From Candidatus Thorarchaeota archaeon (lineage in GTDB: Archaea > Asgardarchaeota > Thorarchaeia > Thorarchaeales > Thorarchaeaceae), in NCBI GenBank assembly GCA_048884785.1, contig JBHLQM010000025.1:1-42447 (forward strand): a stretch of DNA of 42,447 nucleotides, written 5' to 3'. Under the pieces are notes generated by a model. It saw nothing but the letters and a program-made list of their open reading frames with translations. It was not told the DNA's origin and did no database searches. Positions 1 through 42,447 of this stretch are shown one piece after another. The position numbers and the translations under genes were made by a program. Positions within the stretch are counted from its first letter, which is position 1, and each line of letters starts with the position of its first letter.

Positions 1-92
1 GGTATGATTCTTGCTTGGGGCGACTGATGGTCATCGGGCCTCAAGTCACAGAGTGCAAGAGATCGGGTGTTCAAATCACCCCCGGCCCACCA
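1..92 (+). tRNA. tRNA-Pro(GGG) with canonical 37/38 intron; 5' end truncated by window edge; genome-encoded CCA
   Basis: Starts at D-loop GG; anticodon stem CTTGC(10-14)/GCAAG(55-59), loop TT-GGG-G[intron]T; T-arm GGGTG-TTCAAAT-CACCC; 3' acceptor strand CCGGCCC-A-CCA (ends 92). Confidence 0.93.
21..53 (+). other. 33-nt tRNA intron with relaxed bulge-helix-bulge motif
   Basis: GACT(22-25) pairs with AGTC(44-47); central helix TTGG(15-18)/ACAG(48-51) has one G-A mismatch; 3-nt bulges GGC(19-21) and AGT(52-54). Confidence 0.85.
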
Positions 93-110
93 TACATTTT
101 TACTGGTGCC

Positions 111-677
111 CTAAGAAATCTGCCATAGAGTTTCGTAGATAGGTCCCGCTGGTGTCAAAGTGCTTTTTGTCATTCTGATGCAATCTACAGTCATTGTTCC
201 CACTGATTCGTCAGAAAGAGCACTTAGGTTCTCACTGATCCGTTGCCGGTCATTAACTGCTCTTACCCTTGCAATCGTAGCATGTGGAGTGAATTTATTT
301 TCTTTCTGATATCCAAGGCCAGCTAGGATGTCATCTGTACGAACCTTAAGGTCACGCATCATCTCTGCGTTATGAGTCACGCCTACCCAGATTACTCTGG
401 GACGATGAATACTTGGAAATGCCCCTACACCTCTGACCTCAATCGTAAATGGCGAGATTTCGATACTCTCTAGTTCTGAGTGAATTTTTTCTACTCTTGC
501 CGTAGATGTATCACCAAAAAAGCGCCAAGTAAAATGGATATTCTCTAATTCCACCATCTTCATTTTTGCCGAATGAGTATCAAGTTTGGATTGAATCAGC
601 TTAATCCTCGATAATAGGGAGTCATCATTTATATCCACGCTCAAGAAAACTCGAATCTGATCTGTCAAATGACTCAT
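111..677 (-). CDS. thpR: RNA 2',3'-cyclic phosphodiesterase (2H phosphoesterase, LigT/ThpR)
   Basis: Two HxT motifs (HFTW, HATI), GAFP...PRVIWVG, LTPAGPIY C-terminus. Confidence 0.93.
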   Translation of the reverse strand: MSHLTDQIRVFLSVDINDDSLLSRIKLIQSKLDTHSAKMKMVELENIHFTWRFFGDTSTARVEKIHSELESIEISPFTIEVRGVGAFPSIHRPRVIWVGVTHNAEMMRDLKVRTDDILAGLGYQKENKFTPHATIARVRAVNDRQRISENLSALSDESVGTMTVDCIRMTKSTLTPAGPIYETLWQIS

Positions 678-786
678 CTCACACGTCTACTATTTGCAAT
701 ACAAGCAAATTAGGGTGATGGTCTTTTGGTTCTACGGGAATTCTTAAAGCGTAATCAGTAAACGTGCAGGTGGTGTAAGAAGGTAG

Positions 787-1914
787 TTGAAGAAGCGCAA
801 AGATTCAGGATTGGACTTGCCGACCACTGTTCGGGAAACAGGGAAAAAGATTGAACGTAAGCGAAGTGCCGAGGTCCCGGATGCAAAGATACTGGTTTTG
901 CGTGATATTGGATATCCCTTTAGACTAAAGGGCGACCCAAAACCATCAGGACTTGAAATAGACAACCAAGAGCTCTTTTCTGACTATGCTCGAGAACAAT
1001 GGGCAGGAACCGTCATACGAGAGGGAATGTATCTTTTTGACAGGTATATAATTCCAGATTTCGCATTCCAAGTTGCCAAGATAGATCCTCCTGAATCAGT
1101 GATCACAAGGAAAACACAAATCATATTGGAATCAAGGGAACTCATCTCTGCAATTCCAGGCCCTGCTGTGACATTAAACGAAGTCATAGGCCATAATTCT
1201 GTCAAGCTAAAGTGCCGTGTTATTCTTAAATATCTCAAAAATCCATCACAATTTGGAGAATGGGCACCTAGGGCTGTTCTTTTCTATGGCCCTCCGGGGA
1301 CCGGAAAGACATTGACAGCCAAAGCATTGGCACATGAAGCAAATGCAGACATCATAACTGCCAAGGCACCAGATTTGATTGGAACACATGTCGGTGATGG
1401 AGGCCGTCGAATAAGTGCGCTATTCGAAGAAGCAAGAAAGAGAGCACCAACAATCATATTCATTGACGAACTAGATGCAATTGGCCTAGCCCGCTCGTTT
1501 CAGTCTATTAGAGGTGATGTTTCAGAGGTCGTAACTGCATTGCTGGCAGAGCTGGACAGGAACGAAGAGGGGTCTGGTATTGTTGTAGTTGGTGCTACAA
1601 ATGCACTGGCCTTGATTGATGCTGCAATCAGAAGCCGATTTGATACATCTTTTGAATTCTCTCTGCCTACTGCTGACGAACGACTAGAAATATTGAAACT
1701 CTACTCAGAGAGACTTCCAATTCCTTTGAATTTTGAAGTCAAGGAATTAGTTGGGATAACAGCAGGACTATCTGGGCGTGATCTTCGTGATAGAATTCTC
1801 AAGGAAGCCTTACATCAATCCATTTCAAAAGATAAGTCCGAAATAACACTTGAAACAGTTAGAGAAATCATAGAGGGACTAGGCATAAGAAAGAGTCCTG
1901 AGTATACTGTATAA
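787..1914 (+). CDS. Archaeal AAA+ ATPase with single AAA domain (COG1223-type)
   Basis: Walker A GPPGTGKT, Walker B IIFIDE, SRH ATN...DAAIRSRF; N-terminal YAREQW motif. Confidence 0.88.
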   Translation: MKKRKDSGLDLPTTVRETGKKIERKRSAEVPDAKILVLRDIGYPFRLKGDPKPSGLEIDNQELFSDYAREQWAGTVIREGMYLFDRYIIPDFAFQVAKIDPPESVITRKTQIILESRELISAIPGPAVTLNEVIGHNSVKLKCRVILKYLKNPSQFGEWAPRAVLFYGPPGTGKTLTAKALAHEANADIITAKAPDLIGTHVGDGGRRISALFEEARKRAPTIIFIDELDAIGLARSFQSIRGDVSEVVTALLAELDRNEEGSGIVVVGATNALALIDAAIRSRFDTSFEFSLPTADERLEILKLYSERLPIPLNFEVKELVGITAGLSGRDLRDRILKEALHQSISKDKSEITLETVREIIEGLGIRKSPEYTV

Positions 1915-1959
1915 TAACTGCCAAATGGCTTTGTAGAATGGAAGAGATAGTGACGAAAA

Positions 1960-2499
1960 ATGAAGCTAGTGATAATTACCGGAATGCCTGGGGCAGGAAA
2001 GAGCGAAGTTGCTACAGCATTTCAATCGGCTGGATTTCCGGTCATTATCATGGGTGATGTAATTCGCGAAGAAACACAACGCAGAGGATTAGACCCCACT
2101 CCATCAAATACAAAAAAAGTGATGCTTGATTTACGCGAGAAGGATGGTTTGGGCGCTGTTGCTATGCGTTGTTTAACAGAATTAAAGAGGATTGATTCAA
2201 GTCTTGTTGCAATTGAAGGATGCAGAAGCATAGCTGAAATTGACGTCTTTGATGACTTTGGAGAATCGGTAACAACAATCTGTGTTCACTCCTCACCAAA
2301 AGTACGATTCAATAGACTGCGCAGCAGAGCCCGTGATGATGCGCCTCAGGAATGGGAAGCCTTCAGAGAACGTGATTTGCGTGAGCTCTCCGTTGGCCTT
2401 GGCGGAGTCATCGCACTGAGTGACATTATGCTAATCAATGAAGGCACTCTTGATGAACTAAAAGAGCTCGCTCATAATGTCGTAAAGAGGTTCATCTAG
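1960..2499 (+). CDS. P-loop nucleotide kinase, UPF0200 / dephospho-CoA kinase-like
   Basis: ITGMPGAGKS, MGDVIRE, EGCRS, R.R.DD lid, RDLREL..GLG..IA..D. Confidence 0.85.
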   Translation: MKLVIITGMPGAGKSEVATAFQSAGFPVIIMGDVIREETQRRGLDPTPSNTKKVMLDLREKDGLGAVAMRCLTELKRIDSSLVAIEGCRSIAEIDVFDDFGESVTTICVHSSPKVRFNRLRSRARDDAPQEWEAFRERDLRELSVGLGGVIALSDIMLINEGTLDELKELAHNVVKRFI

Positions 2500-2500
2500 A

Positions 2501-2923
2501 ATGCAAATTCTCGTGAGAGCACCTGTTTTTCCCACTGAAGAAAAGAATAGAGTAGCTAATGCATTATCTAACCTGTTTCCTGAATCCATATTCACGTCGA
2601 CACAAGAGAACGAATTAATCTGGTTAGAATTCGAAACAACCAGTAGATCACTTCTAAACACACTTAGAAATATGATTCACGAAAACCGAATTATCGATGC
2701 GGCAAGAAGGATTCTTGAAAAGGAATGGACCGGAACAAGAACATCTATCCACTTTGACAAGCAAGTTGCGTATAAGTGCAAGCTCAGAATAGCTGAGCAA
2801 TCAGATAATCCCCCGCTCGGTTCTATTGAAGTGAACCTGGCACTAAAACACGAAACGGAGTTCTACGATTTTCTTTCATGGTTCACACCACCCACCAAGG
2901 ACGGACGAATTATGAAAAGCTAG
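2501..2923 (+). CDS. UPF0201 putative RNA-binding protein
   Basis: PVFPTEE..RV..AL.NLFP, I.DAAR, KQVA, PLG.I, P.TKDG; usual partner of UPF0200. Confidence 0.85.
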   Translation: MQILVRAPVFPTEEKNRVANALSNLFPESIFTSTQENELIWLEFETTSRSLLNTLRNMIHENRIIDAARRILEKEWTGTRTSIHFDKQVAYKCKLRIAEQSDNPPLGSIEVNLALKHETEFYDFLSWFTPPTKDGRIMKS

Positions 2924-3975
2924 ATTTTCACGCCAAGCAGTTCTCTACTTAATCCACTATGAACTCGTATAGGTATATCATATAATACAGGTAATCCAAC
3001 TTGGCCAAAAATAGCTCCAAGATTCATCTCTTGACTGCCACATATACATGCTAATCTATTTGAGTCAGTAAACTGTGATAGTTGAATAGCAAGCCTCTCC
3101 ACAAGATCCACCGCAAATGCACCTTGAGTTGAACTCGTTCGGCCATACGGCGGATCTGTAACAATGCAATCAAAATCTGAAACAGGCAAAAATCTTGAGT
3201 CTCCTTGGATTAGTACGAAGTTTCTTACATTCAAACCAAGCAGGTTCATCTTTGCTCCTCTCAATAGTTTCCAACTCAAATCTATGCCAATAACTCGTGC
3301 ACCAAGAAGTCCTGCTTCGCATAAAATACCACCAGCTCCACAAAAGGGATCCAACACGGTGGAATCACTTTTCACGCCTGCAATATTACACATCACTCTA
3401 GCAAGAAGTGAATTCATCATGCTTGGGTGAAAGAAGGATTTTGTGCTCGGCGTTCTTTGTGCAAGTATTCCTCGCTGCTGTGACAAGAACCCCTCACAGA
3501 AAAAAACCCCCTCTTGAGAAACAACAATAATTATCCTAACACGAGGATTAGCAAGAGAAACAGGAGCTCTACTTAATGTCCTTATCCTTTTTCCAATCTT
3601 CCGCACCAGTTCTTGCCTTTGTTCATAGCTCAGCAAATCATCTATCATACGAAGCTCCACAGAGAAGCTCTCTCCAGACTTTATCAGTTCAGGCATTGAA
3701 TCATAAGCAATCTGATTAGCTGTTGAATCGATATCACTGAACTCCTGCAATACAGTACCTGTTTCTCGTACCAGAGCTGCTCTATTGAGTAAAGACAAAA
3801 CCGGACTTTTCGGACAATCGATTATTCCTATACGACGATGCCATGAGATTCTGGCATTACTTGCCTCTGTTTCAACTAAAGATTCCACTTCTGCCCTTGC
3901 AAGTTTGATATTATCGCCAGAAAGTACAACGAAGTATTTAGACAATATAGCATCACTCGTAGAGATTATCTCCAC
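2920..3975 (-). CDS. trm11: tRNA m2G10/m22G10 methyltransferase (THUMP + Rossmann MTase); start may be TTG at 3945
   Basis: FFHPSMM..LARVMCN, LDPFCGAGG, TDPPYGR, VHSGLSR. Confidence 0.9.
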   Translation of the reverse strand: MEIISTSDAILSKYFVVLSGDNIKLARAEVESLVETEASNARISWHRRIGIIDCPKSPVLSLLNRAALVRETGTVLQEFSDIDSTANQIAYDSMPELIKSGESFSVELRMIDDLLSYEQRQELVRKIGKRIRTLSRAPVSLANPRVRIIIVVSQEGVFFCEGFLSQQRGILAQRTPSTKSFFHPSMMNSLLARVMCNIAGVKSDSTVLDPFCGAGGILCEAGLLGARVIGIDLSWKLLRGAKMNLLGLNVRNFVLIQGDSRFLPVSDFDCIVTDPPYGRTSSTQGAFAVDLVERLAIQLSQFTDSNRLACICGSQEMNLGAIFGQVGLPVLYDIPIRVHSGLSRELLGVKI

Positions 3976-4717
3976 CTAGGAATATCCGCTGAAACTCCCC
4001 ATACAATGTCTCAAATCCCATTGCCTGCTTGCCAGAAACTGGAATCACGGTTGGGCCACCACCAATCTCACCAAGCATCCGAAGAACAGACGTCGAGAAC
4101 TCTCGTATCAATCCACTAGATGACGCATTAAGTGCATCTTCCAACAAATAAGAATCCGAAGACCAATCAACAATTCTGTCCAGTTCCTCCTCTGACAGAA
4201 TATCGGCCTTGCTTAATAGATTCAATTGCGGAATTCCAAATCGGATATTGATTGACATCCCTAACAACATGGATGACAAATAGCCTGAGGGTATGCGAGC
4301 CATATTAGAATCGAGTAAGTAAAGCGAGATTGCCAAATCAGACCCACTAAGTGAAGAAACCATGAGAGGGCCTGAGTTGCGATATGCAAAGAGTTCCATC
4401 TGACCTGGACAGTCAACCAAAACATAATCTCTTCCAAGATCTGTAATTTCATCACGAATATCATTGGCATGGCTTATTGCCATATCCAATGATGCAACGA
4501 GTGCTCCGTTTGGTCCAAGCCCAAATTGCTGCATTATCTCCCCATAGTCAACATGGTCGCGTATATCGACATCAGAAGTATAGGGAGGCGATTCAACACC
4601 TGGATCCAGATTTACAACGGCAACACTGATTTCCGAAGACACTAACCAGTCTTCAAGAGCGGCCGTGAGCAAAGACTTTCCAGATCCCGCTGTACCAACA
4701 ATGAACATAAAGAACAT
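3953..4717 (-). CDS. GPN-loop GTPase
   Basis: GTAGSGKS, NLDPG, GLGPNGAL (GPN), DCPGQMELF, SKAD; start trimmed to ATG 4717 (alternative 4729) to remove overlap with the divergent gene. Confidence 0.92.
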   Translation of the reverse strand: MFFMFIVGTAGSGKSLLTAALEDWLVSSEISVAVVNLDPGVESPPYTSDVDIRDHVDYGEIMQQFGLGPNGALVASLDMAISHANDIRDEITDLGRDYVLVDCPGQMELFAYRNSGPLMVSSLSGSDLAISLYLLDSNMARIPSGYLSSMLLGMSINIRFGIPQLNLLSKADILSEEELDRIVDWSSDSYLLEDALNASSSGLIREFSTSVLRMLGEIGGGPTVIPVSGKQAMGFETLYGEFQRIFLGGDNLYE

Positions 4718-4847
4718 ACAAGAAACCATTTCATGTTCCTCTTTGAGTTCTTTGGTCTGGATATGAAACGAATAATTTCGACACAAGACGAATTTTTGAT
4801 GCAAACTTGCAACAACTCTTATCTTGAAGAGAATAGAAATTGAAACC

Positions 4848-5591
4848 ATGGATCAAAGTGAGGCACTCCAGCGACTTGCAGAAGCAATGGCAGGCGAAAT
4901 ATGTCTGGCTGAGAATGATCCCGGTGCCGTGATGAAACGGTGGCGAGAAAGATTTCAGATATCGCAAAAGAATCTAGCCAAACATCTTGAGGTTTCTCCG
5001 TCGGTGATAAGTGATTATGAGAGCGGGCGAAGGAAATCACCGCGAGTCGAAACAATAAAGAGATTCGTTGAAGGGCTAATTGAGATGGATGCGGCTAGTG
5101 GCGGAAGAATTGCCATGGCCCTAGAGAAGCTAGTGACCCCTGAGATAGCATCTGAAGCTATTCTTGACAGTAGAGAGTTTGGAGTACCATTTCCTGCACG
5201 ACTTCTTGCGGATAGGCTTGACTGCAAAGTACTTACACACAAGAGTCTCTTGGACCGTGACATATATGGATATACAGCATTGGATAGCATCAAGGCAATA
5301 GTTACGCTGACCCCCCAACAGTTGTTGCGTCTCTACGGAGGAACAACACAACGTGCCGCCATCCTGACAAACGTGAGTACAGGACGGTCGCCCATGGTGG
5401 CAATTAAAGCTAGTCAGATTGGAACCTCAGTTGCAGTGAAACCTGCAGTTGTAATTCTCCAAGGTGTAAAGGAGTTAGACCCCCTAGCAGTAAGAATTGC
5501 TGATAGCATACACTTGCCTCTCTGTGTATCAGAAATCAAAACCCCAGAAGAGCTTGTACGAGAACTCAGAACATTTGACCCTCATAAATGA
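4848..5591 (+). CDS. XRE-family HTH transcriptional regulator (COG1709-type, DRTGG/HPr-kinase-N-like C-terminal domain)
   Basis: KRWRERFQISQKNLA...SVISDYESGRRKSP; GYT.LDS, VSTGRSPMVAIK. Confidence 0.88.
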   Translation: MDQSEALQRLAEAMAGEICLAENDPGAVMKRWRERFQISQKNLAKHLEVSPSVISDYESGRRKSPRVETIKRFVEGLIEMDAASGGRIAMALEKLVTPEIASEAILDSREFGVPFPARLLADRLDCKVLTHKSLLDRDIYGYTALDSIKAIVTLTPQQLLRLYGGTTQRAAILTNVSTGRSPMVAIKASQIGTSVAVKPAVVILQGVKELDPLAVRIADSIHLPLCVSEIKTPEELVRELRTFDPHK

Positions 5592-5613
5592 TTGTCATCG
5601 TAAGGTGAAGAAT

Positions 5614-6909
5614 ATGGACTTTGACATCGAAATAAACGATCCCATTCACGGATTTATCGGTCTTACAGAGATAGAAACACGAATTATAAATTCAGAACCA
5701 TACCAACGTCTTCGTAGAATCAAGCAACTCTCTGGTGCGCACTATGTCTATCCCACAGCCGAACATACTCGATTTGGCCATTGTATAGGCGCATTGCATA
5801 TTGCAGGTCTTATTGGTAGACGGCTGTTATATCAACTAGGAATTGATGATGATACACTTCAGGAAGTGCGACTTGCAGGCCTTCTTCATGATATTGGACA
5901 TGGGCCATTTAGCCATGTCTTTGAGGAACCGCTGATTGAACGTCGTGGGTGGAATCATGAGGATGTGACAGAATGGATCATCCGTGAGAGTCAGATTGGC
6001 GAGATATTGGAGGAAGGTGGTATCTCAAAGAATCGAATAGCCGATTTGGTAAGAGGGCGTAGAACCAAGAAGATAGACAGCGTTGTAAGTGGAATTGCCG
6101 CCGGACAGGTGGATTCAGATAAGATGGACTACCTAATTCGGGACTCATTTTACTGTGGTGTGAACTATGGACTAGTAGACATTCACCGTCTCATCAACAG
6201 CATCGAAATAACACCTGACTATGAGATGTACTTTGATTTGGCGGCAAGAGGAGCATTGGAATCATTCCTAGTAGCTCGCTATGAGATGTTCCTAAATGTA
6301 TACTATCACAAAACAGTACGAAGCGTAGAGGTAATGCTAATCAAACTAATTGAAGCAGCTGACAGAGCTCTGAATATCACAGCTTTTGATACGCCTGATG
6401 AGTTTCTTGCTCTTGATGACATGTCACTTGTATCACGGATTAGACGTCTTAATCCATCCCAATCTGCTGATGCCAATGAGGCCGTCAGAATGATGAATAT
6501 GCTTGATTCAAGAATTCTATATAAATCTGCATTTGAGAAAGTTCTTCATACAGAGGATCGTTTTGTATCCAAGGTCCTCACGAAGCGGAAAGTTCGCGAG
6601 AGTCTTCAAGAGGAAATCGCCGCTTTAGCAAAAGTTCCTGCCGAAGATGTAATCGTAGACGTTCCAACATTACCTTCTGTTCCATATAATCCACATCAAT
6701 TAGACCCAATGGAAATCAAGATTTTTGAGATTATGGAGGGAAAACGAGTACCAAGAAATCTCTCCGAGGTATCCAATATAGCTCAGACAATGAAAGTGTA
6801 TCTGGATGTGATTCGTGTTTATACTTTTAATAGACATAGAGCAATGGTTGAACGAGCTGCGCGTGAAATATTCCAAGAATCTCCAGATGCAGCCCTCATA
6901 CATATGTAG
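5614..6909 (+). CDS. HD-domain dNTP triphosphohydrolase-like protein (SAMHD1/YwfO-like)
   Basis: DPIHG, QRLRRIKQL, HTRF.H, LLHDIGHGPFSH, D.DKMDYL.RD, VYYHKT; ATG 5614 preceded by SD AGGTGA. Confidence 0.9.
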   Translation: MDFDIEINDPIHGFIGLTEIETRIINSEPYQRLRRIKQLSGAHYVYPTAEHTRFGHCIGALHIAGLIGRRLLYQLGIDDDTLQEVRLAGLLHDIGHGPFSHVFEEPLIERRGWNHEDVTEWIIRESQIGEILEEGGISKNRIADLVRGRRTKKIDSVVSGIAAGQVDSDKMDYLIRDSFYCGVNYGLVDIHRLINSIEITPDYEMYFDLAARGALESFLVARYEMFLNVYYHKTVRSVEVMLIKLIEAADRALNITAFDTPDEFLALDDMSLVSRIRRLNPSQSADANEAVRMMNMLDSRILYKSAFEKVLHTEDRFVSKVLTKRKVRESLQEEIAALAKVPAEDVIVDVPTLPSVPYNPHQLDPMEIKIFEIMEGKRVPRNLSEVSNIAQTMKVYLDVIRVYTFNRHRAMVERAAREIFQESPDAALIHM

Positions 6910-6953
6910 TGCTCTACAATCATTTGAAATACAAAAGGAAAAGATTGTGGAGA

Positions 6954-6960
6954 TTATATA
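6954..6960 (+). promoter_or_regulatory. Putative TATA box for the roadblock-DENN-GTPase operon
   Basis: TTATATA about 50 nt upstream of the 7013 start, in a 103-nt intergenic gap. Confidence 0.45.
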
Positions 6961-7012
6961 GTCAACCGAGAGATTCATCAATGGACCACAATCAAGGTCC
7001 GGAGCTGAGACT

Positions 7013-7960
7013 TTGACTGATGATCTCAATGAAGCCTTGCAGAACATCAAGATGACTACAGGAGTCGAGAATGTAGTCCTAATCCAGAAAGATGGACTAC
7101 CTGTTGCAAGTGCAGGTGTATGGTTTAGCAAGGAAGAGGTTTTTGCAGTAGCATCATCTACTTGTGCAATCTTCGGTGTTGCAAAATTGATACATGGAAA
7201 CTTCAAGTATCTCTTAATGGAATCAGAAACATCCAAGGTCTTTCTGGCATCTCTTCCAAACAATCCTGATTATTTCCTAGCGATTACAACTGCGCCTAGG
7301 GTGAACTTAGCCGCACTTTTCATCGAGATGCGTGACAGTTTTTCCCGTATCTCATATTTGCTAAAGCAACATATCGATGGTCGACTTCCCCCACTGCGTT
7401 CATATAGTTCAGAAGAAACTCAGAAAGTATTGAGTGGATTTTCAGTTGCAGAAGGCAACGCCCCCTCTTATTCCACATCACGCTCAATGATATCCCTTGA
7501 CCGTTCTCAGGCTCTCGGTCTTCGATCCATTCTTCGACAGTTGCATGACAGTATACCCAACATTGATTCCGTGTTTTTGTCCCTTAGCGGCGGCGTCAGG
7601 GTGTCATTAGATGGATTCACGAATGATAGACTTGCAGCTATGTCATTCGCACTACATGATGCATCTGAACGGGTAGTTCGAACACTCAGGAATAGTTCAC
7701 TTCAGACCGTTTTATGTGAAACAGATGACACGCGTCATTTCATCTATGCCGTTCCTAATGGAGTGTTTAGTTTGTGGGTGAAGCGTGACACACAAAAATT
7801 AGGTCTCATGCGACTTCTGTTGAAGCACTACATCGCAGAAACTCAGAGAATTCTTAGTTCGGCTTCAGTGACTCGTCCGGCATTGCCCCAAGAATTACGT
7901 GAACTAATACTTTCCGAACGTCCCAAGAGGGATCTTATTGTAGCGAGGCGAAATACATGA
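7013..7960 (+). CDS. Tandem Roadblock/LC7 (MglB/LAMTOR-like) domain protein
   Basis: Domain 1 (aa ~1-119): GVENVVLIQKDGLPVAS...VNLAALF; domain 2 (aa ~165-280): IDSVFLSLSGGVRV...LAAMS.AL...KLGLMRL. Confidence 0.82.
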   Translation: MTDDLNEALQNIKMTTGVENVVLIQKDGLPVASAGVWFSKEEVFAVASSTCAIFGVAKLIHGNFKYLLMESETSKVFLASLPNNPDYFLAITTAPRVNLAALFIEMRDSFSRISYLLKQHIDGRLPPLRSYSSEETQKVLSGFSVAEGNAPSYSTSRSMISLDRSQALGLRSILRQLHDSIPNIDSVFLSLSGGVRVSLDGFTNDRLAAMSFALHDASERVVRTLRNSSLQTVLCETDDTRHFIYAVPNGVFSLWVKRDTQKLGLMRLLLKHYIAETQRILSSASVTRPALPQELRELILSERPKRDLIVARRNT

Positions 7961-8877
7961 GTTATTCAATACTAAATCTTATCGAAATAATGAACGATGA
8001 GTTTCCTCTTCTGTTGAATTCGATCCTCAATCGAATTCCCATATTAGTCATAGGTGATGACATTGAACTGGTAGATGATATGGTAGAGAGTGTAATCTCT
8101 CTCAGTCCCCACAGACACAAGATGGTTTTTTGGAGAGACTTCACTGCAGAAGATGAAATCATCGCTGTCTGGGAGGAAGAAAAGCACAACTACGAAGTGA
8201 ATCGTACAGTAGTATGCTGCCTTGCCTCAAATATGAGGCTCGCATTGGAGAGAATAAAGAGATTCAATGGATGGATAATAGGAATCCCTGTAGGTTACAG
8301 TTCCATGGGACTGAAGGTGACGGAGGACAATCTCAAGGAAATACAGACGCACATCTTGCAGATTTCAAAAGCCTGCGGAATTTTAAAACTCTCGTCCCCT
8401 TCTTCCATGGAATTTAGTCTTCTCAATGTTGAGCAAGGCGGACTTGAAGTTGAAAAAAGAATTGTGGATAAGATTCTGACACGAAAGAACCAATCATTGG
8501 AAAGGATACGTCGCTTGCTCAGTAAATCTCTCCGTGGATCAAATATCTCTGATGGTATAATGAATGCTGTACTAAAGCTAGATGACGAATCAGAGAAGAT
8601 TACACATGATATGTTTGTTGAAGAAATCAGTAACTTTGTACACGCTGCAAGAAGAGCTGTGACACTACTCTCTCGAATAAGACTGGCAAGAGAACTCGGA
8701 ACATCCACCGTTCTCACAGAGAGGAATCTTTACGAAGCCATTGGTTGGGAGGGCGGCGAGCTGACTGATCTAATTCGTTTCATTCATGCAGAATGGCATG
8801 AAGACTTCTCAGATTGCGTCAAACTTGGAGCCCTCTCTGGACTCGGAGCATGGGTAGATAGTATGTGGGGTGCCTAG
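7957..8877 (+). CDS. Hypothetical protein, putative cDENN/dDENN (folliculin C-terminal-like) fold
   Basis: FPLLLNSILNRIPILVIGDDIELVDDMVESVISLSP and GWIIGIP resemble the cDENN pattern; ATGA-coupled to the roadblock gene. The CDS is secure, the fold call is inference. Confidence 0.55.
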   Translation: MSYSILNLIEIMNDEFPLLLNSILNRIPILVIGDDIELVDDMVESVISLSPHRHKMVFWRDFTAEDEIIAVWEEEKHNYEVNRTVVCCLASNMRLALERIKRFNGWIIGIPVGYSSMGLKVTEDNLKEIQTHILQISKACGILKLSSPSSMEFSLLNVEQGGLEVEKRIVDKILTRKNQSLERIRRLLSKSLRGSNISDGIMNAVLKLDDESEKITHDMFVEEISNFVHAARRAVTLLSRIRLARELGTSTVLTERNLYEAIGWEGGELTDLIRFIHAEWHEDFSDCVKLGALSGLGAWVDSMWGA

Positions 8878-8888
8878 GAGGAGTAGAC

Positions 8889-9470
8889 GTGATTGTCGAC
8901 TATGGAAATAGGACTGTTGGACTAAAAATCGTCTTTTTCGGACCTGCAATGAGTGGAAAAACCACATCAATCAGATGGTTGTTCAGAAGCTTGGACTGCG
9001 CTGACAGACTTACATCTATTGAAAATACCGTGGGCCGTACAATGTTCTGTGATTTTGGAACCATCCCATTCTCTCTGGGAGATAGTTGGACCATCAATGC
9101 ACACGTTTGGTCTGCTACCGGACAAGATTTCTACCGCTCCACTAGAGAGGTAGTTCTTGTAGGTGCAGATGGTATCGTATTCGTTGCAGACTCACAAGTA
9201 CACCTCTTAGACGAAAATCTGGCTAGCTGGAACGAACTTATGTCACTTTTGTCGGAAGAAGAGCGTCCGTTGCCAATCGTTGTCTGCTTGAATAAGCAGG
9301 ACCTTCCAAACGCAATAGATGAGGAGCGATTAAGGAGCTATCTCAGACTTCCTGCATCAATACCTGTTTTGAGAAGTGTTGCTATGAATGGATTGAATAT
9401 ACTTGAAGCATTTGAGATTCTATTTCATGATGCTATGCGAGCAGGTGCAATGATGCAACCATTACACTGA
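8889..9470 (+). CDS. mglA: MglA-family small GTPase
   Basis: KIVFFGPAMSGKTT, RTMFCDF (intrinsic Arg finger), Asp-less G3 SATGQ, GADGIVFVADSQ, NKQDL; GTG 8889 after SD GGAGGA. Confidence 0.85.
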   Translation: MIVDYGNRTVGLKIVFFGPAMSGKTTSIRWLFRSLDCADRLTSIENTVGRTMFCDFGTIPFSLGDSWTINAHVWSATGQDFYRSTREVVLVGADGIVFVADSQVHLLDENLASWNELMSLLSEEERPLPIVVCLNKQDLPNAIDEERLRSYLRLPASIPVLRSVAMNGLNILEAFEILFHDAMRAGAMMQPLH

Positions 9471-9584
9471 ATGGTCCTTTGCTTTAGCGATTACTAGCGA
9501 TTACTTTATACGAAGCCAAAAAAACCTCCTAGATGACTTGTTATTTGAAAGCAAGTTTCCAGACCATGGTATGAGGCAGTAGTA

Positions 9585-11261
9585 TTGGAGCAAAATGGAA
9601 CAAGTACCAAATTCATATTTGTTACTGGTGGTGTTCTGTCAGGCATTGGTAAGGGTGTAACAACAGCATCAATTGCCAAGCTCCTACAGTTTAGAGGGTA
9701 TCGGGTCAAAATAATGAAGATTGATCCATACCTGAATATTGACCCTGGTACTATGAATCCAGTAGAACATGGAGAGGTATTTGTTACAGATCAGACTTGG
9801 GTCTTCAAACCAGCTACTGACTTTGAATTTGTGATATCTGAAATAGATCTTGATTTTGGGACCTATGAAAGATTCACTGGTATAGAATCGCATCCCTCTG
9901 ATAATATCACATCGGGCCAAATCTATCTCTCCGTGATTTTGGGCGAACGAAAGGGAAGCTATCTTGGAAGAACTGTACAAATCATCCCACACGTAACAGA
10001 CTACATCAAGGAGAGAATATGGGCGGTAGCCTCTAGAAGCCCAATACCCGATGTGGTCCTAGTCGAGATTGGCGGTACAGCTGGCGACATAGAAGCCATG
10101 CCTTTCCTAGAGGCAGTCCGTCAACTTGCTCGTGAGATTGGAAGAAACAGAGTTGCCTTTGTTCATGTAACACTTGTACCATACATGACCTCAGTGGGTG
10201 AATTCAAGACAAAGCCAACACAGCATAGTGTGAGAACTCTCCAAGGACTGGGCTTACAACCTGATATTATCATATGTAGAGCAGAAAAGAAACTGGAAGA
10301 ACAAGCAAAAAGGAAGATTGCTTTATTCTGCAATATTCCTGAGGAGAGTGTCATATCTAATCCGGATATTAGTATCGTCTACCAATTACCGCTTTCATTC
10401 GAAGAACAGGGGCTTGGAAATACGATTATTAGTCAACTTGAGCTTGAACAACGGATTCCAGATACGGCAACCTGGAAAAAAATGGTGGAGTCATATCAAG
10501 GCACAACCAAGTCCGTACGGATTGCCATGCCTGGCAAGTATACTACTCTAAGTGACTCCTACAAGAGCATAAACGAAGCACTAAATCACGCAGCAGCAAT
10601 GTGCGAAGCACGAGTAGAAATAAAATGGATTGAAACAGAAGAAAGATGCAGCCTTGATTGCATTCATCAGGATCTTGAGGAAGTCGATGGAATTTTACTT
10701 ACGCCAGGTTTTGGAGAGCGTGGCGTTGAGGGGATGATAAATGCCGCAATAGTCAGTCTGGACTCCAAAATCCCCTTCCTTGGAATATGCTATGGCGCTC
10801 AACTTGGTACTGTTGCTTTTGCTAGGCATGTGATGGGTTGGAATGGCGCTCATACAACTGAGGTTGACAGCAACAGTCTGTACCCAGTTGTAGACCTAAT
10901 GGATGAACAAAAGAATTTGGAAGCAAAAGGCGGTACAATGCGATTAGGCGGTCATGAAGTGAGAATCAAAGAAGGGACGAAGCTTCGCGGATTGTATAAT
11001 TCTACTGAAGCTAGAGAACGTTTCAGGCATCGTTTCCATTTGATTCAACGATATGTTGGTAGAATGAAGGAGAAAGGAATGATTGTATCCGCATATGACC
11101 TCACTGGGAAAATCATCAATGCACTTGAGCTAACTAATCATCCATTCTGGATAGGCGTGCAATATCATCCCGAATTCAAATCCCTGCCCGGAAAACCACA
11201 TCCTCTTTATCTTGGGTTAATAAGGGCGGCTCTAGAACATAATTCCAAGAGGCGAAAATAG
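9585..11261 (+). CDS. pyrG: CTP synthase
   Basis: KFIFVTGGVLSGIGKG, KTKPTQHSV, GICYG, QYHPEF. Confidence 0.98.
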   Translation: MEQNGTSTKFIFVTGGVLSGIGKGVTTASIAKLLQFRGYRVKIMKIDPYLNIDPGTMNPVEHGEVFVTDQTWVFKPATDFEFVISEIDLDFGTYERFTGIESHPSDNITSGQIYLSVILGERKGSYLGRTVQIIPHVTDYIKERIWAVASRSPIPDVVLVEIGGTAGDIEAMPFLEAVRQLAREIGRNRVAFVHVTLVPYMTSVGEFKTKPTQHSVRTLQGLGLQPDIIICRAEKKLEEQAKRKIALFCNIPEESVISNPDISIVYQLPLSFEEQGLGNTIISQLELEQRIPDTATWKKMVESYQGTTKSVRIAMPGKYTTLSDSYKSINEALNHAAAMCEARVEIKWIETEERCSLDCIHQDLEEVDGILLTPGFGERGVEGMINAAIVSLDSKIPFLGICYGAQLGTVAFARHVMGWNGAHTTEVDSNSLYPVVDLMDEQKNLEAKGGTMRLGGHEVRIKEGTKLRGLYNSTEARERFRHRFHLIQRYVGRMKEKGMIVSAYDLTGKIINALELTNHPFWIGVQYHPEFKSLPGKPHPLYLGLIRAALEHNSKRRK

Positions 11262-12424
11262 TGGATAAGAATCTCGATAAAATGCTATCACTTCTAGTCG
11301 AAGAGATAGAACGAGTCGAGGATACAAGAGCTCACTTTGGTAACGTGATGAATGAAATTAAGAGCTCACTAGATTTAGCCAGATTCCCTGCTCTGGTTGG
11401 TGAAGCTGTTGAATCACAATTCATAACCAAAATACAGCCTGCTAAACTAGCAGGTTTAAGCATTGCCGGAGTTGACGGTGGCCTTATGCGAAAACGCTTT
11501 CGATCAATGGATTTGCTATTGACTCGCGGTGTCGCAGTGATCTTTCAATTTACGGGTGATGAAGGCCCTAGAGTTGAATTCTTTCCTGATCCCTTTCCAG
11601 AACCAAATGCGAAATTAATCATGCTCTCCATGTCAAGCCCAGAATTAGACCAATTATCCTCTTTGGAACGCATAGCAACAGAACTTAGAGTGACCATATC
11701 CGCATTAGATGAGTTCCATGCCGATATCGTTCTTCTAGATGGGAGTCTTTTCTATCACCCTCGAGACCGCCCACAAACTGGATCTGTCGCAGAAGAGAAG
11801 TTCCAAGAAGTGGTGGCTCTATATAGACAACTCTACAACAAAGTAGCAAAGAAAAAGACAACATTGGTGGGAATTGTGAAAGATAGCCGGTCTACCAGAA
11901 TTGTCAGCACACTTGGTGATATCTTGCCGCATATCCTGAGGAATCCAGCAATATACGAGAAAATGCAGGGTGTTGATTATCGATGGCTTCTAAAAATATC
12001 TCGGGACGGTGACTTATTAGATACCTTTCTCGAGGAAGGTGAGAGAACCTTCGCATTTAGATACTCAGGCGAGTTACCTCAAAATTCTAACCTAATTCAC
12101 AATGACCTTTTGACTTGGGCTTCTTCTATTTGGGTGACTTACCTTAAAACCGCACAAAATGACATTCCGCTTCGGGTAGAGGTCATGGTGAAATCTGATG
12201 GCGCAGAAGGAATTCAGCAGCTGAACCGTACTCTGTCAGCCATACTTCCACTATCATATCAGCACCCAGAGTTCGGTCTACCCACTCCCATATTAGAGGC
12301 TGATGCTAGAGCGCGAATTACCAATAATGAAGTCCGATTAATAGTAGACCGACTAATGGCTCTCTCAGGCCTGACCTATTCGACACTAGAAAAACGAAGG
12401 TCTAGAAACCCCTTTGGAGGGTAG
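11261..12424 (+). CDS. nurA: NurA 5'-3' nuclease
   Basis: GVDGG, LLDGSL, GIVKDS, G.P.P..EAD..A; directly upstream of herA. Confidence 0.88.
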   Translation: MDKNLDKMLSLLVEEIERVEDTRAHFGNVMNEIKSSLDLARFPALVGEAVESQFITKIQPAKLAGLSIAGVDGGLMRKRFRSMDLLLTRGVAVIFQFTGDEGPRVEFFPDPFPEPNAKLIMLSMSSPELDQLSSLERIATELRVTISALDEFHADIVLLDGSLFYHPRDRPQTGSVAEEKFQEVVALYRQLYNKVAKKKTTLVGIVKDSRSTRIVSTLGDILPHILRNPAIYEKMQGVDYRWLLKISRDGDLLDTFLEEGERTFAFRYSGELPQNSNLIHNDLLTWASSIWVTYLKTAQNDIPLRVEVMVKSDGAEGIQQLNRTLSAILPLSYQHPEFGLPTPILEADARARITNNEVRLIVDRLMALSGLTYSTLEKRRSRNPFGG

Positions 12425-12428
12425 AAAT

Positions 12429-13946
12429 TTGTCAGCGAATCAATCTAGATCCCGACTTGGAACAGTTGTTTGTACAAATGAAGGGCCAAATGTATCCGAG
12501 TTTTCATTTGTATTAGAGGGCGGAGCAAATGAAACATCAGTTCGTCGAGGCGAATTCGTAACGGTTGAAACGGACTTCGGAACTGTTGTGGCCAGAGTGC
12601 AAGATCTCATTCGGACAAATAGATATTTTCAACATGCAGAAGCAGTCCGCGAATACCAATCCCGTGGAGAGCCGCTTAGGTCCATATTTCCTACTGACAG
12701 ATGGCAATATACAGTCGGACAGACTAAAGTTGTAGGATTTTGGATTAATGATCGAACGGTCAGACCATATACGTCTGTTTCACCTGGTGCCGTTGTGAGA
12801 AGAGCTGACGAAGATCTCTTGTCAAGATTTCTTAGGTTGGACACCGAGGCTGGTCTGAATCTTGGTACAGTAGCTCATCATGAACTTGAGTTTCGCCCTT
12901 CTGTTGATCGACTATTGTCAAAGCATTTGGCTATCCTAGCAATGTCGGGAGCAGGGAAGAGCTACTTTGTGTCCGTTATGCTAGAGGAGTTGATGGCAAG
13001 AACAAAGAGTCAAGGACGCCTAAGTGTTGTTGTTGTTGATGTCCATGGTGAGTATACATACTTGAAAGACCTCAAACCACAAAATCTTGGTCTGCCAGAT
13101 GGATCATTCGAAGTCGAACATATCCGAGGCTCATATATTCAGATACCCGTCCAATCTCTTACAGCTGATGCCTTGAGTTCCTTTGTGGCAGGAATGTCAG
13201 ATGTTCAAAAACGCGACTTAAGACGGGCAATCTCCGACATCGGCGATCGTTTCGAGAACGGATACACACTCTCCGATTTGATTACATTAGTAAAGGATGA
13301 TGAAACTATTAGCAAAAACACTAGAGAAGCATTGGTTGGATGGCTTATTAACCTTGAAGACACAGGGCTATTTGGGAAGGAGGGAGTTCCAGAGTTAAGA
13401 AACATAATTCGACCTGGAAAAATAACACTGATTGATTTGAGTGATTTTGTCAGTCTCAAGAAAAAGCAAATAATAGTATCGCACTTAGCAAGTGAGCTAC
13501 TTTACCATAGACGTCAAGGGAATATCCCGCCGTTTCTACTAGTTCTTGAAGAGTCTCATCAGTTCTGTCCAGAGAGTCGGCATGAATTAGCCCTACCAAA
13601 GACACAGATAGAAACTATAGCAAGAGAAGGACGAAAATTCCATGCATTGCTATGCCTCATAACGCAAAGACCAGTCAAACTATCTACAACTGTTCTTAGC
13701 CAATGTAGCAATCAAGCTATTCTTAGATGCACCAATCCATACGATTTGGATCACATAGGACGGTCTAGCGAAGGCATAGATCGTTCGTCGCTTGATGCAA
13801 TCACAACTCTTGAAGTCGGTGAGGCCCTTTTTGTGGGTGAAACTGTATCAGTTCCTACATTCGTCAAGATTCGTAGAAGACGAATTGAGCCCGAATCACA
13901 AACAGGAAACCTCTCTGAGGCTCTAAAGAAGGCTGATAAAAAGTAG
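12429..13946 (+). CDS. herA: HerA DNA translocase/helicase
   Basis: N-terminal HAS barrel, HLAILAMSGAGKS, DVHGEY, LEESHQF, IAREGRKF, TQRP; TTG 12429 after SD GGAGG. Confidence 0.92.
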   Translation: MSANQSRSRLGTVVCTNEGPNVSEFSFVLEGGANETSVRRGEFVTVETDFGTVVARVQDLIRTNRYFQHAEAVREYQSRGEPLRSIFPTDRWQYTVGQTKVVGFWINDRTVRPYTSVSPGAVVRRADEDLLSRFLRLDTEAGLNLGTVAHHELEFRPSVDRLLSKHLAILAMSGAGKSYFVSVMLEELMARTKSQGRLSVVVVDVHGEYTYLKDLKPQNLGLPDGSFEVEHIRGSYIQIPVQSLTADALSSFVAGMSDVQKRDLRRAISDIGDRFENGYTLSDLITLVKDDETISKNTREALVGWLINLEDTGLFGKEGVPELRNIIRPGKITLIDLSDFVSLKKKQIIVSHLASELLYHRRQGNIPPFLLVLEESHQFCPESRHELALPKTQIETIAREGRKFHALLCLITQRPVKLSTTVLSQCSNQAILRCTNPYDLDHIGRSSEGIDRSSLDAITTLEVGEALFVGETVSVPTFVKIRRRRIEPESQTGNLSEALKKADKK

Positions 13947-14001
13947 AGCGAAGGGATATTCGCAAACCATAATCTGATAAGTCAAAATACTGGGTTCTTT
14001 A

Positions 14002-14607
14002 ATGGGGGCTAATAGGCCTTTGTCCGAAACAGGTAAAGATGTCGATGAAATCCACCAAATCATTGACAGTATGCAAGCACGATTGGTTGAACTATTTGAT
14101 CAGCTTAGGGCACTAAGAGTTCGGCTTGATCAACGTGTATTGCCTGAAGACGATGGCACAATACTCCCCCTTTTCTCAAAGATTGAAGAACCTACAAAGC
14201 TTGTTGATGCGGCAGCATCCATCCAAACACCCTCCCCTAAAAAACGGACCAAGACTGCTGAAACCAAATCTGGTGAAGACACCACCGAACTTCCAGTAGA
14301 TGAATCAGATGCCACTTCAGCAGAACCCGAACAAGTAATTGCGCCAGATGCAAAGGTTTCCCGCCTATTGGATCCCATCACACACGAGCTAAAAACAGGA
14401 GACTCGCCAGCAGAGGTTATAGCTGAGTATGTCCAGTCTGCTAAAGATGAACTAATAACCGAAAAGAAACCAAATGACAAAGTTGCAAGAGATATGGATA
14501 TTGTCCTGAAATTTCTACGAGCAAGAGGCAGACGAGGGATCCGTCCTGAAGAACGTGATAACATTCTTCGTCGAATAAAGCGATGGCAAGCTCATCTGGG
14601 CAAATGA
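14002..14607 (+). CDS. Hypothetical protein (coiled coil - disordered linker - helical C-terminal domain)
   Basis: 201-aa ORF filling the gap between herA and the ArsR gene; heptad N-terminus, P/E/T/S-rich middle. Confidence 0.7.
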   Translation: MGANRPLSETGKDVDEIHQIIDSMQARLVELFDQLRALRVRLDQRVLPEDDGTILPLFSKIEEPTKLVDAAASIQTPSPKKRTKTAETKSGEDTTELPVDESDATSAEPEQVIAPDAKVSRLLDPITHELKTGDSPAEVIAEYVQSAKDELITEKKPNDKVARDMDIVLKFLRARGRRGIRPEERDNILRRIKRWQAHLGK

Positions 14608-14610
14608 GCT

Positions 14611-14647
14611 CAAAAACAGAAGGAAAGGTGAGCTAATTCTAGCTCAC
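14611..14647 (-). terminator. Hairpin plus pyrimidine/U-rich tract between convergent genes
   Basis: Perfect 8-bp inverted repeat GTGAGCTA-ATTC-TAGCTCAC (14628-14647), followed on the minus strand by CTTTCCTTCTGTTTTT. Confidence 0.55.
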
Positions 14648-14648
14648 A

Positions 14649-14927
14649 CTAAAGATCAATAATTATTCGCTTGACTTTCGTCTTTGATATCTTCTTCAGA
14701 CCATGCTGACCAGGTTCATACCTGCATTCAAGTAGCCCAGCTTCATAGAGTATCTTAATCTGCGCGCTGGCATTTGCCTCTGTCCCTCCAAGATGGGTTG
14801 CTACTCGTGTAACATCCTTTTCACCTTCAAGAAGGAGCTTGAGAATCGTTAAGCGAGTGCCTGAAGAGAGGGCACGTCCAATTCGAAGAATTTCATTGTC
14901 GTTGCTAACTTCTAATGTTTCTGACAA
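14649..14927 (-). CDS. ArsR-family winged-helix transcriptional regulator
   Basis: ALSS.TRL.IL.LL...A..S.QIK.L..AGL; TTG 14927 after SD GAGGTG. Confidence 0.85.
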   Translation of the reverse strand: MSETLEVSNDNEILRIGRALSSGTRLTILKLLLEGEKDVTRVATHLGGTEANASAQIKILYEAGLLECRYEPGQHGLKKISKTKVKRIIIDL

Positions 14928-15077
14928 GGTCACACCTCGCATCAAGTTGCCGTTTCGTTCAATTACGGTTTATTATACTTGTTGTTTGGTATTTTTATTC
15001 TGTGAGAACTCAAAGAGCCTTAGTCTTATGTTAATGCTTATAGCAAAAGTTGAGAATTCCTGCAAGAGAATAGAGTC

Positions 15078-17096
15078 ATGAGCAATGAGAAAGAGTTCAT
15101 AATGGGATTCGACATCTTGCCATCGCAAAGCTCACGAGCAAGGGCCGCCCCGAAATTTGCTTGCGTGATTTATGGAAATGGTACTGTACTAAATGAATAC
15201 CCCGAGGTGTCTCGAGGAGCTCTTCTCAATCTAGTAAGGGAGATAGAACCCAAATGGCTCTGTACAGATAATATCTTCGAGATCATTCCAGATAGTAAAT
15301 CACTATTTCGCTTGGCAGAAAGAATTCCCATAACCACACGTATTGTACAGGTCACAGGGGTTCCTCCAAAACAAATCCCCCTGAAGACTCTTGCAAAGCG
15401 TCATAACTTGGGGTTTCGAGGGAAAGCATCCCCTCTTGAATCAGCTCGTCTTGCAGCTCAACTAGCTGCACTGGGAGTTGGTTACAGTGTCGAATGTTTC
15501 AGCGAACAGACAGAAATCAAAGTGACTCGTGCTAGAAAGATGGGACGAGGCGGACAAAGTGTCAATAGATATCGTCGCAAACTTCATTCAGAAATCCAAC
15601 AAATGACTCGTCATATAGAAGGGGAACTCAAAACAGCAAAAATCGAGTATGAACTCGATGTCAGAACATCGGATTTTGGCTATGCAAGTGCCAGAATTGT
15701 AGCATATGCGCCTCTTCCTGTCATTCAAGGAATCATTGAAAGGAAGAAGGGTGGGGATTTCAATGTCCTCGTCACACCGGTACGAAAAAGAACAGAATTT
15801 GTTCCGCTTGAACCAAGGTCAATTTCGTCTCAAATTGTACCAAGGTATTTTATTCTCGGAATCGATCCAGGTACTACTGCTGCCGTTTGTTTGCTTACAC
15901 TGAATGGTAGTGTTCATAGACTCATAAGCAGGAAAGGACTGACACGGGCCGATATAATCAGGACAGTCTACGAACATGGAATTCCCGTGTTAGTTGCATC
16001 AGATGTTCCACAGACCCCTAATTTTATTGAAAAACTAGCACGGTCAATTAATGCTGAGGTGTTTACACCAGAACGACCAATATCTGTAGCCGATAAACAA
16101 GAGCTCGCTCGCGAATATTCTGAGCATATACGAATTAGGAATGCTCACGAACGAGATGCTCTGACAGCCGCAGTCTATGCATATAGAAGTCTTCAACCTA
16201 AACTAGAACAGATTGACAAGAAAATTCATGCAGAACAACTAACACTGAATCGCAACTATGTGAAGGCCCAAGTAATCAAGGGGAAACCAATAGCTGAAGC
16301 CATAGCAGAGAGTGTTCATCTGGACTCTGAAGTGATTGAACAAATCCCTGAGCACATCAAAGAGGAAGAACCCTTGACTCAGGAACGATTTGACAATCTT
16401 AGAAAGAAGTACTCTGATTTGCAGGAAGAATATGAAACCCTATCTGAACAGATGGAAGATATGCAAAGACTAGTTGAATATTTGCAATTCAGAGAAGATG
16501 AGTTGTCTTATAGCCTTGAGATTATGAATCGAGAAAACTATTGGCGCGTGAAGCGAGACAGAGAAGTCACAAAGAAGACCGCTGAAATAAATACAATCAA
16601 TCAAATCAATAAGAAACTAGAAGAAAGAGTCCAGCAGCTTGAAAAGAGATTGGAACTCCTAGTAGGCGTAAAACGGTTGGAGATGCGAGGAGATACGCTC
16701 GCAATTAAGACAATTCCTCGATTTACAAGAGAGAGTATAGATGAATATTGTCGTAAAGTAGGATTGAAACCCGGAGATATTGTGCTGTTCGAAGATGCAT
16801 CAGGTGCTGGCCCTCAAACCGCCAATCTGCTAATTGAACGTGAAATCAGAGCGGTAATTGTTGACACTCCACTCTCACACCTGTCTCAAGAGGCACTTGT
16901 TGCAGCGGTTATTCCGGTCATTGACGCGGAATCTGTAGAGCTCAAGCGGATAGATGAATTTGCCTTCATAAGCCGAAAGAAATTCGAGAAGCAATTCGAG
17001 GCTTTTATCTCAGAAGCTAGGGAAAAGGCGCGACAAAGAAGCGAAGACCATCTTGTCGAAATAGTTGAAGAATATAGAGCTGAAGGCAGGGACTAG
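15078..17096 (+). CDS. DUF460 (COG2433) protein with RNase H-like domains and long coiled coil
   Basis: MGFDI, TDNIFE, GRGGQS.NRYRR, ILGIDPGTT, N.HERDAL.AA, coiled coil around aa 435-530. Confidence 0.87.
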   Translation: MSNEKEFIMGFDILPSQSSRARAAPKFACVIYGNGTVLNEYPEVSRGALLNLVREIEPKWLCTDNIFEIIPDSKSLFRLAERIPITTRIVQVTGVPPKQIPLKTLAKRHNLGFRGKASPLESARLAAQLAALGVGYSVECFSEQTEIKVTRARKMGRGGQSVNRYRRKLHSEIQQMTRHIEGELKTAKIEYELDVRTSDFGYASARIVAYAPLPVIQGIIERKKGGDFNVLVTPVRKRTEFVPLEPRSISSQIVPRYFILGIDPGTTAAVCLLTLNGSVHRLISRKGLTRADIIRTVYEHGIPVLVASDVPQTPNFIEKLARSINAEVFTPERPISVADKQELAREYSEHIRIRNAHERDALTAAVYAYRSLQPKLEQIDKKIHAEQLTLNRNYVKAQVIKGKPIAEAIAESVHLDSEVIEQIPEHIKEEEPLTQERFDNLRKKYSDLQEEYETLSEQMEDMQRLVEYLQFREDELSYSLEIMNRENYWRVKRDREVTKKTAEINTINQINKKLEERVQQLEKRLELLVGVKRLEMRGDTLAIKTIPRFTRESIDEYCRKVGLKPGDIVLFEDASGAGPQTANLLIEREIRAVIVDTPLSHLSQEALVAAVIPVIDAESVELKRIDEFAFISRKKFEKQFEAFISEAREKARQRSEDHLVEIVEEYRAEGRD

Positions 17097-17172
17097 CAAA
17101 GACTCCGAATTTCATCGCCCATTGGATACCCTTATATTAGCATAAGTTGGACTCGAGATTGAGGTTAATGAA

Positions 17173-17340
17173 ATGCCTGGCTCACACGGTTCACTCACAA
17201 AGGCTGGAAAAGTCCGAGAGTCCACTCCAAAGGTCAAAGGTCGTGAGCGACACACTCCAATCCCTCGTATACGCAATAAGAGGAACTATACCAAGAGATT
17301 CGTACAAGGTAAAGTGGTTGGAGTAACTCGTCAAGGATAG
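17173..17340 (+). CDS. rps30e: Ribosomal protein S30e (55 aa, absent from ORF track)
   Basis: Translates MPGSHGSLTKAGKVRESTPKVKGRERHTPIPRIRNKRNYTKRFVQGKVVGVTRQG; SD GAGGT, TATA-like TTATAT at 17132. Confidence 0.96.
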   Translation: MPGSHGSLTKAGKVRESTPKVKGRERHTPIPRIRNKRNYTKRFVQGKVVGVTRQG

Positions 17341-17348
17341 AATTACTA

Positions 17349-18170
17349 TCAATACACACTCTTCTGGCCAGTCGAGCTACGATAGGAATGGCCAAAATCA
17401 TTCATTTTTTCAAGCTGTTTTCCTGAAAACACTGGTCCATCAACACACACAAGTTCTCCATTCGGATCTATAGCACATGTTCCACAGATTCCACATCCAC
17501 ATTTCATATATCTTTCAAGTGACGCCTCAATTTCAATTTCATTCTCAATTGCCACTTGGTGAAGTTTTGCCATCATAATCTCAGGCCCGCATGTGTAAAT
17601 TTTATCGAACTTCCCATTTCTCACTAGTTTTCCAGCAATACCAGATGCATACCCTTTCTCTCCTCTTGAGCCATCATCTGTTGAAACTACAAGGGAAAAA
17701 TGGGAGTTTCCTATAGTATCGAAGTCATATAATATCAAATCGCTCTGAGTTCGTGCTCCAACCACCAGTGTGACATTTCTTCCCTCTCGAAGAAGAGTAT
17801 ACGCTAGCAACCTAAGGGGTGCTACTCCTATTCCACCACCTACCACTAATGCATCAGTACAATCACTTGAGAAGTGATTTCCAAACGGTCCCCTGATTCC
17901 TATCCAATCTTCTCGCTTCAGCTCTGCAAGACGATGGGTTGCTTCTCCAACTCGCTTGACTGTGACTCCAGCAGTTGGAGAATCCCAATATGAAACACTC
18001 ATTGGGACTTCATCAACACCAGGAATCCAGATCATCATGAACTCGCCAGGTAATAGGTCTCTATCCAAATCCGGAATTTCAAACTGAAGTGTCGTTGTAT
18101 TGGCGTTCTCGCTTATTTTGCTAATTATTTGACAAGAGGTTGGTCTTCCCATAAGTCGTTCAATATCCAA
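17349..18170 (-). CDS. pyrK: Dihydroorotate dehydrogenase electron transfer subunit
   Basis: PGEFMMIW, RGPFG, GGGIGVAP, CGPE.M, CGCGICGTC...VC.DGPVF. Confidence 0.93.
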   Translation of the reverse strand: MDIERLMGRPTSCQIISKISENANTTTLQFEIPDLDRDLLPGEFMMIWIPGVDEVPMSVSYWDSPTAGVTVKRVGEATHRLAELKREDWIGIRGPFGNHFSSDCTDALVVGGGIGVAPLRLLAYTLLREGRNVTLVVGARTQSDLILYDFDTIGNSHFSLVVSTDDGSRGEKGYASGIAGKLVRNGKFDKIYTCGPEIMMAKLHQVAIENEIEIEASLERYMKCGCGICGTCAIDPNGELVCVDGPVFSGKQLEKMNDFGHSYRSSTGQKSVY

Positions 18171-18172
18171 TT

Positions 18173-19048
18173 TTATCTCCTCCCGGCCAACCCTATAATA
18201 TCCGCCACATGAGAATGCCCCCTTTCTCTCAGGTATCCTTGAACACCCCTCTTGATGCGACTAAAGACATCCAGTCCTTCAAGCAAAGCAGTTCCTATTT
18301 GAATTGCACTTGCACCTGCAAGATGCATCTCAATAGCATCCTCCCATGATGTTACTCCTCCCACACCTATCACGGGGATATCAACAGCGTGATAGAGATC
18401 ATATACACACCTTACTGCTATAGGAAAAATTGGTGGTCCAGAAAGGCCTCCAACTCTATTCCCTAAGACTGGCCGTTGCTGCTGAATATCAATTTTCATT
18501 GCCCTTACGGTGTTAATTGCCACAACTGCATCTGCTCCTCCATTCTCCGCAGCTTTCGCAACTGATACATAGTCAGAGGCATTGGGTGTAAGCTTGGCGA
18601 AGACTTGGCAATCAACCACTTCTTTCACTGCTCTTACATACTTTGCAGTGAGGTTTGGATCATGTGCTATCTGAGCAATCTCGGCATGAGGGCATGATAG
18701 ATTCAATTCAATCGCGTCAGGGCCAAATCCATACCCTTTCTCTGCTACTTGCGCGATCTCCTTTACAGATGAGCCAAAAATACTCAGCACAATTTGCATC
18801 TTCTCATTTCTAAGAATGCGCATTTCATCTCCAAACGCATCAATACCAGGATTCGTGAGCCCAACAGCGTTTATCAATCCACCATGCGAAGTCGTGAGAA
18901 TTGGACCAGGATTCCCCTCTCTTGGCTCGAGTCCTATCGATTTGGTCACTATTGCATCCGCACCAGCTTTACTCACTCGTTTTAGTACAGAAGCAGTCAC
19001 ACCTAGAATACCAGATGCAAGCCAATAGCCTTCTATCTTCACTTGCAC
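18173..19048 (-). CDS. pyrD: Dihydroorotate dehydrogenase (class 1B) catalytic subunit
   Basis: LASG, VTKS, NAVGL.NPG, ELNLSCPH, KLTPN, INT, GGLSG. Confidence 0.94.
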   Translation of the reverse strand: MQVKIEGYWLASGILGVTASVLKRVSKAGADAIVTKSIGLEPREGNPGPILTTSHGGLINAVGLTNPGIDAFGDEMRILRNEKMQIVLSIFGSSVKEIAQVAEKGYGFGPDAIELNLSCPHAEIAQIAHDPNLTAKYVRAVKEVVDCQVFAKLTPNASDYVSVAKAAENGGADAVVAINTVRAMKIDIQQQRPVLGNRVGGLSGPPIFPIAVRCVYDLYHAVDIPVIGVGGVTSWEDAIEMHLAGASAIQIGTALLEGLDVFSRIKRGVQGYLRERGHSHVADIIGLAGRR

Positions 19049-19148
19049 ACCCAGTTATCAATGGCAATCCACATCCGTAATAAGCTCAGCGCCAGACAGA
19101 CAGACTTATCCGAAATGCACACAAATTTGGGTTTAGGGTTGATACACA

Positions 19149-20396
19149 ATGGGCACATATCTGACTTACACAGCTTTTGGCATCTTTCTTTTTGATGAAG
19201 ATAACCGAGTGCTTACTGAGCAGATAATCTATCCAGATTATGAAGCTGCGGCTGATAATATTAGAGAACTGAGTGCCGGGAACCCTACTTCCTTTTTGTA
19301 TAACGTATTCAAGGAATCTAAGGTCAAGTATAACGAGATTGTGGTTGCAGACACCATGCTTGCAAAAGCGGCAGAACAGATTGATGATGTTCCAATCAAA
19401 ATCGATTTGTCTTCAAAGGCCGTTAAGTGGTTTCTAGCGACTCATGATGATGTAATCCTAAAGAAGGGGCTAGCAGAATCAGTTTCAGAAATGAAGGACT
19501 ACCGAAGAAAGGTAGGTCTGAAATTGGCAAGAATTGCTGTAAGCGAAGCAGGTGAGGAGAAAGACCCATCGATAAAGCATGCAATTGATGCGGTTGATGA
19601 GATTGATAAGGCAATCAATATAATTGCTATGAGATTGAGAGAGTGGTATGCTCTTCATTTTCCACTATTAGGCGAGATTATAGAGAATCATGAGGAGTAT
19701 GCTCGGGTAATCAGTATCTGTGGAGAAAAGAAAAACATGACTCCTGAACTTCTCACCCAAGCTCGATTACCAGAGCAAATCATAGAACGAGTTACAGAGT
19801 CAACGGCGGACCTACTTGGGTCTGACTTATTAGATACTGACATGATTGCCATCAAGACCATTGCTAATCTTATTTTGAAGTCATATGAGGAACGACGGAA
19901 ACTAGAGGAATACATATCATCCTTAATGAACGAAACAGCTCCAAACGTCACATCTTTGATCGGTCCGCTCATAGGGGCACGTCTACTAAGTTTGGCAGGT
20001 TCCCTTAAGGAACTCGCAAGAAAGCCATCAAGTACGCTTCAAATACTTGGAGCAGAAAAAGCTCTCTTCAGAAGCCTGAAGACAGGTGCTGACCCACCAA
20101 AGCACGGAGTTATCTATCAAGTACCAGAAATCCATTCAGCACCATACTGGCAGCGAGGCAAAATCGCTCGGGCTCTCGCTGGCAAAATCTCGATTGCGGC
20201 CAGAATTGATGCATACTCCGAAACAGCGACTGTAGGACAACTGAGACAACAATTCGAATCACGTTTAAAGGAGATTCAACATCAGAATCCCGAAGCTCCT
20301 CCTCCCAAGCCTCCAAAACCTCCTACCAAACCAATAGGACGCAAGAAACCCTCTTCAAGACCAGTTAAAACGAGAAAAGGAGGACGACGGCGATGA
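19149..20396 (+). CDS. nop5: Box C/D sRNP protein Nop5 (Nop56/58)
   Basis: RLREWY..HFP, APN...L.G, QILGAEKALFR, PKHGVI, RGKIARALA; basic C-terminal tail. Confidence 0.95.
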   Translation: MGTYLTYTAFGIFLFDEDNRVLTEQIIYPDYEAAADNIRELSAGNPTSFLYNVFKESKVKYNEIVVADTMLAKAAEQIDDVPIKIDLSSKAVKWFLATHDDVILKKGLAESVSEMKDYRRKVGLKLARIAVSEAGEEKDPSIKHAIDAVDEIDKAINIIAMRLREWYALHFPLLGEIIENHEEYARVISICGEKKNMTPELLTQARLPEQIIERVTESTADLLGSDLLDTDMIAIKTIANLILKSYEERRKLEEYISSLMNETAPNVTSLIGPLIGARLLSLAGSLKELARKPSSTLQILGAEKALFRSLKTGADPPKHGVIYQVPEIHSAPYWQRGKIARALAGKISIAARIDAYSETATVGQLRQQFESRLKEIQHQNPEAPPPKPPKPPTKPIGRKKPSSRPVKTRKGGRRR

Positions 20397-21091
20397 CCCA
20401 GATTCAACCACATAGATTCCCAGGAGTATTTGTTGCGAGAGACCGTGAGAGATCGTCTATCTGTACAAAGACGCTTGTGCATCGTCAGAGCGTATACGGA
20501 GAGAAACTGATCAGTCAGAATGATGAGGAATACCGTCTGTGGTCATCAAGACGGTCAAAGCTGGCAGCTGCAATTCAAAATGGTCTAAACGAAATGCCAA
20601 TACAACCAGGGTCACGTGTTCTTTATCTTGGTGCAGCGTCCGGAACAACAGTCAGCCATGTATCCGACATTGTTGGGGAGGCTGGGGTTGTGTATGCTGT
20701 GGAATTCTCGGTTCAAGTAGCTCGAAAGTTAATTCGACTTGCAGAATCACGTTCAAACATTGTTCCTATCATTAGTGATGCCCGTCATCCTGTTCGATAT
20801 TCATCTCTTGTTGGAGGCCCTATTGATGTTGTATATCAAGATGTGGCACAATCAAATCAAGCTAGGATTCTACTTGATAACCTCTCAACATTCTGCAGTT
20901 TTGGTGCATGGGGAATGATTGCAATTAAGGCACGCAGTATTGATTCAACATCCGAAATCGATGAGGTATACAGGAGAGAAATCGCAGAACTTGCCAAAGG
21001 CGGTGCTGAGGTCGTTGCAAATGTGAACCTTGAGCCTTTGGAGAAGGATCATCGTTTTCTTGTAGTTAGAGTATCGGAGGAGCCCACTTGA
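20393..21091 (+). CDS. flpA: Fibrillarin rRNA/tRNA 2'-O-methyltransferase
   Basis: VYGEK, RSKLAAAI, VLYLGAASGTTVSHVSD, YQDVAQ, KARSID. Confidence 0.97.
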   Translation: MTQIQPHRFPGVFVARDRERSSICTKTLVHRQSVYGEKLISQNDEEYRLWSSRRSKLAAAIQNGLNEMPIQPGSRVLYLGAASGTTVSHVSDIVGEAGVVYAVEFSVQVARKLIRLAESRSNIVPIISDARHPVRYSSLVGGPIDVVYQDVAQSNQARILLDNLSTFCSFGAWGMIAIKARSIDSTSEIDEVYRREIAELAKGGAEVVANVNLEPLEKDHRFLVVRVSEEPT

Positions 21092-21537
21092 GTCGATTCT
21101 TAGAGCGTCTAATAGAGAATGAGATTGACACATCAAATGAGCATCTTCCTGCAAAACGTGTTTCGTTGAGCGATCTCAGGTCCAGTAAATCTCCTTGCTT
21201 CATTACGAGGGGTGGGGAAACATCCCTTTTTTTGAAGCATGAACTTGAGATGCTATCAAGTGAGATACCTGACGAATACCATGAAGAATTCATGTTGCCA
21301 ATCGTTATCCTACGTCGAATGGATTTGGGAATAGGAATTTTCACAGTAGCTGGGTCGAAGACGGAACTCTTCTTTATCTACAAGATGCTAGGTCAACTTG
21401 ACCTACGATGGGATGATTTGAAGACATGGCGGCCAATAGATCGACTCGCCCGTCCTCAGGTCCAAGTGGTTCGAAGAAAACTGCCATCAACAACTTGCTT
21501 AGGTTTCACCACAGGCATCACTGCAAATGATGAATAG
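21088..21537 (+). CDS. DUF61 (UPF0216) family protein
   Basis: N.HLP.KR.SL..L, LPI.I, RRKLPSTT; commonly follows fibrillarin. Confidence 0.75.
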   Translation: MSRFLERLIENEIDTSNEHLPAKRVSLSDLRSSKSPCFITRGGETSLFLKHELEMLSSEIPDEYHEEFMLPIVILRRMDLGIGIFTVAGSKTELFFIYKMLGQLDLRWDDLKTWRPIDRLARPQVQVVRRKLPSTTCLGFTTGITANDE

Positions 21538-21605
21538 CAATTTACAAGTTTTCACAATCAGATACCCTGAAAAGGGTTCATTACAACAAGCAATTGATTA
21601 ATGAG

Positions 21606-22571
21606 ATGAATTCAGCCAGAGGAAGTTTAATTCAGCAGGTGACTACAGTCCTAGAGGGTGCTGGATTTGACCTTTCATCTCGTTGTGATGTTCGTCCTAG
21701 CTGTTTCGACCTAGTGGCTCGCAAGGGCGATCAACTAATTCTGGTAAAGATGTTATCCAATATAGATGCACTAACTGAGGATGATGCATTTGCACTTCAA
21801 ATGGTGGCACATTTCTTCAATGCGACACCACTTATAGTTGGTAAGAAGATGCGCCGAGGAAACCTTGACTCTGGTGTTGTCTACAAGCGCTATGGTGTTT
21901 CAACAATTGCACCTACTAGCCTTTCTGGTATTATAGCAGAACAGAAAATGCCTCGTGAATTCATACAAAGAGGTGGAAGGTTTGTGGCTATAGATGGTGC
22001 AAAGCTAAGAGAAGCCAGGCTTTCACATAATATCACCAAAGAGGAACTAGCCAGCTGCGTTGAGGTTTCTGCAAGAGCAATTCTCGCGTATGAAAAAGAT
22101 GAGATGGATGTAAGCAAAGATGTTGCAATGCAGCTCGAAAAGGTTCTTGAAACAGATCTCATCATTCCAATCAATGTACTTGCAGGCCAAACCAAGGAGC
22201 CTCCTGTGATACGGGAAATGGGAACCGAGAAGGCAATTCCAGACCTCGAACTCCGAGTGAATCAATTTTTTGAACGTCTTGGAATGAAAGTCCTCTGGAG
22301 TGATAGAACTCCGTTTCATGTGGCTGCCAAGGAGGATGGTCCTCCTTTGATGTCTGGCGTGGGATCAATCAAAAACTGGGGTCTTCAAAAGCGGATGGAG
22401 ATAATCAAGAGCGTGTCGAAGGTCACAGAATCAGAGGCCGTTATTATCGTTGAAGAAGGGTATGCTGGAGAGAATATAGCAAATCTGCCGGTTATCAGGC
22501 AGCTCGAGCTTGATGAGATTGAGAAGTCTCGAGAATTGAAAAAAATCCTCTCAGAGAGATCTGGTCAATAA
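21606..22571 (+). CDS. Archaeal HTH regulator with nuclease-like N-terminal domain (COG1395-type)
   Basis: CFDLVARK, K.L.NID, GVVY.RYG, RGG.FV.IDG..L...R, XRE-type HTH. Confidence 0.85.
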   Translation: MNSARGSLIQQVTTVLEGAGFDLSSRCDVRPSCFDLVARKGDQLILVKMLSNIDALTEDDAFALQMVAHFFNATPLIVGKKMRRGNLDSGVVYKRYGVSTIAPTSLSGIIAEQKMPREFIQRGGRFVAIDGAKLREARLSHNITKEELASCVEVSARAILAYEKDEMDVSKDVAMQLEKVLETDLIIPINVLAGQTKEPPVIREMGTEKAIPDLELRVNQFFERLGMKVLWSDRTPFHVAAKEDGPPLMSGVGSIKNWGLQKRMEIIKSVSKVTESEAVIIVEEGYAGENIANLPVIRQLELDEIEKSRELKKILSERSGQ

Positions 22572-23257
22572 TCTTCCAGTTTCGTTTGGATTTTCTGACT
22601 ATCAGATATTGCCTGAGTGACTGATTTCCAAGTTTTTCGAACAAAATCAGGCATTTTTTCATTCTTCCTAATCAAATTCCTGAGAAACAGAACTGACCTG
22701 GGATCCGATGGATATCCTGAGCCAAAATCACCATACTCTCCATGTAGTTCTCTAATGATTTCATCACGGGTTGTTTTCGCAATAATAGATGCTGCAGAAA
22801 CAACTGGATACTTCGAGTCTGCCTTGTGTTCAGATACAATCTTACAGTTTCTTAAAATTAAACCAGACTCTAGTCCGATTCTCTCCCCGAAACGTTTCGG
22901 ATTGACATCAGCCGCATCAGCATAAACCTCGGCAGGAGACAGCTCTCTAAGTACTGTAGAAAATGCGGTAGCTTCTATATCATTCAGAGTCACACCCTGC
23001 TCTCGCAACTTATCTATCTGCAGCGCATCAATTCTCTCAATAGCAACTCTAGACGACATTTCATGTACCATCTTGGCAAGAGTTTCACGTTTCTTGACAC
23101 TCAGTGTTTTCGAATCCCGCACGCCTAGACTTCTCAGCTTTTTTATTGAGCTGGAATCAAATAATACACCACATACTATCATTGGTCCAAACATTGGTCC
23201 TCGCCCAGCCTCATCAATCCCTGCAATTCCAGAAAGGCTCCTAGTTCTTGGACTCAT
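22565..23257 (-). CDS. rnhB: Ribonuclease HII with C-terminal PIP-like box
   Basis: GIDEAGRGP, DSK, HKAD, SAASIIAK, GSGYPSDP; C-terminal QTKLEDY. Confidence 0.96.
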   Translation of the reverse strand: MSPRTRSLSGIAGIDEAGRGPMFGPMIVCGVLFDSSSIKKLRSLGVRDSKTLSVKKRETLAKMVHEMSSRVAIERIDALQIDKLREQGVTLNDIEATAFSTVLRELSPAEVYADAADVNPKRFGERIGLESGLILRNCKIVSEHKADSKYPVVSAASIIAKTTRDEIIRELHGEYGDFGSGYPSDPRSVLFLRNLIRKNEKMPDFVRKTWKSVTQAISDSQKIQTKLEDY

Positions 23258-23321
23258 AAATGAGAGCTTGTTGTAAAGCCTATTTTACCGTATGGGCTTT
23301 TGGAGTTAGAAAAGGAGAAAG

Positions 23322-23437
23322 TGGCAGCTTGAGGCCCTGTCACGGGCTCGCGCACCGCACATCTGCCTCAACGGGCCGAGACTTAACTTCTGAGGTCGGA
23401 ACGAGATCAGGTGAATTCTCGGTCCTATGGCCGCCAT
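23322..23437 (-). rRNA. rrf: 5S rRNA (not linked to 16S/23S)
   Basis: Minus strand TGGCGGCCATAG...CACCTGATCTCGTTCCGACCTCAGAAGTTAAG...GCGCGAGCCC...GCTGCCA; helix I TGGCGGC/GCTGCCA; pyrimidine tract downstream. Confidence 0.93.
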
Positions 23438-23461
23438 CAATTGTGGCGACACTTTTTTTGG

Positions 23462-23468
23462 TTTTAAA
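23462..23468 (-). promoter_or_regulatory. Putative TATA box of 5S rRNA gene
   Basis: TTTAAAA on the minus strand 25-31 nt upstream of the 5S 5' end. Confidence 0.55.
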
Positions 23469-23558
23469 GATTATCCTCTGACACCTGTTTCTTCTTTCTA
23501 CTCAAGAATCATGTCCTTTCTATGGTGACCTTATTAGACAAGAACATAACATCACTCC

Positions 23559-24137
23559 ATGACCCCCAACCCTCGGCTGCGTCTGGTGTGTCACCCTCCC
23601 TCCCGGCCAGAGCACACCCCGCTTCATGCTGACACCAATCGGACGCAGCTGTGGGAACTTGTAAGGGACAACGATGTTCACTGGATCCTAAAAGTACCCG
23701 GTCTAATGGAGCTTGCAAGAAGACATGATTCAGATCTTCTCGATTACTGTGAAGAGCTGCTTCAATCTGACAACCATGAAGAGTGGCTTTTGGGTCTCAA
23801 GGCACTAGCAGAACTTGCAACGCCCGAGTCAATTGAAAGGCTTGTAATGATTTATGCAGGCGCTCCTACTGATAACAGAAGGGAAATCATTAAACTAGTG
23901 GCAAGGAACCTGACAACAGAGCATGTACATCCATTCAGCATTATGGTTCGAGAAATTGCCCACCCTGGAGAGGTTGACGTGACAGGGTGGACTTCAGCTG
24001 CTGTTGCAACCTTGCAAAATGTGTGTAAAAGACTTGGAATCGAAGTTACATTAGAGGGCATATCACTAAGTGCAAGTGACCGAATACTCGCATTGGAATC
24101 TGATCTTATCGAAACAAATTCTACCCTTACGAAATAG
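23559..24137 (+). CDS. Hypothetical HEAT-repeat-like helical protein
   Basis: Helical repeats such as LLQSDNHEEWLLGLKALAELATPESIERL. Confidence 0.6.
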   Translation: MTPNPRLRLVCHPPSRPEHTPLHADTNRTQLWELVRDNDVHWILKVPGLMELARRHDSDLLDYCEELLQSDNHEEWLLGLKALAELATPESIERLVMIYAGAPTDNRREIIKLVARNLTTEHVHPFSIMVREIAHPGEVDVTGWTSAAVATLQNVCKRLGIEVTLEGISLSASDRILALESDLIETNSTLTK

Positions 24138-24188
24138 CGGGATACATACCACATGGTATTAATCACTATATCTTCCAGATTGTATATC

Positions 24189-25793
24189 ATGCTAAGAAAT
24201 GACGAGGACTATAGACTTCATAGGGAAATCATTGAAGGCATTCTAGAAAGCGAGGTCCCCGTCGATAAGAAAATTGTCAATCAAATCAAGAATAGAGTCT
24301 GTGCCAAGTATAGGCGAGCAAAGACTCCGTCCAACGCAGATATACTACAGGCATCTATTCCTGAAGAAGAAGAAATTCTACGTCCAATCCTGCAAAAGAG
24401 ACCCGTTCGAACTGTATCAGGTGTGGCTGTTGTAGCAGTCATGACTAAACCACATGCATGTCCCCATGGCAAGTGCGCATATTGCCCTGGAGGTCCTGAT
24501 TTAGGAGTTCCACAGAGTTATACTGGACATGAACCTGCAACGATGAGAGGTATTCAGAATGACTTCAATCCTTTTGCACAGGTGAGGAATCGTCTCAATC
24601 AACTCAAGACAATTGGTCATAACATTAGCAAGACTGAGCTCATTGTTATGGGCGGTGATTGGTGTTCCAAAGACTCAGAGTATAGAAACGACTTTGTAAA
24701 GGGCTGCTTTGATGCCATGAATGATTCTTCCAGCACAACATTGCATGAGGCTCTACATAGGAACGAAACGTCACAGATTAGGAATGTGGGTCTTACCTTT
24801 GAAACAAGACCCGATTGGGTTACTGAGGAATCGATAGATGATATGTTGAGAATGGGTGCAACTCGAGTTGAACTTGGGGTGCAAACGCTCTCCGATGAAG
24901 TATTAGAGAAGGTCCGACGAGGCCATGGGGTTGAAGCCACCTCTAGAGCTACAAAACTGCTACGCGACAGTGGTCTAAAGGTCTGCTACCACATGATGCC
25001 CGGTCTGCCAAGCACCACTCCTGAAGAAGACCTGCAGCACTTCAGAACTCTCTTTACGGACTCAAGATTTCAACCAGACATGCTAAAGATCTATCCAACT
25101 ATTGTAGTAAAGAACACTCTACTCTATGAGTGGTGGCTCAATGGCAGTTACACACCATATAACACTGATCAGATTGTTGACCTGATATCGAGGGCAGTAA
25201 ATAACATGCCAGAGTATGTTCGAATTCAGAGGATGCAGAGAGACATTCCCTTACATCAAATTGAAGCGGGTCTCAATAGGGGTAATCTGCGAGAGCTGGT
25301 TCATGCAGAAATGAAAAGGAGAGCACTCAGGGATTCTACCATAAGATTCCGGGAGATTGGACATTATCAGATGCGAACAGGTTTGGACCCTGATCCAGCT
25401 GAAATCCAGTTAGTTCGTCGTGACTACGAGGCATCTGATGGAACTGAAACCTTTCTTTCTTTTGAGAATCCTTCAATTGATGTAATCTTTGGATTTCTAC
25501 GTCTTAGGCTTCCAAGTGAAGATGCACATCGTCCCGAGATCTCTGGACAACCTTGTGCCGTTATCAGGGAGCTCAGAGTCTATGGCCCTGTTGTAGGCAT
25601 TGGCGAACGTGATTTGGATGCGTGGCAACATCTTGGGTTGGGAGAGCAATTGCTTCAAGCAGCTCAAGAGCTGAGCCATACAGAGTACTCTGTAAATCGG
25701 ATTCTAGTTAACAGTGCGATTGGTGTGAAGGAGTATTACAGAAATCTTGGATTCAAGGATGAGGGTCTATATCTTGCCAAAACTCTTCGGTAG
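24189..25793 (+). CDS. elp3: tRNA uridine(34) acetyltransferase Elp3 (radical SAM + GNAT)
   Basis: RTVSGVAVVAVM, CPHGKCAYC, ETRPD, KIYPT, RELRVYG, QHLGLG, GVKEYY. Confidence 0.96.
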   Translation: MLRNDEDYRLHREIIEGILESEVPVDKKIVNQIKNRVCAKYRRAKTPSNADILQASIPEEEEILRPILQKRPVRTVSGVAVVAVMTKPHACPHGKCAYCPGGPDLGVPQSYTGHEPATMRGIQNDFNPFAQVRNRLNQLKTIGHNISKTELIVMGGDWCSKDSEYRNDFVKGCFDAMNDSSSTTLHEALHRNETSQIRNVGLTFETRPDWVTEESIDDMLRMGATRVELGVQTLSDEVLEKVRRGHGVEATSRATKLLRDSGLKVCYHMMPGLPSTTPEEDLQHFRTLFTDSRFQPDMLKIYPTIVVKNTLLYEWWLNGSYTPYNTDQIVDLISRAVNNMPEYVRIQRMQRDIPLHQIEAGLNRGNLRELVHAEMKRRALRDSTIRFREIGHYQMRTGLDPDPAEIQLVRRDYEASDGTETFLSFENPSIDVIFGFLRLRLPSEDAHRPEISGQPCAVIRELRVYGPVVGIGERDLDAWQHLGLGEQLLQAAQELSHTEYSVNRILVNSAIGVKEYYRNLGFKDEGLYLAKTLR

Positions 25794-25911
25794 ACAGAAG
25801 TTAGTAGAGGATTAAGAAGATCATCCGGCTTTTACCTGAAGAATAGACCCTAGATTTCAGCCAATCATTTGTAAAAAAGAAATAAAACTAGGGATTCCTA
25901 CACAAGACAGT

Positions 25912-27192
25912 ATGAAAGAGCTGAAAGATGTTTGGTTGGTTGATTATGCACGTACTCCATTCTCACGATCGCGTCCTCAAAACCCAGAAACTGATGTCTT
26001 TGGTGAGATTAGGGGAGATACACTCCTATCGCACTTAATCAAGAAATTCTTTGATGGATCTCTCGCAAAGAAAGGAATTGAAAAGAAAGATATTGATGAA
26101 ATCACAGTCGGTGTGGCTGCGGGGGTCCTTGAGAACTGGATCTATGGCGGCAAAATACCGGCTTTTATGTCAGGATTTCCACACCACGTGGCTTCCTTTT
26201 CTATCGATCGTCAGTGCGGGTCTGCTGGGTCAGGAATGCATGTTGGTATCATGGAGATTATGACAGGTTTCAGTACTATTGTATTATCAACTGGCTTTGA
26301 ACACATGACTCGCGTGCGAGGAAAAGGAGTGGAACCCAACTTTTCCTTTGGTGATATGAACTCGGAGTTCTATAGACCTGACATTGATGTCAATACAGTG
26401 TTCAACATGTTGCAGACTGCACAGAAACTATACGAGGAGGAGGTTCCTACCTTTACCAAGGAGGATATGGACAAACTCGGTGTGAGAAGTCATAACCTGA
26501 CTGTCAAGAATCAAGAGAGTGGATGGTTTAACGGAGAAATCATTCCTATACAAGGACATGTATCTGGCAACATTGACGAACCTATGTTGGTTGATAGGGA
26601 TATGAATCCACGGGCCTCAACACTCGAAAAGGTTTCCACTCTGCCACGTATATCACAACCCTACTATCTTGAGAAAAATGGTGGAAAAGAGGGTTATGTC
26701 AAACGAGAGGGAACAGAAGAGGGAGTGATTACCGCAGGAAATGCCTCACCTCTGAATGCAGGCGCTACAGCTGCTGTTTTAATGGCGGCCAAAGAGGCAG
26801 AAAATAGAGGTATAGAACCTATGGCACGAATTGTTTCTATGGGCTGGGCGGGCGTTGATCCGACGGTAATGGGTCGTGGACCCGTGCCTGCCACAATCAA
26901 GGCGCTCAAGCATGCAGGACTGAGTGTTGAAGACATCGACTTTTGGGAAATAAATGAGGCGTTCTGTATTGTAACACTGAATTGCATGGACAAGCTAAAT
27001 ATTCCCGAGGAGAAAGTAAATGTCATGGGCGGTTCGACCGCAATCGGACACCCTCTAGGTTCCACCATGATCAGATTAACGGGTACTCTTGCAAGAATCC
27101 TCAAAGACAAGAAGGCAAAATATGGAGTTGCTAATGCTTGTGTTGGTGGTGGGCAGGGCGTTGCAACTGTTATTGAGAACTTAGATGTGTAA
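25912..27192 (+). CDS. Acetyl-CoA acyltransferase (thiolase)
   Basis: RQCGS, TAGNASPLNAGA, EINEAF, GHPLG, CVGGGQG. Confidence 0.95.
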   Translation: MKELKDVWLVDYARTPFSRSRPQNPETDVFGEIRGDTLLSHLIKKFFDGSLAKKGIEKKDIDEITVGVAAGVLENWIYGGKIPAFMSGFPHHVASFSIDRQCGSAGSGMHVGIMEIMTGFSTIVLSTGFEHMTRVRGKGVEPNFSFGDMNSEFYRPDIDVNTVFNMLQTAQKLYEEEVPTFTKEDMDKLGVRSHNLTVKNQESGWFNGEIIPIQGHVSGNIDEPMLVDRDMNPRASTLEKVSTLPRISQPYYLEKNGGKEGYVKREGTEEGVITAGNASPLNAGATAAVLMAAKEAENRGIEPMARIVSMGWAGVDPTVMGRGPVPATIKALKHAGLSVEDIDFWEINEAFCIVTLNCMDKLNIPEEKVNVMGGSTAIGHPLGSTMIRLTGTLARILKDKKAKYGVANACVGGGQGVATVIENLDV

Positions 27193-27226
27193 TCTGTACT
27201 CCCTATGTATCATCACAGAAGAAAAG

Positions 27227-27313
27227 TGGCGCCGAGGATGAGATTTGAACTCATGCATCCGAAGATACCGGTTTTCAAGACCGGCGCCGTAATCCGGGCT
27301 TGGCTACCTCGGC
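27227..27313 (-). tRNA. tRNA-Ser(TGA), type II with encoded CCA
   Basis: GCCGAGG/CCTCGGC acceptor, CCGGT-CT-TGA-AA-ACCGG anticodon arm, ATC-TTCG-GAT variable arm, TTCAAAT T-loop, G discriminator. Confidence 0.96.
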
Positions 27314-27391
27314 TCTCTTTCAGGTCATGAGATGACCTGCGGTGCAGTCCATTGGAAATGCCTTTTAAGCTTCTTGTAGTGGAGGCAGTTT

Positions 27392-27835
27392 GTGACTAGG
27401 ATGTCCAAGCGCGGATTCAAATTTCATGAGCATACTGCAGATATCACCATTGAGTGTTGGGCACCAACGCTTGAGGATGCATTTGCAGAAGCAGCTCTTG
27501 CGACTTTTGAGGTCATCCTAGACACGTCCACAATTGAACCACATGAACCTACAGAAGTTGTAGTCGAAGGTGTTGACCTCAAAGAGCTAATTGTGGAGTG
27601 GGTCGGTCGTCTTCTCGCTCTCATTGACATAGAACACAAATTCTACTCAAAATTTGAAGTCAGTTCTGTAAAGAAGATTGACAATGGATATGTCCTGTAT
27701 GGCACTGCGTGGGGCGAAGAGATTGACTTTGATAAGCATGACACAAGGACGGAGGTAAAAGCAATGACCTATGCCGACCTAAAAATTGAAACAGAACCTC
27801 ATCTAACAAGAATCTGGTTCACACTGGACCTCTGA
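27392..27835 (+). CDS. Archease (RtcB activator)
   Basis: EHTAD, WGE, EVKAMTY, TLDL C-terminus. Confidence 0.94.
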   Translation: MTRMSKRGFKFHEHTADITIECWAPTLEDAFAEAALATFEVILDTSTIEPHEPTEVVVEGVDLKELIVEWVGRLLALIDIEHKFYSKFEVSSVKKIDNGYVLYGTAWGEEIDFDKHDTRTEVKAMTYADLKIETEPHLTRIWFTLDL

Positions 27836-27844
27836 GGTGCAAAA

Positions 27845-28708
27845 ATGACACTAGAAGTTGCTATCCCTGACACATCACTGACAGACTGTCCTGACCTTAG
27901 ACAGAAGACTATGAAGATTGGACAACTAGCCAGAGCCTTTTCTGTATTCAAGGTTGAAAATGTGATAATATACAAAACCACCTCCGAAGGGAAAATGCAA
28001 AGAGACAGTGTTCTTCTTGAGAGAATGCTTCGCTACATGGATACCCCTCAGTATCTTAGGAGAGGGGCCTTTTCGATGTCACCATCACTAAAGTATGCAG
28101 GTACATTGCCACCTTTACGTACGAGAAGCCATCCCATTGAAACCAAGGTTTCCTCGGTTTTGGATGGTGAGGTACGATGGGGTCTGCAAGCAAGTCCTGG
28201 AAAAGTGGACATAGGCCTCGATCAGCTAATCGACTATGAACCATCACTAAGCACCCGAGACCCTACCCTTTTCAGACTCAAGAGGGTGAATGGGACACTT
28301 CAACTTGAAAAGACAGAACGACCCTCGCTCGATTTCTACTTTGGATTTGATGTGAAGGTGGTAGAAGACATTACAGAATATCTCAGAAACCAAGCATCAA
28401 AAACTAGGATTGCGCTATCGCGGCAAGGTCCGCCCTATGCTAGTATCGAGTTCGATATCAAATCAGTTGTTGAGAATACGCGAAATCTAATAGCAATCTT
28501 CGGTGGGCCAAAGCATGGCATTCGAGAATTAGTGGGCGCCAAGAAGACTCAATTAAAATCGGTCATTGATTTTTGGACAAATACAGTAAATGATCAAGGT
28601 ACTGAAACAGTTAGGATTGAAGAAGCTATGTGGATTAGCCTTTCTTTATTCAACAATTCCTTTGGTTCCACAATAACAAAACCTGGGTTCTATGTGTTCA
28701 AGAAATAA
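27845..28708 (+). CDS. SPOUT RNA methyltransferase (MTH1/DUF171/C9orf114 family)
   Basis: AIPD, T.KIGQLARA, Y..TPQYLR, G.LPPL...H, FGGP..G, QGTETVRIEEA. Confidence 0.9.
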   Translation: MTLEVAIPDTSLTDCPDLRQKTMKIGQLARAFSVFKVENVIIYKTTSEGKMQRDSVLLERMLRYMDTPQYLRRGAFSMSPSLKYAGTLPPLRTRSHPIETKVSSVLDGEVRWGLQASPGKVDIGLDQLIDYEPSLSTRDPTLFRLKRVNGTLQLEKTERPSLDFYFGFDVKVVEDITEYLRNQASKTRIALSRQGPPYASIEFDIKSVVENTRNLIAIFGGPKHGIRELVGAKKTQLKSVIDFWTNTVNDQGTETVRIEEAMWISLSLFNNSFGSTITKPGFYVFKK

Positions 28709-28759
28709 TGTTGCTGAACCAATGGCAACCACATAGCCATTAGTCCAGCTTAAGACTCT

Positions 28760-29959
28760 CTAAAAATCAGGAGCTCTTTGTCCAGCCCACTTTGGCATTT
28801 TTTTCATGGCTGGATCATAGCCATCCAAGACATATCGCCCAAGAATTAGACGTTGGATTTCACTTGTGCCTTCGTATATCTGATACAGTTTTGCATCTCG
28901 GAATAGTTTCTCAAGAGGATATTGATCTATGTACCCATACCCTCCGTGTACCTGCACAGCTTCACTAGCACACCACATAGCTGCATCCGTTGCATACGCT
29001 TTTGCCACACTTGCTGGTATAGTTGAATCTGAGGTGTTATCAGCAGCCCAAGCTGCCTTGAGATAGAGAAGCCGTGATGCTTCAATTCTCATGTACATCT
29101 CAGCCAATTTGAACTGAATGACTTGAAAGTCCCTAAGCTTTTGATCGAATGCTTCTCGTTTGTTGACATACTCCCTTGCGTATTCCATGGCTGAACGTGC
29201 AAGTCCTGTGGCAAAGGCCGCGATAGCAGGACGAGTCATAGCAAAAGTACGCATTGCAATTTTGAATCCCATACCTTCTGCACCAAGGATGTTCTCTGCC
29301 GGAACCTTGGCATCTCTAAACATGACAGACCCGGTAGCCGAAGCTCGGTGTCCCATCTTCTCTATTTTGCGACCTGTCTTGACGCCTGGAGTATCTGCAT
29401 CAACAATGAATGCACAGAGAGCTTTATGCCTCTGGCTAGGATTTAGAGTCGCAAACACTGTAAAGTAATCTGCATAAGGTGCATTAGTAATCCAAAACTT
29501 CGAGCCATTGAGAATATAGTAGTCCCCTTCCCTTTTCGCAGTCGTCTTAATTCCTGCAACATCACTACCCATACCAGGCTCAGAACATGCAAAGGACACC
29601 AACTTTGGTTCTTCCACAAGTGGCCGAAGGTATTTCTCCTTCTGTTCCGATGTCCCAGCAACCATTATAGGCTCAGGACCTAGCTGATTGGCAAATATAC
29701 TGGTGGTCATTCCAGCGCAACCCGCTGCCATTTCCTCAACAACTATGCAAGCATCAACTAATCCTCGACCCGGACCTCCGTATTCTTTCGGGATTCCCAG
29801 ATTCATAAGCCCAGCTTCCCATGCCTTCCTGATTATCGGTATAGGAAACTCGCCAGTCTTGTCGTAATAAGAGGCGTATGGGAGCATATACTCTTGGGCG
29901 AAATCCCTCGCCTTTTTCTGTAGTTCAGTCTGTTCATCTGTCATTAAGAAACCTATCAT
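28760..29959 (-). CDS. Acyl-CoA dehydrogenase (short/medium chain type)
   Basis: SEPGMGSD, NGSKFWITN, KMGHR, QVHGGYGY, IYEGTSEIQR. Confidence 0.95.
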   Translation of the reverse strand: MIGFLMTDEQTELQKKARDFAQEYMLPYASYYDKTGEFPIPIIRKAWEAGLMNLGIPKEYGGPGRGLVDACIVVEEMAAGCAGMTTSIFANQLGPEPIMVAGTSEQKEKYLRPLVEEPKLVSFACSEPGMGSDVAGIKTTAKREGDYYILNGSKFWITNAPYADYFTVFATLNPSQRHKALCAFIVDADTPGVKTGRKIEKMGHRASATGSVMFRDAKVPAENILGAEGMGFKIAMRTFAMTRPAIAAFATGLARSAMEYAREYVNKREAFDQKLRDFQVIQFKLAEMYMRIEASRLLYLKAAWAADNTSDSTIPASVAKAYATDAAMWCASEAVQVHGGYGYIDQYPLEKLFRDAKLYQIYEGTSEIQRLILGRYVLDGYDPAMKKMPKWAGQRAPDF

Positions 29960-30045
29960 ATCACAAGCCACCCAATACCTGAAACTGAGTGACATACTAT
30001 AAGTCCCTTTTGAAAGGGCTGATTATACAGTCTGTATAACCCGTT

Positions 30046-32310
30046 CTATTTCAGAGATGCGAGGTGCCGAACTACCTCCGGTAGATGCCACTTCAAGTCC
30101 AGCTCCAGAGCTCCGCCGTTTGGACCTGGACATCGCCTGACACATGTTCGACAAGCTACACACAGCCAAAGATCCACGTCCACACTGCCAAAACCGGGTT
30201 TGTCTTCTTCGAATTCTATTTGCTTTGTTGGCTTCACCGCTGCAAGAGACCTAATCGTCCTGTAGAGCATAGCCTTGTTGACCGGATGGATCTCGATATC
30301 CTCACTTGACATTTCAAAATACTGTGGCAGATCAATGGTCGGATTCAACTCAATTGCATCTTCTGGACATGAAATTTCACACGACTTACAGCCAAGGCAT
30401 TTCTTCTCATCCCATTCTACTGTTCCAAACCCGAGAAGCGGAGCATATCCCATCATACTTCTATATTCATCAAGAACAGATGGAACATCCACATCCATGA
30501 GATCATCAATTGTGACCTTAGGGCGCGTGCTAGGAAGTCTTGCACGAGTACGATAACTCATCGAAACAGCCGTTTTGATTGTGTCTTCAATATCTGTGAG
30601 AACGATCTTGGCCACAACTATTCCATCAATCTCTATCTTCTCCATCTTGTCTCGAGCTCTGGAGAACACCTCAAGAGCATTAGTAAGCTTGCCAATTGTT
30701 TCTGCCTTTAAATCAGCAAGAATCTCATTGAAATCGCTCTTGGATTGATAGAGTTGTGATGCAAGAGTACATGCAGTCTGTAGTGCGATTTCAGCGTCAT
30801 TCAAAACCCTCGGAACGTCGTAGAGAATGTATCCGTGGTCCTCACCCACCATGGTGAGTAATTCATCACGTTTCATACGCAACAAATGACGGAGGATTCT
30901 ATCCTGAGGTATCTTGGTTCTTTCAGCAATGTTCTTGGCCGTCATTGCTCCTAACTCACGAATCAGAATGAGTATGATTCCTCTCTCTAATTCGCTATCA
31001 AGATATGAATCCATAATCTGTTTGTATTTCTCCGGATCGAGCTTCTCTCCATAAACATTCAATCCTGATACTAAATTGGGTCCTTTTTCAAGGGTGATTT
31101 TAAGCCTAAATCTGGCAAACGCTTCAAGTCCTGCTGACACAAGCAATCTCAAGTCCTCAGCATCTTCTGAGGCTTGAGAGCTTATTGCTATCTCAGCTGC
31201 TTTTTCAGTGGTCTCTCGGAGATTGGCCATGTGGTTTGCCAGCGCAGGCTCATCATACTCTCCCAGAATCTGCAGCCTTTTCAGAATGTCCTCAAGCTGA
31301 TGAAGTGCTTCTTCGGTTGAGGATTTGACATCACCGGTCAAGGTTTTTGCGATGCCTCGAAGCTGTTGAATTGCACGTTTTGTGACAAGAGTCGTATCGG
31401 GCGATTTGGCCAGCACTCTGGCAAAGACAGGAGCATCACCGTCAAGTCCTACCATTTCGACCTCTCCGCGGCCAATCATGCTTATTATGGCACTCTGCAT
31501 TTCCTGAGCTTCCATTCCCATAATCCCGGCAAGTTGAACTACGGTTTTGGATCCCATGTTATTCAGTGCGTAGATAATAAATCCGCGTCGTAATTCTAGC
31601 AGTAGATTGCCCCTAATCAAATCTAGATATCGTGAGTCGACTATTCGCTCTTCTTTCTTACCTCTCTTTATCTGTGCAGCCACGCGCAAGAAGGGTCCAT
31701 ACCTAGTCTTTGTTCCCAGCTTCTGGAGTCCCTCAAGAGCAGCATCTGGTTCAGAGTCTATATTTGAGGTCAAAGACGTATATGATTCTATCAACGAGTT
31801 CAATTCTTCTTGAGCGGCTTTCTCCTTGGCACGTGATTTCTCCTCAAATCCATCTACAACTTCTCTAACAGCATTGATGATTTGAGGTAGCTCCTTTAGA
31901 ACTGCTCCGATGTCCTGAACTTGCTCCTTCTGAACCAACTCAACACTCTTGGTCATTTCATCGAGAACAGGCTCCAATTCCTCAAGTAGATCTTTAACTC
32001 CAGAAGAGGAGGTCTTTGCAATGGCAGCCTTCAGATGCATGATTGCCTCAGTAAGGACGCCTTTATCCGCGACTCGTTTTACAAGGCCGGTCTTCTTTGA
32101 TGAATCATAGAATTCCTCATAATATTTGTCTGGGAATGCAAGAATCTCTGCAGCAAGGGGTTCCATTTCTGCCTTCAGCTGGCTGATTTCCTCATTCACT
32201 CTGCTGAGTGGAATAACAGTTTCTTCTTTCAATCCACCAAGTACCATTATCATGTCCATCATGCGTTTTCTCTTAGGCGCGAATTCCTTTGCAGCAATGT
32301 CACTACTCAT
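30046..32310 (-). CDS. Hdr-associated multidomain protein: helical/coiled-coil regions, two winged-helix repeats, C-terminal 2x[4Fe-4S] ferredoxin
   Basis: CLGCKSCEISCP and CVACRTCVRRCP; ungapped internal repeat aa 228-297 / 429-498; TAATG-coupled to hdrA-mvhD. Confidence 0.75.
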   Translation of the reverse strand: MSSDIAAKEFAPKRKRMMDMIMVLGGLKEETVIPLSRVNEEISQLKAEMEPLAAEILAFPDKYYEEFYDSSKKTGLVKRVADKGVLTEAIMHLKAAIAKTSSSGVKDLLEELEPVLDEMTKSVELVQKEQVQDIGAVLKELPQIINAVREVVDGFEEKSRAKEKAAQEELNSLIESYTSLTSNIDSEPDAALEGLQKLGTKTRYGPFLRVAAQIKRGKKEERIVDSRYLDLIRGNLLLELRRGFIIYALNNMGSKTVVQLAGIMGMEAQEMQSAIISMIGRGEVEMVGLDGDAPVFARVLAKSPDTTLVTKRAIQQLRGIAKTLTGDVKSSTEEALHQLEDILKRLQILGEYDEPALANHMANLRETTEKAAEIAISSQASEDAEDLRLLVSAGLEAFARFRLKITLEKGPNLVSGLNVYGEKLDPEKYKQIMDSYLDSELERGIILILIRELGAMTAKNIAERTKIPQDRILRHLLRMKRDELLTMVGEDHGYILYDVPRVLNDAEIALQTACTLASQLYQSKSDFNEILADLKAETIGKLTNALEVFSRARDKMEKIEIDGIVVAKIVLTDIEDTIKTAVSMSYRTRARLPSTRPKVTIDDLMDVDVPSVLDEYRSMMGYAPLLGFGTVEWDEKKCLGCKSCEISCPEDAIELNPTIDLPQYFEMSSEDIEIHPVNKAMLYRTIRSLAAVKPTKQIEFEEDKPGFGSVDVDLWLCVACRTCVRRCPGPNGGALELDLKWHLPEVVRHLASLK

Positions 32311-34472
32311 TATTCAGCCTCCATCCATTTTCCTGCTGTTCCCTTATGAACCGGAGTTGGACCCAATTTCTGACTTCGTTTGACCATCTCATTTATTGCG
32401 TTGGTAAAGCGATCAGGTTCCGCACTGAACATTCTAAATAACTCAACTCGTTCTCCCTCCCATCCGATTGCATTCAGAATTTCGCGTGCCACGTCTACTT
32501 GAACTTGGGCAATCTCATTTCCAGTACCACCAATGTGACATCTATCCACTTCGCAAGCTGCGATCATCACTGTACTCGCACCATTCTCAAATGCCTTTAG
32601 AATGTCAATTATACTCACACGCCCAGCACATGGTACTGCTATCAGCCGAGTGTTACTTGGATACTGCATTCGTCTTGTCCCTACAATATCAATCGTGGAA
32701 ACGGAGCACTCTTCACAATAGAAACATACTGTAATAGGATTCTCTGGACCCGCATCTGTCAAGACTGCATCGACCTGAGACCACAACTGCTCATTTCCCA
32801 AGAAGTTTAGCTGAGTTGCACCTGAGGGACAAAGACTCTGACAGACTCCACAAGCGTGACAATTCAATGTATCAATTGAGGCTTTGAAGAGTATCTTCTG
32901 TTCCTCATCGAGCTCTTCCTCTTCAGTCTGTTCGATCATGAGAGGCACACCACGTGGACACTGCTGTGCACAGAGACTGCATCCCACGCAATCATCCACG
33001 TTTAAGACCGCACCGCGAGCAATAGACTGGATATTTCCATTCTGCAATTCGTTATGCAAAACCAGCGATGCCGCTTGAGAATCCGTTACTGCTTCAAAGA
33101 CGAACTGAGGTCTGGTTACGCCCCCGACTGCAACAACACCGCGACGGCGAGTTTCGTTTCTTCGTAGTTTTCCATATAGTTCTTTGATATGTCCATCATC
33201 CTCAATCGCAAATCCGAGAGTTTCAGAGAGTTCAGTCATGCCTTTAGGTGGCAAGATGGCTGCTGAAAGGACTAAGAGGTCTGTGGGGATCTCAAAATAC
33301 TGATTGAGCAAGGAATCGTATATCTTGACATAGGTTTGTCCCTCTTTTTCCCAGACCATACTTACGCGTCCACGAATATAGTCCACTCCCAACCTTCTTG
33401 ATTCCTGATATATGAGCTCATTCTCAAATGGAACCCTAATATCCATGTAGACAATCTTGACTCGAATCTCTGGATGACTCTTAAGAATCTCAGTTGCATT
33501 ATCTATGGCGAATGTACAACATAGTTTGCTGCAGTCTCTTTTGTAGTCCTCAGACCGACTTCCAACGCATTGAACCATAACAATCTCTTTTATTTCTCCA
33601 TCATTGGAAGGTTTCTTGAACTCGCCAGCGGACAGCATACACGCGAGTTCATACTGCGTTATCACATCCGGTATCTTGCCGTATCCATACTCATCCATCA
33701 TAACTGGCTTGAATTCCCTAAAACCTGTGGCCATCACAATCGCAGATGTTTGAAGGGTTTCTTCATTACCATCATGAAGGTAATGCACCGTGAAATCTCC
33801 CATTTCCCCCTCAAAGAATTTGACTGTACTCTTGGTCATTACTGTAATTTGCTTGCTATTATCAAGAGCCTCGAGCCGTCCATTTAGTATCTCTCTGCCA
33901 GATTTACCTGTAGGGGCTACGACTGGTAGATTCAAGACATGCCCACCTAGTTTGTCATCCAGCTCCAATAGAGTCACGCTGTATCCTAAGCCATCTAGAC
34001 TCAGAGCCGCTTCTATTCCTGCAATGCCTCCACCTATCACAGTAACGTGACTAGGAATCTCTTTCTTCTCAATCTGAAGGGAATTTGAATAGGCTGCCGC
34101 TGCAACGCCTCCTCGAAGCATTGCCAGAGACTTCTGACTTGCTTCTTGCGAATCCGAATGAACCCATGCAGAGTGTTCTCGAATGTTTACATACCGACAG
34201 CGAGACGGGTCTAGACTCTCACCTCTGAGATACAAATCAACTCTTGGCTGCAGTTTCTGGTTAGTACATGCACCAATTACAAGCCGTCCGCTGTTCTTCT
34301 CTACAAGATCTGCAATCTTCTGTAGTCCGTCGTCTTGGCAGCATGTATCATGAATGATTACTGAGGACACCTGTGGCGTCTTCTTTAGTTCAGATACCAG
34401 AAAGTCATAATCAAGACTGAGCTGCTTGCCACAGGTACACAACAGCACAGACACTTTCTCTTTGTCAGTCAT
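32310..34472 (-). CDS. hdrA: HdrA-like flavoprotein fused to MvhD (QmoB-like architecture)
   Basis: CTCG, NIREH.AWVH, GGGIAG, QCVGSR...CSKLCC, two CxxCxxCxxxCP motifs, MvhD domain FYCEEC...VPCAGR...AC....CH; start trimmed to ATG 34472. Confidence 0.9.
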   Translation of the reverse strand: MTDKEKVSVLLCTCGKQLSLDYDFLVSELKKTPQVSSVIIHDTCCQDDGLQKIADLVEKNSGRLVIGACTNQKLQPRVDLYLRGESLDPSRCRYVNIREHSAWVHSDSQEASQKSLAMLRGGVAAAAYSNSLQIEKKEIPSHVTVIGGGIAGIEAALSLDGLGYSVTLLELDDKLGGHVLNLPVVAPTGKSGREILNGRLEALDNSKQITVMTKSTVKFFEGEMGDFTVHYLHDGNEETLQTSAIVMATGFREFKPVMMDEYGYGKIPDVITQYELACMLSAGEFKKPSNDGEIKEIVMVQCVGSRSEDYKRDCSKLCCTFAIDNATEILKSHPEIRVKIVYMDIRVPFENELIYQESRRLGVDYIRGRVSMVWEKEGQTYVKIYDSLLNQYFEIPTDLLVLSAAILPPKGMTELSETLGFAIEDDGHIKELYGKLRRNETRRRGVVAVGGVTRPQFVFEAVTDSQAASLVLHNELQNGNIQSIARGAVLNVDDCVGCSLCAQQCPRGVPLMIEQTEEEELDEEQKILFKASIDTLNCHACGVCQSLCPSGATQLNFLGNEQLWSQVDAVLTDAGPENPITVCFYCEECSVSTIDIVGTRRMQYPSNTRLIAVPCAGRVSIIDILKAFENGASTVMIAACEVDRCHIGGTGNEIAQVQVDVAREILNAIGWEGERVELFRMFSAEPDRFTNAINEMVKRSQKLGPTPVHKGTAGKWMEAE

Positions 34473-34476
34473 TGTT

Positions 34477-35724
34477 TCACTTCCGGTCCTGAAGAATTCT
34501 TGATACCACTGCCCGTGCTTGGGTAACAGACTCAGGAACTTCTGCAGGTCCCAATGCTGTTCCGCATGCATAGACATGATCCCCAGCAACGACCTCGTTT
34601 TCTGAAACAGGGTCTGCTGGCGCAATGAATCCGCTTGCCACATTTAGCCCAAGTGACTCGATTATCTTGTTTCCGTCCGCAGGTGGTTCAAGTGCAGAAG
34701 AAAGAACAAATAGATCTACAACAAATTTCAGGTAGGTATCCAGCAACGAGTCATACACGATAACTTCAACTACATCATCTCGTGGCTGGACTCTAGTGAT
34801 TCTTCCGCGGATAAACTCGATACCATTTTCTCTTGCCTCACGGTAGTAGCGTTCGTGTCGATCATATGTTCGAATATCCATGTATACCACGCTTACTTGA
34901 TGGGCATCGCGCTCCTCAACCATGATATTTGCATGTTTCAAAGCGAAAACACAACAAATCTTTGAGCAATACGGGTAGTAGTTTTCGTCCCTGCTCCCAA
35001 CACATTGAACCATCATAACATGTTTTGCAGGCTTCCCGTCAGATGGTCGGACCAAGCGCCCTCCTGTGGTGCCATTTGGATCTAATAGCTGCGCCAACTC
35101 AAGCTGGGTGATGATGTTCGGGTGCTTTCCATATGAGTACTCGTCTATGTTGACAGGTTTCATTTCATGATAACCAGTTGCAACAATGATGTCAGACACT
35201 TTGACAACTTCTTCTCGAGGTTGTGCTTTTAGATCGATGGCTTTGGTTGGACATTCCTCAGCAGCTTTCTGTATTCCATCATCGGCTTTTTCGGGGTCAT
35301 AAATCACTGCTTGAGGTTGGCATTGCGGCGATACCAATGAGAACGCCTTAGAATGTTCAATGCAGACCCCGCACATGATGCACTTCTTTGCGCTTACGAA
35401 TTCAGGGCCCATGTGTATAGTAACCTCGAATTTACCAGGTACTCCAGAGATTTCGTTGACATATGAGTTAACCCTGAGATCTATGTTTGGCTGGTCTATC
35501 AAAGCACTTCTATAGAAGCATTTTCTGATGCCAGGACGCCAACGATTGCCTTCGAAACAGTAAAAGCAATCGTCTGTTGGAAATGCTTTGTAGAGGTCGA
35601 GTGCATTACCTCCAACTGTGGGAAGCCTTTCCACAACAATAGCTTTCACTCCGGAGTCAGCAAGCTCCACTGCCGCTGTAAGACCCGCAACGCCAGCGCC
35701 TATGATAAGGACCGGACTTGTCAT
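34477..35724 (-). CDS. hdrA: Short HdrA-like flavoprotein (QmoA-like length)
   Basis: GAGVAG, K.FPTDDCFYC, QCVGSR...CSKICC, YMDIRT; lacks the N-terminal Fe-S domain and C-terminal ferredoxin. Confidence 0.9.
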   Translation of the reverse strand: MTSPVLIIGAGVAGLTAAVELADSGVKAIVVERLPTVGGNALDLYKAFPTDDCFYCFEGNRWRPGIRKCFYRSALIDQPNIDLRVNSYVNEISGVPGKFEVTIHMGPEFVSAKKCIMCGVCIEHSKAFSLVSPQCQPQAVIYDPEKADDGIQKAAEECPTKAIDLKAQPREEVVKVSDIIVATGYHEMKPVNIDEYSYGKHPNIITQLELAQLLDPNGTTGGRLVRPSDGKPAKHVMMVQCVGSRDENYYPYCSKICCVFALKHANIMVEERDAHQVSVVYMDIRTYDRHERYYREARENGIEFIRGRITRVQPRDDVVEVIVYDSLLDTYLKFVVDLFVLSSALEPPADGNKIIESLGLNVASGFIAPADPVSENEVVAGDHVYACGTALGPAEVPESVTQARAVVSRILQDRK

Positions 35725-35737
35725 TAACTACCACATC

Positions 35738-36604
35738 CTACTCTGTTAGATGGTCAATAATTGGATCCGCTGTCACCCGATTCATAGAAAGACCCACATC
35801 GTCTTCATCCAATCCTATGGCAAGTCCGAGTATCTGGGGATACAACAATATCGGAAGATTGTACTCCTCGCCATATGAGTCCTTGAGTCCTAACTGCTGC
35901 AAATCAAGCTGGTTTGTACACGCAGGGCATACTGTTGTTGCGAACACCGCACCAGCTTCTGTCATTGATTTCAGTTTATCTCGGGCAAGTCTAATTGCCA
36001 AATTCTCATTTACTGGAAGCACAGTTGCACCACAACATTGTTTCCACAGTGGATAGTCAATAACCGTTGCACCAGTGACTTTGACAAGCTCCTCTAGTAT
36101 GTGAGGAGAAAACTCTGTCACATCCTCCGGCCTTAGAAGATGACATCCATAATGAATTGCCACACCCACACCATCGAGCGGTTTTGAAACTCTCTTTTGA
36201 ATCTCTTCAATACCAATATCTGTGTAGAGTGCCTCCACAAAATGCCTTGGTCTGGCCGTTCCTTTGAATTCCAGGCCTTCTTTCTTCAAGATCTCATTGA
36301 CCTTCTTCTTGTAGTCCTTATCATGCTTGAGAAAATGATATGCATCTTTTAGGGATGCAAAACACCCATTACATGGTGTGACTATGTCATGTCCGTTCTT
36401 CTCAGCGATTGCCAAGGTTCTAGCGTTTACAGTCAGCCAACCCATGTAATCCATTGACCGAAGATTCGGACTGCCACAACAGGCGACATTTTCTAGATAC
36501 TCTAGTGTCATTCCAAATTCTGAGGCAACTTTGATCATAGCGGCCTCATAATTCGGGTAGTTTGCTGGAACGCTGCATCCCATGTACAAATTATACGATG
36601 GCAT
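35738..36604 (-). CDS. hdrB: Heterodisulfide reductase subunit B
   Basis: Two CCG domains: GC...CCG...CNGC and HYGCH...CCG...CPAC; ATG 36604 after SD GGAGG. Confidence 0.94.
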   Translation of the reverse strand: MPSYNLYMGCSVPANYPNYEAAMIKVASEFGMTLEYLENVACCGSPNLRSMDYMGWLTVNARTLAIAEKNGHDIVTPCNGCFASLKDAYHFLKHDKDYKKKVNEILKKEGLEFKGTARPRHFVEALYTDIGIEEIQKRVSKPLDGVGVAIHYGCHLLRPEDVTEFSPHILEELVKVTGATVIDYPLWKQCCGATVLPVNENLAIRLARDKLKSMTEAGAVFATTVCPACTNQLDLQQLGLKDSYGEEYNLPILLYPQILGLAIGLDEDDVGLSMNRVTADPIIDHLTE

Positions 36605-36605
36605 T

Positions 36606-37154
36606 TCAATCCAGCCCTCCCACAATCTTGCCTGTTCTTGTATCCTTGATGATTGATTTCATTCCATCAGTTGACAATCCTGGTACAGAGGGCTCCAGAC
36701 CCATATCTTCTCGCTCCCAGTCTGCAGTCACAACATAGAGCTGTCCTTTTTCAAGAAGTTCTTTTGCAAGGCCTACAATATTAGGTGGAATCTTGCCTGC
36801 TTCAGCAGCTAGGTTCTTACAATCAAAGAATATGTCTGTCACACGGACTTTTTGCGGGCATCGTTCTTGACATTGAAAACATGTCAAACATAACCATATC
36901 TCATCGGATGAGAGGACTTCTTCACGCATTCCCAAAATTATCATTCTAATCAATTGATGCGGCTTGTATCTCCAAGAATTCGCAATGGGACAAGCTGCTG
37001 TACAAGTAGAACATGCGAAACAAGCAAAAAGCTCTTCGCCGTTTGGCATGCTTTTAATCTCGTCCTTGAATTTAGAATCAAGCTTGGACATATCAATGGG
37101 ATCGACCATCACAGCCGGAGGGCCTTCCTTTTCATTCACTTCGGTCATGACCAC
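36606..37154 (-). CDS. hdrC: Heterodisulfide reductase subunit C
   Basis: CFACSTCTAACP, IWLCLTCFQCQERCPQ. Confidence 0.94.
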   Translation of the reverse strand: MVMTEVNEKEGPPAVMVDPIDMSKLDSKFKDEIKSMPNGEELFACFACSTCTAACPIANSWRYKPHQLIRMIILGMREEVLSSDEIWLCLTCFQCQERCPQKVRVTDIFFDCKNLAAEAGKIPPNIVGLAKELLEKGQLYVVTADWEREDMGLEPSVPGLSTDGMKSIIKDTRTGKIVGGLD

Positions 37155-37211
37155 TGGACCACCTTTGTATTGACTGATGAGCTAAGTAGCTGGTAGAGCG
37201 AAATTCAAGCC

Positions 37212-37227
37212 TATATTAAAAGTTTCC
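37212..37227 (-). promoter_or_regulatory. Putative BRE/TATA promoter of hdr operon
   Basis: Minus strand GGAAAC-TTTTAATATA about 60 nt upstream of hdrC. Confidence 0.55.
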
Positions 37228-37242
37228 AAAGCCCGAGCGACC

Positions 37243-37440
37243 TCACCAATCTTCTAAAGCCTTCTTCTTGACAAGTGCTAGAAGGCCTACAACGCCAAGA
37301 ATAACAACAATTTCGTAAGCCAAAATAGCAAGAATCCCTTGGCTGCTAAGTGGGTAGAGAAAGCCACCTAGAATGGCAAGTGAAACACAAATAATGCCTG
37401 AAAAAATGATGAGCCACGCTCGACTTAAGACCATACGCAT
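37243..37440 (-). CDS. Small two-TM membrane protein
   Basis: Two hydrophobic stretches, KKK at the C-terminus; fills the gap in a co-directional run. Confidence 0.6.
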   Translation of the reverse strand: MRMVLSRAWLIIFSGIICVSLAILGGFLYPLSSQGILAILAYEIVVILGVVGLLALVKKKALEDW

Positions 37441-37474
37441 GCGCTTGCGCCCATCTACTTAGAGCTTTCGTTTT

Positions 37475-37771
37475 CTATTGCTTCGAAAGTTCTTGGATTA
37501 GAGAGTCAATCTTCAACACCATCATATTATTGTTGCTTGTAACATAGTCCTTGATTTCGTGAACCAGCCTGATCAGATATGTTTGAAGGTTTTGTGGAGA
37601 CCCCTGCAGCGCCTTAAGAGTTGGTTGTGGTTGGTCTAGTAGTCGAAAGACTCCTGTTAGAGCAACAAGCAGCTTTTCAAAAAGAGCTTCTGACTCGCCC
37701 GTGCTTTCTTCAATCTTCTTGGATATTTCATTCAACCGTTCAACAAAGGACACATCAACCACTCTTCTCAT
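37475..37771 (-). CDS. Hypothetical helical protein
   Basis: 98-aa amphipathic helical ORF overlapping the gins stop. Confidence 0.6.
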   Translation of the reverse strand: MRRVVDVSFVERLNEISKKIEESTGESEALFEKLLVALTGVFRLLDQPQPTLKALQGSPQNLQTYLIRLVHEIKDYVTSNNNMMVLKIDSLIQELSKQ

Positions 37772-38396
37772 CAGCTTCTATTTGGGTAGGTACAAATCTC
37801 TCAACAGTTCCATTTCGCAGCCAAGTCTTTGCATTAGCAGTCGGTATTGTGGCAGTATCTCCTTCATCAAACGGACCATGAACAATCTCGTCGAGTCCCA
37901 TAAATGGTTCTTTCACTGGACGTTTGAAAATGACAGTGATGTATTCCAATTCATCTGATTCAGGAGGTTCTTTCTTCGATGGGACTTCCTTCTTCTCTTT
38001 TTTGGATCGTTTCATGGTGGCTACAGGTTTTCCAGCAATTATCTCTTCAACAAAGTTGGAATGGTCTAAGAACCCCCTTTTCACTCTATCATAGAACTCC
38101 TCTTCAGCCAGTGTCAATGATGCAGTCAGCGCTTGTTCGTTAAAGGCGTATCTCAATATCTTGTTTCTTCTTAGCGTTAGAAGATCACGAAGCATGAATT
38201 CAATGTTCAGTCCCTCTTGAGTGAAAAGATCAACCTGAAGCTGATTATTGGAAGGTGTTTCTGCTAATTTCAATCTCACTTCAGACAGATACTTTACCAT
38301 CTTACTCAATTTGAGGTCATCAAGACTTTGAAGTGACTCATTGTCCTTCTCATCCTTCCATGCACGCTTCAGTTCTTCATAACCCAAATCACTCAA
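37755..38396 (-). CDS. gins15: GINS complex subunit, Gins15/Gins51 type (A domain + C-terminal B domain)
   Basis: L..LR..KI, LT..E..FY, F.GLD...GPF..GD.A.IP..NA; TTG 38396 overlaps the priS stop; pcna-priS-gins synteny. Confidence 0.87.
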   Translation of the reverse strand: MSDLGYEELKRAWKDEKDNESLQSLDDLKLSKMVKYLSEVRLKLAETPSNNQLQVDLFTQEGLNIEFMLRDLLTLRRNKILRYAFNEQALTASLTLAEEEFYDRVKRGFLDHSNFVEEIIAGKPVATMKRSKKEKKEVPSKKEPPESDELEYITVIFKRPVKEPFMGLDEIVHGPFDEGDTATIPTANAKTWLRNGTVERFVPTQIEADEKSG

Positions 38397-39846
38397 TACT
38401 TGCAATCCCCTTACATAATAGAAAGACTGCCACAGCCTTTGGCAGCTCCTCTGTAGTATCATTGAAAGGTCCATAAACAGTATCTCTAATTCTAAATTTT
38501 GGAATATCGATTGTTCTCTTTGGAATCTTGACTTTGAAGGGCTCATCTCCGAATACAATTGATTCCTCGAAGGGGTCGAATTCTGTAAGTTCATCTCTTG
38601 ATATCCCTGTTACTGAAAATCCAGTCTTTCCATTCAGACTTCCGATGAGTCGTATCACACGATGCACATCGGTGGTAACTGGAATATCAATATGAGCGCT
38701 GTAGGATAAAGCCGCTTTGTTGGCAATTTCCTGCCAATATTTTGCTCCAACTCCTTTAACTTTGGCACTTAGCAAAGGTGGATTCTTTTTTAGTCCTGCA
38801 ATTGCATCCTGTCTATGAGATATCAATGCCTTTACCCAAGACTCCTTTCCTTCGTAAGACTCAATCGAGTCTATGAATTCTATCATGGCATCAGCAAGTT
38901 TTCTAGCAATCGAAGGAAGCTGCCAGTTGCGAATTCTCCCATCAGATAATGACTCTTCAAACCCATCTCTCTCTAATCTTCCTCTTGATTCCCTTTCTTT
39001 CTCATTTGAAGGTACAATTCTCAGATAGCCATCAGAGGCGATTGTACTGATTAGCCCTATCCCAGATATATAGTGTGCCAGCTCCATTCGTCCATCTGAG
39101 TCAAGAGAAAAAACACTTGGATCCTTTACTCTGACATGGTACCCTCTGTGACCGCTGTAATTCAGTTGAATCTTATCAGAATCAAGTCCAAAATGATCCA
39201 CTAGAAACTTGTCATACAGTTTGATTGTATTGATTCTTGCATCATTCAAGCACTCATCACATACCCACTTTAATGACCAAAAGGAGTTCTCACTGCAATC
39301 TGGACAAGTATCTGGACGCGCCCCAGTACCTGTCTTGCCGCAGTTTGAGTTTGTGCACTGCCAAGAGTCATGTCTTGAGGCACACTCTGAATCAAGGTGG
39401 TCGGCATCAATATCAAATACTAGTTCGGCCCCACTCCATTCCTTTTCTGACATTGTTCTGGCAACAGGAACTTGATAGAATGCTGCTGAATGATATACGC
39501 TATGAGGAACAGATTTGACAAGTTCGTTCAAGAGATCATCTTTTGTACGGAACCCAACATGACGTGACCATCTTGTTGTTTGAAGGCCCGGTGAATTACA
39601 GTTTGGACATGTCTGCAGGTCCGTGAATGACCTACCGCCGCTGCCACACCCTCTCTTTACCTTCCTGCCGTCTTCCAGCTCTTCTGTCCGTTTTCTGCAG
39701 ACCCATCCATAGTCCCAGTTCTCAAGTCCAAATTCTCTATTCTGTACTCTGTCCGGTATATCCACTTTATCTTGATTTGTTCGATAGTACTCTTGAAACA
39801 CCAACTGAAGCAGTTTCCTGTTTCGAACACTTCTATCTTGGGCCAT
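38389..39846 (-). CDS. priS: DNA primase catalytic subunit with extra Zn ribbons
   Basis: REFG, ELVFDIDAD, YSGHRGYH, D..VT.D.HR.IR..GSLNGKTG, GINS-B-like C-terminal domain. Confidence 0.95.
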   Translation of the reverse strand: MAQDRSVRNRKLLQLVFQEYYRTNQDKVDIPDRVQNREFGLENWDYGWVCRKRTEELEDGRKVKRGCGSGGRSFTDLQTCPNCNSPGLQTTRWSRHVGFRTKDDLLNELVKSVPHSVYHSAAFYQVPVARTMSEKEWSGAELVFDIDADHLDSECASRHDSWQCTNSNCGKTGTGARPDTCPDCSENSFWSLKWVCDECLNDARINTIKLYDKFLVDHFGLDSDKIQLNYSGHRGYHVRVKDPSVFSLDSDGRMELAHYISGIGLISTIASDGYLRIVPSNEKERESRGRLERDGFEESLSDGRIRNWQLPSIARKLADAMIEFIDSIESYEGKESWVKALISHRQDAIAGLKKNPPLLSAKVKGVGAKYWQEIANKAALSYSAHIDIPVTTDVHRVIRLIGSLNGKTGFSVTGISRDELTEFDPFEESIVFGDEPFKVKIPKRTIDIPKFRIRDTVYGPFNDTTEELPKAVAVFLLCKGIASIE

Positions 39847-39855
39847 TCGTAGCCC

Positions 39856-40638
39856 TCAATACCTTCTTTCTTCCACAATAGGAGCTAGCAGGAAGCTAAT
39901 CCTACCACTCTCAGCTATTCCAAAATCGATGACCATTGGCTTGTCTGTGCTGAATTGAAGAACAACACTGTCCCCACTCATTGCTTTGGCAATCTCTGAT
40001 AGGTAGCTTAGCGAATACCGCGCCTGAGACTCGGTATCCACTTTCAAATCAAACAGGGCTGATTCATCATCTCCCTTTTTCAGAGAAACTTCAGCCTCTC
40101 CTGTATCACCTTCTCCTTTGAAGACAATTGATTCTGAATTGGCAGCGATTTTGATATGGTTGGAAACCACTCCAATGTCTTTGACTGCTTGCTTAAAGGA
40201 GTCTGCAAACATCTCAGCACGTATATCGTGCGTAAGACTAGGTTTCTTGCTTTTTACTTCTGGGGGAGTAAGAAGCTGAAGACTGAAGCGCCTCTCAGCC
40301 TGGCCCAACATCTTGATCTCAAATCGGTCAAACTGATCTGTTTTCTGGTCTGTTGATTTAATCAGGTTGAATTCCAGTCTGTCATCGCCAGCCATTCTCT
40401 TGCTTATCTTGACAAGTTCGTCAATACCAAGGCATACATAATGCTCTCCTTCACAAACGAATTCCTGAAAGACGCCTGAGGGCAGATTGAGATTTATCAT
40501 TGCCGCCTTTGAGGAGTCAAGCTGATGAAGTGTAATACCACTCTCTGTCACAACAAGGTGTGCTTCTGTTAGCAGCGTTGCCAGAGCGTCTACAATCTGT
40601 TTCCATGTTTTTGTACTATCAAGGGTCGCATGAAGCAT
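39856..40638 (-). CDS. pcn: DNA polymerase sliding clamp PCNA
   Basis: D.S..AM..L.L, F..F, YSL.YL, P....F, FLLAP; ATG 40638 after SD GGAGG. Confidence 0.92.
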   Translation of the reverse strand: MLHATLDSTKTWKQIVDALATLLTEAHLVVTESGITLHQLDSSKAAMINLNLPSGVFQEFVCEGEHYVCLGIDELVKISKRMAGDDRLEFNLIKSTDQKTDQFDRFEIKMLGQAERRFSLQLLTPPEVKSKKPSLTHDIRAEMFADSFKQAVKDIGVVSNHIKIAANSESIVFKGEGDTGEAEVSLKKGDDESALFDLKVDTESQARYSLSYLSEIAKAMSGDSVVLQFSTDKPMVIDFGIAESGRISFLLAPIVEERRY

Positions 40639-41109
40639 GATACATCCTCCAGATTCATCCTGCAAATGCTCGATTAATTTTGCTTGCAAGGTACTATGAA
40701 ACTTGTTCTCTTTTTAAGTGAGTGGAGCCCCTTATAGATTATTCTTCAGGTTCATCAAATTTAAGATGCGGCCATTTTGATTTGCAGATATTTAGAATAT
40801 GCTAAGAGTCGCTATATATCTCAAAGCGAATAACCCTGCTGTATTCTCAGTTAGTTCCTTAAGCTGGGGAATTACATTCTCATCAAAGTCCTGCTTTAGA
40901 TGAATAATTTTCGACTCGCTCGACTACACTGACTACACACCATCTAGTGGAAAATACTCGAAATCTTGGACTGTATCATCAGCTTACGTTAGGATGCAAC
41001 TCCAAGTCAAAGCATATAATTCCGGAGGAGTATACCTTGGATATGACACACAGTACTTCAAGCTGAACGGAGGCGAAGTTCCACCAATAGAATAAAGCAA
41101 GGTGTAAAA

Positions 41110-42288
41110 TTGGAAGTGAAAAAGAATCAATATAGGTTGAAGCGAACCCTCAATAGATATCTCATCGTGATTTTCACGATGGCAATATGTCTTGAGGGTT
41201 TCGTACAACCAACAACCGCAGACAATCCTCCAATCTGGGAAATCACTGAACATCCTTATGTTGATTCAGATGTTACCTTTCGTGATGTAATATTCATCAA
41301 CAGAACTCATGGTTGGGTGGTAGGTATTACTACTGAAGGAATTGGAGGCGGTGTGATACTACACTCAAACAATAGTGGACTGTCTTGGCACGAACAACAT
41401 CATGATGCAGAACAATCATTTCGACAGATTGCTGCAATAGATGACAGATCATTTTGGGTATCTGGATTTGGATGTTTGGTCTACACAACCGATGGTGGAA
41501 AACACTGGTTTAACAGTACTAGGATTGGACCAGGAACATCCGGACTTGGTGGCCTCATCTTTTACAATGTCACTCATGGTTGGACTTCTACATACTCAAA
41601 CTTATACAAGACCTCAGATTCAGGACAAAGCTGGGAAAACGTATCATCATGGATATTTGATGATACTGCAAGAGATTTCCACATCCGGAATTCAGAGATT
41701 TGGGCTATTGGTTTCTATGGGATATATTATAGCAGTGATTTTGGAGGGGAATGGACGCAGCTGTATCCTCAGGGCGGTGGAGCAATGTCCTTTCTAGAAA
41801 CCGGTGAAGCATGGGCCATAGGATCTAGTATGCTGGCATCATCCCTTGACGGGTATACATGGCAGACTCATGAATTGCCGCGTCCATCACCCTTTGGCGG
41901 GTACTATCCCCCATACTTTTCAGCTGTATCCTTCATAGATTCATCCAATGGTTGGCTTGGAAGCATTGAAACACCAATTGTCTATACGCCAAACGGGGGA
42001 TTAGACTGGTATGATCAAGGTGTAGAATTTGATACTGCCATAATGGGACTTGAATTCATCAATCGGACACATGGATGGGCGGTTGGATCGAAAGGTACGA
42101 TTCTAAGAACCACAAAGGGTAACGAAATTGGCACTCGGCTTTGGAAGGGGTTGACAGATTATGTTATACTCGCACCTATTGGATTAGCAATCATAGGGAT
42201 TGTAACAGTTGCCATACTTCGTAAACATCATCGAGGAGAACGATTACCACAATCGATTGAACAGTCGGGTACCATAGGTATTGAATAG
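41110..42288 (+). CDS. Cell-surface BNR/Asp-box beta-propeller (Ycf48-like) with signal peptide and C-terminal TM anchor
   Basis: Repeated T/SxDGGxxW boxes, F.N.THGW.VG blades, hydrophobic N- and C-terminal segments, several N-x-T sequons. Confidence 0.85.
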   Translation: MEVKKNQYRLKRTLNRYLIVIFTMAICLEGFVQPTTADNPPIWEITEHPYVDSDVTFRDVIFINRTHGWVVGITTEGIGGGVILHSNNSGLSWHEQHHDAEQSFRQIAAIDDRSFWVSGFGCLVYTTDGGKHWFNSTRIGPGTSGLGGLIFYNVTHGWTSTYSNLYKTSDSGQSWENVSSWIFDDTARDFHIRNSEIWAIGFYGIYYSSDFGGEWTQLYPQGGGAMSFLETGEAWAIGSSMLASSLDGYTWQTHELPRPSPFGGYYPPYFSAVSFIDSSNGWLGSIETPIVYTPNGGLDWYDQGVEFDTAIMGLEFINRTHGWAVGSKGTILRTTKGNEIGTRLWKGLTDYVILAPIGLAIIGIVTVAILRKHHRGERLPQSIEQSGTIGIE

Positions 42289-42355
42289 ATGTTCTGGTAA
42301 GAGAAGGGCGGAACATAGAAGTTTCTTGCAGTTGAGGTTCACTCACAATCAACTG

Positions 42356-42447
42356 TTAGATTCGGGTCAGAAGCCTTTGCTCTAACTCGAGTGACTGCTT
42401 GTAAAGCTTGACATCGAGTGAATTGACATTGATTGCAGAGAACACTA
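42356..42447 (-). CDS. 3' end of a CDS running in from the window edge (...VFSAINVNSLDVKLYKQSLELEQRLLTRI*)
   Basis: Open frame from the window end to TAA at 42356; too short to identify. Confidence 0.35.
   Translation of the reverse strand, partial: VFSAINVNSLDVKLYKQSLELEQRLLTRI

Follow-up and report, generated by a model that had tools for sequence, protein, structure and literature searches.

The window analyzed here, a stretch of 42,447 nucleotides from a Thorarchaeota-type Asgard contig, carries on its forward strand at 7013–9470 three co-directional and closely spaced open reading frames (ORFs), whose coordinates are collected in Table 1. Each of the three has hundreds of conserved homologues, and they are thus real genes and not chance ORFs. 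The tight packing claimed in the preliminary description is borne out by the ORF coordinates: the TGA stop of gene 1 (7958–7960) overlaps the ATG of gene 2 (7957–7959) to give ATGA, and the TAG stop of gene 2 (8875–8877) is separated from the GTG of gene 3 at 8889 by an 11-nt gap, GGAGGAGTAGAC. The packing is tight and is accompanied by translational-coupling signals. The longest ORF of gene 3 opens further upstream, at 8865, and would give 201 aa; however, same-genus orthologues begin at the GTG, and we thus take the protein to be 193 aa long.

Table 1. Genes and sequence elements of the three-gene operon (positions refer to the window).
Feature	Position	Strand	Remarks
TATA-box-like TTATATA, putative operon promoter	6954–6960	+	sequence reading; same-family conservation
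GGAG, Shine-Dalgarno-like, 9 nt ahead of gene 1 TTG	7001–7004	+	lies in conserved GGxGCTGAG block
Gene 1 (P0001), tandem Roadblock protein	7013–7960	+	TTG start, 315 aa
Gene 2 (P0002), predicted DENN core without longin	7957–8877	+	ATG start, 306 aa
GGAGG, Shine-Dalgarno-like / ribosome-binding site before gene 3 start	8878–8882	+	read in 11-nt spacer
Gene 3 (P0003 residues 9–201), MglA-family small GTPase by sequence	8889–9470	+	GTG start, 193 aa

Upstream of gene 1, the TATA box that had been ascribed to the operon as its own lies at a position conserved in all nine loci aligned from the same archaeal family (TTATATA in 8/9, TTAAATA in 1/9), and a purine-rich, BRE-like GTGGAGA directly precedes it. 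In the same alignment, GGxGCTGAG and the TTG start persist in a spacer that has otherwise diverged. Judged from the sequence, the TTATATA/BRE-like box is the putative promoter of the operon.

The gene 3 product matches the Arf, Roc, Ras and Gtr1 G-domain models of Pfam. A phmmer search against the PDB, which upholds the MglA-type identity proposed earlier, places it closest to MglA of Myxococcus xanthus (E 1.5e-30) and Thermus thermophilus (E 9e-30), whereas the next-best families, Arl and Rab, score at ~1e-8. Aligned with MglA, the protein shows a P-loop (GPAMSGKTT), an NKQD motif and a switch I (GRTMFCDF, aligned to DRTLFFDF) that includes the intrinsic Arg finger, while its G3 motif SATGQ, aligned to TVPGQ, lacks the Asp of DxxGQ and keeps the Gln. 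We take the Arg finger to correspond to Arg53 of M. xanthus MglA, in which a Thr replaces the G3 Asp. Furthermore, the Gtr1_RagA model stays at 21.0 bits, short of its cut-off (22), and the chain has no C-terminal Roadblock dimerization domain. By these sequence criteria, the protein classifies as a GTPase of the MglA family and not of the Rag/Gtr family.

Gene 1 had been described as encoding a double Roadblock protein, and both sequence and model agree with this. Pfam finds two stretches of Robl_LC7 (40.9 bits, cut-off 23), and the AF2 model (pLDDT 79, pTM 0.74) contains two alpha-beta-beta-alpha-beta-beta-beta-alpha units, residues 2–119 and 164–284, joined by a low-confidence linker of ~40 residues. 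The two domains are unequal. Compared by VIA, residues 1–121 superimpose on M. xanthus MglB (6hjm_A) with Z 13.1 and an rmsd of 1.7 Å over 118 aa, and the fold matches of the C-terminal domain are weaker (Z ~9); LAMTOR and Rag C-terminal Roadblock domains are among the fold matches of the protein as well (Z 8–11). In profile comparison, positions 168–288 match Roadblock3 of MK-D1 (9jue) with E 5e-9 and MglB with E 0.01; a full-text literature search for the PDB code 9JUE found no relevant paper. The model thus presents gene 1 as a predicted single-chain pseudo-dimer with an MglB-like N-domain and a more diverged C-terminal Roadblock domain.

For the gene 2 protein, no Pfam or NCBIfam family gave a match, the DENN-clan models included; a match to RecX (E 0.076) was dismissed. 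Its AF2 model is confident (pLDDT 88, pTM 0.85) and comprises an N-terminal helix, a three-layer, cDENN-like alpha/beta domain (~28–156) and an all-helical, dDENN-like domain (164–306). When this fold was compared by VIA with 48,161 PDB chains, the best five matches were all DENN proteins, namely DENND10 (Z 13.4), FLCN (12.8 and 12.7), C9orf72 (10.9) and SMCR8 (10.8), in line with the earlier description of the 306-aa middle protein as DENN-like; DENND1A was matched as well, with Z 9.7. These matches span residues 1 to at least 280 (~285). Other methods returned the same group of families: FLCN is the top Foldseek match (E 2.7e-3, probability 0.99), the ESM Atlas, queried by features and shape, yielded SPA, Avl9, DENND11, Folliculin_C, SMCR8_C and DENN families, language-model features place the protein beside C9orf72-like, SPA and Folliculin_C clusters with scores of 0.90–0.94, and the Atlas shape search gave DENN, Avl9, SMCR8 and FAM45 at TM ~0.5. 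Of the 39 family members compared at the sequence level, two reach Folliculin_C of Pfam (E 4.8e-4). Residues R26, P28, R53, R83 and W106 of the DENN protein are nearly invariant.

A single helix (residues 5–24) lies ahead of the first cDENN strand in the model, and the matches begin at residue 345 of FLCN, 157 of DENND10, 203 of C9orf72 and 170 of DENND1A, that is, past the longin lobes of these proteins. The modeled fold thus assigns to gene 2 a cDENN plus dDENN core that lacks the N-terminal longin (uDENN) lobe.

Part of this fold is shared with P-loop proteins. The DENN alpha/beta domain has a minimal P-loop-NTPase-like topology (PMC3521125), and the gene 2 model has matches over residues 1–160 (Z 7–9.7) among secretion ATPases and clamp loaders and with a RuvB-like helicase. 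Both points would fit a degenerate P-loop/RecA-like NTPase, with a PilT/VirB11/clamp-loader-like domain and a helical lid, whose likeness to DENN would be purely convergent and whose role would be a different one, e.g. as effector of the GTPase. We consider this highly improbable and rejected it. Walker A and Walker B are absent, VIGDD following the first strand; the ATPase matches end at about residue 160, whereas the best five matches, all DENN, cover both domains with Z 10.8–13.4; and language-model features and Atlas shape also lead to DENN-clan families.

The preliminary description had left to a survey of gene neighborhoods whether the middle gene is kept together with the other two. The trio proved syntenic at every locus examined: the order tandem Roadblock–DENN–GTPase is held at 46/46 other places in 13 Asgard families, counting 42 distinct places from one survey and loci L048, L051, L054 and L055, where L001, L023 and L055 end at contig edges, so that the trio is incomplete there. 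At every full-length locus examined, the operon has the tandem Roadblock gene beside the GTPase gene. In the 400 Asgard genomes searched, the DENN profile has matches in 239, usually one copy per genome. Families with the DENN gene also carry orthologues of the GTPase (E of at most 1e-41), and families without it have GTPase paralogues only at 1e-31 to 1e-34, or nothing. Presence and absence of the DENN gene and of the orthologous GTPase coincide by family. The operon was found in 0/31 genomes of f8, the largest family without it, and in these genomes a search for a fused FLCN-like protein that might stand in for the split one, made with Pfam PF11704 (Folliculin longin), gave no match above the cut-off.

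Could the three genes be neighbors by chance or shared ancestry, with no functional coupling? Most sampled loci come from two large families and are not independent, which leaves some room for this view. Yet the order is held in 13 families at protein identities down to 23–35% while the flanking genes change (the HD-hydrolase and CTP-synthase neighbors are shared only inside the archaeal order to which the window belongs), the genes overlap or sit within ~60 nt of each other at all loci, and DENN gene and orthologous GTPase share presence and absence by family. We regard chance adjacency as close to refuted.

Some relatives depart from the arrangement in the window. Family f14 has a duplicated pair of tandem Roadblock and MglA genes with no DENN gene between them; therefore, the Roadblock-MglA pair is apparently able to work without an adjacent DENN. 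Distant DENN-core paralogues P0181 (E 2e-6) and P0175 (E 4e-9) have no adjoining GTPase gene, whereas P0193 (cluster representative P0165, E 7e-13) does adjoin one. Among proteins of 537–2000 aa, queries with the single protein and with a 39-sequence alignment found no DENN core fused to a Roadblock, longin or GTPase domain, which is weak negative evidence; frames of ~500 aa that resembled DENN-GTPase fusions resolved into distinct ORFs sharing a frame, or into tandem Roadblock-GTPase pairs without DENN.

[quoted passage not shown] The same authors proposed a GEF function for it and stated that its GTPase is not a Rag (bioRxiv 10.1101/2020.10.19.343400). The trio described here is, almost certainly, one copy of this operon, and the earlier view that the three-part unit was undescribed does not stand: the operon had been predicted, with its proposed GEF function, by Liu et al. 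(bioRxiv 10.1101/2020.10.19.343400). We found no experimental description or biochemistry of the Asgard three-gene unit in the literature. The labels differ in two respects: the Roadblock protein was called 'LAMTOR1-like', whereas gene 1 is a tandem Roadblock protein with an MglB-like N-domain in its model, and the GTPase was called 'Rab-like', whereas gene 3 falls in the MglA family by score and hallmark residues.

With the bacterial MglA-MglB polarity switch of M. xanthus and T. thermophilus the trio has in common a Ser/Thr substituted for the Asp of G3, the switch-I Arg and the switch-II Gln, as well as a Roadblock-fold partner encoded beside the GTPase. MglB and MglA bind in a 2:1 ratio, and MglB positions MglA's own Arg and Gln. 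In the MglA-MglB complex of PDB 3T1Q, the Roadblock dimer meets the switch regions of the GTPase. Miertzschke et al., as cited in PMC3521125, reportedly described MglB as a GAP, and the MglA-MglB complex, in 2011. MglB forms its homodimer from one-domain chains, whereas gene 1 joins two unequal Roadblock domains in one chain. Accessory proteins of the bacterial systems are RomR/RomX, RomY and MglC, and we know of no DENN partner there. MglB displays GAP as well as GEF behavior (PMC13408092).

The eukaryotic DENN modules share with gene 2 the cDENN alpha/beta and dDENN helical domains (Z 9.7–13.4), and they too are tied to a small GTPase and to Roadblock/longin platform domains. Their longin (uDENN) is covalently attached, whereas the gene 2 chain lacks it; to our knowledge, every eukaryotic DENN module has a longin lobe, and it is in this lobe that the catalytic Arg of FLCN and SMCR8 is located. 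Their clients are Rab, Arf or Rag, whereas the predicted client in the window is an MglA-type GTPase; we know of no MglA-type GTPase on which a eukaryotic DENN protein acts. Moreover, FLCN-FNIP and C9orf72-SMCR8 are DENN heterodimers, whereas the unit in the window encodes one DENN. With Rag-Ragulator (LAMTOR2/3, 4/5) the trio has in common paired Roadblock domains as small-GTPase platform; however, Rag has a C-terminal Roadblock domain, whereas the GTPase of the window has none and falls outside the Rag/Gtr family. That the trio may be an intermediate between MglA/MglB and Rag/Ragulator/FLCN-FNIP is evolutionarily reasonable, but its GTPase is MglA-like and not Rag-like.

Altogether, we think it likely that the trio is the Thorarchaeota-type version of a three-gene GTPase switch shared across Asgard lineages, composed of an MglA-type GTPase, a Roadblock platform and a DENN core as partner or regulator. 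Gene structure, fold assignments, MglA hallmark residues, strict synteny and co-occurrence at the family level are supported directly; complex formation, the assignment of GAP and GEF roles to the partners and the cellular process under control are what we infer. The GTPase, which supplies the catalytic Arg and Gln itself, would be the switch. In bacteria, a single MglA binds to each MglB homodimer; the tandem Roadblock protein most likely replaces this homodimer and would form a 1:1 platform from one chain, stimulating GTP hydrolysis and perhaps also modulating exchange, like bacterial MglB. The most likely partner of the DENN core is the Roadblock protein, with which it would recreate a longin/Roadblock-DENN module, and/or the DENN core may contact the switch regions of the GTPase; its role could be nucleotide exchange, or linking the switch to an input or effector.

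Several observations count against this explanation: the longin lobe, site of the FLCN/SMCR8 catalytic Arg, is missing, sequence support for DENN is faint, with no Pfam match, the f14 pair lacks a DENN gene, eukaryotic DENN proteins are not known to act on an MglA-type GTPase, and no natural fusions of the DENN core with a Roadblock, longin or GTPase domain were found. Counting for it, besides the packing, promoter-like box, synteny, co-occurrence and fold and sequence assignments given above, Liu et al. independently arrived at the same operon and a GEF-like role (bioRxiv 10.1101/2020.10.19.343400).

It is also conceivable, if rather doubtful, that Roadblock and DENN proteins form a GAP complex like folliculin/FNIP or C9orf72/SMCR8, and not a GEF, with the Roadblock pseudo-dimer replacing the longin heterodimer that touches the G domain and the DENN serving as scaffold only. 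FLCN-FNIP and C9orf72-SMCR8 are longin-DENN GAP complexes, and their subunits FLCN, SMCR8 and C9orf72 are among the best matches of the DENN core; the Roadblock N-domain resembles MglB, itself a GAP, and no Arg in trans would be needed since MglA carries its own Arg finger. However, DENND10, which has no known activity, and DENND1A, the Rab35 GEF, match the DENN core about equally, and fold alone cannot tell GAP from GEF. In addition, the trio offers two Roadblock domains and one DENN, against 2+2 in the eukaryotic complexes.

The 5'-to-3' gene order Roadblock-DENN mirrors the N-to-C order of eukaryotic longin-DENN. We tentatively suggest a 'split DENN module', in which the neighboring Roadblock and DENN-core products would form the equivalent of longin-cDENN-dDENN on an MglA-type GTPase, and from which eukaryotic and Heimdall-type fused DENN/folliculin might have arisen by fusion of such genes. 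If this were true, MglA-type GTPases would be the ancestral clients of DENN regulators.

In summary, the operon is already known as a prediction (2020/2021); our analysis adds the MglA-type, not 'Rab-like', GTPase as judged by sequence, the modeled single-chain pseudo-dimer Roadblock, the longin-DENN-like gene order and the f14 duplicate without DENN. As the operon was already predicted, the value of the window lies in a clean, complete and experimentally tractable orthologue and in the refinements it allows, i.e. MglA-type client, pseudo-dimeric Roadblock and split-module order. Eukaryotes rely on DENN, longin/Roadblock and small-GTPase modules for membrane traffic and nutrient signaling, as in Rab GEFs, folliculin-Rag-mTORC1 and C9orf72-SMCR8. 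One GTPase, a single-chain Roadblock platform and a longin-less DENN core, small, confidently folded and co-encoded, would make a compact prokaryotic version the simplest system for learning how a DENN core acts on a GTPase, and the trio could reveal how the eukaryotic regulators were assembled.

The operon occupies 7013-9470 on the plus strand, and the tight packing of its three genes, claimed in the preliminary description, can be read directly in the sequence: the TGA of gene 1 and the ATG of gene 2 overlap as ATGA, and the short spacer GGAGGAGTAGAC separates gene 2 from the GTG of gene 3 at 8889. A longer form of gene 3 starting at 8865 is unlikely, because in orthologues of the same genus the first residue is the one equivalent to 8889. 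Upstream of gene 1, an alignment revealed that GTGGAGA, TTATATA, GGAG and the TTG start are kept at nine loci within the window's archaeal family, the remaining spacer having diverged. This fits a putative archaeal BRE/TATA promoter followed by a short leader; the TATA box ascribed to the operon is conserved and its promoter role putative. The names attached to near-identical proteins point to an Asgard archaeon of the Thorarchaeota type.

Coordinates of the operon and of neighbouring or related features (L numbers, loci read for comparison; f22, a Loki-type family)
Feature	Location	Strand	Details
Gene 1, tandem Roadblock	7013-7960	+	TTG start, 315 aa, stop TGA 7958-7960
Gene 2, DENN core (predicted)	7957-8877	+	ATG start, 306 aa, stop TAG
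Gene 3, MglA-family GTPase (by sequence)	8889-9470	+	GTG start, 193 aa
TATA-like TTATATA	6954-6960	+	GTGGAGA just before
GGAG	7001-7004	+	9 nt ahead of gene 1 TTG
GPN-loop-type GTPase	3953-4849	-	Pfam ATP_bind_1, E 1e-56
Stand-alone 5S rRNA gene	23319-23438	-	Rfam
tRNA gene	27230-27313	-	Rfam
16S rRNA gene beside operon	L045:1366-2857; L038:935-2429; L051:1-317; L039:6306-6623	-; -; -; +	
f22 Arf/Roc-like GTPase	L039:2296-2766; L042:1975-2436; L045:6413-6883; L051:3918-4388; L054:3050-3733		

In phmmer searches, the gene 3 protein matched two MglA proteins with solved structures (E 1.5e-30 and 9e-30), the next-best families, Arl and Rab, following at ~1e-8. When aligned to MglA, it retains the switch-I Arg-Thr (GRTMFCDF vs DRTLFFDF) and the switch-II Gln, NKQD is present, and the G3 Asp is changed to Ser (SATGQ vs TVPGQ). 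Judged by these scores and hallmark residues, gene 3 encodes an MglA-family GTPase, as had been proposed. A Rag was ruled out: whereas Rag proteins carry a C-terminal Roadblock domain, gene 3 lacks one and its Gtr1_RagA score is below the cut-off.

The gene 1 protein, described earlier as a double Roadblock, indeed yields two Pfam Roadblock/LC7 matches. Its AlphaFold2 model (24 orthologues; pLDDT 79, pTM 0.74) contains two complete alpha-beta-beta-alpha-beta-beta-beta-alpha units (residues 2-119 and 164-284), and the linker between them is predicted poorly. Compared with 48,161 PDB chains, the N-terminal unit is closest, at Z 13.1 in each case, to M. xanthus MglB (rmsd 1.7 Å over 118 aa) and to a Roadblock protein from Streptomyces; next come Roadblock structures from Asgard archaea, MglB of T. 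thermophilus and the LAMTOR/Rag Roadblock domains. Fold matches of the C-terminal unit are weaker than those of the N-terminal one; at the profile level it matches an MK-D1 Roadblock at E 5e-9 and MglB at E 0.01. Altogether, the Pfam, model, fold and profile matches argue that the gene 1 product is, as modelled, an asymmetric single-chain Roadblock pseudo-dimer.

Searches of Pfam and NCBIfam found no family for the gene 2 protein. By HMMER against 1.84 billion representatives, it belongs to a family of ~300-aa proteins forming 66 clusters at 50% identity, of which all members bearing a name are from Asgard archaea. In its confident model (39 family members; pLDDT 88, pTM 0.85), a single helix at the N terminus is followed by an alpha/beta domain of five to six strands extending to residue 156, and residues 164-306 form a helical domain. 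Foldseek ranked folliculin first (E 2.7e-3, probability 0.99), closely followed by DENND1A/B and one chain of the C9orf72-SMCR8 complex. In line with the DENN-like middle component proposed earlier, an independent aligner placed DENND10 (Z 13.4), folliculin (12.8 and 12.7), C9orf72 (10.9) and SMCR8 (10.8) at the top, with DENND1A (9.7) and FNIP2 (7.2) lower. The DENN-protein alignments span model residues 1 to ~285 and start past the longin lobes of their targets (FLCN 345, DENND10 157, C9orf72 203, DENND1A 170). P-loop ATPases match residues 1-160 only (Z ≤9.7). Such a match is to be expected, since the alpha/beta domain of DENN proteins shows a minimal P-loop-like topology but lacks the residues that bind nucleotides (PMC3521125); the gene 2 sequence has no Walker motif. 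Protein-language-model neighbours (Pfam C9orf72-like, SPA, Folliculin_C, SMCR8_C, Avl9 and DENND11), shape neighbours in the ESM Atlas (FAM45/DENND10-like, SMCR8, AVL9, DENN and a Heimdall cluster with a Folliculin domain) and the touching of Pfam Folliculin_C by 2 of the 39 family members (E 4.8e-4) point the same way: gene 2 is predicted to encode a DENN core (cDENN plus dDENN) without a longin lobe. The near-invariant residues R26, P28, R53, R83 and W106 lie at the starts of model strands 1-4, where they would share one sheet edge; as a lead only, they are candidate interface residues.

A neighbourhood survey, set beforehand as the test of whether the middle gene is conserved with the other two, found that it is. 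The DENN-core profile matched 239 of 400 Asgard genomes and 51 of 85 genera (67 of the 90 genomes that are ≥90% complete and ≤5% contaminated), usually once per genome. We read 46 other distinct places in 13 taxonomic families (42 from the main set plus L048, L051, L054 and L055), L001, L023 and L055 being cut by contig ends. Wherever the contig reaches, a tandem Roadblock gene lies directly upstream and an MglA-type gene directly downstream of the DENN gene on the same strand, with gaps from small overlaps to ~60 nt, and this order is kept although protein identity to the window falls to 23-35%. The flanking genes of the window (an HD-domain hydrolase upstream; CTP synthase, NurA and HerA downstream) are common only to its own order. 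The GTPase search was bimodal: where a family bears the DENN core, its GTPase scores E 1e-41 or better, and where the core is absent the search yields nothing but paralogues (1e-31 to 1e-34), or no match at 1e-30. Of the families without matches, the largest scored 0 of 31 for DENN core and GTPase alike. In the family to which the window belongs, the DENN core went unmatched in two genomes (62% and 71% complete), and the orthologous GTPase is missing from both. Since related genomes are non-independent samples, conservation is given as counts, without statistics.

In family f14, a second locus exists alongside the trio; there an MglA-type gene comes straight after the tandem Roadblock gene, with no DENN gene in between. 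The GTPases of this second locus group with the f14 trio GTPase in a maximum-likelihood tree (support 81/68), which suggests a lineage-specific duplication that lost the DENN gene. Among longer proteins we found no Roadblock-DENN, longin-DENN or DENN-GTPase fusions of the gene 2 family, which is weak negative evidence. The window's genome (G000) has a single tandem Roadblock gene, a single DENN core and two further MglA-like paralogues. One, a distant MglA-like GTPase of 187 aa with 38% identity to that of the window, lies in a cluster (G000:C27:19000-24000; L062:1868-4907, minus) with a Sec23/24-like gene (314 aa) and three single-domain Roadblock genes (127, 153 and 135 aa), two of which also touch LAMTOR3/MAPKK1_Int and LAMTOR5 models. 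The other, 42% identical, is the C-terminal half of a 350-aa protein (G000:C41:24587-25105; L063:2267-3319, minus), whose N-terminal 170 aa gave no Pfam match.

In f21 and f22, the two large families of Loki type, the operon divergently adjoins a 16S rRNA gene, whose 5' end lies ~330-640 nt from the tandem Roadblock start; this adjacency is absent from the Thorarchaeota-type window, and any functional tie to ribosome synthesis would be speculative. At least 35 f22 DENN matches among those listed start only 0.9-2.4 kb from a contig end, because assemblies break in the adjoining rRNA gene. Family f22 also has an Arf/Roc-like small GTPase gene (~227 aa, ~31% identical to the window's GTPase) ~1 kb downstream on the opposite strand. 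In the window, the GPN-loop-type GTPase gene, ~2 kb upstream on the other strand, is probably unrelated to the operon, and the NurA nuclease and HerA-type (DUF87) helicase genes at 11261-13946, with overlapping ends just downstream of CTP synthase, are an ordinary archaeal end-resection pair.

An MglB homodimer reportedly binds a single MglA-GTP, whose own Arg and Gln it brings into position. The tandem Roadblock protein may amount to an MglB-like dimer joined covalently, binding the GTPase in a 1:1 ratio, and the DENN core may dock on this protein, on the GTPase or on both. As GTPase platforms, longin and Roadblock domains are related, and all eukaryotic DENN modules have a longin lobe N-terminal to the DENN core (PMC3521125). 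Tandem Roadblock and DENN core together could be the equivalent of a longin-DENN module; the putative output would be control over which nucleotide the MglA-type switch carries. MglB, itself a Roadblock protein, acts as GAP for MglA, and the two form a complex (Miertzschke 2011, cited in PMC3521125); MglB can promote exchange as well (PMC13408092). For the modelled partners, fold alone cannot decide between GAP and GEF roles, because the closest DENN structures mix a GEF (DENND1A), GAP-complex subunits (FLCN, SMCR8, C9orf72) and DENND10, whose activity is unknown.

The three-part unit had been taken to lack a functional description; it is the operon predicted by Liu et al. (bioRxiv 10.1101/2020.10.19.343400; Nature 2021), and the finding is therefore already known as a computational prediction. 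That work sets the operon beside FLCN/Ragulator, remarks that its GTPase is no Rag and suggests a GEF function. Structures of stand-alone Asgard Roadblock and Rab-like proteins have been solved (PMC10933270) and Asgard FLCN/SMCR8-type longins discussed (PMC12290439); in the literature searched, we found no experimental work on the Roadblock-DENN-MglA operon. New here are the sequence-based assignment of its GTPase to the MglA family and not to Rab-like proteins, the predicted tandem pseudo-dimer with its MglB-like N-domain, the stand-alone DENN core without longin in a Roadblock-then-DENN gene order that mirrors the eukaryotic domain order, and the distribution figures together with the DENN-less duplicate in one family. 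In summary, the trio is real, well conserved and biologically attractive and, being already described, represents not a discovery but a good bench target.

Follow-up and report, generated by a model that had tools for sequence, protein, structure and literature searches.

Complexes of heterodisulfide reductase (Hdr) and MvhD are the prototype of flavin-based electron bifurcation, and they have a central place in proposals for how Asgard archaea, the prokaryotes most closely related to eukaryotes, gain their energy. In other Hdr systems with MvhD the operon place beside mvhD is held by the MvhAG hydrogenase, FdhAB or FlxABC, whose [4Fe-4S] clusters can feed MvhD (PDB 5odc, 7bkb and relatives). 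In methane-metabolising archaea a GltD domain is inserted in type III HdrA (PMC12054007), and in class II benzoyl-CoA reductase the long MvhD homolog BamF, an adaptor within an HdrA-containing complex, is reported to bear a wHTH motif that makes a protein-protein interface with BamI, part of the electron-input module (cryo-EM preprint 10.64898/2026.04.10.717634).

We analysed a 42,447-nucleotide stretch of DNA from a Candidatus Thorarchaeota archaeon (the window) in which a gene for a 754-amino-acid protein, here called X754, follows a fused hdrA-mvhD gene. The initial sequence-only reading had called this protein an unrecognised Hdr subunit, and "unrecognised" holds both for the databases, where more than 240 full-length relatives carry the sole name "4Fe-4S dicluster domain-containing protein", and for the literature searched, in which we found no description of it. 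X754, an Hdr-associated winged-helix/ferredoxin protein of a Thorarchaeota-type Asgard archaeon, is most likely an iron-sulfur adaptor, hitherto undescribed, that forms part of an Hdr energy enzyme. It gave no match to models of the canonical Hdr/Mvh subunits (CCG, FlpD, HdrA NCBIfam and NiFe hydrogenase models); its NCBIfam matches are generic ferredoxin ones, far under the cut-off of every named model. The FlpD domain is absent from X754 by Pfam and MvhD resides on the preceding protein, where it stops 16 residues short of the C-terminus and lacks a winged-helix (wH) tail. The translational coupling of the two genes was borne out, as the A of the X754 ATG is shared with the hdrA-mvhD TAA and the ATG is preceded at 8 nt by an SD-like GGAGG. 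hdrC, hdrB and a short hdrA make up the remainder of the operon (34477..37154) in an order conserved at the loci examined. No hydrogenase is encoded near the operon, and the MvhD-linked [NiFe] hydrogenase of this genome lies on another contig.

Table 1 Features of X754 and the hdr operon, in window coordinates
Feature	Position	Strand	Basis
X754 gene (754 aa + stop)	30046..32310	-	ORF and translation
2x[4Fe-4S] ferredoxin domain, residues 627-754	30049..30432	-	Pfam Fer4_7, Fer4, Fer4_6 above cut-off
Acidic linker, residues 596-626	30433..30525	-	pLDDT 37-53 (low model confidence), net charge -3
Helical region 3, residues 503-595	30526..30804	-	AF2 pLDDT 80-90, three long helices
Winged helix 2 (wH2), residues 422-502, member of the MvhD-associated wH family	30805..31047	-	VIA, phmmer, alignment
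Helical linker, residues 301-421	31048..31410	-	AF2
Winged helix 1 (wH1), residues 221-300, first repeat copy	31411..31650	-	HHalign, VIA
N-terminal helical region, residues 1-220	31651..32310	-	AF2 secondary structure, conservation
Coupling junction: GGAGG, then hdrA-mvhD TAA overlapping X754 ATG by 1 nt	32308..32322	-	Direct sequence reading
hdrA-mvhD fusion gene	32310..34472	-	Pfam FlpD 639-761 of 777; NCBIfam HdrA2
Short hdrA	34477-35724	-	Pfam, NCBIfam
hdrB	35738-36625	-	Pfam, NCBIfam
hdrC	36606-37154	-	Pfam, NCBIfam
hdr-operon BRE/TATA-type promoter element (GAAACTTTTAATATAG), ~55 nt upstream of hdrC	37211..37226	-	Alignment of nine orthologous regions

The C-terminal domain of X754 is a ferredoxin (Fer4_7 36.3 bits, cut-off 27; Fer4 31.1 bits, cut-off 21.1) containing, as initially noted, two intact CxxCxxCxxxCP motifs, C638-P649 (nt 30364-30399) and C717-P728 (nt 30127-30162), separated by an insert of ~60 residues. 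The eight cluster-ligand cysteines are invariant across 54 sequences, including homologs at 20-23 % identity. The linker preceding this domain is conserved in sequence despite its low model confidence, with P610 and G627-F628-G629 invariant, while the helical region before it shows 57 % identity to a 972-amino-acid variant considered below. At the other end of the protein the N-terminal helical region, which has no Pfam family, contains a basic motif, APKRKRMMDM (with K13 and R14), that is close to invariant. In the AlphaFold2 model, whose full-length pTM of 0.40 leaves the domain arrangement tentative, helices 141-219 and the linker 301-421 form a bundle around wH1 that gave generic three-helix-bundle matches (Z 7-9). 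No recognisable family emerged for the helical scaffold from Pfam, ESM Atlas and structure searches; the ESM Atlas structure search returned mostly MvhD+HTH clusters and small wH proteins, and the feature search gave no usable match.

Residues 228-290 and 429-491 of X754 align without gaps at a 201-residue offset with 15 identities in 63 positions. In the single sequence this diagonal is marginal, scoring 53 against 36.5 +/- 4.5 (maximum 58) in 100 shuffles, and neither repeat found a PDB match below E 0.09 when searched as a single sequence. When profiles sliced from the 54-sequence family alignment were compared, wH1 and wH2 matched over 84 columns (221-305 vs 422-505) with an HHalign probability of 98.1 % and an E-value of 8.8e-14, and the duplication is therefore real. 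AlphaFold2 gives both units (225-298 and 426-498) an H-H-H-beta-hairpin topology, and both superimpose on known winged helices. wH2 matches the ArsR-type PH1932 (1uly; VIA Z 12.7, rmsd 2.6 Å, 68 residues) and Zalpha (Z 11.5, rmsd 1.2 Å, 62 residues), and wH1 matches Zalpha (4kmf; Z 8.8, rmsd 1.1 Å, 62 residues) and PH1932 (Z 8.5). The description of X754 as a duplicated winged helix joined to a 2x[4Fe-4S] domain is thus correct. We also considered whether the helical segments belong to the repeat, as two or three copies of a larger helix+wH unit, and rejected this as unproven (P ~1e-3, probability ≤20 %).

A likeness proposed in the sequence-only reading, between the NVYGE-wHTH unit and the C-terminal tails of MvhD-like proteins, was confirmed by phmmer against a library of 1.84 billion proteins. 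Region 380-500 of X754 matched MvhD(FlpD)+wH fusions (P0159, P0154, P0163) and wH proteins of ~115 residues with E-values of 2e-7 to 1e-3, and alignment showed a pattern, FRLR..GNVYGEKL..wH, common to residues 396-502 of X754, the fusions and the small proteins. Within X754 the leader of this pattern, FRLK..NVYGEKL, occupies the end of the linker (residues 396-425); the motif is shared with MvhD tails. wH1 lacks NVYGEKL and is tied to the MvhD-associated family only via wH2. Three other Asgard families have modules of this kind at six loci, either joined to mvhD in one gene, placed directly after it, or located between hdrB and hdrC. A placement in an hdr locus fused to or directly after mvhD is found for X754 and for relatives at loci L049-L054, L056 and L060. 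MvhD+wH fusions also occur in hdr loci of Methanothrix and Desulfobacterales, and one such locus encodes a Sec-containing MvhD+wH protein beside NuoE/F/G-like genes. Some of the small free-standing wH proteins, a minority, have a basic pI (9.2-9.8), which counts against a docking role. No paralogs of the wH2 module were found when this genome was searched.

Full-length, single-copy orthologs of X754 are present in 75 of the 76 genomes of the window's own family. The order hdrC-hdrB-hdrA-hdrA/mvhD-X was found at nine of the ten own-family loci examined; at the tenth (L023) only an MvhD-like piece lies upstream of X. Homologs of Helarchaeota type, at 20-25 % identity, also reside within hdr operons. 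In two genomes (G297 and G240, ~25 % identity), whose homologs have related proteins in Helarchaeota MAGs, X directly follows hdrA/mvhD and precedes hdrC-hdrB in the operon. The adjacency to hdrA/mvhD is thus kept down to 25 % identity.

Natural variants of X754 were found in which a flavoprotein module has entered the chain. In a 972-residue form at the same locus, residues ~206-416 (wH1 and linker) are replaced by Fer4_20 and Pyr_redox_2 domains forming a GltD-like module with FAD and NAD(P)H dinucleotide motifs. In another form, of at least 1114 residues, the same module is inserted and wH1 retained. The N-terminal helical region is common to all three architectures. A search with residues 417-620 found no fused forms longer than 1320 residues, which is weak evidence. 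These NAD(P)H flavoprotein variants argue for an electron-input scaffold. As in type III HdrA, an Hdr system has gained a GltD-like NAD(P)H module by in-frame insertion, although there the insertion lies within HdrA whereas here it lies within the accessory X subunit of some Thorarchaeota; the 972-residue form also resembles the idea of an NAD(P)H-linked FlxABCD-HdrABC.

We consider it somewhat probable that X754 is an electron-relay and scaffold subunit docked to Hdr/MvhD. It would be a stoichiometric, non-catalytic iron-sulfur adaptor in the HdrC-HdrB-HdrA(short)-HdrA/MvhD complex of Thorarchaeota and Helarchaeota, taking the place held elsewhere by MvhAG, FdhAB or FlxABC. We infer that it binds Hdr physically and that its 2x[4Fe-4S] domain would exchange single electrons, in one direction or the other, with the [2Fe-2S] cluster in the HdrA-fused MvhD domain. 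In contrast to those input enzymes the 754-residue form has no catalytic site, its sequence relation to them is restricted to the generic ferredoxin motif, and ~620 of its residues are helical scaffold and wH domains. The long scaffold and the two winged helices may serve as docking elements, and the winged helices probably bind other proteins, not DNA. Together with its FRLK..NVYGEKL leader, wH2 would correspond to the wH tail that MvhD carries elsewhere, and it probably anchors X754 at the MvhD/HdrA port. The wH1 block would probably bind an electron donor or acceptor encoded by another gene; in some relatives this role may fall to the built-in GltD-like NAD(P)H:FAD module. BamF, the sole structurally studied long MvhD for which a wHTH is reported, may offer a parallel, in that a wH module is associated with MvhD in HdrA-containing complexes. 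In X754, unlike BamF, the wH modules reside on a separate 754-residue protein rather than on MvhD, are duplicated within a helical scaffold and are joined to a 2x[4Fe-4S] domain.

The sequence-only reading had offered two forms of a subunit wired to Hdr, a redox-sensing DNA-binding protein and a scaffold or electron conduit. The second gains from the placement after hdrA-mvhD, the MvhD-linked wH family and the NAD(P)H variants; the first found no support. As a transcription factor X754 would use its two wH domains as a single-chain DNA-binding pseudo-dimer, with the 2x[4Fe-4S] domain sensing redox or the Hdr state, and would control the hdr operon or neighbouring genes. The fold suits such a role, and it counts against docking that the structures it resembles most are those of DNA-binding regulators (ArsR, MarR, TrmBL2, Zalpha). 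Both repeats share the fold of ArsR/SmtB, MarR and TrmB factors, but the Pfam similarity, seen on wH2 only, falls below curated cut-offs throughout (MarR_2 19.8 bits, cut-off 27; HTH_5 18.8, 22; TrmB 17.6, 25.6; HTH_20 14.8, 27; also a sub-threshold Rrf2 match), and X754 differs from those families in carrying two copies and a ferredoxin domain in one 754-residue chain without their dimerisation architecture. Five basic residues on the putative recognition helix of wH2, its third helix (R471, H475, R478, K480 and R481), are kept in at least 45 of the 54 sequences, yet wH1 and wH2 range from neutral to acidic (net charges averaging -1.1 and -3.7 across the family, respectively), the whole protein carries ~-25, and the wH domains contain no cysteine, C514 being the only one outside the ferredoxin domain. 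Regulators are often encoded within the operon that they control; however, the translational coupling suggests amounts of X754 equal to those of the enzyme subunits, which would be unusual for a regulator. The BRE/TATA element is the sole conserved block in nine orthologous hdrC upstream regions, which share no palindrome, and the upstream region of acd, the acyl-CoA dehydrogenase gene that follows X754, likewise conserves its own promoter only, so that neither shows a conserved operator. A CCCTTT-CA-AAAGGG palindrome at 30005-30018 is not kept in orthologs and was discarded as an operator candidate. As variants at this locus have a flavoprotein module instead of wH1, archaea and bacteria alike attach homologous wH modules to the electron carrier MvhD, and the wHTH of BamF is reported to contact a protein, we regard a DNA-binding role as unlikely.

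A narrower form of the scaffold model names the partner, proposing that X754 tethers the acyl-CoA dehydrogenase (28760-29959) to HdrA/MvhD via the wH1 block and so couples acyl-CoA oxidation or enoyl-CoA reduction to bifurcating Hdr without ETF. acd follows X in nine of the ten own-family loci examined, including that of the 972-residue form, the operon encodes no other donor module, and wH1 is dispensable only where an NAD(P)H module is built in; however, the 972-residue form keeps its acd neighbour despite lacking wH1, acd has its own conserved BRE/TATA promoter after a gap of 86-140 nt, and it is missing from both distant loci, at which X still belongs to the hdr operon. EtfAB, the usual partner of such dehydrogenases, is encoded on another contig (contig 20), because of which the notion of an acyl-CoA dehydrogenase without its usual partner was rejected. 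This tether seems to us quite improbable. Equally little credence attaches to the proposal that X754 merely shares the transcript as a maturation or assembly factor, or as an independent ferredoxin-like protein, and is no functional part of Hdr. Operon membership alone is no proof of a stable complex, and the helical scaffold belongs to no recognisable family, but the adjacency to hdrA/mvhD persists at 25 % identity across changes in gene order, wH2 is homologous to MvhD-linked modules, a redox flavoprotein module has been inserted in the same chain, and the cluster ligands are invariant.

Nearly every Thorarchaeota genome has an unannotated fifth gene in its main hydrogenase-free Hdr operon. 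If X754 is the subunit by which electrons enter or leave, current metabolic reconstructions, built on hdrABC and mvhD only, would miss the component that decides from which substrate the complex is fed. The variants that contain their own NAD(P)H module provide a testable handle, namely NAD(P)H-dependent activity of the recombinant complex. X754 also strengthens the case that one particular winged-helix family assists MvhD by docking proteins, and such a role would caution against labelling these proteins ArsR/MarR regulators. More speculatively, and with little confidence, X754 might act as a docking platform of modular build, and so define a new class of Hdr input, in which the wH1 block recruits a free-standing dehydrogenase (such as the neighbouring acyl-CoA dehydrogenase) to the MvhD port, or it might combine this with nucleic-acid binding. 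The former would provide Asgard archaea with an ETF-independent, Hdr-based bifurcating link from fatty-acid or amino-acid carbon metabolism to ferredoxin; the latter would couple the state of the enzyme to gene expression.

In Foldseek searches the full model gave RPC62 as the top row (E 3e-4) and residues 1-420 gave weak rows for CSN2, Rpn and eIF3 (E 0.02-0.1). RPC62/C82 of RNA polymerase III and the PCI-domain lid subunits also alternate helical segments with protein-contacting wH domains, but with TM-scores of 0.1-0.17 and an rmsd of ~30 Å the resemblance is compositional only; the Foldseek rows, weak and with TM-scores below 0.2, were discarded as evidence of homology, and these proteins are absent from the top VIA rows. 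Upstream of X754, the alignment of hdrA-mvhD orthologs begins at around residues 51-63 of the listed ORF, consistent with M58 as its likely true start.

The gene of X754, a 754-aa Hdr-associated winged-helix/ferredoxin protein, follows a series of hdr genes and precedes an acyl-CoA dehydrogenase gene (acd) on the same strand. Its start ATG overlaps the TAA stop of the hdrA-mvhD fusion by one base with a GGAGG 8 nt upstream, in agreement with the translational coupling proposed by the sequence-only reading. Orthologues of the fusion align only from about residue 51-63 of the listed 777-aa ORF, and translation probably begins at M58, a start that would largely abolish the overlap with the short hdrA gene. 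No tail follows the MvhD domain, whose end lies 16 residues short of the stop of the fusion.

Features of the hdr operon and the adjoining acd gene
Feature	Position	Strand	Remarks
hdrC	36606-37154	-	upstream of X754; Pfam/NCBIfam
hdrB	35738-36625	-	two CCG domains; upstream of X754
short hdrA	34477-35724	-	upstream of X754; Pfam/NCBIfam
hdrA-mvhD fusion	32310-34643	-	777 aa as listed; probable start M58, nt 34472
X754 ORF	30046-32310	-	encodes 754 aa, translated
acd	28760-29959	-	downstream of X754; probable start 29959
BRE/TATA element of hdr operon	37211-37226	-	conserved upstream of hdrC
BRE/TATA element of acd	29997-30018	-	conserved in orthologues

More than 240 full-length homologues with 55-68 % identity were found almost exclusively in Thorarchaeota MAGs, named in the databases just '4Fe-4S dicluster domain-containing protein'. 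A search of 301 genomes of the phylum recovered one full-length copy per genome in 75 of the 76 members of the window genome's own family, and full-length homologues of about 23-25 % identity in two further families (G297 and G240); additional homologues of ~740 aa in the representatives library come from Helarchaeota MAGs. The N-terminal 620 residues matched only 50 proteins at E ≤ 1e-3 among 1.84 billion. No Pfam or NCBIfam model covers residues 1-620 and no published description of the protein was found in the literature searched, so that its earlier designation as unrecognised holds. A synteny survey, suggested by the sequence-only reading as a check, found the order hdrC-hdrB-hdrA-hdrA/mvhD-X-acd in nine of ten own-family loci examined; in the tenth (L023) X is preceded by no more than an MvhD-like fragment. 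Both distant loci (G297 and G240) have hdrA/mvhD, then X directly, then hdrC-hdrB, placing X within the operon and without acd. The X754 gene keeps its place in the hdr operon even between deeply diverged lineages.

The ungapped repeat noticed at a 201-aa offset is exact, with 15 of 63 identities between residues 228-290 and 429-491. In the single sequence this diagonal is only marginal (score 53 against 36.5 ± 4.5, maximum 58, in 100 shuffles), while HHalign of profiles from the whole-protein alignment A1 (54 sequences) joins 221-305 to 422-505 over 84 columns with a probability of 98.1 % and E 8.8e-14, and by this profile comparison the duplication is real and old. The helical segments flanking the two repeats resemble each other only weakly (P about 1e-3). 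AlphaFold2 models of the whole protein (from A1; mean pLDDT 78, pTM 0.40) and of residues 1-420 (from a second alignment, A2; pLDDT 80.6, pTM 0.53) give the repeats (225-298 and 426-498) a winged-helix layout of a long helix, two short helices and a beta-hairpin. Superpositions agree with this fold, as read earlier from residue spacing: the second copy (wH2, residues 422-502) matches the ArsR homologue PH1932 (1uly; Z 12.7, rmsd 2.6 Å, 68 residues), Zalpha (Z 11.5, rmsd 1.2 Å over 62 residues), TrmBL2 and MarR proteins, and the first (wH1, residues 221-300) matches Zalpha (Z 8.8, rmsd 1.1 Å over 62 residues) and PH1932 (Z 8.5). On wH2 the Pfam models MarR_2, HTH_5, TrmB and HTH_20 all fell below cut-off, and only the C-terminal dicluster ferredoxin domain scored above it. 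Its two CxxCxxCxxxCP motifs (C638-P649 and C717-P728, with an insert of some 60 residues between them) are intact, as first read, and their eight cysteines are invariant throughout A1, homologues of 20-23 % identity included; C514 is the sole other cysteine. Helices surrounding wH1 gave generic three-helix-bundle matches only. Foldseek ranked RPC62/C82 top for the whole model and weakly matched PCI proteins with the 1-420 model, which we take as likeness of composition only because TM-scores were 0.1-0.17.

Region 380-500 of X754 matches winged-helix proteins of ~115 aa in the representatives library and MvhD (FlpD) proteins that end in a winged helix, namely P0159, P0154 and P0163; P0163 has two Fer4 motifs besides. 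Common to wH2 and these relatives are FRLR, GNVYGEKL and a winged helix whose third helix has a conserved LRH..LR; the earlier statement that the NVYGE unit resembles the C-terminal extension of MvhD-like proteins was therefore correct. In three other Asgard families, six loci have a wH2-type module as a fusion to mvhD, as the gene directly after it, or between hdrB and hdrC, and fusions of MvhD to such a winged helix are present in Methanothrix and Desulfobacterales hdr loci as well. One Desulfobacterales locus (L056), ordered HdrA-like, MvhD-winged helix, HdrC-like, NuoE-, NuoF- and NuoG-like, has the BamE-F-GHI layout. According to a cryo-EM preprint (10.64898/2026.04.10.717634), BamF of class II benzoyl-CoA reductase is an MvhD homologue that exceeds other MvhD adaptors in length by more than 100 residues and has a wHTH motif that interfaces with BamI; this motif may belong to the wH2 family. 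The L056 fusion gene (7977-8732, in a MAG) contains an in-frame TGA at a conserved cysteine position, probably encoding selenocysteine, and is neighboured by the Wood-Ljungdahl genes FTHFS, FolD and CODH.

Two variant architectures occupy the same locus, directly after hdrA/mvhD. Six own-family genomes (G167, G188, G182, G200, G161 and G108) encode a 972-980-aa form; the 972-aa representative (G167, L027:8745-11687), which precedes acd, keeps residues 1 to ~205 and 417-754 of X754 (57 % identity in 417-754) and has Fer4_20 and Pyr_redox_2 domains of GltD/NfnB type in place of ~206-416, that is wH1 and the linker. This flavoprotein module contains a GAGPAG FAD motif and a second dinucleotide motif, GGGNAA. 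The form in G185 (L055:3-3290, - strand), truncated by the end of the contig, measures at least 1114 aa. Here this module is an insertion behind residue ~205, and the chain runs from N-terminal helices through the GltD-like module, wH1, linker, wH2 and helical region to the start of the ferredoxin domain; it looks intermediate between the other two forms. A GltD insertion is reported within HdrA itself in methane-metabolising archaea (PMC12054007), whereas here the accessory subunit carries it, for which we found no prior description in the literature searched. The window's genome, which has eight MvhD domains in all, contains GltD-like modules of 50 % identity in the regions G000:C74:4895-12350 and G000:C18:28272-31156; two large ORFs (941 and 1169 aa) carry them, a few kb from other mvhD genes, with a [NiFe] hydrogenase large subunit alongside on C74.

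The place of X754 in the operon, its invariant cluster ligands, the MvhD-attached wH2 family and a scaffold that accepts a redox flavoprotein module lead us to lean towards an electron-relay and docking adaptor at the MvhD port of Hdr, which would take the position that other systems give to hydrogenase, formate dehydrogenase or Flx proteins. Against this, the nearest structures of the winged-helix fold are DNA binders, basic residues are kept on the third helix of wH2, and some free-standing relatives are basic. A redox-sensing DNA-binding regulator is unlikely, since the winged helices range from acidic to neutral (net charge averaged over the family -1.1 for wH1 and -3.7 for wH2, about -25 for the whole protein), the 972-aa form does without wH1 and no conserved operator was seen: in nine orthologous hdrC upstream regions the BRE/TATA element is the sole conserved block, with no conserved palindrome. 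Of the two models offered by the sequence-only reading, the scaffold or electron conduit thus gained from the operon, the MvhD-linked wH2 and the flavoprotein variants, and the DNA-binding subunit lost ground.

Specific tethering of the acyl-CoA dehydrogenase would fit the neighbouring gene and is improbable; acd is probably transcribed separately, from a conserved BRE/TATA element of its own. That X754 is no functional part of Hdr we consider equally improbable, given its conserved place after hdrA/mvhD. What the comparisons moderately favour is an accessory adaptor that transfers electrons in HdrA/MvhD complexes, of a known kind and with an architecture for which no earlier description was found.

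A perfect palindrome, CCCTTT-CA-AAAGGG, overlaps the acd BRE/TATA element and is not conserved in orthologues. Near the hdr operon, acd and a thiolase gene (25912-27192, + strand) bracket an archease/RNA methyltransferase pair; the EtfAB genes lie on another contig (C20:29327-30806). Directly upstream of the operon are genes for a PCNA homologue, the primase small subunit (PriS) and a GINS51-like protein (37755-40689, - strand), a neighbourhood kept across the own family. Between these replication genes and the hdr promoter lies a 98-aa ORF (37475-37771, - strand) with no Pfam match and weak conservation (29-35 % identity) in some orthologous loci, where the aligned DNA appears coding and hydrophobic.
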